Below are positions 1 through 64,000 of a DNA stretch of 64,000 nucleotides, piece after piece. Below the pieces are notes generated by a model. That model searched no databases. It was given only the letters and a program-made list of their open reading frames with translations, and was not told the DNA's origin. The DNA lies in assembly GCA_051294375.1 (NCBI GenBank), contig CM119267.1:4111260-4175259 (forward strand). The letters are read 5' to 3'. The DNA is from Paraspadella gotoi. Taxonomy: Eukaryota > Animalia > Chaetognatha. How positions within the stretch are numbered: position 1 is the stretch's first letter; every line of letters begins with the position of its first letter. The position numbers were made by a program, and so were the translations under genes.

Positions 1-310
1 CTGACGAAATTGAATCATTATCGTTGTTTATTGTACTAACAACACATTCAAATGATATTTGAAGGATTTTTTGCACTTTCACCATCGGCATAGATGACGC
101 TTTGATACGCTGTGATACGATTGTTTTTTCATGGACTGTGATATAATTGATGAATTCTATTTTCAAAGGGTGCAAATTTTTACTTGTTGGTTTTTGCGGA
201 TAACCTCTTGACGATTTTTTTACCTTGGTCCGTTATTGATAATTTGGTATGCTAATTAATTTTCACTCGGAATACTTTTTTTTTATTAATGCAGTTCTTT
301 CAAAAAAAAA

Positions 311-1072
311 ATGGAATTCCCTTCGACGAAACGAATGAAGAAGCGAAAAGAACTCGACGCTCTCGTCTCCTCCAAAAAATCTTCCAAAGTCTCCCTTCCC
401 GATCGCCTCCCTTCGACTCGGACTCGAAGCGATCGTCGCCTTCTCCTCCGTTCCCAAGACTCCGAATCCGACGAGGCCGTTTCTTTTCGTCCCTCACCCG
501 TCGAGACCGAGGTGGACTCCTGGGCCCGAAAGGATCGAGGCTGCTGCGGCGAATCCGTTCCGTCCGTCCAGCGGCACCACCGCGTCTGCGGAAGAGTCTG
601 CCTCGTAGCCGCCGTCACTCTCTGCGCGATTAGCGTGGCCGGCCTCGGGTGGATGCAGTTGGGTCTGCGGCGCGAGATGAGGGCGATGGGCGCTCAATCG
701 AGAACGTTGCATTCGGAGAGGATATCCTCTCGCCTTTCCCGACTTGAGACCGAGGACCGCGAACTGGAAACCAGAGTGGGCGAAATTGCAAAGGATCGAC
801 TTCCCTCGGTGACGGCGGAACTGAAGTCGATGCTTCGTCGACTCGATAAACTCAACTCGACCGTCGAAGACTTGGGCGAATCGATCCGACGGGTGACGAA
901 CTCTTCCTCCGTCGTGGGCGAAACGCGACGTCGGACTTTTGCCGAGACGTTGGACTCCCTCAAAGATTTCAAGCCTTGGCTTGTCAAAACTCTTTCCGCA
1001 ACCGAGAATACGCGCAGCAACGTCGGAGCTGGTTCTTCGGCAAACGAATCGGGCGCCAAAAACGTCGAATAA
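311..1072 (+). CDS. EFCAB14-like type II membrane coiled-coil protein (no EF-hand seen)
   Basis: The N-terminal MKKRKELDAL...LLRSQDSESDE resembles the EFCAB14 N-terminus (MKKRKELNAL...DSDSE). It is followed by a hydrophobic TM segment (VCLVAAVTLCAISVAGLGWM) and a coiled coil. Single ORF of 253 aa. Confidence 0.6.
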   Translation: MEFPSTKRMKKRKELDALVSSKKSSKVSLPDRLPSTRTRSDRRLLLRSQDSESDEAVSFRPSPVETEVDSWARKDRGCCGESVPSVQRHHRVCGRVCLVAAVTLCAISVAGLGWMQLGLRREMRAMGAQSRTLHSERISSRLSRLETEDRELETRVGEIAKDRLPSVTAELKSMLRRLDKLNSTVEDLGESIRRVTNSSSVVGETRRRTFAETLDSLKDFKPWLVKTLSATENTRSNVGAGSSANESGAKNVE

Positions 1073-1297
1073 TGACGACCACTCAAGACTTATGAATAGC
1101 TTTCTTTTTTATCGGCGTAGCGATAATCCTTTTTATTAATTATCGGCGAAGTTACATCCTTTGTGTAATTGCTGTTGTTCCTTTCACACGTTTTTTTTTC
1201 TTTTGTTAAGTTATAAAGTAATGTACGCTAAAAGGGGCGCAATTGTGTGAATAATTGTGCAAAAGACAAAATCATATATCATCTCGATCTCATCAAG

Positions 1298-3963
1298 ATG
1301 TCACTTCGCGCCGCGAATCCGTGGCTTCTGCAGCGGATCATTGGCCGACGGTGCGGCGCATATCGTCTCAAATCCACCGAGACGAAACATTTCACCAAAA
1401 TATTGATCGCGAATCGAGGAGAAATCGCCTGCAGAGTCATGAGGTCAACTTCGCGCTTATTCGATCTTCGATTTTTTGGTCCCTGATTTTAAACCTCTTA
1501 CCTTAATTCTTATCGAATCAGAACCGCGAAAAAAATGGGCATTCGATCGGTCGCTGTCTACTCGGAAGCGGACGCGGGTTCGGTTCACGTTAATCTGGCG
1601 GATGAAGCATACGCCATCGGTCCAGCCACCTCGCAACTCTCGTACCTTAACTACGAGAAAATTCTCGAGGTGGCTCGAAAATCTGGAGCGGAGGCGGTGC
1701 ACCCGGGTGAGCGTGGACTCCACCAAAGCATGTTCTTTTGATGGTTGCGCAGTTTCTAATATTGCGAGGGAAAGGTGGTTGGGTTGTTCAAATCAAAAGG
1801 TGGTTGGGTTGTTCAAATCGCGATTTTGACTGACCCTTAGGCTACGGATTTTTGTCGGAGAACACGGAATTCGCGGAGGCGTGCGCGGCTCAGGGAGTGA
1901 CTTTTGTGGGTCCACCATCTTCTGCCATTCGTGATATGGGCATCAAAAGCACGTCAAAGGAAATAATGTTGGCGGCAGGAGTCCCTTGCATTCCGGTGCC
2001 TTGAACGAGTCTGATGTCGTCAGTTGAGTTGAAAATTGTTGATAAACCCGCGACTTGTATAACTTTAATCTCCAGGGATATCACGGGAAAGATCAGAGCA
2101 ACGAAACTCTGCTTCGAGAGGCGCGTTGCATAGGATTTCCCGTCATGATCAAAGCTGTTCGTGGTGGGGGCGGAAAAGGCATGAGGATCGCCAATACCGA
2201 AGCAGACTTTATCGACGCCCTGGAGTCCGCCAGGTGAGTTTAGAATTGAGATCGACCTCGCTCAATACAGAAACCAAGTCAAGAGTAGAGAATTTATCGC
2301 TTTTCTCTCTCCCTCTCAGAAACGAAGCGCGCAAGTCCTTTGCTGACGACGTAATGTTGTTGGAAAAGTTCGTCCGTCGCCCGCGCCACGTCGAGGTGCA
2401 GGTGTTCGGCGATACGCACGGCAACTACGTATACCTTTTTGAACGAGACTGCAGCGTTCAGCGCCGCCACCAGAAGATCATCGAGGAGGCTCCGGCGCCG
2501 GGAATAGCCTCGGAAACCCGGGCGTCGCTCGGAGAGGCCGCGGTTCGAGCGGCACGCGCCGTCAATTACGTGGGCGCCGGAACGGTGGAGTTCGTCATGG
2601 ACTCGGAGGAGAAATTTTTCTTCATGGAGATGAACACCAGGCTTCAGGTGCGATAAAGTTATGGAGAGTAATATGCTCTTTGATTGATCACCTATGATCC
2701 ACGACTCTAGGTAGAGCACCCCGTTTCGGAAATGATAACCGGGACCGATTTAGTTGAGTGGCAGTTAAGAGTGGCCGCTGGAGAGAAGCTGCCGATGACC
2801 CAAGAAGATTTGGATCAACCTAAAGGACACAGTTTCGAAGCCAGGATCTACGCCGAGGATCCCGCCAGCAACTTTATGCCCGGCGCGGGCGAGCTGCGCC
2901 ACTTGGCGACCCCTATTCCTACTCCGGAAGTCAGGGTGGAAACGGGAGTCGTTGAGGGGGATAACGTGTCCGTCTACTATGATCCCATGATCGCGAAATT
3001 AGGCGAGTGCGCTCATAGACTCGGGGAATAAGACTGATTGATTGATTTTTACAATTTTAAGTTATCATTTTAGTGGTATGGGCGGAGACGCGACCGATGG
3101 CGCTTCAAAAACTCGTCACTTCTCTCTCCGAGTACAATATCGGCGGATTAAAAACGAACGTTCAGTTTCTCATGGACCTGGCCCGCCACCCTGCCTTCCA
3201 AGCGGGAGACGTTCACACCGATTTCATTCCACAACACTTCGAGACGCTGTTCCCTCAACGGCGTGCCTCCCAGGAGCTGCTCTGTCACGCGGCGCTCTTT
3301 GCGTGTCTCGGCGACGAATTGACGGCTTTGGAAGCGACGCACTCGGATCCCTTCTCTCCTTTTTCTCATTGCGGCGCGGGTCGAATCAACCACGAATGGA
3401 AAAGCGTCGTTCAATTAGGTCATGGCGACGCAACCATCGCGATTAATGTGACCAGGAACGGCGTTGGCTCGTATACCATGCATCTTCCTGACGAGGTCCC
3501 CCTCGAAGCGGAAGGACGCCTCGAAACTAATGACGGCGTCACCGTTATCACCGCCAGTATCGACGGTGTCACGTCCTCTGTCCGCGCGTTTCACGACGCC
3601 GCCTCAAATACGCTCCAAATTTTCCACGCGGACGGCGTCTCCGATTTTTCTCTCTCGGCTCCCAAGTTCGTTTCGTCTCCGCTCCTCGGCGGAGCGGAAG
3701 GCGCAGAGGGCGGCGGTCCAGTGGCGCCCATGCCGGGGGTCGTGGACAAAGTCTCCGTCGTCGTCGGTCAGAAGGTGGAATCGGGAGACCCCTTGGTTAC
3801 CATGATAGCGATGAAGATGGAATACGTGATAAAAGCCCCGGTCGCTGGAGTCGTCAAGGCCGTCAACTTTGACGCCGGCCAAACTGTAAAGAAAGGGGCG
3901 ACTTTGGTCGTCCTCGAAGAAGAGGCCGCCGCCGATTCCGCACGGACAGCTTCAACTAATTGA
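1298..3963 (+). CDS. MCCC1: Methylcrotonoyl-CoA carboxylase alpha subunit (biotin carboxylase plus biotinyl domain), 7 exons
   Basis: Motifs [68 protein letters not shown] and the biotin site AMKME, plus a mitochondrial-type leader. Introns are GT-AG except one GC-AG (3003-3073). Confidence 0.9.
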
Positions 3964-4109
3964 TAAAATAAAACTATTTTTTGTTTTGTTTCTTTTTCTG
4001 GTACGATGCGGCGCGTTCGTATTTACATGCGCATGTACTTGTCATTAATCGTGATATTTTATGTTTGCTCTCCTCGCTATTTTTGAAGCATTCAGTCCAA
4101 TATTCGAAA

Positions 4110-7100
4110 ATGAGTCAGAAGCTTCTGACTCCGGAGGCCAATCGGGACAAGAAACAAATAGAGATCGATGCTTCCACCAAGGAGAAATCTTGCTCGTTCG
4201 TTAAGCGGATGATTGCACTCTCTATTTCGAACGTTCTCTATTTGAGAGGTTGGAATAGACTGATCAAAGCTGGTTTTGGTATTGATGTTTGAATCATTTA
4301 GTTTGTTGGATCGTTCGCAGGCATTTTCAACGACGAGGCGTATTGCGATAAGTACATCGAAGATTTCAACGTTAAAATTATAAGAAAAACTAAGGACAAG
4401 AACGTTCAGCTTCTCATAAATTGGTTGGAAGGTGGGCGCGATTGATAGAAATTCGTTGTGATGGATTCCGACATTTTTTGTACCGGGTTTTCCAGGTTGC
4501 TTTGAGGCGGTGGAGAACAAGTATCTTCGGCAACTGATTCTTTGTATTGGCAATGCCCAAAGACCGCGCAACGAAGTGCTCGAGACATACTCGTTAGTTT
4601 TACTAAAACAAATCTCATTTATCAACGGGAAAGTTTAAGTAGTTTAACGAGATTGTCCTGTAAAAAACCCCCAGATTCACTATAAAGTACGACCAAGGAA
4701 GACTAGGGTCTTTTTCCATAGCTAGAAACGGACAATCGGTGAATAATTTCTCTAACCCCGGTGAGTTCCCCTCTAAAATTCCAATACTTGCTTTTTAATG
4801 ATTAATGAATAGGCTAATGACTGCAGTTTTCCTATTTGTAGCGAACCTAAAGGAGCAAGCTTACGACTGTATTTCTAACTTAATTCAAGTCGTTCAATCC
4901 TTGGATTCGCCTCCAGGTAGATCGGAATTACGAGACTCATTCCTAATATTTTGTTGTTGCCAGTAAATTGAGCCCAAGTGTTTAATATTAAAGGAAGAAT
5001 AGGCTACATATGGGTAATGAATCTCACCGGTTGGTATTAGGGGGTTCGGACCAGCAGTTTTTAACAGAGCCGCCTCTCTTTGCCAACGCAGCGGGAAAGC
5101 GTTATGACTGTGGAATAGACCTTGCCATATATGAAAAGTTTTGAAATCAAAAAACCGAGTATTGTGTAAAAGGTGCCCATACATCATATGAATTTTTTGA
5201 ACATTTTTTTTCAAAAAAAATTTTACAGTAAATGCTGCCAACTTTGAAAAAAATGAAAAAAAATGGTAAAAAATGGACTTTTTGCTAAATATCTTTAAAA
5301 GCTTTATTGCTAGAGGGACGAAACCCAAACTATCTTGTAGAGTGGAAAAAATTGACTATGTTACATACCAGCATTATAAATTAAGTTAGTTTTTTACTAA
5401 GGAAAATTTTTTTTTAAACCTATTGTTTTGGTCAATTTTTGATAAATTTTTTAAAAAATGATATTTTTAACAATGTTCGTGAATTATTTTGTAAAAAAAA
5501 TTATGGCGAATTGAATAAAGAAATAATTGCCTTTGTTTTGCTGAAAGAATTTTTAAAAAAGGATTATCGGTTAAAAAGTTATAATTTTTTTAAATTTAAA
5601 AAAAAAATCACTTTTCTTAATAATTATTTTTATTTAATAGGTTTGAACTAGGCTAAGGGAAAAAGGGAATGCACTTTTTTCAGAGTAAATAAAAAATAGT
5701 AAACTTCTGATTTGACAATGGGTAACTTTAATATTTTGTCTCACCAGGTCATTAAAGTTTTTTTTTAATTTTTATCATTTTATAATGGAATTATGACTTT
5801 TAAATAAGGTAGTTTTTTTAATTTTTTTTATATAAAAAGAAAAGAAAAATTGACAAAAGCGATTAAATGATTAAAAATTGAAAAATGAGACAAAAAAAGC
5901 AAACTGAGAGAAGAGTTGCTTGCTGCTTACCGATCGAGAAAAAAAAAGTCATCATCTAGAGTGCCAAAGAAAAAAAACTAGTTATTCTATTTCTTTCATA
6001 AATTACCTTTGTCAAGCTTGTTCTCCAGAATTGAGTTGAATTATAATTTGTGTTAAATATTTTGCTTAATCAAAAGTTGTAAAAGACTTGGAAAAATATA
6101 TTAAGCTTGCTTGATAAATTTAAGAATAGATCCGACTTGTTGATAAATTCATCAACTATAAAAGATATGAAATGAATAAAAATCAAAGATGAATTAAAAT
6201 TTATATTTTAAAACTAAATCGACTATTTACAATAGACTTAATTATTAACTATAAATCATGAATAGATAACAAAAAATAGAATAATTAGTTTTCTTCTTTT
6301 GGCATTAAACCTTTTTTTCTCGACCGGCAAGCAGCAAGCACTCTTTTCTCAGTTATTAAACTTTCATTAATTTTACTCTTTTTGTCTCATTTTATCAATT
6401 TTTAATCATTTAATCGCTTTTGTCAATTTTTCTTTTTCTTTTATATAAAAAAAATTAAAAAAACTACCTTATTTAAAAGTCATAATTTCATTATAAAATG
6501 ATAAAATTAAAAAAAACTTTAATGACCTGGTGAGACAAAATATTAAAGTTACCCATTGTCAAATCAGAATTTACTATTTGTTTTATTTACTCTGAAAAAA
6601 GTGCATTCCCTTTTTCCCTTTAGCTTAGTTCAAACCTATTAAATAAAAATAATTATTAAGAAAAGTGATTTTTTTTTAATTTAAAAAATATAACTCTTTA
6701 ACCGATAATCCTTTTTTAAAAATTCTTTCAGCAAAACAAAGGCAATTATTTCTTTATTCAATTCGCCATAATTTTTTTTACAAAAATTTCACGAACATTG
6801 TTAAAAATATCATTTTTTAAAATTTTGCAATTGACCAAAACAATAGGTTTTAAAAAAAATTTTCCTTAGTAAAAAACTAACTTAATTTATAATGCGAGGT
6901 ATGTAACATAGTCAATTTTTTCCACCTCTACAAGATAGTTTGGGTTTCGTCCCTCTAGCAATAAAGCTTTTAAAGATATTTAGCAAAAAGTCCATTTTTT
7001 ACCATTTTTTTTCATTTTTTTCAAAGTTGGCAGCATTTACTGTAAATTTTTTTTTTGAAAAAAAATGTTCAAAAAATTCATATGATGTATGGGCACCTTT

Positions 7101-7878
7101 TACACAATACTCGTTTTTTGATTTCAAAACTTTTCATAATTCCTGTTTAGATGAAGTTTCTTTGGACATGGAACTGAGTTACTACGATCGGACCCCCGCG
7201 GATTACGAGCCTAGAGGATTTCGTCCCACATCGAAATCGATTATTTCCCTTCCCAACAAAGTTGAAATCGGAAAAATTCGCACGAATTTCCACAAGTAAG
7301 TCCAGAAACTTAGGAAAGGGCCATTGAGAAAGTTTTTAATATCGAGGTTATATTTGTTTTGAATACAAAGCATCAATATCAAATTGCGAACGTTCAATTC
7401 CTCGTCCGGGTCCTCAACGAACGCCGTGGTCGCCGCGGAAAATCTGGCGCCAACACGGCGCCCTTTGCAGACTCTTGAGCCACCGGACAAATTGCTTACG
7501 CCGGAAGATTCTCGGCGTCAGAATTCGGAATCTACGGCGATCGCTTTGCCGTCTTTCCAGTCTATGCCAAAGTTGTCCGACCTTTCAAATGTCAAGGATA
7601 AAGTGAGGACCGTGCTTGGGACTCGACGCTTACAAGTGGAGCTGGGCGTCACGAAAGCGAAGGAAGCGATAGTCGAGCAGGATGAAGGAGAGCGCGAGAG
7701 TAATGAAGAAGAGCGCGATGGTACAGGGGAGGATGCTCGTGTGGGTGCGGACGCGAATGTCGAAATTGAGTCGAAAGAGACGGAAAACGTTGTTTACGGA
7801 GTCGCGGAGCGGACGAGGTCAAGAAAAAGAAAATCCAAGTCGTCCTCGACTCCCGTCAAAAAGCTGAAAAAAAAATAG
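4110..7878 (+). CDS. Meiotic HORMA-domain protein (HORMAD/Hop1-like), multi-exon, with a 2.2-kb intron holding a foldback element
   Basis: Spliced reading gives ALSISNVLYLRGIF, WLEGCFEAVENKYLRQL, EVLETY and LSYYDRTPADYEPRGF, which are HORMA-domain hallmarks. It has a basic C-terminal tail. Large intron at 4917-7150. Confidence 0.85.
5132..7136. mobile_element. Foldback/large non-autonomous DNA transposon with about 860-bp inverted arms
   Basis: 5130 TATGAAAAGTTTTGAAATCAAAAAACCGAG... is the reverse complement of ...CTCGTTTTTTGATTTCAAAACTTTTCATA 7138. The arms match inward to about 5995 and 6270. TA lies at both ends (5130-31, 7137-38). No transposase seen. Confidence 0.9.
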
Positions 7879-8052
7879 TCTTGATCATTTTCATTTGAAT
7901 CAATTATTTTGTTTCCTCACATGATCAGCCGTTTCGAGTTGGCATGAAACCTATAAATTGGTCTTTTGTTTAATTATGAAATTTATTACGTTTTTTTGAC
8001 GTACACTTTGTACAAGTATATTTATTGAGATTCATCTTTTTCGTATATTGAC

Positions 8053-8292
8053 ATGGAATCGCTGACGGGAAAAACTGTGGAGAGTCTTCCCGGCATTAGT
8101 TCTCAGGCCGCCGCTGCCCTCTCAGCAGCGGGTCACGACGACGCCGAGTCGGTCGTCGGCGTTTTTCTCGCGCTTCGCAAAGACCCGGTCCGCTTCGCCG
8201 ATTGGCTCAGAGGGGTGGCACCAATGACCGATGCGGATCTCTCCCAATGTGTCGATGCCGTTCGGACTTTCGTCGCAGCAAGAGTTGGATGA
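8053..8292 (+). CDS. Barrier-to-autointegration factor (BAF/BANF)-like protein, divergent
   Basis: 79 aa: KTVESLPGIS...LSAAGHDDAESVVGVFLALRKDPVRFADWL matches the BAF pattern KxVxxLxGIG...L...GFD.AYVVLGQFLVLKKD...F.EWL. Confidence 0.75.
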   Translation: MESLTGKTVESLPGISSQAAAALSAAGHDDAESVVGVFLALRKDPVRFADWLRGVAPMTDADLSQCVDAVRTFVAARVG

Positions 8293-8492
8293 CTTTTTTT
8301 TTTGGCTTTTTATTTCTTTGTGATTTACTTTCAGAAGTAGTTTTCGGATTGGCGGTGATATAAAGTGAGGGAGAAATATTTTCACCTTAGAATACTCCAG
8401 TCACTCTAACATCGCCATTTCGGCTAAGCATGAATAAACTGAAGTGCATTCACGACTATTGATTTTTCGAAACTAAACCAAAACCGCCAACA

Positions 8493-9371
8493 ATGTCTTT
8501 GGGTCAGGTGCAGCAGACCAAACGCGTTTCCAAATGGTACATGGGCGGAGTCGCTTCCATGGGCGCCGCCTGTTGCACGCATCCGCTGGACCTCCTCAAA
8601 GTGCATCTGCAGACGCAGCAGGAGAAGAAAATGGGTCTGGTCCAAATGGCGAGTCGAGTGGTTCGCGGCGAAGGAGTGCTGGCGCTATACAATGGTCTTT
8701 CGGCGTCGTTGTTGCGGCAAGCTACGTACTCCATGACTCGCTTCGCCATGTACGAAGCCGTTAAGAATAAGCTGACCCCGCCCGGCGGCAACATGCCCTT
8801 CTATCAGAAGGTTTTGGTTGCCGGTTTTTCCGGATTTTGCGGCGGCGTCGTCGGCACTCCCGGCGACCTCATTAACGTGCGTATGCAGAACGACGTGAAA
8901 ATAGCCAAGGAACTTCGTCGAAACTACAAGCACGCCCTAGACGGCCTCTGGCGAGTCTACCGGGAGGAGGGACTCCGAGCGCTATTTTCCGGCTGCGGCA
9001 TGGCCTCCTCCCGCGCGGTCATCATTACCGTCGGCCAGTTAGCTCTTTACGATCAGTTCAAGCAGACTTTGCTGCAAACTCCCTATTTCATTGACGGGGA
9101 ACTTACTCACTTTTGCGCCTCATTCGCCGCCGGAACTTGCGCCACGCTGATTTCCCAACCGGTGGACGTTTTTAAGACTCGACTCATGAACGCCAAACCG
9201 GGCGAGTTTAATTCTTTTCTCGCCCTCCTTCGCTACACTGGCCAAACCGGGTTGCTGGGATTCTTCAAAGGATTCACTCCCGCATGGATTCGACTCGGAC
9301 CTCAGACCATCATTACCTTCATGCTGTTCGAGCAGCTCAAGATGAGATTCGGCACCGTCGTTCCCGCTTAG
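8493..9371 (+). CDS. SLC25A10: Mitochondrial dicarboxylate carrier
   Basis: 292-aa intronless ORF with WYMGGVAS...THPLDLLKVHLQTQQ and three carrier repeats (PLDLLK, PGDLINVRMQND, PVDVFKTR). Confidence 0.9.
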   Translation: MSLGQVQQTKRVSKWYMGGVASMGAACCTHPLDLLKVHLQTQQEKKMGLVQMASRVVRGEGVLALYNGLSASLLRQATYSMTRFAMYEAVKNKLTPPGGNMPFYQKVLVAGFSGFCGGVVGTPGDLINVRMQNDVKIAKELRRNYKHALDGLWRVYREEGLRALFSGCGMASSRAVIITVGQLALYDQFKQTLLQTPYFIDGELTHFCASFAAGTCATLISQPVDVFKTRLMNAKPGEFNSFLALLRYTGQTGLLGFFKGFTPAWIRLGPQTIITFMLFEQLKMRFGTVVPA

Positions 9372-9925
9372 GCAATAGGCATGTTCGTAATCTGTTAGTC
9401 GTCGGAGACTTAAGTACTGTGAAATAAATTGTAATACAAAATTTTTAAAACTTCAAAAGCTATGCTGTATAAATTCGGCTTAATTCCACATTGTCAGAAC
9501 ATTCAAAAATATCGAATTAGCTTTATGTTTAAACCTCAGAATCCAGTATTTTCAAGCTTTCACGTTTGTCTTCCGTAAGCCTAAGGGAAAAAATTTCTAG
9601 TCTAAATCCAAATTTTTTCACCCTTTACCGTACCATGTTCCGTGCTTTAAGTTTTTTAACTTTGTTTTATATTGTAATTTTGGATGTTATTTTCATCGGA
9701 AACTCCCGTCCTAACCAGTTTGTACATTTCTTTTGAAATTATTAGTTTCAATTAAATTCGCCTATAATTTTTGTGAATTTATACATTCCTTTTTATTTAA
9801 ACGTTAGAAGATTTAATTCGTCTCGTTCGGGTAAAAAAAATTGTTTTTTTTTATTTCTACTTTCAAGGTTGTTCCCTCGAGTTTGAACGAAAAAAAAGAG
9901 TAAAGCGATGAATCAAAATTGAGTC

Positions 9926-12474
9926 ATGAACTCCGGTACCGATCCCGACGCCTTGGACACTGAGGACGGCTTCCTAGCCGCCGAATCAATATCGATCCCT
10001 ACAGAAGACTCCTCTCACGCACCCGATGGAAGCTCCGATTCTAGTCACCCATCAACGATCATTCATCCCTCTGTCGAATCGGCCGCCGCAGCAGCCGCCG
10101 GCGTCTTGGGCGACATTCTCGATCGCGTCGCTTACGACGCCGCTTCGACGAACGAGACGCCGGAGGAGAAGTTGGCCTCTATCGGCGACGACTTTATCGT
10201 CATCCGAAAAGCTCACAAGCGCAGTTTGTTGACGCCCGATTCGAGTGCGGAGCATCAACCCAAAAGATCCCTAGGATTGTTCTTATACTCGTCTTCGTCG
10301 TCTTCGTCTTCTTCATCTTCGACCTCTTACGCCTCATTCAGCGACGACGGCGGCGACAATCCAAAATCAGTGGCGGAAGCTTTGAAATGCAAAGAATCGA
10401 TCCCCCAGACGAAAGAAGACGACGAAGAGGATTTCATCGGACCTCGCTTGCCCTCCCGATCCCGTAGACCCCCTGTAGTCATTAAGGACGACGAAGAGGA
10501 CGACAGCGACGACGAAGACTCGTTCTTCGGTTCCCGCAGACTCCCGCGTCCTCGCCGAACCCCGGTAGTGATCAAGGATGACGACGACGACGACGACAGC
10601 GACGATGACGCCGACCACGATAACGACGGTTCCCCGACGGCGGTTCGAACCCGAACCGAAGACGAGGAAGCCAAGGAAGAAGAGACGGGAGTTCTTCCTT
10701 CGCCGCCACCCCCGAATTGGCGAGCGACTGTATCGTTGCGTGCGCGCGAGTACGGGGCGAGCGGATTTGGCAAGTCTTGTAGACGCGCTCGGTCGCATGG
10801 GGGTTTCGTGCGCGACGCGTGCGGCTCGAGGTTTTGCGTGGAGAAATTCGATCTCCTTTGCAAGTTGGACAATCACCGAGGATGCGTCAATACCCTAAAC
10901 TTTAACCAGTCCGGTTTGTTCTTTGAATATCTATTCAATATTTTAAATATTAGAATCATCTTCACGATTCCGTCTCCATCATCTCGAAAACATTTACCGT
11001 GTTTAATAATAGTTATTCGGTAGTTTTAGATTAATTTTAATTGGTACAAATCGTTAAATATTGTTTTGTTTTCAGGTTCGAAATTGGCCACGGGTTCCGA
11101 CGACCTCCACGTCATAGTTTGGGACTGGAACCGTGCCTCATCGCGCGGTCCCCCGGAGGCCGTCCGCGCTGGCGCAGCTCGGCACCGCTGGCCTTCTCGT
11201 TCGCGTTCGAACGAAGGCAAGCTCGATGACGCCATTTGCATCAAGTACGACAGTGGGCACCGATCTAACGTCTTTCAAGCCAAGTTCCTGCCTTTCACTA
11301 ACGACGCCGTCATCGTCTCTTGTGCCAGAGACGGACAGGTTCAATCTTGTCACGATTGCTTTTTTTAGCGTCGACATTTCCCTTTTACTTTTCTCTCTAC
11401 ACTCGACAGGTGCGAGTGGCCGACATATCTTCCGACGGCACCTGTCGCGGCACACGCCGTTTGGCCTCTCACCGCCTCTCCGCCCATAAATTGGCCACCA
11501 GCGCCGCCTCCAGTCACTCGTTTCTCAGCTGCGGTGAAGACGCCGTCGTAAAAAACATCGACTTGCGAAGCGATCGACCCACCGACCTTTTGATCACGCG
11601 TCATAACGGCTCAAAAATTCCTCTCTACAGCGTCAACGCTCACCCGCTCGACTCTCATCTTTTCATCACTTCGGGAAAGGACCCTTGGGTGCGTCTTTAT
11701 GATCGGCGCCAGATTCGCTTGAACGACACGGGAGACGCGGCGCCGCTCAAGAGATTCGCGCCGCGAGCCCTCGTGGAGACCTCTTCATCGTCGAGCCACG
11801 CTAAGTGCAACGTCACCTGCGCCGTTTTTAGTCACGACGGCTCGGAGATCCTCGCCACCTACAACGACGAGGACATTTACCTGTTCGATACCGACGCCGA
11901 CGGTAACGATGACGGCGTGGTGGACCGACACGTCCACCGATACTCGGGTCATCGTAACTCCTCCACCGTCAAAGGTGTCAACTTTTACGGTCCCTCCTCC
12001 GAATTCGTCGTTTCCGGTAGCGACTGCGGTCACGTCTTTCTCTGGGACAAGAAATCTGAAACGCTGGTCAATTTTCTCGACGGCGACGAGGGCGGAGTAG
12101 TCAACTGCCTGGAGCCGCACCCCTCGCTTCCGGTGCTCGCCACATCGGGCCTCGACCACGACATCAAAGTATGGTCGCCGACGAAAGAGGGCGGGCCCGA
12201 TTTCTCCGCCCTGCTCAAGACCATAAAGAAAAACGGAAGGGATAGGGCGGACGACTCGAACGGGGAAGGGACGCTGCTCGACAGTCAAATGCTCTGGTTT
12301 CTCATGCAGCATTTGAGGAGGTCGAGGAGGAGGAGGGACGGAGAGGACGAAGACGAAGACGACGACGACGAAGATCTGGGCGGGATGTCGTCGGATGATG
12401 ATGACGATGACGGTGTGGAGGAACCAGAGGCCGATCCTAGAGCGGGGAACGTCATTGACTGCAATCCTTCGTAA
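9926..12474 (+). CDS. DCAF8: DDB1- and CUL4-associated factor 8-like WD40 protein, 3 exons
   Basis: Acidic N-terminus, then [54 protein letters not shown] and VVNCLEPHP...[13 protein letters not shown]. Confidence 0.85.
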
Positions 12475-12715
12475 AATCTATGACAGTTTTTAAACCAAAA
12501 CAAATTTTTCTTTTGCTCATTTACATGTGATACGAGGTTGAATAACTTCGCCGAAATTTGCTTCGTTGGTGGTCTTTTTTTCTTATCATGCGTATACGCT
12601 ATAATCCCCTTTTGTCGATATGAATGATTCGTCCAGCTCACAAAAAAAATTGAGTTATTTAATTAATAATTATTAGGTAATAGATCTCCTTCCGCAATCT
12701 TTTCAAAATTAAACC

Positions 12716-15700
12716 ATGCGATCCTTGTCGGTGGTGGATCGATTGGAGTTCGACACGTGCATCGGCAACGTGATGCCCGACGCCGTCTGTGTCGCCGACG
12801 TTGACAACGATGGCGTCGACGAAGTCTGCGTCGGAAACACGGAAGGCGCAGTTTTCGTCTTTAAGTCTTCGTCGTCGCGACCCTGGTGTCAGTGGTCTTG
12901 CGCCGCCAGCGACGAAGGTAAAAAACTACTATTGTCCAACACTATAAAGTGTAATATATAAATGTATTCGGTGGCTGATCATATGATGGAAAACCCTCTT
13001 GATGATAATAGGCTCCTCGGAGATGGTCAGCTGCCTAACTGTTGGCGACGTCTGCAACAAAAACAAAAACTTTCTGGTTGTGCTTTCAACGGCGGGTTGG
13101 ATCCACGTGTTCGATCTTAACGGCGATGCGGTCCCCAAATCTCGATCGAGCAGCGTCAATCGTCAGGCCCTCGTCAGATCCTCCAGCAACACCATGAGTC
13201 CTGCAGGAGGAAAGGATCCTTTCTCGACACCGAAAGGTTCGTGGGCAATTTGAAATTTCGAAAAGAAATTCGAAAGAAAAAAGACGGACCATCGCAGATT
13301 TGTCCGACTCGGGCTCCATCGCGGCTTCGTCTACGGCGCCGGACGTCAAGCCCTTTTTTTCCCAAAGATTCTCTTTTAACTTCAACGCGAAAATAGTTTC
13401 TGTGGCTCAGGTTAGCAGCTTCAAAACATGATAAAGGCTCTTTTGAGAATGTCAAAAGTTAAACGATTTAAATGTTTCTTGAAAAGATGTTTAACAGTAC
13501 ATTCGTTTGAAAATTTGCCATCCCAACTCAGGAAGTAGTTTATTTTTTTATTTTTTTTTATAGAATAGAAATTAAGACTTGGTAGATTCTGGAATTGAGA
13601 TTTTTGGAGCTTTATAACAGTAACGAATAAAATTGAAACAATTGGTATTCATCCAACTCGTATATTTTCTTCCTAAAAAAAAACTACAAGATTTATCCGA
13701 TTGATGGATCGATAATCTTCGCCGCTTTTAAATTTTGAACTAGCTAAATCATTTAGGTATCATACGACGCAGTGGGTTTTCTTTCATTTATCACTCGCAC
13801 GCGAGTTTTCTGTCGAAGCTGGTCAGAGCAACCCCCATCGCCTGCACCGCGCACAGAGGGTAGCGGAAGTCCAGGGTAAAATGGTCCGTGTCCACGCGTC
13901 CGAATTGGAGGATGACGTAGTCGGGATCTCGCTCGTGCACGACTTGGAAATTCTTGATGGACGCTTGAGTTACTCGACCGTGAAAGTTGAGCACGAAACT
14001 TTGAGTGTCCTCGTTCCACTGCGGGCTCTTGTTCCACATTTGAATGAGGTTCGTCGTTGCTGTGACCGGGAGTGATCAACGAATTATGATTACTAATGAT
14101 TCATAAGTGTCTCGTATTTAGATTAACAAAATGATTTATAGTTTTAGGTATAAGTTATAATTGTCTAATTTTTTTGTGAACAACGTACGTCGATATTACT
14201 TTTCACCTTCGGTCTTGAGCCTATTAACGATGCTGTCACCCTCGGCCTTGGGCTTGAGCACGACTCTCTTTCCGTCACTCGTCATTCCTGGAACGACGAC
14301 TCCTATTCTCCGAGGTCCCTTTAACCCCAACACGTTGGGACGATAGGTAACCACGGCCAGTTCCGCGTCGATCCCGGACGGACCATTCTGGCAAATTAAA
14401 ACGGAGAGTGGGGAGATTGACAAACATTTGGTGAAAAAATTGTGAAAAAAAAAAACTAACAGCGGCCTCTTTCTCGTTCTTCTTTCGATAGACGGTGAAG
14501 TTGGTTCCCAGAATGTTTGCCTTGACGCCGGCAATCTCTCTCGTCGTCCCGTCGCCGGCTTCCACGGAGATTTCGTAGGTCGCCGTCGCGCTCTTCTTTT
14601 TCTTCGCCGTCATCGACATTCGAACTTCGCCACCTTCGAAGACTAGCTCGAAGAAGGATCCCTTTCGGTGGAGGCGACACCGGACGGCCGATTTGAGCTA
14701 AAGACAAATTGATTACGAGATTACGAGATAGTTATCATAAACTCTGCGCCGCGCGAACCTGTGAGGGCGCCGATCGCAGCATGAACGCCTCGACGTCCTT
14801 TCGGAAAAGCTGGAGGTATTCCCGCCACTCGTGACATCCTTCGTCGTTGGGATCTTCGCATTCGCTCTCTTCTTCCCGTCCATCTCGTCGGTTCCGCGTT
14901 CCTATCTTTTCTCCGTCATCGTCGTCGTCGCAATCGCTGACGCAGTTGATTTCCCTTTCGAGATCCACCTCCCAATCTTCCTCCGTGTATTTCGTGAGCG
15001 GAGTGAATTCTCTCTCCGTCTCCTTTTCTCCCCTTTTTTCCCTCTCCACTTCGATCCTTCGTTTCACATCGGTCTCGAGTCGCGATTCCCGTTTTCTCTG
15101 ACGTCGCTCGATATCGCCGACGAAGATGGGCGTGTCTCCCGCTGGTTCGTCGCTGTTAAAAGGGAAGGTTCCGAGTATTTAGCTTACTCCTTGTTCTTCG
15201 CTGTTGAATGCTTTCGTTAAAGATATTTCGATTTTTAATGAATAACATTTTTTTAATTTTAAGCCGCGGTGCGCAACCTTTTACGAACAAAGACGTTTTC
15301 CTCGTTAACTAATATGACGTCCTCGACTTCTTCGTCGGATGAAGATTTCGAGTCGGAACTCGAGTTTTCCATCTTTTCGATCGAGAGCCTCTCGGGCTCC
15401 TCGATCTTTTCCTCATCGCGGGTTAGGGTCATCGTCGTCGAAGACGATGCTGTTTTCGCCGACTGAGGGCGAACTGATGTTTGGCCGCCAAAGTAATCGC
15501 TCTGCCGCAAGGAAAGTGCCGAGGTTGGCCGTCCAAAATCGAGCTTATGCAGAGGGGCGAAGAATGTAAATGTAGTTGTATTCCACCTTTGATGAATCTA
15601 AATCGTCGGACCTGCGAAACCTGCACTTGTCGCTTAGCCTTTTGCCTTTCCTCAAAGAGTTTCCATTGTGCTTGGAGTCTGGAAGGCTCTTCCACCACTT

Positions 15701-18700
15701 CGTTATCCATTTCGTCGTCAGAAAAAAAAAAAACAAATGAGGAAAACTTGGGCGCTTTCTACTAAGTGTCTTAAACGAAAAAAACTGTTTTAACTACGTT
15801 TTTTTTTTCTCCTTTTCGAAAATTATTTTTACGAATAGTATCTATGCCGTAGTAAAGTAAAGAATCGTTTTAGATACGGAGTTTTTCGTCCTGTTGATCG
15901 TCATTCCTTTAGAATTTACCAAATTTCTTTTCGCTTCTATAGGTGACAACGCCGCAGTACGAGGACGACGTTGATTTCAAGTTAGTCATCGCCTACACTG
16001 ACCGGGTGGTGCGACTGTTCGCCTGGCGTGACGGGCCGGCCTGCGTGGGCGCCGTTGCCTCGCCCCTGAGCGGCGGCGTCTACTCTCCCTTCGAGGAGTT
16101 AAACTTCAACATGCTGGCAGGAAACGGTGGTGGGGCCGAAGATTCTTCAAACACGACTCAAGGTTTCCCTCCAAGCTTTAAACTTACTCATCTTTCGTCG
16201 CTTCACTGTAAAAAATTACAATAGATTCGGTGACGGCGGACAAAGAGCCAACGACGAGCCGTTGCAGCTCATTCAGCGGAATCTCCGCCGAACAAGGCGC
16301 TCAAGGCAATTTCGATCTCGTATTCATTTGGACTTTGCCTGGACAAATCTACTCTGTCTCCTGCCTTTGCCCGCTGCCCGAATGCGGCTGCGAAGGTCGA
16401 GGCTGCTGCGGCGCTGAATCGTGCTGCGACGGCGGCGCCGGCCAAGAAAAACGCTGTTGGTGTGACAGGATTTTCGTATCTCAGCCCGGGGGAAAGTTCG
16501 CGTCGCTGAGGGCTAAGGAAGAATCTTCGATCACGGTTAGCGTCAGGAAGGACGAGGGGAAGTCGACCGCCAAGAAGTCGACCGAGGAAAAGAAATCAGA
16601 ATCGGAAAATCTCAGGCTCGACGCTCAATCGACGGAACCCAAACCCGAGGACCATTTTCCCCTTCAGGGTCTCGTCAAGTTGCACGCCATGAACGTGAGT
16701 CGCCGTTAAGAAGAGAAACATGAGGTCATGCGATGGGTTAAACTCGATACGGTAGCTCGTTTGCTTTCGCCAAGTCTTTTATTGATTTGCGATGCTCATT
16801 GCTCAAGATAATTAGTTTGTTTAAAAACCACTTGAAACTTTTGTTTTTTTGTTGAATTTTGATTTGTTGACTCTCCATTTGATCATTGAAGCATATCTTT
16901 TAAATTTATTTTTAGTCGAAAGCGGACCGGTTCAAGTCGGACGGGGTCGTCACTCACATTTTCTCCTTTCGCCACTTTTTCCCTGGAGATACGAGTCCTG
17001 TAGTGGTCACTGTATTAACCACCATCGACGGGGGCGTCTCCGTCTATGTCTTACAGTCACACAATCATGATAAGCAAGGTAATCTTTCGTGTTTATGGGT
17101 TCGCCTATTTATTTTTCTTGCTTTTTATTTTATCTTTTTTTTTCTTCTTTAATCAGGTTCGACCGAAACGGAACGTTTGTTGTGGTCGAAACACTTGGAC
17201 AACCAGTTTTACTTTCTTCGGAGCTTGAACTCTTTCGCGCCTCGATCGCCACCGCTTTTCGCCGCCTCGAGTTGGGACGGACAAACGATCGTCTTCAACC
17301 TGGAGAGAGAAATGGTCAAAATTCGCGTCGAGGATTCCATCTCGGCCTTCGTCGTTGGAAGGCGAGTGCTAAGTCAATCTTTAACGCAGTTAAATTATGT
17401 TTAATGTAAACACAAAATGTAAACAAATTATGTAAAATTTACATAGTTCTGTTGCTCCTAGTTTAATAACACCGGCCCCAAACTTAAACATATCGGAATT
17501 TATTCTTTGAAATAAAAAATGAAATTATCTTTGGTTTTTATGGGACCGGTTCATTTATATGAGTAATTTATTTATAATTATAGTTATTTTATTATTTGCC
17601 AGAGGAGGATTAAGCCTGCCGTCCAATTCTCCTCTTCCTCTTCTTCTTCTTTCCTCCTCCTCCTCAGTATATTTTGTCTAGTGATACATTCTCTCGTTTC
17701 TACTCTTGGCGAAAAATACCATTATTTTCCCCTCTATTTCTTCACGCCTTCAATACCCCTCAAGTGGCGCCTTCTTCGCGGCTCGATACCCTACTCCCCA
17801 TGGATTAAGTTTCCTGTGCAAACTCTCATAAAAAAAAAAAACCGTGGAAATTCTATATATAAAAAGACTATCTTTCTTCACTAACAACGAAAAACAAACT
17901 TAAAAAAAAATAATAAAAAATAATAATGCAAATCCACAAATTCTATCATGTTGTTCTTCCCCACCAACAAAGTAGCATCTGCTCTGCAAACGCGACATCT
18001 CCCGAGAGAAAAACGAAGAGGAAACCTCCTCTTCCCCGCCTTCTCTTCCCCCTCCCGTACGCTACCTCAGTACGCCGACACGAGACAGAATCACTTCTTC
18101 TGTTCGCGCTTTTGCGCTCACAGTCTCCCGGTTTTTTTACGAAAATATTTTTTGATTATTTTTGTTGAATAATTTGCATATTTTTCGTTTCTTTTTTTGG
18201 AGTTCAGAATACAGATATTCTTCAACACGTGGCTTTTTGAAGTTTTTCTCTTCACGGCCGCCATCTTTTTCGTCTTCGTTGTGCGTGGCTTCGGAGGGAA
18301 GAGCCTTGACTCGGCCCTTTCGCTTGCCCTCGACGCACCCTGCGCGGCTGCGGAGGGAAGAGCTGCGACTCGGCCCTCTCGTTTGCCCACGGCGCTTAGT
18401 ACGGCTGCAGGGGGAAGAACCTTGTTTTCGGCCCCTTGTTTGTCCAGTGCTCTCCGTTTTTTGGACTGAGGCGCGTGTTTTCAACTCGACTACCCTCATG
18501 TCTCTTCCGCCGCCGCCTTCGCCGCCGCCTCCACCGCCGCCTCCACCATCAGCCATTCCGGGCTTTTCTGGTCAGGCCGAAGTCATGCCCCTTCAGATGG
18601 AGGCAGTTCTTCTCCAAATTAGCAACGCTCTTTCTAGCGTTCGTCGCGAATTTAAGGAGTTTCGCCGCTCGTCTCGTTCCGAGTTGGAGAGTCTTCGGCG

Positions 18701-21700
18701 GTGAGTTTCTTCTTTCTTTTCGTTTTTGTTTTTCGCCTTTTTTTGGCGTACATTCGGCGTACAGAGGGGTTTTCCTCCTGTGCCCCACCTAACTCGACTT
18801 TGTTTGTTTGTTTTTTGTCGGGCCTTCACCTGGTCTTGTTACAGGCTCACTTTGTTGGTGGGGAAGAACAACATGATAGAATTTATGGTTCCAAATGGAA
18901 CCGGGATTCTTCATGTTCTTCCCCACCAACAACACACCACACGTCCACCCCTGGCACCACCGGTGGTGGAGGGCGGCTCAGGCTCGCTTGTCTTGTTTGG
19001 TGGGGTGTTTTTTTTGGGTTCTTTTTTTGAGACTGTCATTTTTCAATGATTTCTCTTTTTTTCCATGTACGTTTCTTCATGGTTCTTGGACGCCTCTGTT
19101 CGCCATTTCGCCGTTCTTCGTCGATCTTCGTTTGTTCGCCCAGCGATTTGGAGTCTTCGCTTTCTTTGGCGGCCTCTTCGGCGGCGGATCGGCCTTCACG
19201 CTCCGAGCGGGTGACTGCGTCACGCCTTCCTCGAGCCCCATCTGCGCAAGTCGACGACGACGCCTCCGTTTCCGGATCAGAGGAGGGTTCCTCCTCTGAA
19301 GAGTCTGCTGCGGGGTTTGACAACTTCCTGTCTCGTCGTGCTTCTGTACAGCCTTCGGAGTGGGTCCTACAGCAGTGGAGGGATTTGCGCAGAGTTGGCC
19401 AGGACGACGTTCTTTTACCGTCGTGGGACGTGCTTTCCGCCAATACGCGTTTCCGGCGCTGGTCGGATGTTTCTTCGCCGGCGGATTTTCGTCCTCCTGC
19501 TCAAGAGAGTTGCCTTGCCGCTCAGTTCGACGCCGTTCGGAAGGACTCCAAGACGAGCGCGCGTTTTCAAGGCTTTTGACGGCATCATGAGGGACGCCGG
19601 AGCGTCCGCTCATGCTGTCCTTTCTGTCGCTGACGCTCTCCGCCTCATGGTTGAGGCCCTTCGCTCGGAGGGGCCCGGTGCAGTGGACGCAGGCCACCTT
19701 GACGATCTTGCCAAGCCCCTTGGAGACGCCTCGTCGGGTTTGGCGGCGATTTTTGGTTCGGCCCTCTCCGAGTCTCGGCGCTTAGTTGACGCTGCCCCTT
19801 CGGATCTCAAGACAGTTCTGTCCAGTTCTCCGCCCTCCACGTCGTTCTTTTTTCGGAGACCGCTCCACAGACGTCACTCAAGCGTTCCATTCTTCGCTTC
19901 TCCGCTCCGGGGCGCCACACAATTGCGCCTGTTCTGCTAGCCGCAAGCGTGGGCGTGGCAGTCCGCGTAGTCCCGCTCGCCGTCCTCCGTCACGCCTCGC
20001 AAGTCTTCGCCGCCTCCCAAGCGTAGGGGTGGGGCTCCAGGGACGTCTAAGGACGCCGATTGATCGCCCGACAGCTCTTTCGGCCGTTGCCTCGTCCGGC
20101 CGTCAGTTTCTCCAGGCCCGGCTTTCGTCCATGGACTGGTTTTTTGCGGTTTCTCATCCCCCCTTCTACGACGTCCGGTCAAGTGGGCGTGGCGCTTCAC
20201 CGGAAGTCTTCGCGGGATTCCCCCCTCTTGGTTTGCTTGGTTACGAGTGATTCTGTCTCGTGTCGGCGTACTGAGGTAGCGTACGGGAGGGGGAAGAGAA
20301 GGCGGGGAAGAGGAGGTTTCCTCTTCGTTTTTCTCTCGGGAGATGTCGCGTTTGCAGAGCAGATGCTCACTTTGTTGGTGGGGAAGAACCATGAAGAATC
20401 CCGGTTCCATTTGGAACCATAAATTCTGGACAAGAATATAATGGATCTACTTGCTTTGGGTTTTTAAAGGCAGAGGGGACATATGTGTATTCTGCACCAA
20501 ACTGTCTCCTCCTCAACTCAAACCTATTTCACCCAAGCCAATGCTTCAACCCAGACCACAAAAGCTAAGGCGAGTTTCAATAAATCAATTCCCTACTCAA
20601 CCTCCTCTTCCCAAACTACCCAAACCGCCATCATTTCTGATTCAGTTTCAACACAAACCAATGTTGCCAAGACTGATTCTCAAGTGCAGACCCACTTACC
20701 AACTGCCAAAGACTATGCTAAAGATGTAAAAACTCAAGCTGAAAAAATCCAAGGAGAAACTTCATTTGCAAGAATCAACTTAAACAAGAATCAACACAAA
20801 AATCAAGCCTGCTCTTATCAGTCTCCGGTCAATAAATGGGGAAACAAAATCAAGAAATGAAAGAACTGGACCCTGGAAAGAATACATGATCCCTCAAACC
20901 TGCGCTGAAAAGATCTATATCCCCCCTCATCGACGTGTTCTTCAAGACCAAAGAAGGCAACCAGCTTTTGGAAAACCCAAAAATACTTACTCTAAACTGA
21001 TGGAAATAGACTTACGACCATGGTTGCGCCAGAAGTTTGCTGCATTTTTGGCTCAGACTTTACCATTGCCCTTTTTTAAAGAATCAATATCAGTCATGGT
21101 ACAGTTGCATAACTTGTCAATGACTGTGACATAAATTAAAAATAAACTTTTAATCATTTAAATAGCTTTTGATAGAAATCCAACAGTTTTAGTTTGTTAC
21201 TTCTCTCACTTTTTTAATTCTGTGTCTTTGTTTTTTTTTAGTCCAGAGGGAAGCATGACGATGTCATGCCACGCCATTGGGGGCCTGGACATGACATCTT
21301 GGGGTCAAGAAGGGGGACGCAGAGGAGGATTTAGCCTTCCGTCCAATTTTCCTCATCCTCTTCTTCTTCTTTCCTCCTCCTGCCCCTCAGTATATTTTGT
21401 CTAGCAATACATTCTCTCGTTTCTACTCTTCGCGAAATATACCATTATTTTTCCCTCTATTTCTTCACGCCTTCAATACCCCTCAAGTTTGCGATATATA
21501 TTAAGTTCCCTTATAAATTTTCCCTCTCCGTCTCACTACGTAGGTTGGGATTCGAATCTCCCCTTTTCCCGCTGCCACCTCCCGACCCCAACAAACTCTC
21601 TTTCCTCTTCGTCACCACCAACGGAAAAATCGTCGTCCTCGGGATCGACTTTTGTTTTTCGCGTTTATCCCCTACGACGCTGATAGAGGCGCTGGAGTCG

Positions 21701-21811
21701 ACGCCGGAAGGTGACGACGCTTGTCGCCTCATCGACGAGCTCGGACTGGACGCCGTCAATTTGCAAGAGAGAAAGTTCAGAGACTTCGTTCATTACGTCC
21801 TGTATTCCTGA
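12716..21811 (+). CDS. ITFG2: KICSTOR subunit ITFG2 (FG-GAP repeat protein), multi-exon, with two large introns
   Basis: [12 protein letters not shown]...[60 protein letters not shown] and final exon [14 protein letters not shown]. Large introns at 13411-15942 and 17362-21543. Confidence 0.8.
13791..15710 (-). CDS. Tubby-family protein, nested antisense in an ITFG2 intron
   Basis: [51 protein letters not shown]...LQFGRV...[12 protein letters not shown]...SFDRKLACE form the tubby domain C-terminus. Confidence 0.9.
17765..17810 (+). promoter_or_regulatory. Primer-binding site, tRNA-Lys(CTT)-like
   Basis: TGGCGCC-N9-GCTCGA...GATTAAG directly follows the 5' LTR. It has the same spacing as the complement of the tRNA-Lys 3' end (TGGCGCCCAACGTGGGGCTCGAACC...GATTAAG), but the central 9 nt mismatch. 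Confidence 0.6.
17938..20427 (+). mobile_element. Non-autonomous DIRS-type (tyrosine recombinase) retrotransposon
   Basis: Near-perfect ITRs at 17953-18095 and 20246-20389. The internal complementary region at 18845-18932 is the reverse complement of the joined right and left termini. AAATTCT is present at both ends. A degenerate gag-like ORF is present; no RT/RH/YR seen. Confidence 0.85.
18498..20250 (+). pseudogene. DIRS gag-like ORF, predicted spliced (intron 18701-19143), with two apparent frameshifts
   Basis: Exon 1 MSLPPP...ELESLRR joins in phase to DLESSL... A helical region follows ([15 protein letters not shown]...[25 protein letters not shown](F)GD), resembling the P...LFG end of DIRS gag. 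Frameshifts fall in T runs near 19570 and 19850. Confidence 0.55.
20483..20860 (+). CDS. Ser/Thr/Gln-rich ORF with repeated TQT motifs inside the LTR element
   Basis: SSSTQT, NASTQT, SQTTQT, SVSTQT, DSQVQT and DVKTQA within 125 aa. Confidence 0.4.
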   Translation: MCILHQTVSSSTQTYFTQANASTQTTKAKASFNKSIPYSTSSSQTTQTAIISDSVSTQTNVAKTDSQVQTHLPTAKDYAKDVKTQAEKIQGETSFARINLNKNQHKNQACSYQSPVNKWGNKIKK

Positions 21812-21951
21812 TGAAAAAAAAAAAGAAGTTAATGAGCGCATCGTGAAATTTAACCAGTCTCCCCCCTCCCACCTCCCAAAACCCAAATTATTGCCCACCG
21901 GTTATTCCGTTTTTCTCGCGGTTGTTATTGTTTTGCTGCTGCTTTAAAAGG

Positions 21952-24518
21952 ATGTCGGACGACGTGAATTTTTGGCAGCTTCCGTCGCCGGCCAAGACTG
22001 CGATCGTTTCCTTTCTCGACCTCGATGACCGACTCAACCTCGCCGCCGCGTCTCAGTGAGTTGCGATCCACTTCCACCATCGGATTCCCCCAACACCTCC
22101 CACCCTCACCCCTATCCCACACTCCCCCCCCCTCACCCCTCCGGCTCCCAATCTACGTTTCTTCTCAATTTTTCTTCGACAGGGAATTTCACGACGCGGT
22201 TTTCTGCGGGGCCTTCGGCTGCCAGCTCCGCATCTTGACGACCAACTTGGGGAAGTCGGACGGAGAGGTGGAACCGCAGACGAGGCTCGCTTTCGACTCC
22301 TCCGTCCGAAGGGGGTAGGTTAAATTGACGATTTCATTTATATCCCAACGGCTGAGAACGCTCCTTTTGGAAATTTTACGCCCGATTGATTAATTTTTGC
22401 GAATAACTAGACTATCTACTGTTGTACTATCTACTGTAGTATTATGGAAAGAAAGAAAGAAAAGGATTAAGAAAGAAGAAAGCTATATATCTATCTCTAT
22501 ATATATTATCTGCTTGTTTTAAAAATAGAGGAAATTTTTTTCTCAAAAGTTAACCAGGGAAAAAAAACCTGTTTTCAGTGATCCCCTCGAGATCGATTCC
22601 CCGATCTGCTTCTGGTCTTCAATACTCGAGGCTGGCGTTCCGAATTCTAGAATTCGGGAAGAACTCCCGGGAATCGTGTCCCACTTGTTTCTCGCTGTAG
22701 ACGACAAAAAGAAAGAGATCCAAACTTCGTCGCTCCCTTTCAGATGGATTCTCGCGCTGAGAGACAGGTTTTTTTAAGTTTACCAAATAATTATTTTGGC
22801 TTTTTATCGCTTTTGTCTCTCATTTCTCGGTTAATATTAGTTTTTTTTTTCCTTTCCAGTCGTCTCGAAGCGATTGCCTTGAGGCCTTGTAATTTGGCGA
22901 AATCTACGTTTTTCCAAAGCCAAAAAGACTTTTTTCAAAGGTGGTTTTTTTTTTCAAGATAATTTTATTGCCTTTTATTTTTTACCTAATATGATGAGTT
23001 GGCGAGGCCTGAGTTATGAATTGAATGAAACGGAGAAAACATATTTATAATGAAATAAATGCCAAGTACTAACTAGTACCAATACGAGTACTATATATTT
23101 CATTATTGTGAAAAAAAAATATTGGAAAAGTTTTTTTATATTTATACATTTTCAAATTCGCTTTCCCCCCCAGTTTATGCGATTTAATCATCTCCCAGTC
23201 GAGAAATCTCAAGGAGTTACATTTTCACACGTGGCCTTTGGACCCTTCGAGTGGAATTCCTCCCGTTCACCAATTAGTGCAATCCCTGCCGATTTTACTT
23301 CAACAGTTACGTCGCTTTTCTTACTTTTGGGGCGGAAACGACGTCCGCGATTGGCAGCCAACGTCTTTTCAACTTCCTGAAAAAGGTTTCGTTAAGAACG
23401 GACGGTGGGCGTCGTTAACGATGACTTGCATTTTTTATTTTTATTTTAGAAATCAACGTTTCGTTTCTTTCTTCTTTGGAAAATTTGCAAGAATTAAACC
23501 TCGACTCGCAGATTCTTTGTCAAGAATTGCTCGTCTCGTTTTCAAAGACTCCTACTTCTAGTCTTAGAGTGAGCAAACTACTATAAGGAAGGACCCTTTA
23601 ATCCGCATCAAATTCAAGGTTTACTTTTTCCTTTGACTCCCTTTCAGCGACTTCGCGTTTGTTTCGCCCACGATTCTCCGACAATTATTGGGGAAGATGT
23701 TTGGCGTCGATTCGCCGAGACCAATCGAAATTGCGGCGTCGAGTTTACTTTGATGAAACATCATTTTCGCGCGGGCAACGCCGCCTGGAAAAAGGCCTTT
23801 GTCGCCGGAGTTCCCCTGACTCGGCTCGTTTTTATGAAACACTCCGAGTGCGAGGTCACCATGAAAAAAGTCATGTGGTTTTTGTTTTTTTAAAAAGATA
23901 TTTTATTTTCTTTACTCCGGATTTCTCAGGACAGAGAGTTAAATTTGGTGGTGGAGAATTACGGATCAACCCTCGAGTCTCTCTCCGTCAAATCATTCAA
24001 TTCTACCGTCTCGCCCGAGACTCTCGTCGCTTTCCCCGAAAAGTGTCGTCGTCTACGTAGTTTGGTCTTCATGGGCGTCGTGGTGGCCGAGACCGTAGTC
24101 AAGGTCGCTCGATGCCGCGGACGCAGGTGAAATCTAATCTATAAAAAGAATCTAGTCGGTTATAATTGTCGCGTCGCGGATCTCATATCCTCATGTCTTT
24201 TTTTTTTTCGCAGTTGGCGTTTTCTCGGATTCGTGGACCAGCAGATCAACTTGGCCGACCCCAAGGCCGAAGATCAGGACGAATTCTTTTTCGAGAGAAG
24301 GAAAATGATTATGGAAGCGGAAAGTCGCCAGGTAATACGATGTCTCGGTCTCGAGGAAATTCTTCGATTCGGGTATTGACTTTCCGACTTTTCAGGAATC
24401 GCTGCTCCAAGATTTGACTCGTTGCGTTTCTTCGATCGTCGAGCGAGACTGGACTTTAATTCCTTTGACTCGAGCCGCGTGGAATGTGGAAAGGCTCAAC
24501 GCGGAATCAGATTCCTGA
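21952..24518 (+). CDS. F-box/LRR-like protein, multi-exon (largely missed by the ORF track)
   Basis: Exon 1 MSDDVNFWQLPSPAKTAIVSFLDLDDRLNLAAAS is an F-box. Later exons are LRR-like (SRNLKELHF, LENLQELNL, STLESLSV, CRRLRSLVF). Confidence 0.7.
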
Positions 24519-24574
24519 GTGGAAGAATCCTGTTTCCTTTGGCAAAAGCTTGTCTTTTCTTGTTGGGTCGATTT

Positions 24575-24713
24575 TAGAGGAGGATTCTCCCCTTGCTCTT
24601 CTTTTCTCCTCTTCCTCCTGCCCCTCTGTATGATTTGTCTAGTGATACTCGTTTCTCCACTTCGCGAAATATATGATTTTCCCTCTTTCCTCTCGCCTTC
24701 AATATCCCTCAAG
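24575..24713 (+). mobile_element. Solo LTR of the same family as 17600-17764
   Basis: TAGAGGAGGAT...TTTGTCTAGTGATAC...CGCCTTCAATATCCCTCAAG, flanked by a GATTT duplication at 24570-74 and 24714-18. Confidence 0.85.
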
Positions 24714-25030
24714 GATTTCATTTTCCAGATCCAGTTTCATAAACCACCGCTGCTAAATTTGACTCCAGGTGCTTTCCGTTCCTGCTTTACATTTTATACC
24801 GTCACCAAAAAAAGATATATTTTTAAATTTAATCTTTTTAATTGTTGGTTAACGCTTTTTGTCTTTTTCTTTTCACTTTTGTGATAATATTTTCCGAGTC
24901 ATTTTATGCGATTTCTACAGAAAAAAAAAGTAAAAATAAACTATGAATCAACTTACAAGGAATGTTTAGCATAAAAAATCGTTTTAATAACGAGCAGAAT
25001 TTAAAACGGTAAACAAAACTGAGTCGTAAA

Positions 25031-27639
25031 ATGGATTTCCTTTACGACGATTCTTCGTTTTCTCGGATGCGGACGGCGACGACCGAACATCTCGATCAGT
25101 ACCAACTCCTCTGCGGCGTCAAGCCCGTCGATTTCCCCGACAGCGTCGCTTTCTGGAACCTTATCGTCTTGACGACGGCGGATGAGTTGCAAAAACGCGC
25201 CTTCGACATTCAGATCGAAGTCAAGCGAAGGCGTGGCCACATTCCTATCGTCGATACGATGGTAATCGCGGATCCGCCTGGGCCTAAAATAGGCAACGGT
25301 GGATCAACTTTGCACGTTTTAGCCCAGTAGGTTTTGTTGTTGTTGTTGTGTTGGTTTGGTTTTATTTCTTATCTCTTGTGATCAACTCAAGACTAGAAGC
25401 GGCTTATCCAAACGGCGCTCTCGATCGTCTTCGCGTTCTTATTCTGCACACCGGTGGGCAGAGTAAACGTCTTCCAACTTGCAGCGCCCTGGGAAAGATC
25501 TTCGCTTTGCTCCCTTTGCAATTCTCTGTATTGGGACTTGGGTTTCAGGCCACCGCGCTCGACGTTGTTTTGGCGCTTTCTCTCCCAATCGGTAGGTTTG
25601 GATTGTAGATGGCGCTTTGTGAACTCGTTTGGGCCGTGGAGCCGTGCTGTGGAGCCACTGGAGAGTTTGAGAGATTGATATCGAATTTGGCCGGAAGTGG
25701 CGATGCTGCTCGTGGCGTAGATAGAAAGTTTATCAAGCTTTGCCGTAAAGGTTAATATAGCCAACTTGCTTGGTTAATGATATAAAAGCAACCTTATATG
25801 TATATGATGTCACTTTGTTTGATTGAAGTCTAACAAAAGAGCAATCATAATTAGTTAGTAGTTAGTTACTATAATTATTTACTATAATGGGCATTGGGCA
25901 AGACGGAATGAGTTATAGGCTAGGTCGACACACTTGCTATCATTTAATAATCAATTAGTAAGTTAACTAATTATAACTAAAACGTTTGAGAAAAGGTAAA
26001 TAAATAATAAATTCGGCTCCATGGCAGCACGGATCGTACGTGATCAATCCATCCCGGGTTTTAATCATTAAGAAATTCCTTATCTTTAAGAAATCATTAA
26101 GAAATTCTTTATCCTTACCATCCTTTCAAACTAGCTCCGTTGGTTCCCTCCGGTGGATGCTTCGTCGTTTGTGCTGACACGATATTGCCTTTTGCCCTCG
26201 ACAAAGATCTGGATCTACTAGGCGGGAGCACTGGGTTCGTCGCACTGGCACATCCGTCCTCGTTGGAAACTGGTGAGATATTAAACATTCAATGAGCTGT
26301 TTTCTTACGTATTTTAATAATAATAAAGATTTCAATTTAACTGTTAAGGTCTTTCTCACGGAGTTTACGTCCTGGAAAAGCCACTGGAGGCGTCTTCCCA
26401 CCGTTCTTGCTTCAGCGTCTGTCGCCGAGTTCTGCAGAAACCCTCGGAGGCGCGAATGCGGCAACAGGGCGCCATCGTGGAGAGAAAAGTTGGCGATCGT
26501 CCCTCGGAGATGGTTTTTACCGACAGCGCCTTTTGGTTCGACGCGTCCACGAGAAAATTGCTTTTCGAAATTTACAACGAATTGTCTCCGTTGGACGTGG
26601 AAATTGACGCGTATGGGGATTTTTTACAATCTTTGGGTAATCTTTTGCCAAGAGTTGATCGATGGGCCCCTCCCACTTTTTTATTGAAATGATATGAGCT
26701 TGAACGCGGAACTCTTTAGGCTCGGACCGTTTGCCGGATTACATCAACAATATCTCCAACGTGACTCCATCTTCGGACGGAACCTGTTCCTCAAAAATAT
26801 TCAAGGATCGAAAGTACATCTTCGATCGGCTGGGAGAATCGCGCCTCTCGGTTCTCGTTCTCAACGATTCCTGCTTTTTACATATTGGCTCTACATGCGA
26901 ATACCTAACCTTTATGGCCCACGGCTCTATTTTTTCTCGGATCATCTCTTCGTCCGATGCCGGTTCCAAAGGCGCCAATCGCTTTGTCCATTCCCGTCTG
27001 ACATCGACGGGTCGCGGCGACGGAAAGAAACGGCCGATATCGTCGCCCGACGTCCGCGGCCTGGTAATGAATTCGGTCGTGGACTCTTTTTCCTCCGTGC
27101 CCGCCGATTCGGTCGTCGAGTCCTGCGCCATCTCCGGCCCTTTTCAACTTGGCGCCGAGTCGATCATTAGTCGCTGCAGCGTCGACGCGACTCTCACCCT
27201 GTCGGTTCCTAATCGTGTTCTCATGGCCACGATCGCCGTCAATTACCGCGTCGGAGATGACGCTCAAGTCCGTTACGTTACCGTCGCTTTTGGCATCGAC
27301 GACGATTTAAAAAAATCGTTCGATTCCTTGAAAGAAGTTTGTTTCCTCGGTCGGCCACTCGGGGAGACATTAAGGGCTGACGACTGGACAGTCGTTGGTG
27401 GCTCAAGGAGTCTCTGGAACGCGCCGTTGTTTTTACCAGAAAAAAACATGGAAACGTCCTTCGCTTCCACCGCTAATCTGTTGAACCACGTCTCCAACGG
27501 CAATGCGATTTCCTTGAATATCAAAAATGGGTTTTCCCTCCAAGACGCCATTCGGAACAAGAATGTTGATGCAATGTTGAAGTTTCAAGAAAAAGTTGAT
27601 GATGACGTCGTCTTTAAATCGTCCATGCTTTTATGTTGA
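25031..27639 (+). CDS. FPGT: Fucose-1-phosphate guanylyltransferase, multi-exon
   Basis: FWNLIVLTTADELQKRAF, ADPPGPKIGNGGSTL, LILHTGGQSKRLP..SALGKIF, GFVALAHPSS, EIDAYGDFLQSLG, FLHIGSTCEYL and AFGIDDDLK. Confidence 0.85.
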
Positions 27640-27827
27640 CTGTTTTGCATCTGACACGAAGTGGGCTTTGAACCTACCCAATGCCGATTTCTCTTGACTG
27701 ATTAGTGGTTGCTTTCTTTAATATAAACTGGTGCTAATTGTACATTCTTTGACGCTTTCATAGTTGATTATTAGGGATAGAGTTAGTTACCTTCTGTGCC
27801 ACTGAGTGCCTTAAAAACAAATATATA

Positions 27828-28670
27828 CAGATCTGCTCAAAAAAAAGTTTAATAGTTATGATAAATGCATTTTATTTCATTATTTGAAGGAAATTAATAC
27901 TTTTTAAGAATCAGTTAGTTAATACATTGGACCACTATTTGCTTCCAGCACCGTTTCCATGAGACAAGGGAGAGAGTCGTAGAGGCTGGACAAATATGAA
28001 GGGTTCAGCTCCCCCAAATGTGTTTTAAATTTTTTTTTTGATTTTGTTAACTGTCATTGCATTGTACTGCAAAATGTCCCTTTTCATCCTTGACCAGACA
28101 TTTTCGATGATGTTGCAGTCAGGCGAGTTTCCGGGCTAACCTTCGAGCACCTCCGTCCCGTTTTCCTCATGAAATTTTTGGGGGGCTTTGGGCTTTGTAT
28201 CCAGGAGCTCTATCCTCCATAAAAAGTTGCCTATTCACTGTTAAATGATTGGCAACAATTCTTCTTCTCTCCATTTTTTTTTCAACTGGCTTGCAGAAGC
28301 CTTACGGTGTTGAATTACGAGACATTCTAAGTCATCTTTGCTCTTCATGGACATGCAAGGCCGCTTGCTTCCAACAGCTCGTCCAAGGTTTCCAGTTGCT
28401 TCAAATGTGTTGACAACTCTGCATATAGCTGAAGGCGAGAAATGAAGCTGTTTGGCGATCCTATATCTTGACAAACCCGCCTTCCAAAGCTCAACAATTG
28501 CAGCTTTTTTGGGGGGTTTAGCCGTTTTAAAGTTTCCATAATAAAAAAAACTTAAAAAACAAACATAGATGGATAAAAAAAAATTTTTCTGAAAAAAAAA
28601 TGTAAAACAAAATTTCGAACCTTTTTTTTATTTTAGCACTGCAACTATAATATTTTTTTGAGCAGATCTG
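27828..28670 (-). mobile_element. Internally deleted Tc1/mariner element with transposase remnants
   Basis: TIR CAGATCTGCTCAAAAAAA at both ends with a TA duplication. The minus strand has an HTH fragment (RIAKQLHFSPSAICRVVNTF..TG) and a DDE fragment FMEDRAP...G*PGNSPDCNIIENVW with a stop and a frameshift. Confidence 0.9.
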
Positions 28671-29116
28671 TACGATATTTTTTCGGCTGAAAATTTTCAT
28701 TTTTTTTCCCCATTTTTTTATTTTATTTATTTTTTTTTTTCGTCTTGGGACTTCTTAATTAAATTTCTTAATTTCAAATATTATTCGGTTCGCAAGCTTT
28801 TCGTTGAGTTAGCGTAATTTTCGTTAGGAGTAACGGTAACCTATGAAAATTCTGAGCGAAGACGAAATGATATCGTATCATTATAATATGAATTCTTAAT
28901 TTTAATAACTAAACGGCAACCGCAAATCATAGTTAATTTTAGAGAACTTCCTTTCTCACTTCGTGGCCTTTGAAAAAAATTTTGATCTCTTCATTTATAC
29001 AAGATATTTAGTTATTTACTATATATTTTACATATATTAATAGAATCAACCAAGTTCTCAGTTCATTCCTTTTCTGAACAAGTTCTTAGTCTTTATTTGT
29101 TTTCATCCCGGATATA

Positions 29117-29596
29117 CCGGGTCCGCGCGCTCTTTTGGGAATAATTTGAAAAATTCATTTGAAGTAATTATAATAAATTATATTATTGTGGCGAATCCTA
29201 AATTCGCCTCCCTTATAGCTTGGTGAAACTCAGCTCGTACCATTGGCTTGGACAGCTAAGTACTCGTTCACCAACCGTGAGTTCCGGGTTCAATCCCCTC
29301 ACGGTCACCCCAGGCATCACACATGTCCCTTCGTTGCCATATTATCATTATTAAAAAACAATTTATATGGGTGCCAATTTTTACTATGCCGAGTTAATCC
29401 TCTGTTCGCGCGAAAAGAAAAACGACATATTTTACGATGATAATTAGGCTACTATCCCATACATATTTTTTAATTTTTTGAGTATTGACTGAAAGCTAAG
29501 ACCAAGGGGTTTCCAAAAATCTTATCGGTTTAAATCTATTACCTGAAAGCCGTTGTAAAGACCCAAATTTATTCCCAAAAGAGCGCGCGGACCCTG
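29117..29596. mobile_element. MITE (Tc1/mariner-type ends) carrying an inserted tRNA-core repeat
   Basis: About 28-bp TIR C(C/A)GGGTCCGCGCGCTCTTTTGGGAATAA. TA flanks at 29115-16 and 29597-98. Confidence 0.85.
29187..29341 (+). repeat. Short interspersed solo-LTR-like repeat with tRNA-like core (internally deleted copy)
   Basis: TGTGGC...GCCATA ends, TTAT flanks and B-box GGTTCAATCC. Near-identical to 43470-43700 (reverse strand) but about 75 bp shorter. Confidence 0.8.
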
Positions 29597-30117
29597 TATT
29601 TATTGATAATATGTTTAGTTGTTGAATTACGGACTGCTCAATGTTTTTTATTTTTTATACAACTTTCTTAGTAGATTCAGTATTTGGATTTAGTTTTTAT
29701 CTCGCCCGTCTTGGCGTGATAATCGTTTAGAATTGCTTCTTTGTGCCATCGTCGTCGTCACGCTTATTTTTTATACAAAAATTAATACGGTTTATATAGG
29801 GGCGATTACGGTTTAAAATTTTTATTTTTCTCTTTTTCTCTCTCTCTTTGACTCATACACGCATTTTTTTTTATTTTCATGATGGAGACAATTCTTCGTG
29901 GAACATCATCCAAGAGACTTATTGATCGCCGATGCATATTGTTCATTTATTGTTCGTTTATGAATGACTCATTGCGTTAATGAATTTATTACCATCGCAT
30001 TAATGAATGATTATCATCGCCTCCATCATTTGGTTATCATCGCATCAATAATTGGTTATCATCGCATCAATTATTCTTTTTTTTCCCGGATTTTTTTTTA
30101 CCATTTACAGCTTCAAT

Positions 30118-31871
30118 ATGGCCGCCTCGGAGGAGGTCTTATTAATAATTTCCGGTGTTAAGCACCGCAAAGTGGAAGGTACAATGTATATGATGGACCG
30201 AAGGATGGCGTGGCAACAGCGGGGAAAAGACGCTTTTACTTTATCACATATGTAAGTGTTTAAAAATCGAAAGCGAATTGCAAGTTGTTACTTGGTTTCA
30301 ACTCACTATGAATTTTGCTTAGGTACGCCGATATAAAATGTCAGAAAGTCTCGCCGGAAGGAAAAGAAAAGATCCAACTTCAAGTGCAACTTCATGACGG
30401 ATCCGCCTCGACCTTTCATTTCGCCAACCCCGCCGGCGATGAGATGCAGCGGCACGACCGCGACGCCGTCAAGGAGCTGCTGCAGCAGCTTCTGCCCAAG
30501 TTCAAATCTCAAGCTTCCAAGGAGTTGGAAGAAAAGAACCGACTGTTTCAAGAGGATCCCGAACTCTTCCAATTGTATAAAGAGTTGGTCGTGGGAAAGG
30601 TCATATCCGCCGAAGAGTTTTGGAGCAACTACAAGGAAAAGCGGTCCAAGACGCCGGGCGTCGCGGCGACGGCGCCTTCCGCCGCTCCGCCCAAGCAGGT
30701 CATCGGGGTCTCTGCCGCCTTTTTGGCCGACATCAATCCTCAGTCCGACGGCGCCAACGGCCTCAAGTACAACCTCACCGCTGACATCATCGATTCCATC
30801 TTCCGCACTTACCCGGCCGTTAAACAAAAGTATCTTCAGCACGTTCCTCACAATTTGACCGAAACGGAGTTTTGGACGAAATTCTTTCAAAGTCATTACT
30901 TTCATCGAGACCGACTCCTGCCCGCATCATCGGCATCGAGCGCGCCCTCAACCTCCTCCTCCTCCTCCTCCAAAGACTTATTCGCCCAGTGCGCCAAGGA
31001 AGACGAGACGCAGTTGGCGACCATCTTGTCGGAGGGAATTCCCAATCCTCTCCTCGATCTGCAGCACTTTGACGAGGATACTCTGGCTCGCGAAGGTGCC
31101 GAGGGCAATCCCGGAGTCCGCGCATCCAAATCCAACGCCGCCAACGCCAACCTCATTCGCCGGTTTAACCACCATTCGACCATGGTTCTGAAAGCGGCCG
31201 AGGCAAAGGCTTCCACCGCTGCCGAGGCCGCGCCGTCGTCGCCCCAGCCACCCGTCAAAAAGGCCAAGCTTGACGAAAACGTCTCCTTTCGAGATTTGGA
31301 AGAGGAGGAGGCTTCCGCCGGAGTCTCGTTGAATCTAGTCAAGGCCGACCGGTTTCTCCATGGGCCCACGACGCTGGCTGCCGCTGAATACTCTTCCTCG
31401 GAAGAGATCATCGCCGCCACGGATGCCTTTCGCCGTTCAGTTGCCGACTACGCGCCGGCTCTGCCCACGGCGCTCAATTCGGTGGCGGCGTTGTCGGCGC
31501 TGCGAGAGTTGTCGCCGGGCGGGAGGCTCATGACTGGGCTGACCACTACCGCAAATCCCGGCGCTCCCATGATGGCGGAAGACGTCAAGCAGGAATTGCG
31601 CGGCTTGTACGCTGCTCTTAATGAATTGCTACGTCACTTTTGGTCCTGCTTCCCCGTTCATTCGAAATTTCACGAGGAGAAAGTGGTTCGCATGAAAGCG
31701 ACTCTTGACAATTTTGACCAAATGAAGCTCCGCCCCTTTCGCGAAAGGTATAACCGTGCCAGAGGAGGGGGCGTCATCGCCGCCCACGGAGACCCCGCCG
31801 CCCACATGGAGGAAATGCTGTCGGCGGCGAATAAAAAATTCAACGCTTGGCAGTCGAAGCGAAAGCGATGA
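30118..31871 (+). CDS. GTF2H1: TFIIH subunit 1 (p62), 2 exons
   Basis: PH-like N-terminus MAASSEEVLL...YADIKCQKVSPEGKEKIQLQ and BSD domains (QLYKELV...ISAEEFW; IFRTYPAVK...EFWTKFFQSHYFHRDR). C-terminal ELLRHFWSCFP. Confidence 0.93.
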
Positions 31872-31957
31872 AGCGAAATTCCGTTGTGCCAATTTCCTAT
31901 GTTTTTGTGTTTGCAGTCGAGTGGGGAATATTTGTAAAAGAATTGAGACGCTAAAGT

Positions 31958-34112
31958 ATGAAAAATTATGTTTCAAAAACGTTTTTCTCGCGGCGCGTCT
32001 GGTGGATCGCGCGACGCTTCGCCTCGAACTCAACTGGTTTTGACATGCACCCGGTGACGCGTCGCGCTCTGCCGGGGCCCGTCCAGCAGCGCAGCATTGA
32101 CGAGCAGTCTCTCCGACAATTCATTTCTCCCGAGTTGCGACTGCTCGCAGGGGCTTTCGCCCTAAGGGGCTTGGAACTGCGAATCGTGGGTGGGTGTGTG
32201 ATTTAATGAAAAGAATGAGAGAGAGAGAGAAAAAGAAAGAGACTGACATGAAAACAATAAGCCGACGAACGTTAGTAAAACGCTTAATGCCGGTTAAGGT
32301 GGAGGCGTCCGCGATTTTGTTCTTGGCCGGGAACCCCTGGATTTAGATTTGGCAACAAATGCTTCTCCTAGTGAAATAAGAAACATCGTCCGATCAAACG
32401 ACCGCATGGTTTTTGGGAAAAGTCCCGGCGGCCGTCTCGGTAGTTTCAAGGTCAATATGGTCTTTAACTATATTTTCAAATTTATATTTTGTCAATTCCA
32501 TTACTTGTTGCTCAGGTTCTTGTGGACTCGGCCAAAGAATTCGACGTCACGTCGTTGCGAATGGACGTAAAGACCAACGGACGAAGCGCCGAGGTGGAGT
32601 TTGTTCGCGATTGGTCAATCGATGCTGCTAGGAGGTTAGCGTCTACCAATCAACGTTTGCTATTGGTTAAACTGCGCAAGTAATAGAGCGTTGAACTCAA
32701 GCCGTGAATGGGCGGACGAGTAGAAGAGAAGTAAAATATTCGATTAGCCAATGAGAATGCTACTAGAATCGTCGCAAAGTCTTGTAAATTTTAATTTAGG
32801 ATGAATGACGAGAAAAAGAGAACATGAGAAAGAATTTAAGAGAGGTTTGAGATATCGTCTTGGACGTATAGTTCTTGATAGCGTTGACAAAAATAAACGG
32901 AAATTCACACGTTTTCTTCTTTGTTCGTCTTAACCAAAGGCGCTATCTACTTTCCAGAGACTTCACCTGCAACGCGCTGTACCTCTCGCTAGAGGGAACT
33001 CTCACAGACTTTTTCAACGGCGAATCGGATCTTCTTCGCGGCGAGGTGGTTTTCATCGGCGAACCCGAAGTCAGGATTCGTGAAGATTTTCTCAGGATTC
33101 TCCGCTATTTCCGTTTTCGCGCTATCGTTGCCGGTGAGGAGGAAGTAAAAGGAGCCATGAATTGAAATAGACGCAGATTTAAAAACTAGCCACCTGAACG
33201 GAACGTGCTCCTTTGTAATTATACAAAACAATGTCCTCAATATCGAACTGAAATGACGAACAAAGGGGCATATTATGTTATACTTTTCGCAATATACGTA
33301 TATGGTATATACTTTGTCCGTCTCTCTTGATGATGATTAGTCATTTTTTTCCCTCTTTACTTATCCCCATAGGCGACAACGAAGTCCATCACCCCTCCGT
33401 ACTCGACGCCATTTCCGCCAACGCTTTCGGTCTTTCACTCTTGCCTCCTCAAAGACTCTGGACGGAGATGAAGCGCCTCTTGACCACCTCTCCCTCCTGT
33501 GCCGTCTTCGCTCAGATGATTCCGTTGGGCGTCCTTCCCCATCTCTCTCTTCCGGACAGCGAGGCGGACTTGGCTCGCATGAGCGCCGCCGCCGCTCGGG
33601 CCCGCTCTTTCTCTCCGGATCCCGTGACGAACCTGGCTTCGCTTTTCCCCGACTTGTCCCGCGCCAAGCGCTTCGTCGCCGCCATGGGGTTGAAGAGATC
33701 CGAAGAGGAGCTCTTGATCTTTCTGGTTCGGAATCGAAAATTGATCGAAGAGGAGGCCGACCTGGCGGAGACCAAGCGGATTCTATTTCGGAGCATTTCG
33801 GCTCAACCCGACCAGGACGTCAAGGGCTGGGCCACCGAGTTGGCCAAACTCTCCGGCAACGAGGATTTTGTGAGGAACTTGGAAGAGTTCTACCTCGAAG
33901 CGTTTCCGCTGAGCATGTCGGACCTGAGGAAACTCGACGTGGATCAGCCGGTGAAAAAAAGACTGCTCAGAGAGTTGTCAACTATGTGGGTCAAAAGTGG
34001 AAGGAGGATTTCGAAGGAGGACCTCTGGAAAATGGGGATTAGTAAGACGAAAAGGGAGAGATTAAAAAAATATGCAAAAGGCAGATCGGACGGCGGACGG
34101 GGCGATTTTTAA
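31958..34112 (+). CDS. TRNT1: CCA tRNA nucleotidyltransferase (class II)-like, multi-exon
   Basis: LRIVGGGVRD...DLDLATNA, DAARRDFTCNAL and RIREDFLRILRYFRF. The Arg-rich N-terminus resembles a mitochondrial leader. Confidence 0.8.
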
Positions 34113-34415
34113 TTGCGATAGTTTTTATCTCTCCAGACGGGCTAAAGCCCGATTTGGGCGAGATGTTGGATCGCTTCTGCTTCTTTGTGACCGTTGTCGT
34201 CTATTACGTCAATTAATTACTATTACATCAATAATTCGACGAGGCCAGAAAAAAATTAATTGCACTCAATGATAACAAGAGACAACGTGATCTCTGCTTT
34301 TGCTGCTGTACAATCTCATGTTTTTTTTGTTTCAATTCTTTAGCATGACGTGATGAGATAAATTGGTCGACTAATAGATTGATTGATTGATTGATTTCTG
34401 GGAATCGGTTTTTAA

Positions 34416-35464
34416 ATGCTTCGTCTTTTGGAAAGCGAATTGGGAGTTAGCGCCGCGGAATTATTTACCAGTTCCATTCCTCTTTCGGCGACGGACGCGA
34501 TGGGAGACTCCAAGTTCGCCGCCGTGCGGTCGACACGGTCCTTGACGTCGACGGCCCACCTCGTAGTTGATCAATCCAGTTCGCAAGCCGTTCTCTCCGT
34601 CTCGATGGACACGGTCATCCGCGTCCTCTTCTTCCTAACATTGGTGTCTTTCACGTCTTGCGTTGTTTTCTCTATGCTGTTCAATTGGGACCAGTCCACA
34701 GGTCTATATTTCTTTTGGCTTGTTAAAAAAAAATGTGGAAAGGTTCGAATTCAATTCCCCCCCTCCCAAACCAGATACTCATTGTCACGTTCCCAACTAT
34801 CTGCCGTCCATCAGCGCCGCGATCGGCAACTACGACCCGCAAAAGTACATCTGGCGAATCGGCATTTGCTTTCAAATCTCTCCTCGATATCTCGCCGCCG
34901 CCGTTTATCTTCATCACAATCTGCAGCAGGAGTTCGCCTATCTCGATCACGTCCTATATCCCCTACTCTGCAAAGTCCTGTTCGCCGGCGTGCTCGTCGA
35001 AATCAGTTGCCTCGCCCTCCTCACCTACGTCGCCAGCGTGGAATGGTACTTTTTGCACAAGTTGGGTTTCATGGGTTTTCTCTTCTTCTCCGTCTTCAAT
35101 CAGGTGAGAACATTTTTTTACTAATTGTTGATGCTTGTCTCATGATGTTGCGCCGTTGCAGTTTTTGCACCTGTTGATCAACCGATGTTCCGTTCGGAAA
35201 ATGGAGGATCCCTTCGAGCGAAGTCTTTTTCGTCGCAAAATTTTAATCTCCGCCACCCACGTGTCCTCACTGGCGGCGGCGCTCTACTTTTTTTGGCGTC
35301 ACAACGCCTACTGCGAAACCGGCATGTACACTTTTTTCGCTTTTTTCGAATACCTCGTCGTCCTCACGAACATCGCCTTTCATTACGTCTTCGTCTGGGA
35401 CTTTGAAAGCTCCTGCCTCAAAGTGGTTCACAGAGCCGACCTTCTTAAGTATAGTCAGGCTTGA
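34416..35464 (+). CDS. PGAP2/Frag1-DRAM-Sfk1 family membrane protein, copy 1
   Basis: THCHVPNYLPSISAAIGNYDPQKYIWRIGI and YFFWRHNAYCETGMYTFFAFFEYLVVLTNIAFH. The start may be 34500. Confidence 0.85.
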
Positions 35465-35738
35465 AATGGGACTGTTAGAAAACTACTATGTTTAGCCCCT
35501 TTCTAACTTCAATCTGTGTTTAAAATTTACGTGTATTTCTTAATTAGTTTTCCGGAAGAGATCTGTATTCGATTGATTTCATTCGAGCCATTATATATTC
35601 CTTACATATTACTAGATTACCTGTTGGTATATAGACGTCTATACTGTGAACAAAATCGCTTATGATTATTTATTGTTGTTGTATTTTTACAGGCACAATA
35701 TTTGAAACCACAGTAGTCAGGATTTATCGAGAAAAAAA

Positions 35739-36638
35739 ATGTCGTCTGGAAATTTTGTTGCATCTTTCGCATTCGATGTTGCTCGGCTAATGAGGATCCT
35801 GGTCATATCCACTTTAATAGCCTTCACTTGTTGTATCTTTCTTACCGTCTACTTTAATGGGAAACAGTCGACAAGTAGCTAATGCATAGATTATATGTAA
35901 TAAAATTATCTTATGATTTGATTCGAACGCAATTTTTCCATCAGAGACGCATTGCAAAGTTAAGAACTACCTTCCCTCCATCAGCACAGCTTTCGGTGTT
36001 TACGCTCCACAAAAGTACATTTGGCGAATTGTTATATCACTGCAGATCTCGCCTCGGTTTTTGTACGCCGGAATATTCTTTCACAACAGTTTAAAGCACA
36101 AGTCGCGGTACAGATTATATCCGCATTTCTGTAAAATGCTGTATTTATTGCTAATCGTCGAAAGTTGCGGCCTCGCAATGCTAACCTATGTATCCAGTAG
36201 AGACTGGTACCTTTTCCACAAGTTTGGCTTTATGACTTTTCTATTGAGTTCAGTTAGCGGTCAGGTATGGCAATTAAATTTAACTAGCCTAATCAAGATG
36301 TTGGAAGCTTATTGGTTCAAAACATTCGACAGGCTCTCTATCTCCTCATAAATACTTGCTTCAGACGAGAGAGGGACAATAGTTACCCTCGAAAGTTTTT
36401 CCGTCGTAAAGTTCTCATCACGTTCACTCATATTTTCTCGTTGCTGGCTGCTCTCTACTTTTTCTGGCGCCACAACGCTTATTGCGAAACGGGAGTATTT
36501 TCGCTCTTCGCTTTCTTCGAGTACGTGTTCGTTGTTACCAACATGGCCTTTCATTACGTCTTCGTTTGGGATTTCAAAGAGTCTGTGCTCGGCTTGGTCC
36601 AAGGGCAAGGAGATTCGATTAAGTACAGCATCGCTTGA
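35739..36638 (+). CDS. PGAP2-like membrane protein, tandem copy 2
   Basis: THCKVKNYLPSISTAFG..PQKYIWR and YFFWRHNAYCETGVFSLFAFFEY. Same 3-exon layout as copy 1. Confidence 0.85.
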
Positions 36639-36786
36639 GCGGACTCATTTATTGAGGGTCTTTTGCAGACTATAAACGGAGGAAGATACTTGGAGTCGAT
36701 ATTTTTTTTACGTGATTCTTTGATAATATTATTTTTATAATTTTTTATTTCAACGTGATTGAAAAAGATACGATTTCGTCCCTCAG

Positions 36787-38373
36787 ATGCGCGTCTCCAG
36801 CCCCTCTTTCGCCCGGTCGACTTTTCGTCTTCCCCCTCTTCCCAGTTTGAGTGAAATCCTGAGAATTTATCAGGTCAAGGCTTCGAAAAGACTTTCCCAA
36901 AACTTTCTTCTTGACCAAAATCTCACCAAAAAGTTGGTTCGCGAGTCGGGAAAACTGCGAAATGCCTATGTTGTTGAAGTCGGGCCCGGAACTGGCTCTA
37001 TTACACGACAGATTCTCGCTCAGGGACCGCGGAAGTTGCTACTCGTGGAAAAGGATCGAAGGTGAGACGGAGAGTGTTTTCCTTTTTAATCGCGTAGAAA
37101 TGCGAATTTAGAAATACCAGACGTTTTTCTCTCAAGATCAGAAGAGAAGGGAAAAGATAATTTGCTTACCAAAGAAAGAAAGAGAACCACCACGAGCGAC
37201 TCGTATTTACGCGAGATCCAGCGTACTTGTTATATTTGGTATAAGGAGTTCACTTAATAAAAATCAATCGGGTATTATCTGGAGTTTTGCAAGATTAAAA
37301 TATCTAGGTCTTTATGAAATAGACAGCGAAGTGAAAACCGGAGAGTTGCTCAGTGCCGTTGTTGTTTCTAGTTTGTTTCTGAACTTGGTTGTTCTCTTTC
37401 CATCGGTAGATTCGTTCCCATCTTGACGGAATTGAAGCACGCGGCCGCGTCCTCGGACCAACAACGCTCGGGATTCGGCGATCGCGTGGAGATCGTTCGC
37501 GGAGACATCCTCAACACGCGCCTCGATGACGTCTTTCCCCCCGAGGCGGCCGCGCCTTGGGATGGCCCTTCTCCTTCAGTGCACGTCATAGGAAACTTAC
37601 CATTCGCCATTTCCACGCCGCTGCTCATCAAGTGGTTGGAAGACATGTCGAACAAGAGAGGAATCTTCCGTTACGGTCGGGTCCCATTCACCCTCACTTT
37701 TCAAAAGGAGGTGGCCCAAAGAATGGTCGCGTCCATCGCGCAGTTTCAGGTTTCTAAAATGTTGGCTTTGTCTGTAAATTTCAGTATTTACGCATTTGTA
37801 TTTTCAGCGATGCCGCCTCTCGGTCATTTGCCAATGCTACGCCGACGTCAGCTTGCGATTCGTTATTCCCGGTCGAGCCTTTATTCCGCCGCCGGAAGTA
37901 GACGTCGGCGTCGTCACCGTGGTCCCGAAAATTGAAAATAACGTGCCGGAAGTAGACTTTAGGACTGTGGAAAAAGTGGTCAGAAATCTCTTTCAGTTTC
38001 GACAAAAGCACGTGAAAAATTGCATCGAACGCTTGTTCCCACCGCGTCTAACTGAGGTAATAAGGCCTAATGCCGTAATGCGGGTGGGGTTTTTTTTCCT
38101 GTTCCCTTAATTCTTAATGACTTTTCCCACTTTTAGGAAATGACTTACCGCATCCTTCAACAAACTGGCATTGAATTTGACTCTCGTCCCTTTTACGTCA
38201 GTAACGAAGAGATCAGGAAACTCTGCTTAGCTTATCAAGAACTTTGCTTGGAAGCCCCCTCACTCAGAGACTACAGTCACGTAGCGCCGGCTCACGAGAG
38301 AGTTCCGTTGGAAGCCGTGATTGAAGATCAATATCACGGGAGGAAAGATAAGAGTGGACGAACGGTCCAATAG
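36787..38373 (+). CDS. TFB1M: Mitochondrial dimethyladenosine transferase 1
   Basis: RLPPLP, LSQNFLLD, VVEVGPGTGSITR, VEKDRRF, HVIGNLPFAISTPLLIKWL, TLTFQKEVAQR and PPPEVDVGVV. Confidence 0.92.
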
Positions 38374-38565
38374 TTTTCTTGTTAAGTTTGTTGTTTTGCG
38401 CTTTTACAATGTATTGTTTTAAATAATTGCCAAAGAAACGTGACGCCCGCATTTTCGCTTCATGGACACATGCTTTCGGCTTGAGTCTCCTTGGTTTTGA
38501 AAGGTAAAGGAAATGCACCTCATCGAAAAAATAAGGGAAAAAAAGAACTTTCATGAATTTCTAAA

Positions 38566-39973
38566 ATGTCGCTGCGTGGCGTCCGCGTTCTTGACATGAG
38601 CAGAGCGTTAGCCGGTCCCTACTGTTCCATGATTCTTGGCGATCTGGGGGCGGAGGTGATAAAAGTGGAGCGACCCGTGACCGGTGATGACGCGAGATCC
38701 TGGGGACCTCCGTTCATCGGCGACGAAAGCGTCTACTTCCTCTCGGTCAACAGAAACAAAAAAAGCATCTGCATCGACTTGAAGCGTGAAGGCGGGCGTC
38801 GGCTCGTCGAGCGTCTCGCCCTCATCAGCGACGTTCTCATCGAAAACTTTCTCCCGGGTAAGATGGACGCCATGGGTCTCGGTTTCGAGGCTCTGAGTCG
38901 AATCGCCCCGCGACTCATTTACGCCTCCATCACGGGTTTCGGGTCATCCGGTCCTTATTCGCAAAGAGGAGGTTACGACTTTGTAGGTTCGGCCATGGGC
39001 GGACTCACGAACATCACGGGCCCGAGCGAAGGTGAGGGTTTGATTACGTTCCGCGTATTTGTCTTTTCTATCGTTTCATGTTTGACGTTTAGGCGATCCT
39101 TGTCGCGTTGGTATCGCAATGACTGATATCACCACTGGTCTCTATTGTCACGGTGCCATCTTGGCCGCTCTTTTCCAACGCGAGAGGCAAGGTCCACAAG
39201 GTCCGTTTTATTCTCATTGTCCACTAAAAAAAATTCGGCGTTCAGTTGTTAAATCAACTTTTCTTCTCAAGGAAAAGGTGTCAAGATTGACACAAATTTA
39301 CTGTCGAGCCAAGTTGCTTGCTTGTCGCACGTGGGCGCCTGTTGGCTAAATTCCGGCATTGAAGGCAGACGTTATGGCACAGGTGGCGTTTTATTTTAAA
39401 CTTAAATCATAAAAACAACCAATAGTTAATTCCATATCTCGTGTTCTAGCCCACGGTACGATAGTTCCGTATCAAGCGTTTAAAACGGGCGACGGCCGAC
39501 TTTTGGTCATTGCCACCGGGAACAACTCCCACTTTCTCGATCTTTGCCGCCGCCTCGATCTCGAAGATTTGACGAGCGATGAACGGTTCGTCACCAACAG
39601 TTTGAGAGTTAAAAATCGCCATCAACTCGTTCCGATTCTGGAGAAAAGATTTTCCGAGAAATGCATGGACGAATGGTTGGAGAAACTAGACGGTTCTGGG
39701 GTCCCGTACGGACCGATCAACTCGTTGCAAGAAACCTTCGCGGATCCGCAAGTTATTCAAAATGACATGATATGCTCTTTCGATCATCCGACTGCTGGCC
39801 CGATTCGAGTGCCCGGAGATCCGGTCCAATACGCGACCATTGAGGGGGTAAAGGAAAAGAAGGTCAGCCCGCCTCCGTTGCTGGGGGAGCACACCGATTT
39901 CGTTTTGGAATCGTTGTTGAATATATCCAAAAGTGAGATTGAGCAACTCCGTGGTGAAAATGTTGTTTTTTAA
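38566..39973 (+). CDS. SUGCT: CaiB/BaiF class III CoA-transferase (succinate--hydroxymethylglutarate CoA-transferase-like)
   Basis: [52 protein letters not shown] and PPLLGEHT. Confidence 0.85.
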
Positions 39974-40415
39974 ATATTTAAATTGAATCGTTGTTTGAAA
40001 ATTATTTGTATGTGAATTATTGAATCGTATCATGTCCCAGGGATATTGTCCCTGATACGGGTGATTTTCATTTGGTTATGGTTGAATAAATAAATCAATA
40101 TATTAAATTATTAACATTTTATAGTGCACATTGTTTACTTATACAATTTTTAAAATTAATTTTTTAAAAAAAATCTTTGTTGATAATTGTTTAATTAATA
40201 ATTGAACATTTTTTTAAAAAAAATGATTTTCTTCCAGTTCTATAGATAAATATGGTTACCCAGAAAAAATTGAAAAGTGCCTTGCCTCTTTGCGAGAGGT
40301 TGTATCAGATAAAGGCCATAAATAGTTGTTAAATCATAGGCAAAGGGAGAACGTCACTACTCGGAAACTAAGCTTTTTAAATATACTCGATATGACAACA
40401 TTAATCGGTTAAACC

Positions 40416-43400
40416 ATGAGCGAGTCCGAAGGTTCTCATCCTTCAGAGACCCGTCCTCCTGCCCTGGAAGAGAGAACCGCTCACTCTCGCCACGATGAAC
40501 CTCTTTCGCCTCTCGTCCCTCCCTCCCCTTCTACCCCGGACGGCCGTCTGGAGATGCTCTCCCCATCGACGGCGTCTCGTCTCAGCATCAGCAGCGAAGA
40601 CGACGAGGACGACGAAGACAATAGGTTCACAGGCCACACATTCGTTAAAAAAACATTTCACAAGGTCGTCCACTGCCACCACTGCTCCGAGATGCTGTGG
40701 GGTTTGATTCAGACGGGATTAGTGTGTCAAGTGTGCAATTTTGTCGCGCACGAGAGGTGCGTTAACTCGGTGGTTAGTCTCTGTTCCTCCGTGGCCGTCA
40801 ATAAGATAAAGAATCCCGTTGCTCATTGCTGGACGGAGCCTCAGCAACTCAAGAAGCGTTTCTGCTGTGTGTGTCGGCGTCGATTGGACGACGCCCTCGC
40901 TTCAACCTGCGACATTTGCGACTACGTGGTGCATCTCAGTTGCCAGGAATTCGCCGTCAGCGATTGCAAGGAGTGCGCCACGTTTTCCCCTTACCGCGAT
41001 CTCAGCTCCACAGTCAATTACCACCACTGGCGCGAAGGGAATCTCCCCTCCGGCTCTAAATGCGGTGCGTGCAAGAAGACCTGCTGGTCCGCCGAATGCC
41101 TGACGGGGATGCGATGCGAATGGTGCGGCCTCACCGCCCACGCGTCCTGCTACAAATCGCTGCCATTCGCCTGCGATTTTGGCGAGCTCAAGTCAATCAT
41201 TCTTCCACCCGGCGCGGTGACGGTGCCGAGGACCGAGCTTCCCATGGAGAACATCCTCGGCCTGCAAAAGTCTCGATCTCGTTTCCTCATTCCCCAAGAC
41301 GACAACTCCTCGGCGGATTTTAAGAGCAGCACCGGCTTCGACGAGCCCGGCGGAAGCCCCGTCGCCCGGAGCGACGCCGGCGAAGGCTCCCCGGGCGGAA
41401 AGAGCGGCGGCGCAGGAATTAAGGGCGACAAACGAAGCTCGGGAAAGGACGCGAGTGGGGACGAGGACGGCGGCGTCGAGGAGATCCGCATCAAAGTCTT
41501 CGACGGGAATCGCGCCCTGAGAAAGAGAAGCTTCCGGACCGTGGCCGTCAACAAGAACGGAACCACGGAGGACATAATCACGGCTGGAATGAGATCCTTC
41601 CACATCTTCGACGACGCCAACAACTACTACATCACGGAGGCGCGCAACGCCGCCGCCTCCTCCGGCAAGGCGGGCGAAGACGTCGAATACGATCCGCCCG
41701 ACGACATCGAGAACGAGAGGCTCATCCTTCCCGGCACATGCGTAGAGAGTTTGAAGGAGGGAAAACATCGACCTTCCGTCGTGCTCAGATATCACGACGT
41801 CAACCCTTCGGTCGGAGTCATAAAAATCTATCCCGGAATTATGAGGTGGGCGACTTTAAAGCCCATTATTCTCGTCCCTATAACTTTTAATATCACTATT
41901 ATCTATTCTTGCAGATACAACAGCCGCGTATCGTTCGGCTACAACTACAAGAAGGTGCACATTAAGGCGGACACAACTTCGAGCGAGGTGATTCGAGCGG
42001 CGCTGAATAAGTTCAACATGGAAGCCGCCGTCGAGGCCGACTACGAGATCGTCGAGGTGCTTCTCGATCGCGGCGTGACGGAGCGCAAGCTCGACGCCGA
42101 CGATCTTCCTCTCAGCCTGCTCCAACGGGCTCGTCGGGAATCCATCTCCCTCCACCGGCTCACACGCTACTATCTGCACCAGAAGAAAGATCCGCACGGT
42201 ACGGAATTCTCGCTCTTCGTCAGCAATCTCCCTCCCCGCTACTCGCAGCGGGAGTACGAGGCCATTCTGCTCGGCATCTTGGGAAAGGAGAACAAGTGGC
42301 TCAAGTTCGAGATGATCTATCACGAGTACGGAAGCCTCGTTGTTTCGTACCCGACGGGCGAAAAGGCCGTCAGGGCCATGACCATTCTCGAGGAGGACCG
42401 GGAGAAGAAGATCCTCGTTCTGCTTCTTCCCAACCTTCAGGCCCACATGGTGCCTCTCTCCACTCTCCCGCTCCTCGTCTTTGTCAACGTCAAGAGCGGC
42501 GGGGGTCAGGGTCAAGGCTTAGTCAACACGTTCAGGCAAGCGTTGCGGCGACAAACGATTCCGATTTAAATTCTGTTCTGTCATTTTTGAGCGAGACTTG
42601 AGGGACGAATAGAATTGATCCCTACTTTACGTCACAATAATCAACGTATACGTTTGAGGTTCTGACTGTCGACGTCGTGTTTATTTTTAGAAAACTTCTC
42701 AATCCGCATCAAGTATTCAATCTGGATAACGGCGGCCCGCTGGCGGGCCTCTACGTTTTTCGCAAGATCGCCAAATATAAGATTCTCGTCTGCGGCGGGG
42801 ACGGAACCGTGGGTTGGGTTCTTTCCTGCCTCGACAACGTTGGGCAAGACGCGGAATGCTCCTCGCCTGCCATGGCCATAATCCCGCTCGGAACCGGCAA
42901 CGATTTGGCCAGGGTCCTCCGATGGGGATCCGGCTATGCCGGCGACGAAGATCCCCTCGATCTCTTAAGGTTATACATTATTTGATTTTCATGTCTCCTC
43001 GATCGTCAATTACACTCATATGCAAAAAAAAAAAAACGCTCTATTTTATAACTTTAAATTCCAGATACTCCATAAAAATTTTTTTTTAAAAATTATATAA
43101 GAAAATTAATTAATATATATGTTTATTAAAATCGGTCAAGCGATTTTAAAGATATGATTTTTTAAACTTGAGTGTTTTAAATCAACAAAGGAAAATCGAA
43201 TATTATTCATCTTATTTTTTAATAATTTTGAAATTAATATGTAAGGATTTGGGTCAATCCAATTATCCAGTTATCCCTTCGGAAATCTTTTATTATTTTT
43301 ATCTATTTTTATTATATTATAAAAATATAAAATATTATAAAAAATATTAATTTTAAATAAATTAAATATTTTAATATTTAATTTTGTTGTAAAGTATTTT

Positions 43401-45113
43401 ATTTTAAAAAATTATTGCTTCCAAACCGATTGCCAGATTTTGATAAAATTTATGTCAAATTCCTTATATTATGGCAACGGAGGGACATGTGTGATGCCTG
43501 GGGTGTGAGACAGGCGCTCAGGGCTTTGGACCTGCAGTGACCACCCCATGTTACTGGCGTGTTTATGCCGACACCATCGTGACCGTGAGGGGATTGAACC
43601 CGGAACTCACGGTTGGTGAACGAGTACTTAGCTGTCCAAGCCAATGGGACGAGCTGAGTTTCACCAAGCTATACGGGAGGCGAATTTAGGATTCGCCACA
43701 ATATTTTAATAAATTTTAATTTATTAAATCCGAAACATGTCCGTCTCTTAACAATAAAAATTCCAAAACATTTTGTTTTTTTTAATTTCTTTTTAAAATA
43801 AAAAAAAATAATTTAAACTTAAAGGTTTTTTCAAAATGATTTTGAAAGTGGCGCGTTTTTTTTCACATGACTGTACTCTCTTCAAATAATTTGTTTTGGG
43901 ATGAAACAGGGATGTGATCGAAGCGGAGGACATTAAGTTGGATCGATGGACGGTGGCTTTCAAGTTCGAAGAAGAGCGACGCGACGATCAACGCAAGGAA
44001 CTTGCGGACAGAACCAACACTGTCGACACCAGCGAGGAATCTTCTCAAGTTTTGGTAAAGCCCTTTTTGATTAAGGGAATGAATCTCTGAGCCGGTTATC
44101 TTCATCTTCTTTTCCGATGTTTCAAGGTTATGAATAACTATTTCGGGATCGGCATCGACGCGGAACTTTGCCTCGACTTTCATCAAGCGAGGGAGGAAAA
44201 TCCAGAAAAATTCAGTTCTCGTCTCCACAATAAAGGCGTCTATTTCCAGGTCATTTCTTTGAATAAAAAAAAGGATTCATATCTTTATTAATACTGATGA
44301 TGTTATCGCAACGGGAGGATTGCATGTGATACCGGCTCCGTCACATTTAAGCCAGAACCGGGATACCCAGGGATTGAACCCAGGACGCACGGTTGAAACG
44401 AGATGATTTACCCTGCTCAGTGCTCAGCCATTGAGACGAAGCTGAGGACGTACAGCAGTGAGGCAGCTTTAAGCCGTGCTGCCACAATATAACGTTTTCT
44501 TAAAAACTATTTCAGATGGGCCTCCGTAAACTGGTCAACCACCGGTCGTGCAAAGACCTTCACAAGCAACTGATCATGGTCGTCGACGGACGACAGCTGG
44601 AACTTCCTCCCGTAGAAGGAATTATCATACTCAACATTTTGTCGTGGGCGTCGGGGTCGAACCCATGGGGCGAAACTCACCAGAGGGAGGAAGGCTTTCA
44701 GCGACCTAATCATCACGACGGGCTCTTGGAGATCTTGGGCGTCAATGGGGTCGTTCACATGGGCCAGATCAAGAGCGGACTCAGATCCGGTATGTTATGT
44801 TAGCCATATATTTTGGTCAGTGCCTTTTAGCATACCGAGCTCATAAAACATATTTAAAGGCGTACGCATCGCTCAAGGGGGCCATTTAAAGATCAGTCTC
44901 CTCTCCGAGCTTCCCGTTCAAGTTGACGGAGAGCCGTGGATTCAGCCTCCTGGGACCGTACTCGTCATCCGTTCCCCTCTCAGCGCCACCATGTTGAAGA
45001 AACCTCGTTTAAGAGTGAGAAGGCGCAATACGGAACCTTCACTCACTTTTCCCGACACCCTCACTTCCCACTCAGTCGTGAGTCCCGACCCTCAGTCCGA
45101 CGTTGCTCACTGA
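40416..45113 (+). CDS. DGKQ: Diacylglycerol kinase theta-like
   Basis: Three C1 domains, an RA domain and an RRM-like region, then [46 protein letters not shown] and PVQVDGEPW. Confidence 0.9.
43470..43700 (-). repeat. Longer copy of the solo-LTR-like repeat with tRNA-like core (in a DGK intron)
   Basis: The reverse complement reads TGTGGCGAATCC...TGGCTTGGACAG...GGTTCAATCCC...GTTGCCATA. ATAT flanks both sides. Confidence 0.8.
44304..44486 (-). repeat. Diverged relative of the tRNA-core repeat (in a DGK intron)
   Basis: Same architecture: TGTGGC start, GGGTTCAATCCC B-box and ATCACATG...CCGTTGCGATA end. Flanks are ATGT/ATAT. Confidence 0.6.
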
Positions 45114-46018
45114 AAACACGGGCATAACAAAATCCCTGGGATGATTCTCAGTTTAATTTTTTTATTTTTGTTTTGTATCTTTTTTTGTTTACTCTACTCG
45201 ACCCGCGCTTTTTGACCTTTTTATGTTAACTGAGATTCTTAGTCATGGAATTGTAATTTTTAGTTTCTGGTGATCTCCGATCATCGTCGACAGAAGATTT
45301 TTTGTTTTTATTTAAAAAAAAATCTTCTTCGATTTTGAATGTTTACAATCGTTATTTCGTGGTGTACCGTAAAATCTAAAATGACTTTTAAGGACGTTTT
45401 GCAATTCACGGGATTGTATTATTAAGCAACTGATGTGGTGAAAATTAATGGCACTGTATATTTGTGCAAACATATTATTGGTAGATTTAATAACCTATTA
45501 TTTAGGGCGCTGTATGACCTTAATTTAACATATTATTAAAAATTTCGTCGCAGCCTCACGATGTTGTGATTTTTCTACTTCAGAAGTAGAAATGAATTAC
45601 CAAAGAATAGAAATAAACTGGGTTTGTTGTTTCTGTTAGCACTTTCAACTAATTGAATAAATGTGAGAGTGTGAATACTTATGAATCCGAGGGCATTTTA
45701 CAAATCGTTGAAAATTTAAGTTTAAACAGCAGTATGTAGTTTGTTTTAATATAGAGATATGCATTCCGTCTCGTTTAGATTAAATATCTTTTTTTAAGTA
45801 TTACCGTATTTTGTTAACAGTGAATCTAGAATAAAAGTAGATTTTTGATAATAATGATTTTTACAATCATGGTCTCAAATTTTATGCATTTCATTTTCCT
45901 CTCAAATGGATATATTGAAATTTTAGTACTTAACAATTGTTTTATAGTGCGTATTTGTTTTACATTTTTTTTCTCCCAGCCAGTTCAAACATGGAATTTT
46001 CCAATTTAGTCACTATTG

Positions 46019-46066
46019 ATAGGTTTACTGATGGCTATATAGCTATATAGCCATCAGTAAACCTAT
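46019..46066. repeat. Perfect 48-bp palindrome without a loop
   Basis: ATAGGTTTACTGATGGCTATATAG followed directly by CTATATAGCCATCAGTAAACCTAT. Confidence 0.95.
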
Positions 46067-47568
46067 ATGAAATGAAAAAAAAATTAAATCTGAAGTTTTT
46101 TTGTTTTTAATGTTTATAAGTCTCATTTTTAAATTAAAAATTAAGCTTATATTGAAATATACTGTAAGAACGTTCTACAATGACGGCAGCCTCATCCATC
46201 TTATCACCATGATAAGGTCCTTATCTACTAACTGATTAATAGTGATTATGTACGTAATCCTCATGACAGATATAATTTTGGTTAATGTTATTGAGTTGGG
46301 GAGAGAAGGGAGAAATTAATCTGGAGACAAATTTAGGAATTAAAACAAAAAAGTCTCATCATTATTTTGCATTGGTCGAGGATTATTTTCGCTAATTTTT
46401 TATTTATTGAAGAATTTTTGTGGATATCCAGTCTTGCTTGTCTATTTAAAAAATCCCACACGAATCCGGACAAAAACTTTGGTTTTGGTATAACTTAAAT
46501 ACAAATGCTTAATCTTTTAATAATACTTGATATGCATGAGGAATCAAGTCGACATTTGTACGATATCAAGACGAAATAAATCGCTTTTAGTTTAATGCTT
46601 GTTATAATCTTTGTTTCGTAGATGCCAGATTTTTAGATTTACTAGTAGGCACGTCGTTATACTCGGATATAAAAGAGTACTGCATTACCGGAAAAGTGGA
46701 GTTGTAAATGGCATATCAAAGTTTTTAAACCGTCACGTTAATGAAAGTTTATTATTATAATTATCTTGATGTGCCAACTTTTAAGTAGAAAAATTAATGC
46801 AGTTCTCTTTAATGAAAGTCTCAAGGAGAAAAAAATATTTTACTATAATTTCGTTTTGATATTTTTCTGTAGGAGGAAACGATTGCTTGATGAATTCTAA
46901 ATTAATTTTTACGAACGCCATCAGGTCTGGTAAAAAAATAGAAATTGTGACTAAATAACAAGAATACTTGAGGTAAAAGTATTCGCGTCTATAGAAAAGT
47001 TTTCCTTGTTACTTCGCCTGTTTTGAAGTATTGATTCGTAAGCCATCGCTTTCCATTACCCTACCCGAGTTTTGCTTTCTCCCTCAACCAAAGATGAGAA
47101 ATGAACTGTTCTGTGATCCTTATTTAATACATTCATTATTCAATTTATTCATAATCCATTTGCTTGACAATTCAACCTTCATTGTACTTGCTTTATCGTG
47201 ATTTTTGTTTATTTTTGGTTTTATACTTTAATATTGAAAATTTACTCGAATGACAATTGAATTCCAGGCAATTTCTTTACAAAATATTTTGTCTATTTTT
47301 CAATTTGGTTTCGGTTTTCGTCCAGTTGAGCTCTTAACATGTATGACTTCTATTTACAACTATCTTTGCTAAATATTCGTGTCTTTAATTTTTTTTTCCT
47401 ATTCATATTCGCATCGCTTGATTGCTAAGAACGTTGTTTAAATAAAATTCCAGTTTGTTGTAACTCGTCACATTTGAACTGGAATAAGGAAGAAAGACGA
47501 ACTACACTAGGAATAGAGAAACAATCAAAACTTGAACTAGCCCTTTTAAGTCGACGAAGGCCGTTGTC

Positions 47569-49696
47569 ATGACTACACCGGCGACGAGAACGGTCAAATC
47601 GATGAAAGAGTCGGCGGTGACGAAGCGCGCTGTTCCAGAGGTGGAGCCGCCGACGATGGAGATTCTCAAGATGTCGCAGGTGTACGCCAAGAACGGAAAA
47701 CCGCGTCCGGCGGAGCTCAAGAAACATTTCCTGCGCGAGGGGCGCGTCGATCAAGCCCTCGCCTTAAGAATTATCGAAGATGCTACCGCCATCTTCAGGA
47801 GAGAACCCACCGTTCTTGAAGTCAGAGGTCCATATTTTCGCGATTCAATCTTCCTTACTGTTCGTCTCTTACCTTTTTCGGTTTCCACTCATTCTTCCTC
47901 CCCAATAAGCCCCCGTCACTGTTTGCGGCGACATCCACGGTCAATACTACGATCTGCTGAAGCTTTTCGAAGTGGGAGGCGCGCCCGGCGAGACTCGTTA
48001 CCTTTTTCTGGGAGATTACGTAGATCGGGGTCACTTTAGCATCGAGTGCGTCCTCTACTTGTGGTGCTTTAAGATCCTGTTTCCCGAAGATTTCTTCCTG
48101 ATACGGGGCAACCACGAATGTCGACACCTCAGCGAATTTTTCACCTTCAAGGGAAAGGGGGGGGTGGGGGAAGGGGAAGAGGTTTGATTAAATAATGGTA
48201 ATGATGGGTATTGGTAATTGTATTTTAATATGATGAAACAGATTGATGCCGAAATGAGGTGAAATTAAGTGAAATGATTTTAAGAATTTTGATCCCTCAC
48301 GATCACGCGGCTTCCCCTTCAGACCGAGTGCCAGATCAAGTACTCCATGGCGGTGTTTGACGCTTGCATGATCTCGTTCGACTGCCTCCCTCTCGCCGCC
48401 GTTCTCAACAAGCAGTACCTTTGCGTCCATGGTGGCCTCTCCCCCGAGATCCACACCGTCAACGACATTCGTAAGATCGACCGTTTTCGGGAGCCGCCGC
48501 CCGTTGGTCCCATGTGCGATTTGCTGTGGGCCGACCCCGCAGTGGACTTTGGTCGAGAAAGAACCAAAGAGTACTTCACGAACAACTCGGCCCGAGGATG
48601 CTCGTATTATTACACTTACCTGGCGTGCTGCCAGTTTCTAAAAGGTCTTTTTCTTTCCTTTCCTTTCGTTTCGTTTCGTTTCGTTTCGTTTCGTTTCGTT
48701 TCGTTTCGTTTCGTTTCGTTTCGTTTCGTTTCGTTTCGTTTCGTTTCGTTTCGTTTCGTTCAACATCTTTCCACGCCCCGTCCGCATCGCAGACAACAAC
48801 CTCCTCTCCGTGATTCGCGCCCACGAGGCACAGGATCAAGGATACCGTATGTACCGCAAGAACGAAAAAACGGGATTCCCTGCGCTCTTCACCGTCTTTT
48901 CGGCGCCCAACTACCTCGACACTTACTACAACCGGGCGGCCATATTCAAGTACGAGGCCTGCGGCAAGGCAAACGAATCCGATTTCGTCATGAACATCCG
49001 CCAGTTCGGTTGGTCGCCGCATCCTTACTGGTTGCCTAACTTCACTGACGTCTTCACCTGGTCACTGCCTTTCGTCGGCGAACAAGTCGTGCGGCTCATC
49101 GAGGCCGTCCTGACGATCTGCTCCGACGACGAGCTCTCCGACGAGTCCGACCCAGACGTCGGTGGAAAGGGGCGCAATCTGAGGAACAAGGAAAGTGGAG
49201 AGGCAGAGAGGGGGGGGTGTTAGGGGGTGGTCTTTCCCGGTTTTAGAGTATGGATGGTCGGAGGATGGTCGTTAAAATATTAACTAAGAAACGATTGCGT
49301 GAATGACTCACCGACGCTCAGGTGATGGCCGTGGCTAAGATCAGCCGCGCCTTCAACACGCTACGTAAAGAGAGCGAAGTCATCCTCGATCTCAAGGGCC
49401 TCACGCCCTCGTCGTCGCTCGAGTCGATGCCCGAAGTCTCTGACGATATGAAGGAAAAGCTTCAGGATCGAAAGAAGCGAAGTTTCGAGGACGTGAAGAA
49501 TCTCGATCGAGGTTGGTCCACTTCATTCATCCTCCGGAATCTGCGAAAATTGTCTCGCGAAGGAGTCATGTTTTTCGCTCTTTCCTTCCCCCTCCCTTCC
49601 TCCCGCAAAGTCAACGAACGCATGCCGGAAACTATGAAAACGCAGAATCAACAGAACCAAAAAGACGCCGAAAAAAAGGCGGGATCGAAATATTAG
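47569..49696 (+). CDS. Calcineurin A (PP2B catalytic subunit), multi-exon
   Basis: [30 protein letters not shown] and [21 protein letters not shown]. CaM-binding [15 protein letters not shown] and autoinhibitory [16 protein letters not shown]. Confidence 0.92.
48664..48760. repeat. (TTTCG)n microsatellite, about 19 units, intronic
   Basis: Direct reading of the sequence. Confidence 0.95.
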
Positions 49697-49956
49697 TTAT
49701 TTAGGTTGATGTTTATTCCTTGCTTGCTCGCTATGATTTGCGTCGTGTATGGCGAGTTGTTTTAATTTATACGAATGGAAAACTGGTTTTAAAAAACGTC
49801 AATTTTGATGTATAGTCTGTTTTATCATGAATGCGAAAACCAACCGTTTTCAACCAACTTCTGCGAGTTAAAGCTTATATATTTTTAGCGTGGAACATTT
49901 TTTATTCGGATAGCGTTTGAATTTTCTATATCATCTTTATTTTATAGTTAAGGCAC

Positions 49957-51217
49957 ATGGCACAGTCTCTTAGCCTACTGATACGATTCGCGTCGACGCG
50001 AAATAGATGCAATTTTTCTGTTTTTAACAAAATTGTGTCCCGTATCCCTTGGATTAATGCTATGACGACGCGTGATTTCTCCGTCGCCCGGAACGATAAA
50101 AAAACAAACGTCGCTCAGCCTGTTAGTGCAAAAACTTCGGGGCAATATGAACCTACTTCCTCGACGCCGTTGGAAGTAGAAAGACGATTTGTGATCGAGA
50201 ACGACACCGAAGAGAGAATCATAGCTGCCGGTGCATCTCTTATCAAGGATCAACGATTCACGGATTCGTATTTCGGTGAGATATACCCTCCGACGTTGTT
50301 CTTCACGGTGATTGTTTTCTCCGAGTTTCACGCCTACTTCGTTATGCCTGATGAGCGAGGTTTTTCTGTGTTCCTGTCCAGATACTCCAGAGTTGCATTT
50401 GACCTCCGAAGATTACTGGCTTCGACTCAGAGATTCCGAGTGGCAGCTCAAATATCCGCCCGCGGTTCGTATGAGGTCAGGCGGTGAATTTAGAGAACAA
50501 TTATGAGAGATGAACTGTTATTTAGATCCCCATTCATACCTTACACAATCGTCACCAAAGCGCGTCAAGTTTGATCTCATCATCCGAGATTTATTTTTTC
50601 TGTAGCTCAAACTCCGCCGAATACATCGAGGTCGAAAACGAAAGGAAGATCGGAGAAATTCTGGCCGCCGATTTCCAGAATAGATTTCGTGCTGTCGATT
50701 TAACAAGTCAGTCGAGTCCGCGGATCAACAAAAAAATATAGTAGGGTCGACCTTACCTTATTTTTTCTCAGCCACGCCTCTTTCATCCTGCCGTCGCCTG
50801 GAAATCTTGCGCGAGTTTTGCACCATCGTCACTCGGCGACGGAAGTTCCTTATCGACGGCGTCGTTGTTGACGTCGACGTCGCCGACTTTGGTTTCTCCG
50901 TCGGCGAGATGGAGGTCGTCGTCGAGACAGCGGGAGACGCGGTGACGGTCGAGAGAAGGAGGGGAGAGGTAGAGAGTTTTATTCGTCGCTGTGGTAACGC
51001 GAATCCGTGCTCACTGCTCAGTTCTTTATATGGAATTCAAAGAGGAAACCAAATTTCGTTATTCCGACAGGCGTTACGAGCTATTGATGCGGTCGCGAAC
51101 AAACTGGGAATTAAAACGGAATCTCGAAATATTCACGGGAAGTTGACTACTTACCTTAAACTCTATCGTCCTCAACATTTCGAATTGCTCGTCCAAAAAG
51201 GAGTCATTCATTCCTGA
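49957..51217 (+). CDS. THTPA: CYTH-domain thiamine triphosphatase-like
   Basis: LEVERRF, FTDSYFDT..LHLTSEDYWLRLRDSEWQLKYP, TRRRKF, VDVADFGFSVGEMEV and GKLTTYL..RPQHF. Confidence 0.8.
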
Positions 51218-51323
51218 TCATTTTGATCTCGTTTTGAAAGAAACGAAACTTCGGAGTTTACTCAAAAACATTTTAGTATTGCTTTTTTTTCTCTTTGTTA
51301 CTTTTTAGAATCAGTTCTTGAAA

Positions 51324-52507
51324 ATGAATTTAGGAGACATGACTGTGGGATCAGACCCTGAAGACCTTTTCATTTGTCCGTACGACAAAACGCATGTTAT
51401 CCGCAGAAAAATTCTCCCTTATCATCTCATCAAATGCAGAAAAAATTTTACCGGAAATGGTAAGTTTCTTCGAGTTTTTATGTGTAAGAACAAGCGATGA
51501 ATGGCTGACTATTTGGTTTATTTTTTTAAAGTTCTTGGCAAAAAAATTTGTATATATGGCAAAAAAAGAAATTCTGATCGATTTTGTATGCTGTATAATT
51601 GTAAGATTTAAACACTTTTAGATTACAAAATCTGCCCCTTCAATGCCAACCATGAAGTTCCAGCCCCGGAATTTAACGGTCACCAACTCATGTGCGAAGA
51701 TCGTTACGTGATCGCCCAGAATTTATGTCACAAGCGTGAAAAGATGAAGCCCTCCGGTATAAACTTTTAACGTCCCATTTCATAAATATCTGAATATCAT
51801 ACATTTGAATACGAGTTTATTTTACTCCCCCCTCAAAGCCGTCCCCCCGCCGCCCCCGGTTCCTGAGCCGCAAATGCCGACCCCGACGGAGGATTGGGAG
51901 CAAGAGATTCGAATGGAAAGCCGCATGAAGAGTTGGCGCCGCGAATGGCCCATCTTTCGCGGAGGCGCCGTGGGAGGTCGTCTGTCGGGAGAGACATTCA
52001 ATTCGCTCGACTATTCCTTCAACCGAACTCGCGAACCGCGCGCCCCAGTGACGACGCTTCCTCCGCAACCGCCGCCGCCGCCGCGAAATGAAATCAGCAG
52101 CGATTTGTCGATGCTTGAAGGAACGATGGAAGCGACGCTCGATCGATCATCCTCTCTCAACCAGTCGGGTTTGTCTTACGCCGCCGGGGCCTTTCGACGT
52201 CCGGTCACGCCGCTTGGCAGAGGGGTTTTGCTTCCCGCCGCCGAGTACATGAGACCCGGTCGCGGTCAAGTTGGGAATCATGCGTCGCCGCCGTCGCAGC
52301 CGCCGGATTCGCGCTTGGCAGGTGTTGTGCGTGGGATGCGTACTGTGTAGTCGCTCTAGGCGTCCATTGTCTACAAGTATGAGCCTTTTCTTTTTTTCAG
52401 AAATGTCTGCCAGGAGAAGCGAAGCCTTCTCTCCAAATATGCCCTCGATGGGAAGAGGTTCGTCATACCGAAATTCTTCGTTCGGAAACGGAGCCGGTCG
52501 TTTTTGA
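51324..52507 (+). CDS. GTSF1: Gametocyte-specific factor 1/Asterix-like (two CHHC zinc fingers)
   Basis: CPYDKTH..R...YHLIKCRKN and [10 protein letters not shown].....HQLMCEDR, followed by EDWEQE. The stop is at 52350, or at 52507 if a last intron is spliced. Confidence 0.8.
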
Positions 52508-52886
52508 AAAAAAAAAACTTTTCATTTTTACTTTTTTTATATTGTGACAAAAATGTCATTTTTGGTTCTTTTTCTGTCTTAATTTCTTCGTTTATTTTCT
52601 TATCTTTTCATTCGTTCCATTAGGTTTATTGCTGTTTTGTTTAATTTGTTGTGTTTTAAATACTGTTTCAAAATCTTCTATTAAATAAAAAAATCGGAAA
52701 GCCCGATTCTGCGATGGCATTTGATGGAGTAAAAATATAGTCACATTTACTTTGGTATATGCAGTTAATTTCAGAGTAGCTCTTTCTTTGCGGCGCTTTC
52801 ATACCAATACATAAAAGATTAAAAAAACGTAGACAACATGATGGACCCTTTTTCCTGCTCGTTTTAATTAAATAGCTCGTAAAAAC

Positions 52887-55688
52887 ATGGCCAGTTACAA
52901 GTCAAAAACCTCTCTAACACTGACTCTACTAATTTCAATCCTCAATGGCGCTTATTCAAGCCCGCACGGAACTAAGATTGTTCTTAAAGAAGGCGTTTTA
53001 GAGCCTCCGATTTTGCTTCGGTGCCCGGCGTTCGAAGCGGTTCGTGATAAATACGAAGGTCTCATCGCCGAGGTTCTGCGCGAAATTAATCAAGGTATGC
53101 TAACCGTGGATTGGTCCAAAGGCTGGTGGGAAAGCGACTCGTCGGAAAAGTATCATTACCAAAAGCTCGGTTTCGTCGATTTCGTCGACGGGAAAGAAAA
53201 CGCTCGTCTGCGCACAAACTTTTCTCGAGTTGTCGAACGCCGTGCAGAAACGAGAGTCTTGGATTTCGCCCTCTCAATGAGCCGAAGCGATTTCCAAGGA
53301 CTTGCCTCATTTTCGCTCTCCTGCAAAGTGTTGCTCGTCTCCAGAACCGGCGGGACTATACGCCAAGATTTCGACTACGACGTTCGCTCCGCGGGAAACG
53401 ACGAACCTTCGATGAAATTCGAAACCGAAGCCGACGTCGACGTCCACGTGGAAGATGGAGCGGTCCGAGTCGATGTGACGCTGAGAAACGTGCAGAGCGA
53501 AGGAGACAACCACCACTCGGTCGTACGGTGGAAGGTTTTGAGTCTCCTCGGAGACGTCCTTGATTCCAGTCAACACTCGGAAAACTCGGTCAAGCTTGTC
53601 TGGATGGACGAGTACTGCGCAGAGAAAGCGATGATAACGTTGAAGCCGAAACTCGCTTGGAAACGTGAGAAATCGATGACCTTTTTTATAAATTTATAAC
53701 AGAATTATGAATATTATATGGAACTCTTATTTTCAATTTAATTAGTTTCGAGTAAACGAGATCAAAATTAAAAACAGTCATTGATTTCTTACAGAATATC
53801 ACCGTCTCGAATTGGTCGTTCTCGCGCAGAATTATTTCGTTCTCACACCACAGCTGAAATTGAGGAAGAACGTCAATGTCTTTTACGCCCCGCCAAAGCC
53901 AGAGTTTGAAATTAAATCTGTGGGACTCATCAAGAAAGGTGCCCCCGGTTCGTCTGTCATTTACTGGGTCAAGACCGGCGTCCCCTTAAAAGTCGAATGC
54001 ACAGTCAAAAAATTGGGAAATCCCGAATCTAATCTGCAAGGCTTTTCTTCCTCGAATCGCCTTCGAAAAGTAACGACGAGGGATTCCGTCAAATGGCGGG
54101 GAGTTCTTCTCAAAGAAAATATATGTAGCGGCAATGAATTAGCTAGATAGTAGATTAACATATATTTCGTAATTAAGTTATTTAATTTATGAATACTTTA
54201 CCAAGCATTAATTCTTCATTGTCGCCAACATAGATCGAGACTTGACCTTCGTCTGCCAAATGCTTTCTCCGATCTCAAACATCACCCAAAGCACCGAGCT
54301 CAATATAAAAATCACATACGGCCCTCGACGTGTCGCAGTGACTACGTCTCCCGTCCGTGCCGTTGAAGGGCGAGTCCTTCGCTTAGCCTGCGTCTTTGAA
54401 ATGAAGCCTTCCACCCGTATGGCGACTTGGTACAAGTCATCCCCCGGGATAGAAGCTACGCTCGAGTCCGAACCCACCGCTCAAATATCCTTCGTCCCTT
54501 CTCGCCTCAATCATTACGAGACCTACGCCTGCGAGGTGGTCAATCCTGTCACCGGAGTTTCCTCTCGTTCGGCGCCGTTTATACTAAAAGTCGATTTCGA
54601 GGCCGAGACCCACCTGGACGCCTCTTGCCGAATCGTTAACGAGACGAGCGACGCTCGTCTCCGTCTCATAGCTGCCTGCGACGTTGCCAGATTCCCGCCG
54701 ATGTCGCTGCTCGAGTTCCGGGACAGGCTGAGGCTGAGGTGTCCACCAGGGTTTAGAAACGAAGATGTCAAAGTGGTCGTCGTCGGTGACGATGCGGCTT
54801 ATCAGACAACGTTGGGCGAGGCCGATAGGATGTCTCGATATCTGGTCGACATCGCCTACGAACCTCGATCTTGCAGCGAAGACTGCGTAGTTTGTTCCGT
54901 CGGCTCCCTTGTTCTGATAGACCCGTTTTTTGGTGACGAATTAGTCTCCGTCCTTTTAACCTTTAATCTGATAAAGACCAAAGCGCTCGATCTCGATTCC
55001 AGGTTCGTTTTAGTCGTTAATGTTATTTAATTTGGTCTTTACCGCATAATAAGACGAATCACAAGAGGGAGGCGAAAATTTCACGAATAATTTTTTTATG
55101 ATTTTCAGTGATCACCCGCAAGTGGTCGTTATCGGCGCTTCGATCGCAGTTGTCTTTCTCTTTGCCGTTTTCTTTGCCGCTTTCGTTCTTCGACGTCGTT
55201 TTTCTCGGGCTTCGCCGTCGTCGTTGCAGACATCCAAGTCTTTCCCGCCCCACTACCGCTCCTCCCTCATTTACGACTGGGGATCGGACCGGACTTCCCC
55301 TTCCAATTCCACCTCCAGCGGCAGCGGCGTTGTTTCCGCGAGCGACGAAGACTTCGTCGGCGACGACGATTGTTTCGTTGTCGATTCGACGTCGGCGGAG
55401 GCGTCGACGGCGATGACGACGTTGTCCGCGGCTCAAGACAACCGTCGAAGGTTTCCCTCGGATCCTTTGCCGAATCCTCCATGGTCGACGAATTACGCCG
55501 AAATTCTACCGAGAATCGAGGGACGCGAATACGTGACCATCGCCGACATTCATATGGATCCTGGAGGAGAAGCGGCCGGGTATACATCCGAAGACGAGTC
55601 CCAGAAATTGGCCGACGATTTTCGACCCGATTTCCAACGCGCTGGTCCAACCGCATCAGACTTTTACGTGAATTTGAGGGTTTTTTGA
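52887..55688 (+). CDS. Type I membrane protein with Ig-like domains and cytoplasmic Tyr motifs
   Basis: Signal peptide, Ig-like LRLAC....ATWYK...ETYACEVVN, TM VVVIGASIAVVFLFAVFFAAFVL followed by RRR, and a tail with YAEI, YVTI and YVNL. Exon joins are inferred. Confidence 0.65.
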
Positions 55689-55910
55689 AACTCTGTTTAC
55701 TCTTTGCAGTTGACATTTGAATAGTATACCACGTTTTGTTTCGTTTTGATGTAGCATGTTTCTTTAATTGACTAAATCCGCCAACGTTCGCGTGTTTATT
55801 TATAAATCATGGTTTTCGTTAAGTTTTTTCTTTTTGGTTTGTTTGTATTTTTTTTTCAAGATTTAATTTCAAGTCTAAAAACCCATATTTCTGCGCGACC
55901 GAAGAAGGGG

Positions 55911-56480
55911 ATGGCTCAATCTCGCCTCCACGGCGTCGCCACGATCTTCGCCCGCATGGAGGGCATGATCAAAGCCGGCGCCATTTCGCCCCAAGAAACT
56001 CCCGTGTGGTTCGAGATTTACAAACGATTTCCGCCCAAACGGCCGCCGGATCAGGAACGCCCGCTGGTGCAACAAACCCTCCGTCCCATTCTCTATCCCG
56101 AAGACAACGTTCGAGCCAATTTTTTCAAGACTTTTCAAAGCACAACCTCGACGCCGCTAACTGAAACGTCTTGGAGTCGCGGCGGCGCTGGTGATATCGG
56201 GACTCTCGCCGATCTTTTCGTACTCGGTTACGAGGCCATTGAGAGGCGGCGACCCTCCTGGAGCCCCGAAACTTTGTGGACGACCACCATGGAGTGGGTG
56301 GAGGAGGCGTTGGATGTCTCTCTGACTGCGAGGGGCGACAGGTTCTCTCGCGCGGATATAGAGACGATCGGCAAGAAACTGGAAAAGTTGCAGACCCTGA
56401 GCGAGGATGGGATCGATGCGTTTTTGGAACGATTCGAAAGCAGGGACCGAGAAATGATCGCAGAGACCACGAAGAGCTAA
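55911..56480 (+). CDS. MRPS23: Mitochondrial ribosomal protein S23
   Basis: MAQSRL..VATIFARMEGMIKAGAI...PVWFEIYKRFPP...ILYPEDNVRANFF. Confidence 0.85.
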   Translation: MAQSRLHGVATIFARMEGMIKAGAISPQETPVWFEIYKRFPPKRPPDQERPLVQQTLRPILYPEDNVRANFFKTFQSTTSTPLTETSWSRGGAGDIGTLADLFVLGYEAIERRRPSWSPETLWTTTMEWVEEALDVSLTARGDRFSRADIETIGKKLEKLQTLSEDGIDAFLERFESRDREMIAETTKS

Positions 56481-56644
56481 AACTTTCCAACGCTTTAAAA
56501 CTCGGAGATTTTGCTTTTTTTTTTTTTCGTTTTCTTGTTAAATTCGTTTCCGTTTTATTTTGAAATTGTATGTACGCCTTTTTTTCCCCCAGTTTTTCTT
56601 TCCCACCGCTTAAACTTTTTTTTTCTCGCTAACTCCTACCAAGG

Positions 56645-57898
56645 ATGGCGCGATGGGGTCGGTGGAACTCCGTCAATCTCAAGTCTCATCGCTACGTCGA
56701 CTGCAGCCTCGATCAAATCGTCGAACACATGAACATTCCTCGTGACGTTGGGCGCCCTCCTTGGAACCGGCGTCCACGATCGCGTTATTCTTCTTGGCGT
56801 CGCGGCTTCGACTCGGCGCCTCGCGTCAAGCGACTCCAGAACGACTATTCTCGACGCCCGCGCGACTGGAAAAGGTGGAATCGACGCCGCGACTCGAACA
56901 GGGCGCCGCGATATTCGAATTGGTACAACCGGCGTCGAAATCGGGACGATGACGACTGGGTGGACGAGGAGGAAGACGTGGACGCCGGCTCGACGGGAAG
57001 TTACTCGGGGGATCGATGGAGGAGGAACCGTCCAACGCGGTGTTACATGGATCTCGATCAATCGCAATATCGAACAAACTACCGACGGCGAGACGATTAC
57101 CGCGATTATAATTATAATCGCGCCCAAAACTATTACAGAAACTACAATCGTCGATTCGAAAAAAACTTTTACAACGATTACGATGGTTACCATAACAACC
57201 GTTTCAACAACAACTACTTCGACGAACAATATGACAGAAATGACCGATATGTCGAAAACGACGACGACAATTACAACAACCGATCGTCGTTCGGTCGGGA
57301 TGAGAGCCTCAGAAAATCTCCTTCTTCTACCCGGGAAGAGACTCCGACCAAGAAGTCGACGGCAAACTCAAAGCCGCTCCGCTGGCCGACTTTGCTCATC
57401 TCCAACCTCCATCCCAACGTCAATGATTTGGACATCTACGACTTGTTCAAAGAATTCGGCAACCTCAAGCGGGCTAACGTCCACCACGACAAGACGGGCA
57501 TCTCGTTGCAGACCGCCGACGTCGTCTTCTTTTCCGAGGAGGACGCGCGGGTGGCTCTCCGCGAGTACGACGGAACTCTCCTCGACGGCTGCAGGATGCG
57601 GATTTTTCTCTGCAACTCTTTCGTCGCCGCAAAACCAACTAAGACTGGCTCCGACAGCCAGACCAACGTGAACAACAATCGCGGCCAAGACGAAGACCTC
57701 AGCAAAAGCTCCAGCAGGGAGAGTCAAAGGTCGTCCCGATCGCAATTCAGAGTCAACGACATTCCGCGGGTCGAGCACAACAGATCGTTCCACCGAAACT
57801 TCGCCGAAGAATTAAAGGAATACAAAAGTTCGAAGCCGCGAATTCCGTTGAAACAGGGAAAGTGGTGGCGACAGCACCAATTCGGTCGAGGATATTGA
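56645..57898 (+). CDS. ALYREF/THOC4-like RRM protein with an R/D/N/Y-rich low-complexity region
   Basis: RRM LLISNLHPNVNDLDIYDLFKEFGNLKRANVHHDKTGISLQTADVVF...YDGTLLDG. N-terminal SLDQIV resembles the SLDDII UAP56-binding motif. Confidence 0.7.
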   Translation: MARWGRWNSVNLKSHRYVDCSLDQIVEHMNIPRDVGRPPWNRRPRSRYSSWRRGFDSAPRVKRLQNDYSRRPRDWKRWNRRRDSNRAPRYSNWYNRRRNRDDDDWVDEEEDVDAGSTGSYSGDRWRRNRPTRCYMDLDQSQYRTNYRRRDDYRDYNYNRAQNYYRNYNRRFEKNFYNDYDGYHNNRFNNNYFDEQYDRNDRYVENDDDNYNNRSSFGRDESLRKSPSSTREETPTKKSTANSKPLRWPTLLISNLHPNVNDLDIYDLFKEFGNLKRANVHHDKTGISLQTADVVFFSEEDARVALREYDGTLLDGCRMRIFLCNSFVAAKPTKTGSDSQTNVNNNRGQDEDLSKSSSRESQRSSRSQFRVNDIPRVEHNRSFHRNFAEELKEYKSSKPRIPLKQGKWWRQHQFGRGY

Positions 57899-58487
57899 GG
57901 TGGTTCTCGGTGTCTTTACTCTTTACATTTGTTATTTTACTCGCGGGGGTTTTTTTTCTCTCTTTGTTAGGCTGAAAAGTTTTCGGATATTGTTGTTCCG
58001 TAATAGTGTAGCAAAACATGTGCTTTTTTTTTTATTGTACGATAGATTTACTATTTTGGCTGTCCCTTTTGCTGACAGCAACTCTTTCAATTAATATGAT
58101 TCCAGTCACGATTATATTTTTTTCCCGATCAATTCTAATGTAAATTCTGGTCGAAAACAATTAATGGTACGACAATTAGGGTAGATCGTAAAACTTATTT
58201 GGTAAGTGCGATTAATTTTTATTACGACCATTATTTCATTTTCCACATTCCAGATTAATTTTTTCTAACTTTTCGTGGAGCTGTTCTATTTTGTGACTCC
58301 GTAAATAAAATATGAAAAGATTCATATTTAACCGTTAATGTAATCCTCTCAAGTTTTTGATTCTTTTCGCTTTTTGTCCAGATTTTGCTGTTAAAAAAAA
58401 CCCCAAACTTTATTACGTAATTCCATAGCTTCGTCGTATCCTTAAACTGGCCATTTTACTCGCTTTTTGACAAAGGAAAAAAAAACT

Positions 58488-61400
58488 ATGTTTGGGCGAA
58501 AGCCAAAAGTGGATCCTCCCCAGCAGCAACGCCGCGCCCGCACGGGTCAGATGACGGCGCAGTTACCGGGGATGGACTTTCAGGGTCAGTTAGAGGCAAT
58601 GGTCTACGGACCGGAAGACGACGACGAAAACGCCGACTTGGAGAAGGAGTTGTTGGCGCTGATCGGCGGAGGAGGATCCGGGCCGTCGTCTCCCGTCAAA
58701 CCCCGGACGGACGGGAAATCGAAGGGAGGCCCCGGCGGAAGACAAAAGCCGGCCGCCTCGCAGAGAACGCCCCAGTACGACGAGGACGACGACGACGATG
58801 ACGACGACGACGGAGTTGATCCCGAAAAAGATCCGGATCTCTTGGCGGAACTCGACGGAATTATGGACGAAGATCAAGATAGCGAGCCTACGGAAGAGCA
58901 ACCAAGAATTGCTACTCCGGTGTCGCCGCCAGAACCACGTTCACATCCCAGAGCCGCACAGACACAACCGCCGCCCTCGAGAGACGCCACCCTCGTCCTT
59001 TTGAGGGAGCGCATAGACAATTATCGACAGGCCATGGAAAATGCCAAGGCCCTTGGGGAGAATTCCAAGGTACGCCGTTGCAATAGAGGCCTCAAAACTT
59101 TAGAGGATTTAATGAAACACGCCGTGGCCGGTAAATCGATTTCGGAGGAAGATATTCCGCCGGAAATCGCAGTTAAAATCGTCAATTCGGCGCCGGTGCC
59201 CTATGAGATGAACGAGGCGCCTTCAATGGGCGTTAACCCGATTCGAGTCGCCCCGCAGCCACCACCGTCATTTCCAAATCAACAGCCACCGCCTTCGCAT
59301 CAACTTCCGCCTCAAGCGATCAATCAATCATTAACGCACGAATCCAATTTAAGCTCTATGCAGTTTTCCGCACCTCAACCGCAGCCTGAGGAAAGGCCGA
59401 GGCCGTCACCGACACCACGTGGTTCAGTCGCACAAGCCCCACCCTCGGTCGTACAAGCACCTGCTTCGGTCGTACAAGCACCTCTTTCGATCGTACAAGC
59501 ACCTCCTCCACCGCAACCAAATGTTAATCCTTTCATTCACAAGGAGCTCCTGACTCGTCGGGCCGATTACAAATCGGCCGCCCTGACCGCCAAGCACGCT
59601 GGTGATTTAACGAGGGCAAAGCAGCTATACCGCGTCATGAAGGAATTCGACACTGTCATCTCGGCCCTGGAAAACGGGCAAGAGATCGACCTTACTCACA
59701 TGCCTCCCACACCCGACGACTTGCCCCACCCCAATGCCTCACCCCCGCCCGCAGAGCAAGGGGCTGCCGGCGGCGCCGCTAGGGGAAATCCGGAGCCTCA
59801 GGAGGCGCCGCCGACGCAGCAGGAACTGTCGGCGATTTTTGGCGCTCCGGCCGAGGCGCCCTCTACGATCTTGGAGGCTTTGGAACAGCGCCTGGCCAAG
59901 TATCAATCTTCGGCGGATCAGGCAAAGCAAGAAGGAAACGGTGGTAAAGCTCGAAGAATGGGGAGAATATGCTCACAATATCAAGACGCCATCAAAGCAA
60001 CAAAGTTAAAACGACCTTTCGATTACGATGAACTTCCGACTCCACCTGGATTTCCTCCTCTTCCCACTAAAACTCCCGCGGCTGCTGCTGCTCCTTCGCA
60101 AAACCCGGTAGCCGCCCCCAAACCGCAACCCCAAGTACCTTCTCTCCCCAATCTGGCCGCTGCGGCGGCGAGAAACGAAGCCGGACCTTCCGTTCCGCCT
60201 CCCGTCGAATCCCAAGTGCCGAAACCGAGAACCGCTTCCGCTTCGTCCGGAATTCTACCTAACGCCCGCGGACCCGTCAAACGTCAAGGCACTCTGACCC
60301 AAGTATCTCGATTGGAACAGCAAGTCGCTTTTCTCAAGAAACGCCACGCCCAATTTAAACGAGCTGCGCTAGAGGCGAAGACCGCGGGCGACATCGAAAA
60401 GGCGAAGGAAATGATCCGCAGCATGAAGGGCATCGAACCGATGATCGAAGCTTCGCAAAACGGATACCCGGTGGACATTTCTCAAGTTCCTGTCCCGCCT
60501 CAGCACTCCAAAGACGAGGACCTGGAGTTTGAAATTGTCCGCCGCGAGGACATAGAGGAAGAGCAGGATCTCTCCTCCAAAATCGGGGACGAGGCGGAGC
60601 AAACCTCTCCGGAGGAGCGAGAGGCTGTATTTCATCGTCTAGAAGAGGCCATCATCCATCAGATCCAAGCGTGCACCCGTAATACGCAACACTTCCAGTC
60701 GGTCGGCGACATTCGCAAAGTCACTGAGTTCGAACGACTGCTGGCCACGAACCGCAAGGACCTGGACGCGCTGCGTAATGCTTTCAAGCACGGAGATCCG
60801 GCTCCCAAATTTCACTACGAAACGAAGACCTTTTCATTGGTTCAAACGGCGCCGGATTTGGGCGATACCGACCTCGAGCTCGTCGTCATTCGGGGGATCG
60901 ATTATAAGCCGCCAACGGGATTCGAACCCAAAGACGTAGATACCTACGTGAAATTCGAGTTCCCTTATCCGCAGGACGAGCCTCAGCGCGACAAGACGAA
61001 TGTAGTTAAGAGCAACACATCGCCGCAATACGATCACAGCTTTAAACTGGAGATCAATCGAAAACGAACTGGTCAACGCGTCTTCTCCAACAAATCGGTC
61101 AAGTTCGAGATTTTCTACAAGGCGGGATTCTTGAAAGGAGACAAGTTACTGGCGACCTCCTCGATAAAATTGGAGCCGCTCATGACCAAATACGAGCTTC
61201 ATGACTCCATGGATCTCTACGACGGTCGGCGACCCTGCGGTGGGAGGTTGGAGGTGCGCATGCGAATTCGCGAGCCAATCGTCGGTAAACACGTTGAGGA
61301 GGTGACGGAAAAGTGGCTCGTCATCGACAAGTTTTTCGGCAATCCCCCGCAGCGGGCGGAACCCTTGGAGACCCCCGGCGGCGGTGTTCCCGGGACGCCG

Positions 61401-61745
61401 GAAATATTTAGTATCGAGGTCGTCAAGTACGAGATGAGCCTTATAGACGAACAGGTGCAAGCGCTAAGGGGTAAACTGACCGAGGCGCAGGAGAGGGGAT
61501 TAGCGGCCAAGCGTCAGCAGCTTCAGGATAAGATCGAGAAACGACAGGCGTTACTACGGCAGGGCGGCGTCGCAGCTTACAAAACTTACCTGAGTCAAAT
61601 CGCTAATTTGATACCGGAAATGCACCGCGAAGCTCGGAGCCTTGCAGCCGTCGGCAACAGGGACAAGGCCAAAATCATTTTGACCAAGAAGAAGATCGCC
61701 GAGCAGGAGGCGTCTACTTTAAAGTCAAAACTGGCCGGAAAATAG
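58488..61745 (+). CDS. CC2D1/Lgd (four DM14 repeats plus C2 domain), single exon
   Basis: DM14 repeats (LRERIDNYRQA, YKSAALTAKHAGD, LEQRLAKYQ, FKRAALEAKTAGD) and a C2 domain (DTYVKFEFPYP...GGRLEVRMRIREP). Confidence 0.9.
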   Translation: MFGRKPKVDPPQQQRRARTGQMTAQLPGMDFQGQLEAMVYGPEDDDENADLEKELLALIGGGGSGPSSPVKPRTDGKSKGGPGGRQKPAASQRTPQYDEDDDDDDDDDGVDPEKDPDLLAELDGIMDEDQDSEPTEEQPRIATPVSPPEPRSHPRAAQTQPPPSRDATLVLLRERIDNYRQAMENAKALGENSKVRRCNRGLKTLEDLMKHAVAGKSISEEDIPPEIAVKIVNSAPVPYEMNEAPSMGVNPIRVAPQPPPSFPNQQPPPSHQLPPQAINQSLTHESNLSSMQFSAPQPQPEERPRPSPTPRGSVAQAPPSVVQAPASVVQAPLSIVQAPPPPQPNVNPFIHKELLTRRADYKSAALTAKHAGDLTRAKQLYRVMKEFDTVISALENGQEIDLTHMPPTPDDLPHPNASPPPAEQGAAGGAARGNPEPQEAPPTQQELSAIFGAPAEAPSTILEALEQRLAKYQSSADQAKQEGNGGKARRMGRICSQYQDAIKATKLKRPFDYDELPTPPGFPPLPTKTPAAAAAPSQNPVAAPKPQPQVPSLPNLAAAAARNEAGPSVPPPVESQVPKPRTASASSGILPNARGPVKRQGTLTQVSRLEQQVAFLKKRHAQFKRAALEAKTAGDIEKAKEMIRSMKGIEPMIEASQNGYPVDISQVPVPPQHSKDEDLEFEIVRREDIEEEQDLSSKIGDEAEQTSPEEREAVFHRLEEAIIHQIQACTRNTQHFQSVGDIRKVTEFERLLATNRKDLDALRNAFKHGDPAPKFHYETKTFSLVQTAPDLGDTDLELVVIRGIDYKPPTGFEPKDVDTYVKFEFPYPQDEPQRDKTNVVKSNTSPQYDHSFKLEINRKRTGQRVFSNKSVKFEIFYKAGFLKGDKLLATSSIKLEPLMTKYELHDSMDLYDGRRPCGGRLEVRMRIREPIVGKHVEEVTEKWLVIDKFFGNPPQRAEPLETPGGGVPGTPEIFSIEVVKYEMSLIDEQVQALRGKLTEAQERGLAAKRQQLQDKIEKRQALLRQGGVAAYKTYLSQIANLIPEMHREARSLAAVGNRDKAKIILTKKKIAEQEASTLKSKLAGK

Positions 61746-62061
61746 ACTGTCTTTTATATGGTGATTTTGTTATTTTATTTTTTCTATTTGCTTAATTTAT
61801 ATGAAAAGGGAATATCTAGTCTTTGCTATGTTTTATTTTTATAAATATCGAATTGTAGTATTGATATGATTAAAAGCTTTATCACGATAATAAGACCAGT
61901 AATCTTAAAGCCATTCGTTCACTACAAACCAGATATAGAAAAACGATTGCCAAATCTATGTGTAAGAATAATTAAATTTTCAAAACAACCAATTTCTCGG
62001 TGCCATTTATGAAAAAAAGCGGATTAATCCATTTCTGTTTTTTTCGTCCCTTTTTATTCTT

Positions 62062-63019
62062 TCACGAATCGATGTCCTTCAGGTCCCCTTGTGGCGAGAA
62101 TCCGGCTTCTCTGAGTCTAATCTTCAACTCGTCGACCGAGGAGGCCTCCTCGAAAAACCTCTTGACCTTTTTTCCGTAGTCGTTTATTTGACTCTCCACT
62201 CGACGTCGCAGATTCCCCAGTCGAGAATCTTCCTCGGCCTCAATCTCCGTAGTTCGAATCTCTTCGCTCCCGAGCTCTTTGTGAAGGTCCTCCCATCGCT
62301 CGTAGATTGCCTTCAAGCAAGGCATTTCATCTCGCGATAGAAATTTGATTTGATGGTAGAAGCCGACTCTCGATTTCTGGCCGCGGGAAAAGTATGGTTC
62401 CTCAGCTTAATATTTCCCTTAAATAGATTTGTGATTTTTCACCTTAGCCGCGATATCATTTAGTTCGAGGATCGTTGCCGTCATATCCGCCTGGTGTTTT
62501 AAGATATTTTTCTTTTCTTTCTTCGTTTCGCCCAATGACTGGAATTGTGATATCATAAGTTAAAATCGGGATCCTCTTCGAAAAACGCACCATTTATACA
62601 CTTGTCGGGACCTGCAATCTATTCGCCAGTCCTATCACGTTTTTCTCGTATTTTTTTCTAAAGTCGTTCTCCTGGTTTTTAAGTTCTTCCGAAATTTTGT
62701 CAAACTTTCCGTCCTGGTAGAGAGCAGTTCAATTAAATATTAAAATTTTAAGTGTTATTAACTATTTAGCAAAGACCAGCTTCTTGACGATGTGCCAGTT
62801 ATCGATAGAGTTGCGAAGAAATTCGGCTCCGGCTTTCCTCGCGCGCCCCTCGAGATCGTCGTAGACGTCGACGCATTGATCCTGAAGGCCGCGGGAGAGG
62901 CGCTTACCCCCTCTCAGTCCGCTCACCGCCGAAGAGACGGCCGGATCCACTTTGATGGATTGCGTTGACGACGACAGCGACGACGTCGCCAGAATGGCGC
63001 CAAGAATCGCCGATATCAT
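62062..63019 (-). CDS. Hypothetical multi-exon protein with a signal peptide-like N-terminus
   Basis: GC-rich exon-like blocks (63019-62765, about 62720-62600, 62540-62445 and 62380-62062) separated by AT-rich gaps. No family recognised. Confidence 0.45.
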
Positions 63020-63370
63020 CTTCTCTCACTTCATCTTGCGGAAGAAAAAAATTATTCGTCGAAAAATGCTAGAAAACATTCGAACGAAGACGATTTATTC
63101 TCGCTGTTGGAATCTGATGGAATTTAATTTTTTATCCGTTGCGTGTTCTTTGTCCAAACTCCGACATGTAACATGTTGCTAATTTTATTGGTTACTCAAT
63201 ACTCATAATCATTTTCTTTTTGACAGTGTTTCTCAACTCTAAAGCTTAAGCAATGACTCGCTTCATTCTTTTTTTGAAACTTCCTTGACCGCGCTTTAAT
63301 TCCCTTCCGCCGTCTTCCCCTCCCGCCCGAATATCTCTCTCTCTCTCTCTCTCTCTTTGACTGCGGCGCC

Positions 63371-63598
63371 ATGCGTTGGTTCCACCGCAACGTGACGGGG
63401 AAGGAGGCGGAACAGCTGCTCCTCGACCGTGGCGCCGACGGCTCCTTCCTCTGCCGTCCTTCCCACGCCACGCGCGGAGACTTCACGCTGTCCGTCCGGC
63501 GCCACGGCTCCGTCACTCACATCCGGATCCAAAACACCGGCGACTACTATGACTTGTACGCCGGAGAGAAGTTCGCGACTCTCGCCGAGTTGGTCCAG
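63371..63598 (+). CDS. PTPN11: First exon (N-SH2) of an SHP2/corkscrew-like tyrosine phosphatase; the gene continues beyond the window
   Basis: [28 protein letters not shown]...[37 protein letters not shown], followed by a GT donor at 63599. Confidence 0.85.
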
Positions 63599-64000
63599 GT
63601 GCGGGGAAAAGCTCGTAAAATACATATATATTTAAAAAAATTAAAATAGGAAACAACTTTTGTTAGTTTAAAATAATAAAATTAAATTCTCAGCTTTTTT
63701 AGATGCATCCTCTACCTAAGTTATATATCCGATTTTGATAAAATATACAGAAAATTGGTATTTAATCTTTTTTTTCTATAATTTATATTATTTTTCCTTG
63801 TCGATGTTTTTAAATACGTAATTAAAGAGATTAAGCGAGAGACTCGAAGGCAAAGATTTTCCGAAAACTCCACCATGGTAAAAAAATTAGTAAAATAATC
63901 TCAAAGGAATGATAAGATTAACACTAAGAGAGCAAAACAAGGTGTGAATATTAGAATATTATTGAAATAAGTTTTGACGGATTTTTTAATTTATCCAGTA

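Follow-up and report, generated by a model that had tools for sequence, protein, structure and literature searches.

The window analysed here, a stretch of 64,000 nucleotides, holds a short DIRS1-type element whose internal complementary region (ICR) lies inside a stretch with the ends of an intron. Retroelements normally lose introns in their first cycle, and the original prediction for this locus held that splicing here might act as a switch: spliced RNA would make Gag and be unable to replicate, while unspliced RNA would be the template. Whether the layout, the splice and such a division of RNAs can be upheld is the question addressed below.

The element and the position of its ICR

The element spans 17938-20427 (2490 nt, or 2.5 kb) and comprises inverted termini, an ICR, a 3' hairpin and one plus-strand ORF (Table 1). 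The cores of its inverted terminal repeats (ITRs), 17974-18095 and 20246-20367, are 122 nt long, complementary without a mismatch (100%), and belong to a longer match of 157 nt at 97.5%, the outer parts of which diverge, giving non-identical inverted termini as in DIRS1-like elements. Only the 7-nt junction word is common to both ends, with no further target-site duplication, again as in DIRS1-like elements; no empty site was seen. The terminal hairpin of DIRS-1 itself is placed at 4792-4805 of 4814 in the available text of PMC7192593. A relation to the histone 3' stem-loop (RF00032) was rejected, the terminal hairpin scoring 23.4 bits and its complement within the ICR 22.6, against an Rfam gathering score of 34. 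No Pfam match to RT, RH, MT or tyrosine recombinase was found in the ORFs of the element, and about 180 nt separate the ORF stop from the right ITR. Judged from its sequence, the element is likely a non-autonomous DIRS1-type derivative without RT and recombinase; neither a second copy within the 64-kb window nor an autonomous partner within the sequences searched was seen.

Table 1. Coordinates of the element, its parts and its host context in the window
Feature	Position	Strand	Remarks
Host Itfg2 GC-AG intron holding the element	17362..21543	+	RNA joint; Pfam PF15907
Left terminus / left ITR	17938..18095	+	begins with the 7-nt word AAATTCT, which also closes the right terminus (circle-junction overlap)
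Three 59-nt tandem units, 5' leader	18282..18457	+	
Exon 1, coding part	18498..18700	+	203 nt, phase 2; start ATG 18498 inferred; 3' end on RNA junction contig
GT-AG intron with the ICR inside	18701..19143	+	443 nt; spliced joint at depth 26.7 in X9 RNA, not seen in X1
Proximal acceptor-like signal	18789..18844	+	CTAAC, T-rich tract, TTACAG; ends at ICR start
ICR	18845..18932	+	lICR 18849-18888 (40 nt); rICR 18878-18932 (55 nt)
GC-rich hairpin directly 3' of the ICR	18942..18978	+	predicted fold; common to a second subfamily with different ICR and ITR
In-frame ATGs 19065 and 19079	19065..19081	+	possible starts for an exon-1-less product from unspliced RNA
Exon 2, gag-like ORF1	19144..20063	+	stop probably 20061-20063; homology first in frame +2, further on in +3
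Right ITR with right extension	20246..20427	+	
Terminal hairpin, 6 bp	20403..20418	+	9 nt short of the right end; may self-prime reverse transcription

The ICR had been placed in the 5' half of the element, between a GTGAGT donor at 18701 and a CAG acceptor ending at 19143, and both its coordinates and its complementarity were confirmed. Its left part pairs with 40 nt of the left end at 17934-17973 (97.5% complementary), its right part with 56 nt of the right end at 20372-20427 (98.2%); the two parts overlap, the complement of AAATTCT sits at 18878, and the whole is predicted to fold into a single long hairpin (-50.6 kcal/mol). The lengths of the parts fit the short-left, long-right pattern of published DIRS elements, with 33 and 55 nt in DIRS-1, and left-right pairs from 36-57 to 45-88 in most of the rows covered of the published Table 3 (one row reads 52-36). 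In the DIRS1-like elements described in the available text of PMC7192593, PMC3266345 and PMC9210276, the ICR lies near the right terminus, where the internal region reaches its 3' end, whereas here it is found 38% of the way into the 2490-nt element and ahead of the main ORF, with 1314 nt separating it from the inner edge of the right ITR. In the second subfamily, loose contig ends fall at 18915, 18942, 18978 and 20389, and the ICR and right terminus co-vary at these loose ends, which is consistent with ICR-dependent circular cDNA replication.

The window copy departs from its family at several one-base positions, some without support from X1 contigs, as might be expected of a one-off rearrangement or an assembly artefact at this locus; however, in three DNA runs taken from different samples the depth of both ICR flanks is that of the family, and such an accident is therefore very improbable. 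The majority path across the family carries the ICR 5' of the ORF. The intron is bridged to the ICR by an X9 record (18760-18875) and by a variant at 18828 that 12 X6 contigs carry, as far as 62 nt inside their ends, the ICR to the downstream sequence by an X1 depth of about 10,000 at 18934-18941, and the intron to exon 2 by an X9 record (18949-19204). From contig depth in the three DNA runs the family numbers roughly 50-100 copies, although depth is not equal to copy number; relative to a single copy, rough depths were about 85-90 in X1, 52-99 in X5 and 92-116 in X6. A single ICR-less deletion variant (18294-19051) was seen, and its depth in each of the three DNA runs corresponds to about one or two copies.

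Splicing across the ICR

The donor GTGAGT is the sole GTRAG on the plus strand of the element, its word recurs in two of the five host donors checked, and it is followed by a sharp T-rich shift (T at 21 of 30 positions). Removal of the intron places exon 1, whose product combines a proline run with a predicted helical stretch, in frame with the downstream ORF, while the unspliced reading stops at a TGA within the donor. Since 44% of 500 Markov-simulated elements carried at least one GTRAGT, the splice motif alone is compatible with chance, and it is the RNA junction that lifts it above chance.

The in-phase joint of 18700 to 19144 that had been predicted was recovered exactly in X9, which was taken as an RNA run because it splices six host introns that the three DNA runs do not. 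The contig leaves the window at 18700 and rejoins it at 19175, with 19 letters between. The first 14 of these match 19144-19157 at 13 positions, the one mismatch being the family majority base at 19147, and no other plus-strand site in the 64 kb matches with two mismatches or fewer (P about 5e-7 for the one predicted site). Because the net change is -12 nt, the spliced variant remains in frame. The contig derives from a variant copy that is neither the window copy nor the main family.

As this junction is a single contig from a single run, with a shorter side of 29 letters, it could represent an intronless genomic copy of the X9 individual, carried as DNA in the library, or an assembly chimera. 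The junction depth of 26.7 is only about three times the X9 background of about 8x per DNA copy, and no matched DNA is available: X1 comes from a different individual, and a variant that X9 holds (18670-18738) is missing there, making X1 an imperfect DNA control. On the other hand, the boundaries of the joint coincide precisely with GT and AG, microhomology amounts to no more than 1 nt, and in X1, the sole DNA run tested, its depth is 0, while single-copy rearrangements are listed there at depths of 85-89. None of the three joints confined to X1 has canonical ends, and an intronless copy in DNA would have had to arise by splicing in the first place. We therefore regard this origin of the contig as improbable. 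The stretch is thus removed in RNA, present in DNA and bounded by the canonical ends of a spliceosomal GT-AG intron, as seen in a single RNA run set against unmatched DNA. Of two runs from other organisms, X10 yielded a single contig and X11 none.

Other parts of the prediction fared less evenly. The TTACAG ending at the ICR start is present, but no 18700-18845 joint occurs among the six joints listed, nor is an intronless joint of this kind seen in X1. The ICR position is conserved family-wide and the diverged X9 contig with the 18670-18738 variant keeps GTGAGT, yet exon 1 of that contig is 26 nt shorter and its phase is altered; of its 10 listed exon 1 differences, four fall at third positions, a hand count with no clear bias. 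The end of exon 1 and the region before the acceptor gave a similarity score of 46, within the shuffle range (mean 33, maximum 63).

The gag-like ORF and its strand

Exon 2 shows colinear homology to P0008, P0014-P0018 and P0021-P0023, which begins only at 19331 and so does not cover the conservation of exon 1. In the family, the full spliced product would measure about 370-375 aa; the ORF of the window copy is frameshifted (at 19557, 19848 and probably 19985-19994), and family contigs are intact at these sites. The 12 exon 2 differences listed are mostly non-synonymous; because changes peculiar to one copy are pooled there with frames that are uncertain, they were used neither way.

A profile of the homologues matched the element on plus-strand frames only (E 1.1e-12 and 0.013, the top two of 1515 six-frame pieces). 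Pfam returned no meaningful E-value for the ORF or eight homologues, and a PDB sequence search gave no informative match. For a low-confidence homologue model (pLDDT 48.5), Foldseek found nothing at E<=0.001, and the best Z-score with VIA-align (7.6) went to generic helical hairpins. A word-based homologue search whose query was partly in the wrong frame found none among 5999 candidates, and the DNA encoding the homologues was not found among metagenome, viral and prokaryote genome contigs; P0014, P0015, P0017, P0018 and P0022 are encoded on contigs of 4-5.8 kb. ORF1 may resemble DIRS gag motifs. By sequence comparison it is a conserved ORF, here termed gag-like by position, in the way that DIRS gag is defined in the available text of PMC4495291 and PMC6681497.

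The plus-strand orientation assumed by the original prediction could be retained. Were the sense strand the minus strand, the ICR would be 3' as in ordinary DIRS elements, and a minus-strand ORF of 234 aa (19077-19781) together with contigs that carry no strand information would allow this. The homologue frames, the location of the right extension and terminal hairpin, which both sit at the right end of the plus strand, and a GT..AG junction that reads on the plus strand nevertheless all indicate that the coding strand is plus, which leaves the reverse reading a most improbable one.

A possible division of RNAs and its relation to known systems

The explanation that we consider probable is that this is a high-copy non-autonomous DIRS1-type element in which an ICR-bearing intron splits the ORF, so that spliced RNA serves as the Gag-like message and only unspliced RNA replicates. 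By analogy with DIRS-1, RT and recombinase would be supplied in trans by an autonomous partner, reverse transcription would begin at the 3' hairpin on spliced or unspliced RNA, and the ICR would be required later to rebuild both ends and circularise the cDNA. In DIRS-1, deletion of the ICR blocks retrotransposition after first-strand synthesis, and the RT works in trans (available text of PMC7192593); following from that deletion, ICR-less RNA of the present element would be unable to complete replication. Spliced RNA would yield an ICR-less, dead-end cDNA, and intron loss would therefore be selected against in every cycle, making the intron self-locking. Unspliced RNA would likely serve poorly as a message: the reading frame of exon 1 ends within the donor, and eight upstream ATGs as well as the ICR hairpin come before another in-frame ATG is reached.

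The predicted division is supported in part, as regards orientation, ICR position and an exact splice, but X9 lists no junction for the main family, whose contigs pass the donor (depth 348.8) and acceptor (590.3) unspliced. This unspliced depth, about 74 times that of single-copy DNA variants in X9, gives no proof of a genomic RNA pool, because DNA or host pre-mRNA background could explain it. A splice that is real but minor and incidental would also account for the low spliced depth: the ICR would have been relocated to non-coding sequence in a deletion derivative, as internal repeats have shifted in PAT-type YR elements (PMC4157794, available text), and the ORF would be dispensable or read from unspliced RNA near 19065 or 19079, with no division of labour between RNAs. 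ATG 19079 lies just upstream of the acceptor, and 19065 is in frame only in copies with an extra base after 19071. The phase-shifted diverged copy and the late start of homology agree with this account, whereas the upstream ATGs and hairpin before 19065, the exact use of the sole GTRAG with an in-frame AG, the T-rich shift beyond it and the possible background in the unspliced depth speak against it, and we hold it to be rather unlikely. Extending the division of RNAs to a whole DIRS lineage, in which autonomous partners too would carry the ICR in a gag intron and splicing would separate the Gag message from the replicable genome, is tentative and on balance doubtful.

Such a lineage would have an intron that locks itself in and a control point resembling that of retroviruses, neither of which is known to have been described for tyrosine-recombinase retrotransposons. 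If the proposed division is correct for the present element, it would provide a simple reason for intron retention, in that a family of about 50-100 copies would keep its intron because it holds the ICR. The DIRS model could also be tested on this natural case: an ICR remote from the right terminus should still function, and spliced RNA that lacks the ICR should be copied into cDNA and yield no insertions. A gag-only non-autonomous form would be added to DIRS, and for annotators, ICR position would be no guide to orientation. In retroviruses, the packaging signal is a cis replication signal removed by splicing, and Gag is made from unspliced RNA; in the present element, by contrast, Gag would come from spliced RNA, and the signal would act after cDNA synthesis rather than at packaging.

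Compared to DIRS-1 of Dictyostelium (available text of PMC7192593, PMC3266345 and PMC9210276), the element shares the non-identical inverted termini, two-part ICR, junction overlap word, right extension, 3' terminal hairpin and a first ORF without recognisable domain. It differs from DIRS1-like elements in its intronic ICR 5' of the main ORF and in having no RT, RH, MT or YR. The terms "intron" and "splic-" are absent from the main text of the DIRS surveys PMC3266345, PMC9210276 and PMC3783388, and an ICR-in-intron layout was not found in the literature searched, as far as its available text goes; reviews, Repbase/Dfam entries and supplements may hold a precedent. The internal repeats of PAT/Kangaroo YR elements, which match the termini and can also shift position, are split direct repeats between MT and YR; in the available text of PMC4157794 they lie neither upstream of gag nor, as reported, in an intron. 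In the Ty1/Copia elements EVD (PMC5580714) and BARE1 (PMC3735527), as their available text describes, splicing yields a subgenomic Gag RNA apart from the reverse-transcribed RNA, and the Gag message proposed here would similarly arise by splicing, separate from the template RNA. Those are LTR elements in which the splice favours Gag over catalytic proteins, whereas the present intron holds a cis-acting template for terminus repair and the element has no pol. Penelope-like elements also retain introns through retrotransposition, with an overlap between intron and internal promoter in Penelope and Chlamys-3, the significance of retention being called unknown in the available text of PMC8557442; the present element differs in order and mechanism, and in that the ICR offers a concrete candidate reason for keeping the intron.

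Anatomy, amplification and genomic setting of the element

This 2.5-kb DIRS1-type element has an internal complementary region (ICR) in two parts, one of 40 nt complementary to the left end and one of 55 nt complementary to the right end, and AAATTCT, with which the left end starts and the right end finishes, has its complement at 18878, in the ICR overlap. The ICR lies at 38% of the element length, 1314 nt from the right inverted terminal repeat (ITR). As the ORF stop and the right ITR are only ~180 nt apart, there is no space for a reverse transcriptase (RT) or recombinase; the element ORFs gave no meaningful Pfam match.

Coordinates of the element, its terminal repeats and the enclosing host intron
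Feature	Positions	Strand	Description	Basis
Element	17938-20427	+		ITR/ICR anatomy
ITR cores	17974-18095 and 20246-20367		122 nt, 100% complementary; outer ends differ	
Host intron (Itfg2 gene) enclosing the element	17362-21543		GC-AG boundary	RNA joint

The stretch is contained in nine public runs from three studies. The contig depth of the element relative to its unique flanks, a rough measure, was ~85-90x, 52-99x and 92-116x in the DNA runs X1, X5 and X6, respectively. A one-off rearrangement, which the original prediction had named as an alternative, is contradicted by the majority contigs, which run from the 5' part of the intron into the ICR, from the ICR into the hairpin downstream of it, and from the intron into exon 2; both ICR flanks are at family depth and in cis in the window, with individual contigs not phasing across the ICR. 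Frameshifts of the window copy at 19557 and 19848 are absent from most contigs, and loose contig ends suggest a third at 19985-19994, the stop then falling at 20061-20063. Two family insertions, each of 3 nt, are shown in exon 2 (19230 and 19787). In a second subfamily, visible from loose ends, the right terminus has changed in step with the 3' part of the ICR, and 18942-18978 is kept. Further subfamilies (18915-18978, 20389) have a different inner ITR sequence and share the outer terminus; one of these may be the autonomous partner, of which no example was found in this analysis. A deletion of 18294-19051, which takes out the ICR together with exon 1 and the donor, remains at ~1-2 copies' depth in the three DNA runs (94, 41 and 54, versus single-copy values of 103, 27 and 28).

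A second repeat surrounds the element, with direct repeats of ~165 nt at 17600-17765 and 21320-21488 (93%) and a third copy at 24584-24713 (77%). Part of it (20600-21200) has a contig depth of ~15x single copy in X1 and 6x in X5 and X6; its relative depth is greater in X9, the RNA run. Provided that the X9 individual has the insertion, the Itfg2 GC-AG intron is correctly spliced in X9 across 4.2 kb of inserted DNA. A 3931-nt RNA contig (15941-23383) continues from the Itfg2 exons into the downstream gene from about 21953, as read-through, an overlapping UTR or an operon-like transcript. Elsewhere in the window, a calcineurin-like gene carries a short tandem repeat (48642-48740) translating as repeated FRFVS, and TFIIH p62 reaches 502 bits against the best 548-aa chain, compared with 44 bits against yeast TFB1, which points to a eukaryotic and likely animal host.

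Sense strand and the ORF

With 19575-19850 as query, HMMER gave a single match among 1.84 billion proteins (P0002; E 4.4e-4, 44%), and this match led to 12 related protein clusters. When a profile built from 10 of these was run on 1515 six-frame pieces, both plus-strand frames of the element took the top two places (E 1.1e-12 and 0.013). In tblastn, the homologues were colinear with 19331-19886, passing from frame +2 to +3 near 19555, and the family contigs are one base shorter at 19557, where the homologue matches change frame. The right extension lies at the right end of the element. A hairpin of 16 nt is found 9 nt short of the same end, and DIRS-1 likewise has one, at 4792-4805 of 4814 (PMC7192593). 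The strand, which the original prediction had left to homology on both strands, is thus plus by profile, colinearity, right extension and terminal hairpin. The label gag is given by position, neither profile nor fold comparison having confirmed it. As called, four homologues (P0021, P0025, P0026 and P0027) have hydrophobic N-termini that bear no relation to one another until a common point is reached; these N-termini could be intron or leader read-through.

The splice junction and the unspliced signal

Host introns make up 6 of the 15 joints shown and are spliced in X9 and in none of the three DNA runs, which identifies X9 as a transcriptome; all five plus-strand host joints resolve to GT/GC..AG. 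Comparing the contigs of four runs over 18455-19330 gave six joints in total. One X9 contig (depth 26.7, shorter side 29 letters) exits at 18700 and re-enters at 19175, with 19 letters between. The first 14 of these agree with 19144-19157 at 13 positions, the sole mismatch being the family base, versus 5/14 for the intron start and 3/14 for the ICR start. This contig is therefore the predicted 18700/19144 splice, in a copy that has lost a net 12 nt, in frame, immediately downstream; the junction has depth 0 in X1, which is from a different individual. The other candidate acceptor, at 18844, was used by none of the six joints, RNA or DNA, despite its CTAAC and T tract, and GTRAGT occurs by chance in 44% of simulated elements.

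The junction comes from one contig of one run, and no main-family junction was present among the listed joints; as contigs drop rare paths, this absence sets no firm bound. The main-family contigs of X9 are unspliced over the donor (348.8) and the acceptor (590.3). Since single-copy DNA variants stand at ~8x in X9 (7.58; host-intron bin 8.9), a depth of 590 is equivalent to ~74 copies, inside the family copy range, and the unspliced signal may be DNA or pre-mRNA. A 33-nt in-frame skip (19270-19304) with non-canonical TC..AG ends over a short hairpin, at depth 257 in X9 and absent in the three DNA runs, is a hint of genuine element RNA. It may be a library template switch or an expressed variant copy. 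The donor is retained in one diverged X9 contig (depth 21.1; 15 differences over 117 nt) whose exon 1 is shorter by 26 nt, indicating that the phase is not universal. The ATG at 19079 and, in most copies, that at 19065 share the frame of exon 2, although both are preceded by eight other ATGs and by the ICR hairpin.

A proposed splicing partition compared with known elements

The layout, its amplification, the ORF and one exact junction are shown, and the original observation of the ICR inside a spliced intron of the gag-like ORF is confirmed. In experiments on DIRS-1 (PMC7192593), RT acts in trans, and RNA without the ICR is reverse-transcribed with no integration. By analogy, element RNA that has been spliced would encode Gag and be a dead end for replication, the unspliced form would act as template, and intron loss would be purged in every cycle. 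Such purging is consistent with the low depth of the deletion and with the X1 joints, which include three other single-copy rearrangements and no intronless joint. The original interpretation is partly supported: its splice, 5' ICR and plus strand stand, the dead-end role of spliced RNA being borrowed from DIRS-1, and a partition of RNAs by splicing is better supported than a switch. That this partition is lineage-wide, autonomous elements included, seems rather doubtful.

A DIRS element with an intronic or 5' ICR was not found in the literature searched, which comprised accessible portions of, among others, PMC9210276, PMC3783388, PMC4495291, PMC12477816, PMC9940879, PMC6681497 and PMC5240408, subscription reviews, Repbase and supplements being outside its scope. 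Ty1/Copia elements are known to make spliced Gag RNAs (PMC5580714, PMC3735527), Penelope-like elements to retain introns (PMC8557442) and PAT elements to have shifted internal repeats (PMC4157794). The pattern of ICR and termini is the same as in DIRS1 elements (PMC7192593 and PMC3266345), with ICR parts of 33 and 55 nt in DIRS-1 (PMC7192593); however, the ICR is at the 3' end in the descriptions drawn from PMC7192593, PMC3266345 and PMC8969392, unlike its position here. The element works like a DIRS1 element but has neither the 3' ICR nor the RT and tyrosine recombinase of that family; its best place is among the non-autonomous derivatives.
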